A model generated the notes under the pieces. That model saw only the letters and a list, made by a program, of their open reading frames with translations, did no database searches and was not told the DNA's origin. 11,451 nt of DNA from Candidatus Hodarchaeum mangrovi (lineage in GTDB: Archaea; Asgardarchaeota; Heimdallarchaeia; Hodarchaeales; Hodarchaeaceae). Numbering within the stretch: position 1 is the stretch's first letter; every line of letters starts with the position of its first letter. Position numbers and translations under genes: made by a program. Of this stretch, positions 1 to 11,451 are shown one piece after another. The stretch spans positions 1 to 11,451 of the forward strand of contig JAEOUE010000057.1 in the NCBI GenBank assembly GCA_016839515.1, in the 5' to 3' direction.

Positions 1-1142
1 ATAATAAATCATTAAGACTTATATTTGTCATTATTTTGATCGTTATTAGTTTTAATTCGAATATATCTCAATTTATTGCTTCCCAATCTTTACCTTGGCA
101 TCTTGAACAAATTTCTATTGAAGAGGCATGGTTATATACGAAGGGTCTAGAAAATATCACTATAGCGGTCATTGATACGGGAGTAGACTTTAATCATCCT
201 GAATTGTATGATTCAGCATGGATTAATCGTGGTGAAATCCCTGATAACGGGATTGATGATGATCAAAATGGTTTTATTGATGATATTTATGGATGGGATT
301 TTTACAATAATGATAATGATCCGCTATATCATATGTCGGATCCGCTCCATCATCATGGGACATTTATTTCAGGAATAATTGCTGCAAAACATGATCAAAA
401 TGATGTAGAAGGGATTTCTCCAAATGTAAAAATAATGGCTTTAAGAATCATTGGATTCGAGTCAGAAGGCAATATTACTTTAGCAAATAATTTAGTTGCT
501 GCCTTAGATTATGCAGCTAAAATGGGTGCCACCATTATAAGTCTGAGTTTAACCATGGATTTTGCTGTTTTTGGTCTGCAAGAAATTATTGAATCAATAG
601 CACTGAAAAATATTCCAATCATTGCTCCAACAGGTAATAATATGTCTAATGGACAGGATGTTTTGAAATTCCCTGCTTGTTACCCTGAAGTAATTAGTGT
701 GGGAGCTTCAAATCTGAATCGTGAGAGAGCATATTACAGTAATTATGGAGCTCATATTGAAATTCTTGCACCTGTAGGAGATAGTCCTATCATTAAAAGC
801 ACTATACCTCAGTATAGCTATTCAACTGGGATAGGAACTTCCTATGCAACACCACAAGTGGCAGCGGTTATTGCTCTTATAAAATCAATTAACTATCGCC
901 TTACGACGGAAGAAATTCGTTATATACTCCATTCAACATGCAGTGATGTGAATCAAACGGGATGGGATAAATATACAGGATGGGGGATTCTGAACGCATC
1001 TACTGCAGTCTTAAAAACCCTTGAATTTAGTGGTATTCCCACGACCCCTAATAAACTTTTTTCATTTCCATCATTGTATTTTTTTACTATTTTTATCCCA
1101 TTACTTATTTTACGTTACCACAAACAAAAGATTAACAAATAA
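1..1142 (+). CDS. S8 family (subtilisin-like) serine peptidase, secreted and C-terminally membrane-anchored; 5'-partial
   Basis: Catalytic motifs IAVIDTG (Asp), HHHGTFISG (His), PTGN (oxyanion Asn) and GTSYATP (Ser), plus the acidic insert NRGEIPDNGIDDDQNGFIDDIYGWDF. The frame is open from position 3 to the listed TTG at 36 and reads NKSLRLIFVIILIVISF, which looks like a signal peptide, so the true start is probably just upstream of the window. The C-terminus is a hydrophobic helix followed by a basic tail (RYHKQKINK). Confidence 0.95.
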   Translation, partial: NKSLRLIFVIILIVISFNSNISQFIASQSLPWHLEQISIEEAWLYTKGLENITIAVIDTGVDFNHPELYDSAWINRGEIPDNGIDDDQNGFIDDIYGWDFYNNDNDPLYHMSDPLHHHGTFISGIIAAKHDQNDVEGISPNVKIMALRIIGFESEGNITLANNLVAALDYAAKMGATIISLSLTMDFAVFGLQEIIESIALKNIPIIAPTGNNMSNGQDVLKFPACYPEVISVGASNLNRERAYYSNYGAHIEILAPVGDSPIIKSTIPQYSYSTGIGTSYATPQVAAVIALIKSINYRLTTEEIRYILHSTCSDVNQTGWDKYTGWGILNASTAVLKTLEFSGIPTTPNKLFSFPSLYFFTIFIPLLILRYHKQKINK

Positions 1143-1291
1143 TTTGATTTAGTTTAATGTTTTTAAGATCTGATGGTAGATATATAGCAAATTTAAAACT
1201 ATTATTATTGATAATAATGGTTTCTAAGACTTTAACCTCTACCGTTTGTCATTTCAATTTACAGGGTTAGTTCAAGCCTCATAAAGCTTGG

Positions 1292-2263
1292 TTAAAACTT
1301 AATTTTGTGAATCAGGTTGGTCAATATTTTCTTGAAAAATTGATAGTCTTCAGGTTCTGATTCATAATATTCTAAACCCCAGCGTGTTTCTAAGTCTAAT
1401 CCTTTCTCACTTGTGATAATATTCTTTTCCGCATTCATACCTATAATGAACACAGGTAAAGGAGACTTTTGATTTTTTAGAAGTAATTCAATTAATTTGA
1501 TAACCTGTTCATATGAAAGTAAATCTCCTCTATCATAAATCAAAATCTGTCCATGATTATCCTGATATAACTCAGTCAAACTTTGATCAATATTAATACT
1601 GGATGATATTTGCAATAGATGAAGATTAAATGTCTCCAATTCCTTTAAATATGAGGTAATACCCTGTAAAGCTAATTCATTTGACTTTTTTTGATTTGTA
1701 TAATTTTCTAGCAGATTTGAACCAATCCAATCTGGAGAACTGATTACACCAATTATTAACTCCTTAGCATAATATCTTTTAATTATAGAAGTTAAAACCC
1801 GTTCTATCTCGATTGGAGTCTCTCCCTCTAATTCATAATAATCAGAATTTAATTCATAAGCTAAATTTTTTGCTGTTTTAGGAGTTATAAATTCAACTTC
1901 ACTTTTAATTCCCAAAAGTATTGAAGGTATACCATGCTGCTCTATATAAGGTTTAAAATTACCAAAAAATTCTTTAATCTTATTGAACGACCCACGGTCA
2001 TCTTTTTTGAAGACAAAGAAAACACAGGACGTTCCTACAAGATTTTTAAAATTCAAAGCCCCAGTCTCAGTAATTCCAAGATCATATAACAAATTTAGTC
2101 TTGCATCAAATGTTTTCGTCTTCAAGGTCATCGCATGAATATCAACACCGATATAAGAAGTTGTTCCTGTTAAAGTAAAGGTAGATATTTGCTTTACCAG
2201 ATTAGCAGCGATACTATTCGGATAACTTTGGAAAAAAAATTTTAATGTTAAATCTTTCTTCAT
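1292..2263 (-). CDS. Protein with two tandem degenerate Rab/Ras-like small GTPase domains (probable pseudo-GTPase)
   Basis: Domain 1 (about aa 1-165): IGVD (RabF1-like), LYDLG (G3 remnant), VFFVF..DRGSF, ILLGIKSE (G4 remnant), YYE (G5 region). Domain 2 repeats the order: LIYDRGDLLSY, VFIIGMN, LEYYES. Neither domain has GxxxxGK[ST]. AGGT (Shine-Dalgarno-like) lies upstream of the ATG. Confidence 0.7.
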   Translation of the reverse strand: MKKDLTLKFFFQSYPNSIAANLVKQISTFTLTGTTSYIGVDIHAMTLKTKTFDARLNLLYDLGITETGALNFKNLVGTSCVFFVFKKDDRGSFNKIKEFFGNFKPYIEQHGIPSILLGIKSEVEFITPKTAKNLAYELNSDYYELEGETPIEIERVLTSIIKRYYAKELIIGVISSPDWIGSNLLENYTNQKKSNELALQGITSYLKELETFNLHLLQISSSINIDQSLTELYQDNHGQILIYDRGDLLSYEQVIKLIELLLKNQKSPLPVFIIGMNAEKNIITSEKGLDLETRWGLEYYESEPEDYQFFKKILTNLIHKIKF

Positions 2264-2360
2264 AGTATGAACCTTTATTTCTTTACTGTATTATCTAACA
2301 GAACTTTAAATTGTTTTAATCCGTGTACTGATTTGACTAAAAAGCTAGTAGTAATTTGAA

Positions 2361-3239
2361 TCAAGATTTTAATTTTTCAATGATCTCCGTGAAATGGTTT
2401 ATATAAGTAGACATGTGTCCTTCATCAGGATAAATTGTTATGTTACAGTTTGGAATTTGATCACTTATTTCTTGTGCTATTACAACTGGAATAGTTGAAT
2501 CCAATTCACCATGAAATATATGAACATTAACTGTGTTTGGGATTTCATTTAACTCGAAACCCCAAGGTTTTGTATATAATCTAAAATCCTCTGCAGGGCC
2601 CTTTATTCCCTGATTATATGCTTCTTTAGTTTTATTAATCATCCTTTTTTTAATCGTAGAATCACTAATCAGTGCCTGATCTCTCTCAGGTAACTTTTTA
2701 TATAATTTTTGAAAGTTTTTTTCCCACCATTGTTCGTTATTAAATCTTCGGAGAGTTAAGGTGAGCATTAAACGGTGTAACAATGGAAAACGCCTAGCAA
2801 TAATAAACTGATATCGTGTCTGCTTCTCAATCTTATCTTTTATTAAATTATATGGTCCTAAACCAGAGACAATAGCACATCCAGTTAGAAAATCAGGTAT
2901 TTTATATGCACAAGCTAAAGCATAAGGAGCACCTCCGCTTCCTCCCAGAACAGCGAATTTGTCAATAGCTAGATGTTCTGCTAGTTCAATTATGTCATTT
3001 GGCCAGTCTGTTATCAATCGGTCCTTTTGGAAATCAGAAAGACCCATTCCAGGTCTATCAGGACATACAAAACGGATTTCCAGTTCGTTACAGAATGATT
3101 CTTTTCCAAATACTGCTTCAAGACGACTGCCATCTCTACCGTGAAAATAAAAAATCGGTACCGCATTTGGATTTCCATATTCAATATAACCCAGATTACG
3201 ACCATTTGATAATTCAATAGTTTGAGATATATCCTTCAT
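2361..3239 (-). CDS. Alpha/beta-fold hydrolase (Ser-Asp-His)
   Basis: GRNLGYIEYG, FHG, PDRPGMGLSD, nucleophile elbow GGSGG, HGELD (acid) and EGH (His). Shine-Dalgarno-like GAGGT upstream of the ATG. Confidence 0.93.
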   Translation of the reverse strand: MKDISQTIELSNGRNLGYIEYGNPNAVPIFYFHGRDGSRLEAVFGKESFCNELEIRFVCPDRPGMGLSDFQKDRLITDWPNDIIELAEHLAIDKFAVLGGSGGAPYALACAYKIPDFLTGCAIVSGLGPYNLIKDKIEKQTRYQFIIARRFPLLHRLMLTLTLRRFNNEQWWEKNFQKLYKKLPERDQALISDSTIKKRMINKTKEAYNQGIKGPAEDFRLYTKPWGFELNEIPNTVNVHIFHGELDSTIPVVIAQEISDQIPNCNITIYPDEGHMSTYINHFTEIIEKLKS

Positions 3240-3318
3240 TCCAGAAACCTCATCCTATTTGTTAATTATTGTAAAATTGCAGGTATTAATTAATTATTTT
3301 GATTTAAATAACATTAGA

Positions 3319-4275
3319 CTAAATAATAGTCACTTGTAAACCAGCTTCTTGTGCTACTATTTCAAAGGTTTTAAGATCATTGTCTTGAATTTTTAATTTT
3401 TTATTCAATAAATATGGGCGACCTAATTCTTGGTATTTTCCTCTTCCCCATTCATGATATTTAAGAAACCTAATATTTTTGATTCCAAATTCTGTGCATA
3501 AATCAATGGTCTCTTTAATGTTTTCAAGATAATCATTAATCCCTGGAATAATTGGGACAGAAATTGTTATTTTGTTAACTTCATTTTGACTTAATCTTTT
3601 AAGATTTAAATGAATTTTTTCATTACTTACCCCTGTTAATGCTTTATGAAATTTTGAATCAATAATTTTTAGGTCAAAGAAGAAGAAATCAATATTAGGT
3701 AGGAAATCAACTACTTTGTCCCAATCAAAATAACCACAAGTCTCTACCCCAACAGAAAAGCCAACTGCCATAGTTTTCTTTAAGAATTCCCTAATAAAAC
3801 CTGTATGGGCTAGTGGTTCACCTCCTGAGAGTGTTATTCCTCCTCCTGAATTTCTAAATAATAAAGAATTCTTTTTTACTTTTTCAAATAAACCTAAAAC
3901 TGTAATAGAGTATCCAACGGTCTTTAAAGCATTTTCAGGACACATTTTAGTACATGTCTTTGATTTACACATTAAACAATGCTCTCTGCTAATAATTGGG
4001 AAATTTGAATTAGAACAATCAATATTAAGAAAAGGACAAGTGTTTTCACATCTCCTACATTTTTTGCATTTAATCCTAAAATAAATTATTTCTGGATCAA
4101 ATAATTGACTTTCTGGATTCGAACACCAAGAACACCGAAGATAACAACCTTTAAAAAAAATAACTGTCCTTATTCCAGGCCCATCATCTACACAATAATC
4201 TTGTATATTAAAAATTATTGTTTCTTCATTTTTGAAGGATAAACGATTTATTAAATCTCGTGCCAATGTCATCAA
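3319..4275 (-). CDS. Glycyl-radical enzyme activating enzyme (radical SAM) with ferredoxin-like insert
   Basis: DGPGIRTVIFFKGCYLRCSWCSNPES (CxxxCxxC at C44/C48/C51), GGITLSGGEP, VETCG and FDLK. The insert has CxxCxxCxxxCP and CxxCx4CxxxCP. The start (TTG 4275 or ATG 4272) overlaps the GRE stop codon. Confidence 0.96.
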   Translation of the reverse strand: MMTLARDLINRLSFKNEETIIFNIQDYCVDDGPGIRTVIFFKGCYLRCSWCSNPESQLFDPEIIYFRIKCKKCRRCENTCPFLNIDCSNSNFPIISREHCLMCKSKTCTKMCPENALKTVGYSITVLGLFEKVKKNSLLFRNSGGGITLSGGEPLAHTGFIREFLKKTMAVGFSVGVETCGYFDWDKVVDFLPNIDFFFFDLKIIDSKFHKALTGVSNEKIHLNLKRLSQNEVNKITISVPIIPGINDYLENIKETIDLCTEFGIKNIRFLKYHEWGRGKYQELGRPYLLNKKLKIQDNDLKTFEIVAQEAGLQVTII

Positions 4276-6758
4276 AGCATTATTTCAGTTCTTTCAATAA
4301 CTTGGTCTTGAATGGACTTGCTTAACTCAACAAAGAAAGCACTAAATCCAGCAACACGAACAATCAAATCGCGATACTTGTCTGGATTTTTTTGAGCGTC
4401 TCTTAACATCTTTGTATCAACCACATTAAATTGTAATTGAAAACCAAGGTAATCAAAATATGTTTTAATCAAGGAAATTAATTTTTTTGAACCTGAAATT
4501 CCTTTTAGAGCAGTAGGATGGAATTTCATATTATGAAGCCCACCTCGTATCTTAGTATGGTCAACTTTCGCTGCTGATAAGATTGTGGCAACTGGCCCAT
4601 TAAGATCAGTTCCGGGGAATGGTGAGGTTACTCCATCACATAATGACACTCCTGAAAGCCTTCCATCAGGAGTTGCTCCAGTTACTTTTCCAAATGGTGT
4701 ATGAGTACTAATCGCTAACATTGACGGATCATATGGTTTACCTAAATAATTAATCCCATTCTTTACGAATTCACAATAAGTATTAAAGAGATCAACAAAG
4801 ATCTCATCAACATAATCATTATTATTCCCCCACTTGGGAGCATCAAGAGCTTTTCTTCTCATATCATCGTTGTTTTTGAAATTATTTTTACAAGCTTCCA
4901 TGATATCCGAGATGGAATATAATTTTTCATCTTCTACAAGCATTTTTATTGCAGCAAGAGAATTTGCAACATTTACCATTCCTGTGGAAAGAGTAGTCGG
5001 TACTTCATTACAAATTGCACCACCATCATCAAGAGATAAACCTCTTTCTATACAATCTCTGATTAAAAGGGAAGAATAAATTAGATTACAGGTCTGTCGA
5101 TGAGCTGCCATAACAATGTTCCAGTAAGATTGCCAATTTTGTATAGCTATTTCTAAATGAGTCTTATAGGCCTCAATTAATTCTTCATAATTTTGAGGAA
5201 TCTTTGTTTCAGTGAATTGCAAACCTGTACGTAGATCTTTTCCTCCATACATTGCTAATTCAAGTAATTTCCCATGATTAATAAATCCTGGTTGAACAAT
5301 TCCATAACTCATCCCTTCCATAGTTGGTTCAGTACATCCTCCCATAGCTGCATATTTCCTAATAACAGGAACTGGTAATCCAGATTTTTGTAATTCATGT
5401 TGGATATATATCTTAAGATTAAACCATGCTGGGAAACCACATCCCGTTTTTACACATTCAACTGCTTTTAAAAGAAATTCCTCACTAAGAGAATCATCAT
5501 ACCATATTGATAAGGTAGGCTGTATAGTTTGACAATTAATAGCTGCTTGCAAAATTAACATCGATAATTCGTTATCACCTCTTCTTCCATTTTCATCTGT
5601 CCCTCCAATAATCATATTTTGAAATAAGTTTCCTGATCCAAGGCCCTCCCAAGAGAATGAAGCCATATATTCTATTTCGGTCATTTTTATACGTAATGCT
5701 TCTAGTAACTCTAATACATCATCATCAGAAATATTTGTATCATTCTTATAAAAATAATACATATACCTGTCAAATCTTCCAGGTGAATATCCAAGATGAG
5801 CTCCCTCAATATGACCAGCTAGGTAAATAAACCAAAAAGCTTGGATAGCTTCCTTAAAGTTTCGAGGTGGATATTTTGGTACCAATTTACAAGTATTAGC
5901 AATCATAAATAACTCTTGTTTTCTTTTTGGATCCATTTCTGTTTGCGCTAATCTCTTTGCTTCTTTAGCATAAATGTTAGCCCAATTAATTGTTGCTTCT
6001 AGTACTCTTATTCCAGACCTCCAAAAATATATTTTTTCTGCTGATTTATAGTCAGTTATTCGTGTTTTTGAAATATTGATTTTTATTCTTTCAATGATTT
6101 TTAAAAATCCTTCATTCAATGCTGACTCGAAATCAAGAACATATCTTCCTTCTGGAGCAGGATCATGGGGAGCTGTATATAATACTGCTTCCCAACCCTT
6201 TTCGATGTAATCTGCTTCAGAAAATGTCGTTTTCCATAAAGCATCACCTAAATCCTGCATATTTTTGTCTTTAAAATATTCTGCACATTCTTTCAGCTTA
6301 CTTTTATCATTTTTAGATATAAGAAATTTATGAGAAAAAAGTTCAAATTCTCCTGACCTAGCAAGTTCTCTTCCTTTGGCAATACCACCTCCTTCTCCTA
6401 AATCTGTCACAATATCCTGAGCTTCTTGTTGTTCTTCTTCAAAAACTCTCTGAATGTAAGCAGAAGCATAATTACAATAAGGAATGGCTCCACGGACAAA
6501 TCTTGTCTTATTTCCAACAATAAGCTCATTATCTCTGATCACAGGTGTTATATTTTCTAAAGCATAGGCATGACATTCAGCTCTTCTTCCTAGTACATTC
6601 ATACCATCAGTTTTCCGATGTGCCTCCATATAATAATAGATATACTCAGGATCGATGATCAAAGGTTCTGATAAATATTTATCACGTAATTGTCGAATTC
6701 TATCCGTAGAGGGTTCTTTGACAATTTCACGTCTTTCAAAGCTAAGTGATTCCGTCAC
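4272..6758 (-). CDS. Glycyl-radical enzyme (PFL2/glycerol dehydratase superfamily), probably of the arylacetate-decarboxylase branch
   Basis: Glycyl-radical loop LIVRVAGFS (G804, 4347-4349), Cys loop GGCTEP (C475/E477), ELIVG, SPGRFD and GATPDGR. The single active-site Cys argues against true pyruvate formate-lyase, which has CC. GTG start. Confidence is for the superfamily; the branch assignment is less certain. Confidence 0.95.
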   Translation of the reverse strand: MTESLSFERREIVKEPSTDRIRQLRDKYLSEPLIIDPEYIYYYMEAHRKTDGMNVLGRRAECHAYALENITPVIRDNELIVGNKTRFVRGAIPYCNYASAYIQRVFEEEQQEAQDIVTDLGEGGGIAKGRELARSGEFELFSHKFLISKNDKSKLKECAEYFKDKNMQDLGDALWKTTFSEADYIEKGWEAVLYTAPHDPAPEGRYVLDFESALNEGFLKIIERIKINISKTRITDYKSAEKIYFWRSGIRVLEATINWANIYAKEAKRLAQTEMDPKRKQELFMIANTCKLVPKYPPRNFKEAIQAFWFIYLAGHIEGAHLGYSPGRFDRYMYYFYKNDTNISDDDVLELLEALRIKMTEIEYMASFSWEGLGSGNLFQNMIIGGTDENGRRGDNELSMLILQAAINCQTIQPTLSIWYDDSLSEEFLLKAVECVKTGCGFPAWFNLKIYIQHELQKSGLPVPVIRKYAAMGGCTEPTMEGMSYGIVQPGFINHGKLLELAMYGGKDLRTGLQFTETKIPQNYEELIEAYKTHLEIAIQNWQSYWNIVMAAHRQTCNLIYSSLLIRDCIERGLSLDDGGAICNEVPTTLSTGMVNVANSLAAIKMLVEDEKLYSISDIMEACKNNFKNNDDMRRKALDAPKWGNNNDYVDEIFVDLFNTYCEFVKNGINYLGKPYDPSMLAISTHTPFGKVTGATPDGRLSGVSLCDGVTSPFPGTDLNGPVATILSAAKVDHTKIRGGLHNMKFHPTALKGISGSKKLISLIKTYFDYLGFQLQFNVVDTKMLRDAQKNPDKYRDLIVRVAGFSAFFVELSKSIQDQVIERTEIML

Positions 6759-6805
6759 TTTTCATCTACTTCTTATCTGATTTTGAATAATTCTTATAGT
6801 TAGTA

Positions 6806-6826
6806 TTAATATAAATTATATTTTCA
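6806..6826 (-). promoter_or_regulatory. Candidate archaeal TATA/BRE region for the GRE operon
   Basis: The minus strand reads GAAAATATAATTTATATTAA about 50 nt upstream of the GRE GTG. The background is AT-rich, so this is tentative. Confidence 0.35.
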
Positions 6827-7007
6827 TGCTTTAAGATTATCTAGTTTGGTTCCATAATTCAATCTCTCCAAAAAAGAGGTTAGGATATTTAGCTCCCAGT
6901 TTTATAATAAAAGAACATTTTATTGAAATTATTAAAGGAATAAAGAATATACTAAAATAATTCATTAATCATTTATAGTGCCAAATCAGAAATTCATAAT
7001 TAATAAC

Positions 7008-7015
7008 TATATAAA
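7008..7015 (+). promoter_or_regulatory. Candidate TATA box for the M48 peptidase gene
   Basis: TATATAAA ends 30 nt before the ATG at 7046, consistent with a short-leader or leaderless archaeal transcript. Confidence 0.45.
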
Positions 7016-7045
7016 CACATTATTGGATTTCAAGTAAGTAATGAA

Positions 7046-8146
7046 ATGAACTCATTTAATCCTACATCAACTCCTTTACGTCTTCCTCTCATCGATTGGG
7101 TTGTATTAGGATTTTATACGATATTTGTACCTCTTTTGATTACTGGTCTTCTAAGTATTTCATTAATAATCTTTTCAGATTTTATTAATTCGCTATTGAT
7201 CTTGCTATTAACAGTATCAATAATTTTTATTTTTCTCCTGTATATTTTTATTTACTCATATCTAGAGCTAAGGAACAATGCTTTGAAAGTTCATTATTTT
7301 CAATTTTTGCCTTCAGGAAGAGATGTAATTTTAGTGTTTATCAAATTAGTTTATCAAATTCTTTTTGTAGGACTTTTTATTGTTCTAGTATTTAATAGTC
7401 TCCTGATAACACAATTTGCTCCGTGGTTTTACCTTTTAATTTCTCTAGGTTTATCATTAATCATTCAAGCTATATTTGCTTCCTTGTCAAATAATGCAAA
7501 ACGACAACTTTTAGCCACTGCACTAGAACCTGTTAGCTCTGATATTATCCAAAGATTAAATATCCAAAAAAATGAACAAAAAATAACAGAATTCCGTTTC
7601 GCTGACATTCAAATTCCTTCATTATTCTTAACAGCTGGCGTTATGCCTTACGGGATGAATTATGCATGCTTAATCTCGAGATATTTCAAATGGAAGTTAA
7701 ATGATGATGAAATTCTAGCAGTCCTTGCTCATGAAATGGGGCACATCACTCATAATCATATTAAAGTTCAGTTTTTATTTTCAGGCATGGATGGACTACT
7801 AAGGAGTCTTCGAATATTTTGTATCTTTTTTTATCTCGTCTACTACTCTGAAATTTCTGCTACTAACTTATTAGCCCAATTTTTATTCATTGTAGTTATT
7901 TTTCTAACTTTTGGTGCAACTGCTTTATTAGAAATTATTAAACGTTATCGATTTTTCCTTCAAGAAATTCGTGCTGACAATTACAGTAAAAAACACGTTG
8001 ATAACAAGTTGATGGCTAAAACCTTAGCTAAGATCCCTCAAACCATTCCAGCAGCCATATCTCCCCTAGCACAAGATTTCTTAAAATTCCGAATTTCACT
8101 TTTAACGATAAGTTTTTCAGTTGAGCAGAATGAAGTCATTCCCTAA
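7046..8146 (+). CDS. M48 family (HtpX/Ste24-like) integral membrane zinc metallopeptidase
   Basis: LNDDEILAVLAHEMGH (HExxH at 7730-7744) and the third ligand in QEIRAD. About four N-terminal TM helices and two more between the zinc motifs. Confidence 0.88.
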   Translation: MNSFNPTSTPLRLPLIDWVVLGFYTIFVPLLITGLLSISLIIFSDFINSLLILLLTVSIIFIFLLYIFIYSYLELRNNALKVHYFQFLPSGRDVILVFIKLVYQILFVGLFIVLVFNSLLITQFAPWFYLLISLGLSLIIQAIFASLSNNAKRQLLATALEPVSSDIIQRLNIQKNEQKITEFRFADIQIPSLFLTAGVMPYGMNYACLISRYFKWKLNDDEILAVLAHEMGHITHNHIKVQFLFSGMDGLLRSLRIFCIFFYLVYYSEISATNLLAQFLFIVVIFLTFGATALLEIIKRYRFFLQEIRADNYSKKHVDNKLMAKTLAKIPQTIPAAISPLAQDFLKFRISLLTISFSVEQNEVIP

Positions 8147-8771
8147 AATTGATGTTATTATTTATTCGAGATTCGAAGTATTGACAGAGGATGGTGGGAT
8201 GTACACAGTAAATCTACCGATTTTTTGTCAACAATGTGGACAATGTTGCCGTGATGTCAGCTTTCCTGAACCTGAATTATTTGACTCTACATTGAAATTA
8301 ACACTAGATTTAAAATTAATTACACTAGATTATCTAAAACAGTTTAACAATAAAAGTAATTGTTCACTTGCCTCAATCAAACCATGTATGTTTTTAAATG
8401 AAAATCGATGTAAGATACACCCAGTTAGACCATTATATTGTCGTGAGTGGTTTCCTCGTGTGACATCTCCCTGTTTAGCTTTCAAACTTCATAATAGAAT
8501 GGGTCTATTGTTACTTCGGGATAAAAACTATCATGTCGGTATACGCGAGATAATTCACATCACCAATCATAAGCTTAATTCAGTCTATCCTCAAGTGAAA
8601 GACTCTAAAAACATAAAGAAAGAGACACTGCACAATTATTACTCGCCTTCACTGGAGGAGGCACGAAAGATTTGGAATAAATTCACCTCCTTTAATCTTT
8701 CACAAACTGAACAAAAAATATTTCTTATAATTAATCCTGGAATTAATCTTCAGCAAGAAAACTTTCAATAA
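8130..8771 (+). CDS. YkgJ family CxxCxxCC cysteine-cluster protein (putative Zn or Fe-S binding)
   Basis: FCQQCGQCC, PCMFL, RCKIHPVRPLYCREWFP. The in-frame ATG at 8130 is preferred over TTG 8121; both overlap the M48 3' end. Confidence 0.85.
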   Translation: MKSFPKIDVIIYSRFEVLTEDGGMYTVNLPIFCQQCGQCCRDVSFPEPELFDSTLKLTLDLKLITLDYLKQFNNKSNCSLASIKPCMFLNENRCKIHPVRPLYCREWFPRVTSPCLAFKLHNRMGLLLLRDKNYHVGIREIIHITNHKLNSVYPQVKDSKNIKKETLHNYYSPSLEEARKIWNKFTSFNLSQTEQKIFLIINPGINLQQENFQ

Positions 8772-8803
8772 TCATTTTTTGTAACCTAACTGCCTGATTG
8801 AGA

Positions 8804-8872
8804 GGAAAAATTAAAAACATAACAAGAGCATACTAATTCTGTTTTATTTTCTTATTGGGAAAAATTAAAAAC
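8804..8872 (+). repeat. Perfect 15-bp direct repeat GGAAAAATTAAAAAC, two copies
   Basis: Copies at 8804-8818 and 8858-8872, 54 bp apart, plus a partial GAAAAATT at 8875-8882. Confidence 0.7.
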
Positions 8873-8922
8873 TGAAAAATTGCTCTATATTTTAGTTTGA
8901 ATATTATGGAGTGTAATCAGGT

Positions 8923-9498
8923 TTGGAAAAAGAACAACAGGATCAAATATTACTTGTTAAAGAGTCAGCTTTGGATTTATTGGGGCATTTTTCAACTGCT
9001 GCGGCAATACTGGCTGGTTTTTTTCTTACTGCTGCTGTTTTCCTTGTCTCTGTCAATGCAGAGAGAAGTAGTTCATTACAGTACAGCTTTCTAGATCAAC
9101 CAATTGGGGATAATTTTGGTATTTCTGATAGAATTCGTCAGTGGTTCCCCCAACTTAATGAATGGTGGCCAAATCATTTTACTTATATGCTTACAATCTT
9201 TATTATCCTATTTTTATTAGCTATGTTTTCTTATGCCTGTTACATTCAAGCGGGACTAGCCCATATGAAGGTCTTAGAGGGGAAAACCACTTCATTAGAA
9301 TTAGTTTGGTTGTGGCAAAAAGCAGGTTTAAGAATTTTAATAATCGGACTTCTGGCTGCTTTTATAAGCCTGCCTTGGGCAATTTTAAGATTTGCGTTTG
9401 AACAGGCACTTTCTTGGACATTTTATATCCTTTTTATAGTATTTATCTTCGGCCTTCTTCTTGGTTTGCGGATTAGATGGGCACGAAAGAAAAAATAA
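8923..9498 (+). CDS. Hypothetical integral membrane protein, about 4 TM helices
   Basis: Four hydrophobic segments and a basic C-terminal tail (RWARKKK). GGAGTG at 8908-8913 precedes the TTG start. The ORF fills the gap between genes. Confidence 0.75.
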   Translation: MEKEQQDQILLVKESALDLLGHFSTAAAILAGFFLTAAVFLVSVNAERSSSLQYSFLDQPIGDNFGISDRIRQWFPQLNEWWPNHFTYMLTIFIILFLLAMFSYACYIQAGLAHMKVLEGKTTSLELVWLWQKAGLRILIIGLLAAFISLPWAILRFAFEQALSWTFYILFIVFIFGLLLGLRIRWARKKK

Positions 9499-9510
9499 AT
9501 TAACTCTACA

Positions 9511-10839
9511 CTAATCACAAATATTGGATTCTCCGGCTTTATCAACAGCCCATTTTATGGCGATTGGACCAAATATTTGAAAGATAACCGTAGTAGCGGT
9601 AATAGTATTTAAAATAAGAATTCCTACTGTAGGTTCTCCTAATAAAGTTAATTTCTCAGAGATAAGAACTGCAAGTCCGAGGGCAACACCTGCTTGCGAA
9701 TATAAACATGGGCCTAAGTATTTCCTAACAACTTCTTCAGCGTTAACAATACTAGCACCGAGATAAGCTCCGAACGTTTTTGCTAATGTCCTTCCTATCA
9801 TGTAAACAATTCCTAAAAAGCCAATCTGGGTTAATGAACTCAAATCTAAACTTAATCCTATTAATACAAAAAACAATGCGACAATAGGAGATGCTATTCG
9901 GAAAACTTCATGAAAAACTTGATGAGGTTCTGCTACAGAATCTTCACTGATTGTCAGCAGTTCCTGTTCTATATCTAATTTCATATCTTTGATTTGAGAT
10001 TTTTCAAGAAGTTTTTCCAATAATTTCTTCTTTCTTTGAGATATTACTGGTTTTTTAGTTATACTTGCTACTGTAATCCCAATAACCATTGTTGGAAGGA
10101 TATAAGAAATTCCAAGTATTCCTGAAATGCCAATACATACTAAAACGGTTCCAATTATTAAATCGACAAATTCCCCATGTTCTTCTTCCTTATTTAATTT
10201 ATAAGATAGTGGAATACCTATAATAAGTCCAATTAATAATGATAATCCAACATCAAAAATAACTGGGAATAATAAATGAAATAAATTTACTGTTGTTCCT
10301 TCTAAATAAATTCCAGAATAGTCAAGAGCAAAATCAACTAAAATAATTGCTAAAATATCATCCAAAGCTAAAATTAACATTGTTGTTGTTGTTAATGGAC
10401 CCCTACATTCATATTCCCAAAAAACCGCAGCAGTTCCTGCAGGAGCTGTTGCTGATGATAAGGCTCCAAATAACAACGCAATATAGAATTCAGTAGTAAT
10501 AAGATACACAATTGCCCCTACAATAAAAAACGTTATTAATCCTTCAAACATTAATACAACAAATACCTTTTTGGACATTGATTTAATAGTTTTCCAATCT
10601 AACTCTGAACCAAGATTAAAACCAATAAATCCCAACGCAATTGCAACTACTATGTTAGTAATATCAGTATAATCTTCCTGGAATAATCCAAAAGGTCGGA
10701 ATAAAATCCCAACTAGAATTCCCATCAAAATAAAGCCTAGAATTTCAGGTAAATGTAATTTCTTGATAGTGTCGGAACCAATTACCCCTAGGGTTAAAAT
10801 AAGTCCAAGTTCCAAAATGAAAATCATTTCACTAGCCAT
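9511..10839 (-). CDS. Cation:proton antiporter (CPA2 / Na_H_Exchanger fold)
   Basis: About 12-13 TM helices; LPEILGFILMG, IGFNLGSEL, SATAPAGT, ALDD, FFVLIG, GRTLAK, QAGVALGL. No C-terminal RCK domain. Confidence 0.92.
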   Translation of the reverse strand: MASEMIFILELGLILTLGVIGSDTIKKLHLPEILGFILMGILVGILFRPFGLFQEDYTDITNIVVAIALGFIGFNLGSELDWKTIKSMSKKVFVVLMFEGLITFFIVGAIVYLITTEFYIALLFGALSSATAPAGTAAVFWEYECRGPLTTTTMLILALDDILAIILVDFALDYSGIYLEGTTVNLFHLLFPVIFDVGLSLLIGLIIGIPLSYKLNKEEEHGEFVDLIIGTVLVCIGISGILGISYILPTMVIGITVASITKKPVISQRKKKLLEKLLEKSQIKDMKLDIEQELLTISEDSVAEPHQVFHEVFRIASPIVALFFVLIGLSLDLSSLTQIGFLGIVYMIGRTLAKTFGAYLGASIVNAEEVVRKYLGPCLYSQAGVALGLAVLISEKLTLLGEPTVGILILNTITATTVIFQIFGPIAIKWAVDKAGESNICD

Positions 10840-11111
10840 TTTGATTCACGCTTTGAGATGTATTCTTATATCCCAATCTAATGGAATTTGGATATTTTAT
10901 CTGCTCCTCTGATCATCTTTGTTTTTTCAACTAAATTCAAGTTGCAAGTCAATAGTATTCGGAAAAGTCAAATATAATATATCAGTTTTATACATTTAAA
11001 GGTAATAACCTCAAAAAATACTATCTTTATCATCTTTTTGTAAAGCTAGAACCATAGGAATTGAATAATTTTTACTTAATTAGTATATTAAAGGGATTCT
11101 TCAATCTCAAG

Positions 11112-11121
11112 TTTTATATAA
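11112..11121 (+). promoter_or_regulatory. Candidate TATA box for the YbjQ-family gene
   Basis: TTTTATATAA in the divergent intergenic region, about 77 nt upstream of the GTG at 11198. Confidence 0.35.
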
Positions 11122-11197
11122 GGTAGAAGAAGTTTACATACAAAATGAAATTAAAATGTAAATAAAGCGTCATTTAACCAAATAAAAGGTGTAAAAA

Positions 11198-11451
11198 GTG
11201 TCTGGACAGAAATTGCAAGAAGAAGTAATTATGGTTTCAACAACGAATGAAATTCCAGGATATGAGATTGTAGCTTATCTCGGGATTGTTTTTGGTATTA
11301 CAGTTCGATCTCGAGGTATGGGTGGAAGATGTATTGGAGGTTGTGAGGCTTGTTTTGGCGGTGAAATAACAGCTTATACCCAAAGTGCGATTGAGGCACG
11401 TAATGATGCCATCAACCGTTTATGTTATCAAGTTCAACAAGTGGGAGGTAA
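11198..11451 (+). CDS. YbjQ/UPF0145 family protein, 3'-partial (not in the ORF track)
   Basis: Manual translation from GTG 11198 (AGGTG at 11187-11191; alternative ATG 11231): MSGQKLQEEVIMVSTTNEIPGYEIVAYLGIVFGITVRSRGMGGRCIGGCEACFGGEITAYTQSAIEARNDAINRLCYQVQQVGG. This matches the family pattern TT..IPG.EI...LG.V.G..VRSR...GGE...YT.....AR..A..R. Confidence 0.9.
   Translation, partial: MSGQKLQEEVIMVSTTNEIPGYEIVAYLGIVFGITVRSRGMGGRCIGGCEACFGGEITAYTQSAIEARNDAINRLCYQVQQVGG

Follow-up and report, generated by a model that had tools for sequence, protein, structure and literature searches.

A two-gene glycyl-radical enzyme cassette in an Asgard archaeon, probably an arylacetate decarboxylase of a clade sister to the skatole- and p-cresol-forming enzymes

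We analyzed a stretch of 11,451 nucleotides from Candidatus Hodarchaeum mangrovi, hereafter called the window, and found in it an intact, self-contained two-gene cassette: a glycyl-radical enzyme (GRE) gene followed by the gene for its own radical-SAM activase. Judged by sequence comparison, the cassette is probably an arylacetate decarboxylase that belongs to a clade sister to the indoleacetate decarboxylases (IAD) and 4-hydroxyphenylacetate decarboxylases (HPAD) and that was acquired by transfer.

Both genes, and all features given below with coordinates, lie on the minus strand unless stated otherwise. The GRE gene (4272..6758; P0001) starts with GTG and encodes 828 amino acids; its ORF translation, Pfam and NCBIfam matches, tree position and AlphaFold2 model place it in a 'Gln-type' clade of the IAD/HPAD subclass. 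The activase gene (3319..4275) encodes 318 amino acids from a TTG at 4275, or 317 from an ATG at 4272. The preliminary description gave the whole span 3319-6758 to the GRE; the GRE does lie inside it, but two genes are found there, the activase being the second. The activase ATG overlaps the GRE stop codon TGA (4274-4272) by a single base, an arrangement that points to translational coupling. An AT-rich intergenic region of 287 bp (6759..7045, no strand assigned) between the GRE gene and a divergent M48 peptidase gene is the presumed promoter region. The activase matched TIGR02494 with 298.7 bits (cut-off 174) and reached no equivalog cut-off in the NCBIfam profile search. Its cluster cysteines (three plus eight) are all present, in the motifs CX3CX2C (44-51), CX2CX2CX3C (70-80) and CX2CX4CX3C (100-112).

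The motifs listed in the preliminary description were all found in the GRE translation. These are RVAGF (801-805) with the glycyl radical site G804 (codon 4347..4349), GGCTEP (473-478), PEGRYVLDF (202-210) with R205 (codon 6144..6146), DLGEGGG (119-125), KFLI (144-147), GSGNLFQN (374-381), QPGFI (489-493) and TTLSTG (588-593). The G804 column was invariant in a 54-row alignment. C475, the putative thiyl radical Cys, is the only cysteine of its loop, as had been claimed, and forms with E477 ('Glu1') a CXE motif (5328..5336) aligned with C500/E502 of OuIAD and C503/E505 of HPAD. The PFL-like domain PF02901 (residues 18-690, E=2e-156) and the Gly_radical domain PF01228 (residues 712-810, E=1.1e-28) were matched far beyond chance. 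The protein is a member of the GRE superfamily (PFL-like) by its RVxG motif and Gly_radical domain, its Cys loop and PFL-like domain, and the adjacent radical-SAM activase.

Among NCBIfam models the best was that of IAD (NF033718; 795.1 bits, below the cut-off of 1100), and the models of HPAD (NF033715) and PFL2-3 (TIGR01774) gave 545.5 bits and 537.5 bits, below their cut-offs of 1150 and 678.2, respectively. As controls, an IAD-cluster representative (P0123) scored 1187.7 bits with NF033718 and an HPAD representative (P0139) scored 1725 with NF033715. Identity was 38-43% to IAD-group proteins and 31-36% to HPAD. The AlphaFold2 model of the GRE (mean pLDDT 92.8, pTM 0.93) has the ten-stranded-barrel fold, with TM scores of 0.86-0.94 to solved GREs among the best 50 matches. 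Foldseek placed HPAD (CsHPAD, 2Y8N/2YAJ) first, with a TM(query) of 0.93-0.94, and dehydratases at 0.90. As stated in the preliminary description, 2Y8N resembles the window GRE in the phmmer alignment by a G-R pair (R223), a glycine-rich cap segment (GAGGG...KF in 2Y8N) and an SGN(T/L)F motif (SGNTFNN in 2Y8N), in addition to the C-x-E motif.

When solved structures were searched with phmmer, glycerol dehydratase was best (468 bits), with HPAD at 375 and AAD at 308.7 bits. This ranking favors a dehydratase or eliminase, and GREs of Hermodarchaeota were annotated as Ass/Bss from 29-38% identities in the available part of one report, which proposed them to be alkyl- or benzylsuccinate synthases (PMC8163825). 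We regard a function of either kind as very unlikely for the window GRE. In place of the G-R of the window GRE, glycerol and propanediol dehydratases carry G-H, as had been stated earlier, and the PFL2-3 score is below cut-off. PDB chains deposited as BSS/MASS gave weak matches (243-291 bits, ranks 28-31 of 37), with only six PFL, formate acetyltransferase and GrcA matches below them in that list, and no beta or gamma subunit ORF adjoins the gene. The tree and the pocket residues also side with IAD and HPAD. The earlier assignment to the decarboxylase branch, and not to the dehydratases or PFL2, was upheld by the best NCBIfam model, the Foldseek ranking and the tree.

The tree was built from 46 rows and 832 columns with IQ-TREE PMSF in a quick search, and SH-aLRT was the only support measure. 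It was rooted on six PFL2/dehydratase-like representatives, and PhdB and AAD were not among the rows. The IAD and HPAD groups together (99) were sister to the clade of the window GRE (99), and the joint node was also supported at 99. In this quick tree the window GRE lies outside the IAD clade proper. The clade comprises at least 136 distinct clusters at 90% identity, including one long-branched member (P0126), and spans bacteria, anaerobic protists and Asgard archaea. No assayed member was found in the literature, and the database names are inconsistent (formate acetyltransferase, HPAD or IAD).

We compared the pocket with that of OuIAD. The available text on its cryo-EM structure names C500, E502, G853, R226, W392, F401, H514, F517, L616, L730, I731 and C223, and describes a hydrogen bond from His514 to the indole N-H (PMC13232127). 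OuIAD numbering was carried over with the Faecalicatena contorta IAD as a proxy, and the equivalence of L730/I731 is uncertain. In this alignment the window GRE is identical to OuIAD at R205, W370, F379, C475, E477, F492, L590, L681 and G804. R205 corresponds to OuIAD R226, which stacks on the substrate ring, and L590 (codon 4989..4991) to OuIAD L616 and to 'Glu2' (E637) of HPAD. Substitutions of E502, R226, L616, F401 or W392 abolish OuIAD activity, and all five residues are kept (E477, R205, L590, F379 and W370). The earlier pocket comparison, made with HPAD only, had missed this close likeness to IAD. It had correctly noted that the second Glu of HPAD is replaced by Leu and that the phenol-binding His is missing: H536 ends an 11-residue insertion found only in HPAD, just before F537 (aligned with F492), and abuts G491.

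The pocket difference from IAD that defines the clade is Q489 (codon 5292..5294), which occupies the position of His514. His was found in 4/4 IAD-group rows and Gln in all 136 clade members checked. The remaining pocket and catalytic columns were likewise conserved in 136/136 members (W, F/Y, C, E, F, L, L, I and G in addition to this Q), and G-R in 134, the other two being N-terminally truncated fragments. The window GRE also differs from IAD in having Ala for Fc-Ser733 and Pro for Cys/Met223. Since H514A lowers the kcat of OuIAD 66-fold and raises its Km 70-fold, the change from His to Gln could reflect another substrate; as Gln is also capable of a hydrogen bond, this does not have to follow.

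Alignment block lengths indicated a reduced architecture. 'Extension 1', the active-site cap common to IAD and HPAD and described for OuIAD in the available text (PMC13232127), is present at approximately residues 107-147 (DLGEGGG...KFLI; 6318..6440). Its block has 68 residues; the IAD rows have 62-63 here, the HPAD row has 71, and two outgroup rows (one of PFL2-3 type) have 39-44. In contrast, extension 2 (38 residues vs 56-61) and the N-terminal extension (34 vs 48-61) are absent. No ORF for a gamma small subunit was found between or beside the two genes, and the HPAD small subunit model NF033716, searched without a positive control, had no match in the 91%-complete genome. In lacking a small subunit the cassette resembles IAD (OuIAD/OsIAD) and differs from CsHPAD; like IAD, it has an adjacent activase with two auxiliary clusters. 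PhdB/PAD and AAD (7E7L) are further arylacetate-decarboxylating GREs that have no small subunit. PAD has Gln at Cys+2, Tyr691 and Trp495, and neither PAD nor AAD has extension 1 or 2; relative to the published description of PAD, the window GRE differs by its Glu at Cys+2 and by extension 1.

These data allowed us to weigh whether the enzyme is a plain indoleacetate decarboxylase (skatole synthase), an orthologue that the curated model missed. Consistent with this are the rank of the IAD model, the five essential residues together with F517 and L730, and a Cys loop as long as that of IAD, free of the HPAD insertion. Some clade members are also named IAD by JGI pipelines. In addition, the available text of the structural preprint on OuIAD grades the effects of His514 substitution as modest (PMC13232127), and the amide of a Gln could serve as acceptor for the indole N-H. 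However, the clade is sister to IAD+HPAD, the strict His/Gln division looks like a switch of specificity, the protein lacks extension 2 and the N-terminal 'seatbelt', and the IAD score falls well below that of the true IAD-cluster representative. We therefore consider simple orthology with IAD unlikely.

A p-cresol-forming HPAD of a third structural type, lacking Glu2, His536 and the small subunit and binding the phenol OH through Gln489, seems possible but still on the unlikely side. It draws mainly on the protist members of the clade, in Paratrimastix pyriformis, Hexamita inflata and the Archamoebae Pelomyxa schiedti and Rhizomastix libera. These are 57-64% identical to the window GRE and have an identical pocket signature, including Gln, but differ in being fusions, with a single chain of 1096-1186 aa comprising both GRE and activase. 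The Paratrimastix protein is annotated '4-hydroxyphenylacetate decarboxylase-activating enzyme fusion protein' and that of Hexamita 'HPAD'. The Mastigamoeba balamuthi fusion would presumably belong among them. Nyvltova 2017 reportedly linked an HPAD-activase fusion to p-cresol production in Mastigamoeba, with evidence said to be at the level of the organism and to include no enzymology. AAD also decarboxylates 4-HPA without the HPAD residues or a small subunit. The acquisition of p-cresol-enabling enzymes by M. balamuthi is stated, citing Nyvltova 2017, in the available text of another article (PMC8136499). On the other side, HPAD is reported to have an absolute need for Glu2, where the window GRE has Leu, OuIAD L616E is inactive, and the hydrophobic pocket is like that of IAD and suits a bicyclic ring. 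The protist annotations leave the earlier proposal of a substrate 'different from 4-hydroxyphenylacetate' unestablished.

Returning to an arylacetate decarboxylase of the sister clade, we infer the chemistry, the residue roles and the substrate from homology to OuIAD and CsHPAD. The data themselves show that the genes are intact, where the protein falls in the family, how its residues are conserved and how the orthologues are distributed. The G804 radical would be passed to C475, which would attack the bound substrate, an aromatic acetic acid. The ring would lie in the hydrophobic pocket (F379, F492, L590 and L681) beneath R205; W370 would gate the channel, and E477 would serve as a proton relay to the Cys. 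As in IAD and HPAD, CO2 would be lost and a methyl-arene set free. Such an enzyme is a 'minimal' GRE form that keeps the active-site cap and dispenses with the second loop extension, the N-terminal seatbelt and the small subunit. The invariant Gln489 in place of the indole-binding His may mark a distinct or shifted substrate preference.

4-Hydroxyphenylacetate and indoleacetate are the leading substrate candidates. Within the decarboxylase reading, conversion of 4-hydroxyphenylacetate to p-cresol would have somewhat less than an even chance; conversion of indole-3-acetate to skatole may be put lower, near three chances in ten, and a similar share may go to phenylacetate or another (hetero)arylacetate. 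More speculatively, and with a rather low probability in our estimation, the Gln-type clade could form a third class of radical arylacetate decarboxylases, minimal in build, in which the invariant Gln tunes the pocket to a substrate new to GREs; examples may be phenylacetate, imidazole-acetate, or an indole- or phenylacetate carrying a hydroxy or amino substituent. The genome has seven matches to the aldehyde:ferredoxin oxidoreductase family and three ADP-forming acyl-CoA synthetase-like matches, a plausible substrate supply, and a second GRE of amino-acid fermentation, HypD. Indolepyruvate:ferredoxin oxidoreductase was not found in the genome at its 91% completeness (best match 54 bits, cut-off 651), and no transporter or aromatic-amino-acid gene was linked to the cassette at this or the compared loci.

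The Asgard origin suspected earlier was corroborated. Orthologues 87-90% identical to the window GRE occur in MAGs labelled Hermod-, Hod-, Heimdall- and Promethearchaeota, the longest of their contigs being 388 kb, and at the DNA level the flanking genes of the window match 19 of 21 other genomes of the same genus. It is most improbable that the GRE gene reached the bin as bacterial contamination or that it is a relic in decay, even though contamination of the MAG is estimated at 6%, the closest relatives outside the Asgard archaea are bacterial and the context is not conserved. Against this stand the flanking-gene matches, the long Asgard contigs (RadA adjoins the orthologue on the 388-kb contig), a G+C content equal to that of the flanks, two intact ORFs with the catalytic residues kept, and a GRE length of 828 aa in all six Asgard copies.

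Full-length orthologues (76-91% identity) were present in 7 of 400 Asgard genomes and in 4 of the 22 of the window's genus. The Asgard rows were monophyletic (100) and nested among sequences of Anoxybacter, Ignavibacteria, Bacteroidetes and WOR-3. Across 11 related loci (five Asgard and six bacterial) only the GRE and activase genes were common, and the flanking genes differed. The cassette would have passed from bacteria to Asgard archaea, with patchy spread among their lineages thereafter. The GRE is a patchy, horizontally acquired accessory and thus tells little about Asgard metabolism in general. The protist GRE group (93) lay beside a Cloacimonetes-type pair, away from the Asgard copies, and forcing the Asgard and eukaryotic copies together cost 42.2 lnL units (p-AU 0.045, a marginal rejection). 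Because these copies group apart and the Asgard gene is a rare accessory, the finding carries lesser weight for eukaryogenesis.

HPAD-like GREs of archaea were already noted, for Bathyarchaeota, in the available part of a metagenome survey (PMC6258724). According to the accessible text of a 2026 review, characterized PFL-like GREs are all bacterial, and validation is missing for entire clades, above all those of archaea (PMC13450708). The cassette is a compact, intact and easily cloned representative of a large clade that adjoins the skatole- and p-cresol-forming enzymes and has members in bacteria, archaea and eukaryotes. Identification of its substrate would reveal whether exchange of His for Gln switches specificity within the IAD/HPAD subclass, test which extensions and subunits Kolbe-type decarboxylation needs, clarify the real role of the protist 'HPAD fusions' and correct the database names. 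If the Gln-type clade should prove to be a third class, release of a volatile methyl-arene would be expected of Asgard archaea as well as of many uncultured bacterial anaerobes and several anaerobic protists, and the window GRE would be the first of the archaeal PFL-like GREs whose function is assigned.

The open reading frames (ORFs) on the minus strand between positions 3319 and 6758 of the window were analyzed. A preliminary description had assigned the whole span to one decarboxylase-type glycyl radical enzyme (GRE). The GRE itself was recovered as an 828-aa protein (P0001; 4272–6758, minus strand) with PFL-like (E = 2e-156) and glycyl-radical (E = 1.1e-28) domains, and all motifs quoted for it were found at the residues named. 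The span, however, does not belong to a single enzyme, as it also contains the gene of a GRE-activating enzyme (3319–4275, minus strand; 318 aa), which scored 298.7 bits against TIGR02494 (cut-off 174). The two genes are co-directional, and the TGA stop codon of the GRE overlaps the activase ATG at 4272 by one base. The activase carries the radical-SAM motif CX3CX2C at residues 44–51 and two four-Cys motifs for auxiliary clusters at residues 70–80 and 100–112. The G + C content of this cassette was the same as that of its surroundings.

We evaluated the origin of the contig using the flanking genes. One flank (Na+/H+ exchanger, 191-aa ORF, and YbjQ) was matched in 19 of the 21 other genomes of the genus at 64–86% DNA identity, indicating that the contig is Asgard, as had been proposed. 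Orthologues with 87–90% identity are located on contigs of MAGs labelled Hermod-, Hod-, Heimdall-, and Promethearchaeota, and one close orthologue adjoins an archaeal RadA gene on a 388-kb contig. A Ras-family small GTPase ORF (1292–2263, minus strand; 323 aa; domain 35–163, E = 8.6e-16) was uninformative as a taxonomic anchor, with none of the 21 other genomes of the genus yielding a match at E ≤ 1e-20; each of these genomes gave 3–38 first-look candidates, and about 160 C-terminal residues of the ORF had no assignment.

Other features of the contig were also recorded. The 191-aa ORF (8923–9498, plus strand) had no Pfam or NCBIfam match, and its DNA is kept at 70–72% identity in at least five same-genus genomes (G057, G058, G061, G062, and G063), a pattern that suggests conservation of an unknown gene across the genus. 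Peptidase genes are numerous on the contig, with an M48 (HtpX-like) peptidase (7046–8146, plus strand) and an S8 subtilase (3–1142). The M48 ORF overlaps by 26 bases with a downstream ORF containing a CxxCxxCC putative Zn/Fe-chelating domain (8121–8771, plus strand). The final 127 bases (11325–11451) are identical to the opening 127 bases of C290, another contig of this genome, and the two contigs probably join there.

The family of the GRE was examined by profile and sequence searches. The best NCBIfam model was that of indoleacetate decarboxylase (IAD; NF033718, 795.1 bits), below its cut-off of 1100, followed by the large subunit of 4-hydroxyphenylacetate decarboxylase (HPAD; 545.5) and the PFL2/glycerol-dehydratase subfamily (537.5). 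When PDB sequences were compared using phmmer, glycerol dehydratase ranked first (468 bits) and HPAD only fourth (375 bits, one full-length stretch from 19 to 825), a result that speaks against HPAD being a trivially close relative; arylacetate decarboxylase (AAD, 7E7L) scored 308.7 bits. When 1.84 billion cluster representatives were searched exhaustively with HMMER, the GRE fell into the 50%-identity cluster of P0049, a protein 67% identical to it, and the next clusters were 36–45% identical. NCBIfam scanning of 32 of the 150 representatives among the matches listed identified P0123 as an IAD (1187.7 bits, cut-off 1100) and P0139 as an HPAD (1725 bits, cut-off 1150). P0049 scored 791.5 bits on the IAD model, similar to the window GRE.

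A maximum-likelihood tree was constructed from 46 rows and 832 columns (LG+C20+F+G4 PMSF, quick search, SH-aLRT support only), using a 58-row set minus 12 near-redundant or extra outgroup rows, and was rooted with six PFL2/dehydratase-like representatives. The HPAD (3 rows) and IAD (4 rows) groups were united with a support of 99. The clade of the window GRE (29 rows, support 99) was sister to IAD + HPAD, and the union of both was also supported by 99. This position places the GRE in the IAD/HPAD subclass, yet in neither family. The earlier assignment to the decarboxylase branch agrees with this tree, in which the GRE grouped with IAD and HPAD and the PFL2/dehydratase-like rows formed the outgroup. 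With an AlphaFold2 model built from a 54-row alignment (pLDDT 92.8, pTM 0.93), the top Foldseek hits were the HPAD structures 2Y8N/2YAJ (query-normalised TM 0.93–0.94), and dehydratases and CutC reached 0.90; the margin suggested by the model is small but consistent.

We compared the predicted active site with that of Olsenella uli IAD (OuIAD). A 2026 preprint (PMC13232127) describes its substrate-bound cryo-EM structure, in which the substrate carboxylate is directed at Cys500, Arg226 is stacked on the indole ring, and His514 is hydrogen-bonded to the N-H. The hydrophobic pocket is composed of Phe401, Phe517, Leu616, Leu730, and Ile731, the channel is gated by Trp392, and Glu502 relays a proton via a water molecule (PMC13232127). 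Mutagenesis is reported to have identified E502, R226, L616, F401, and W392 as essential, and H514A to lower kcat 66-fold and raise Km 70-fold (PMC9248008; review PMC13450708). Contig scans yielded no Olsenella IAD among 15 loci (IAD-cluster representative as query) or 33 loci (8-row IAD alignment as query). The enzyme of Faecalicatena contorta, a putative IAD according to PMC6181972, was used as the numbering proxy, with invariant residues at OuIAD numbering + 2. Because this proxy replaced the OuIAD sequence, the equivalence of L730/I731 is uncertain.

In the 58-row alignment, the GRE was identical to the IAD rows at R205, W370, F379, C475, E477, F492, L590, L681, I683, and G804, and differed from them by Gln489 for His514, Ala682 for Ser733 of the F. 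contorta enzyme, and Pro202 for Cys/Met223. The signature P-G-R-W-[F/Y]-C-E-Q-F-L-L-A-I-G was present in all 36 rows of the window's clade (6 Asgard, 22 bacterial or unnamed, and 8 eukaryotic), [C/M]-G-R-W-[F/Y]-C-E-H-F-L-L-S-I-G in 4/4 IAD rows, and P-G-R-V-F-C-E-G-F-E-I-S-V-G in the HPAD representative. Gln occupied the His514 position in all 136 retrieved clade proteins, and G-R was found in 134, the other two being N-terminally truncated fragments. The by-eye alignment of two HPAD pocket residues to Gly and Leu was reproduced using phmmer: E637 lies opposite L590, and H536 is in an HPAD-only insertion abutting G491.

Three additions are described for IAD, an N-terminal extension, extension 1, which caps the active site, and extension 2 (PMC13232127). 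Extension 1 is shared, as the DLGEGGG...KFLI block comprises 68 residues in the GRE and 62–63 in the IAD rows; two rows of the outgroup, including one of PFL2-3 type, have 39–44 residues in this block. In contrast, extension 2 (38 residues versus 56–61) and the N-terminal extension (34 versus 48–61) are missing. Three features speak against simple orthology to IAD: the His-to-Gln change, which is invariant, the position as a sister clade, and the lack of these two extensions. The cassette differs from HPAD in that GRE and activase leave no space between them for a small-subunit gene, and the small-subunit model had no match in the 91%-complete genome in a search without a positive control. The residue at Cys + 2 is Glu in the GRE, whereas it is given as Gln in phenylacetate decarboxylase (PMC9248008).

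We surveyed 400 Asgard-phylum genomes using P0001 as the query. A PFL-like GRE was detected in 161 genomes (E ≤ 1e-100), and full-length orthologues (76–91% identity) in only seven. Thus, GREs are common in Asgard archaea, although the decarboxylase-type clade is rare. Most GREs of the 161 genomes are paralogues of about 780–800 aa with 32–38% identity, and many genomes have two. Orthologues occurred in 4/22 genomes of the genus (the window's own, G071, G072, and G076), in another family of the class (G020), and in other classes (G202 and G108). The 91% identity of one copy from another class points to either a transfer between Asgard lineages or a binning error.

Eleven related loci had nothing in common except the GRE and activase, and their flanking genes were unrelated; no transporter, aminotransferase, or small-subunit gene recurred in a Pfam analysis of 46 flanking ORFs chosen from 88. 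In 3/6 Asgard loci, the cassette has an alpha/beta-hydrolase gene (proline-iminopeptidase-like, S33 aminopeptidase-like, or generic) beside it or at most 3 kb away, at varying positions and orientations (window 2361–3239, minus strand; L004:6900–7742, minus strand; L005:7288–8097, plus strand), and this proximity may be due to chance.

In the tree, the Asgard rows were monophyletic (support 100), joined by P0007 (support 100), probably the G108 protein judging from score and identity, and were nested among Anoxybacter, Ignavibacteria, Bacteroidetes, and WOR-3 sequences. Eukaryotic members (Paratrimastix, Hexamita, Pelomyxa, Rhizomastix, and others) are GRE-activase fusions of 1096–1186 aa that form a separate group (support 93) next to a Cloacimonetes-type pair. 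Constraining Asgard and eukaryotic sequences together, a group defined after tree inspection, cost 42.2 log-likelihood units (p-AU 0.045), and this grouping was marginally rejected.

The conserved Gly/Cys/Glu triad, Arg lid, gate Trp, and IAD-type hydrophobic pocket point to a radical decarboxylase, as predicted from sequence, with an arylacetate as substrate. Protist members of the clade are annotated as HPAD fusions, and according to a genome paper, enzymes for p-cresol production were acquired by Mastigamoeba (PMC8136499). A homology search from the Pelomyxa fusion gave no named Mastigamoeba protein among the 120 matches listed. The work behind the p-cresol statement (Nyvltova, 2017) reportedly concerned an HPAD-activase fusion. 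Based on these annotations and statements, 4-hydroxyphenylacetate was placed slightly ahead as the predicted substrate, followed by indole-3-acetate and then phenylacetate or another arylacetate. The gene content of the genome fits amino-acid fermentation but is not specific for it: the genome has seven aldehyde:ferredoxin oxidoreductase-family and three ADP-forming acyl-CoA synthetase-like matches, and indolepyruvate:ferredoxin oxidoreductase was not detected in it (TIGR03336, best 54 bits).

The genome encodes a second GRE on contig C270 (3395–5341; L014:1084–3447, minus strand), a HypD equivalog (1280.9 bits, cut-off 1100) accompanied by an activase (L014:3451–4263, minus strand). This HypD scored 440 bits to A. 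fulgidus PflD, within the range used for Hermodarchaeota 'Ass/Bss' in PMC8163825, where GREs are called alkyl/benzylsuccinate synthases from identities of 29–38%. That annotation may deserve re-examination. In a Guaymas survey (PMC6258724), GREs are noted for Asgard (n = 15), and an HPAD is noted for one Bathyarchaeota bin. We found no description of a decarboxylase-type GRE of this kind in the literature on glycyl radical enzymes or hydroxyphenylacetate decarboxylase of Asgard archaea. The cassette is a real, intact, horizontally acquired GRE and activase pair of an uncharacterised clade within the IAD/HPAD subclass, and its GRE is most likely an arylacetate decarboxylase.
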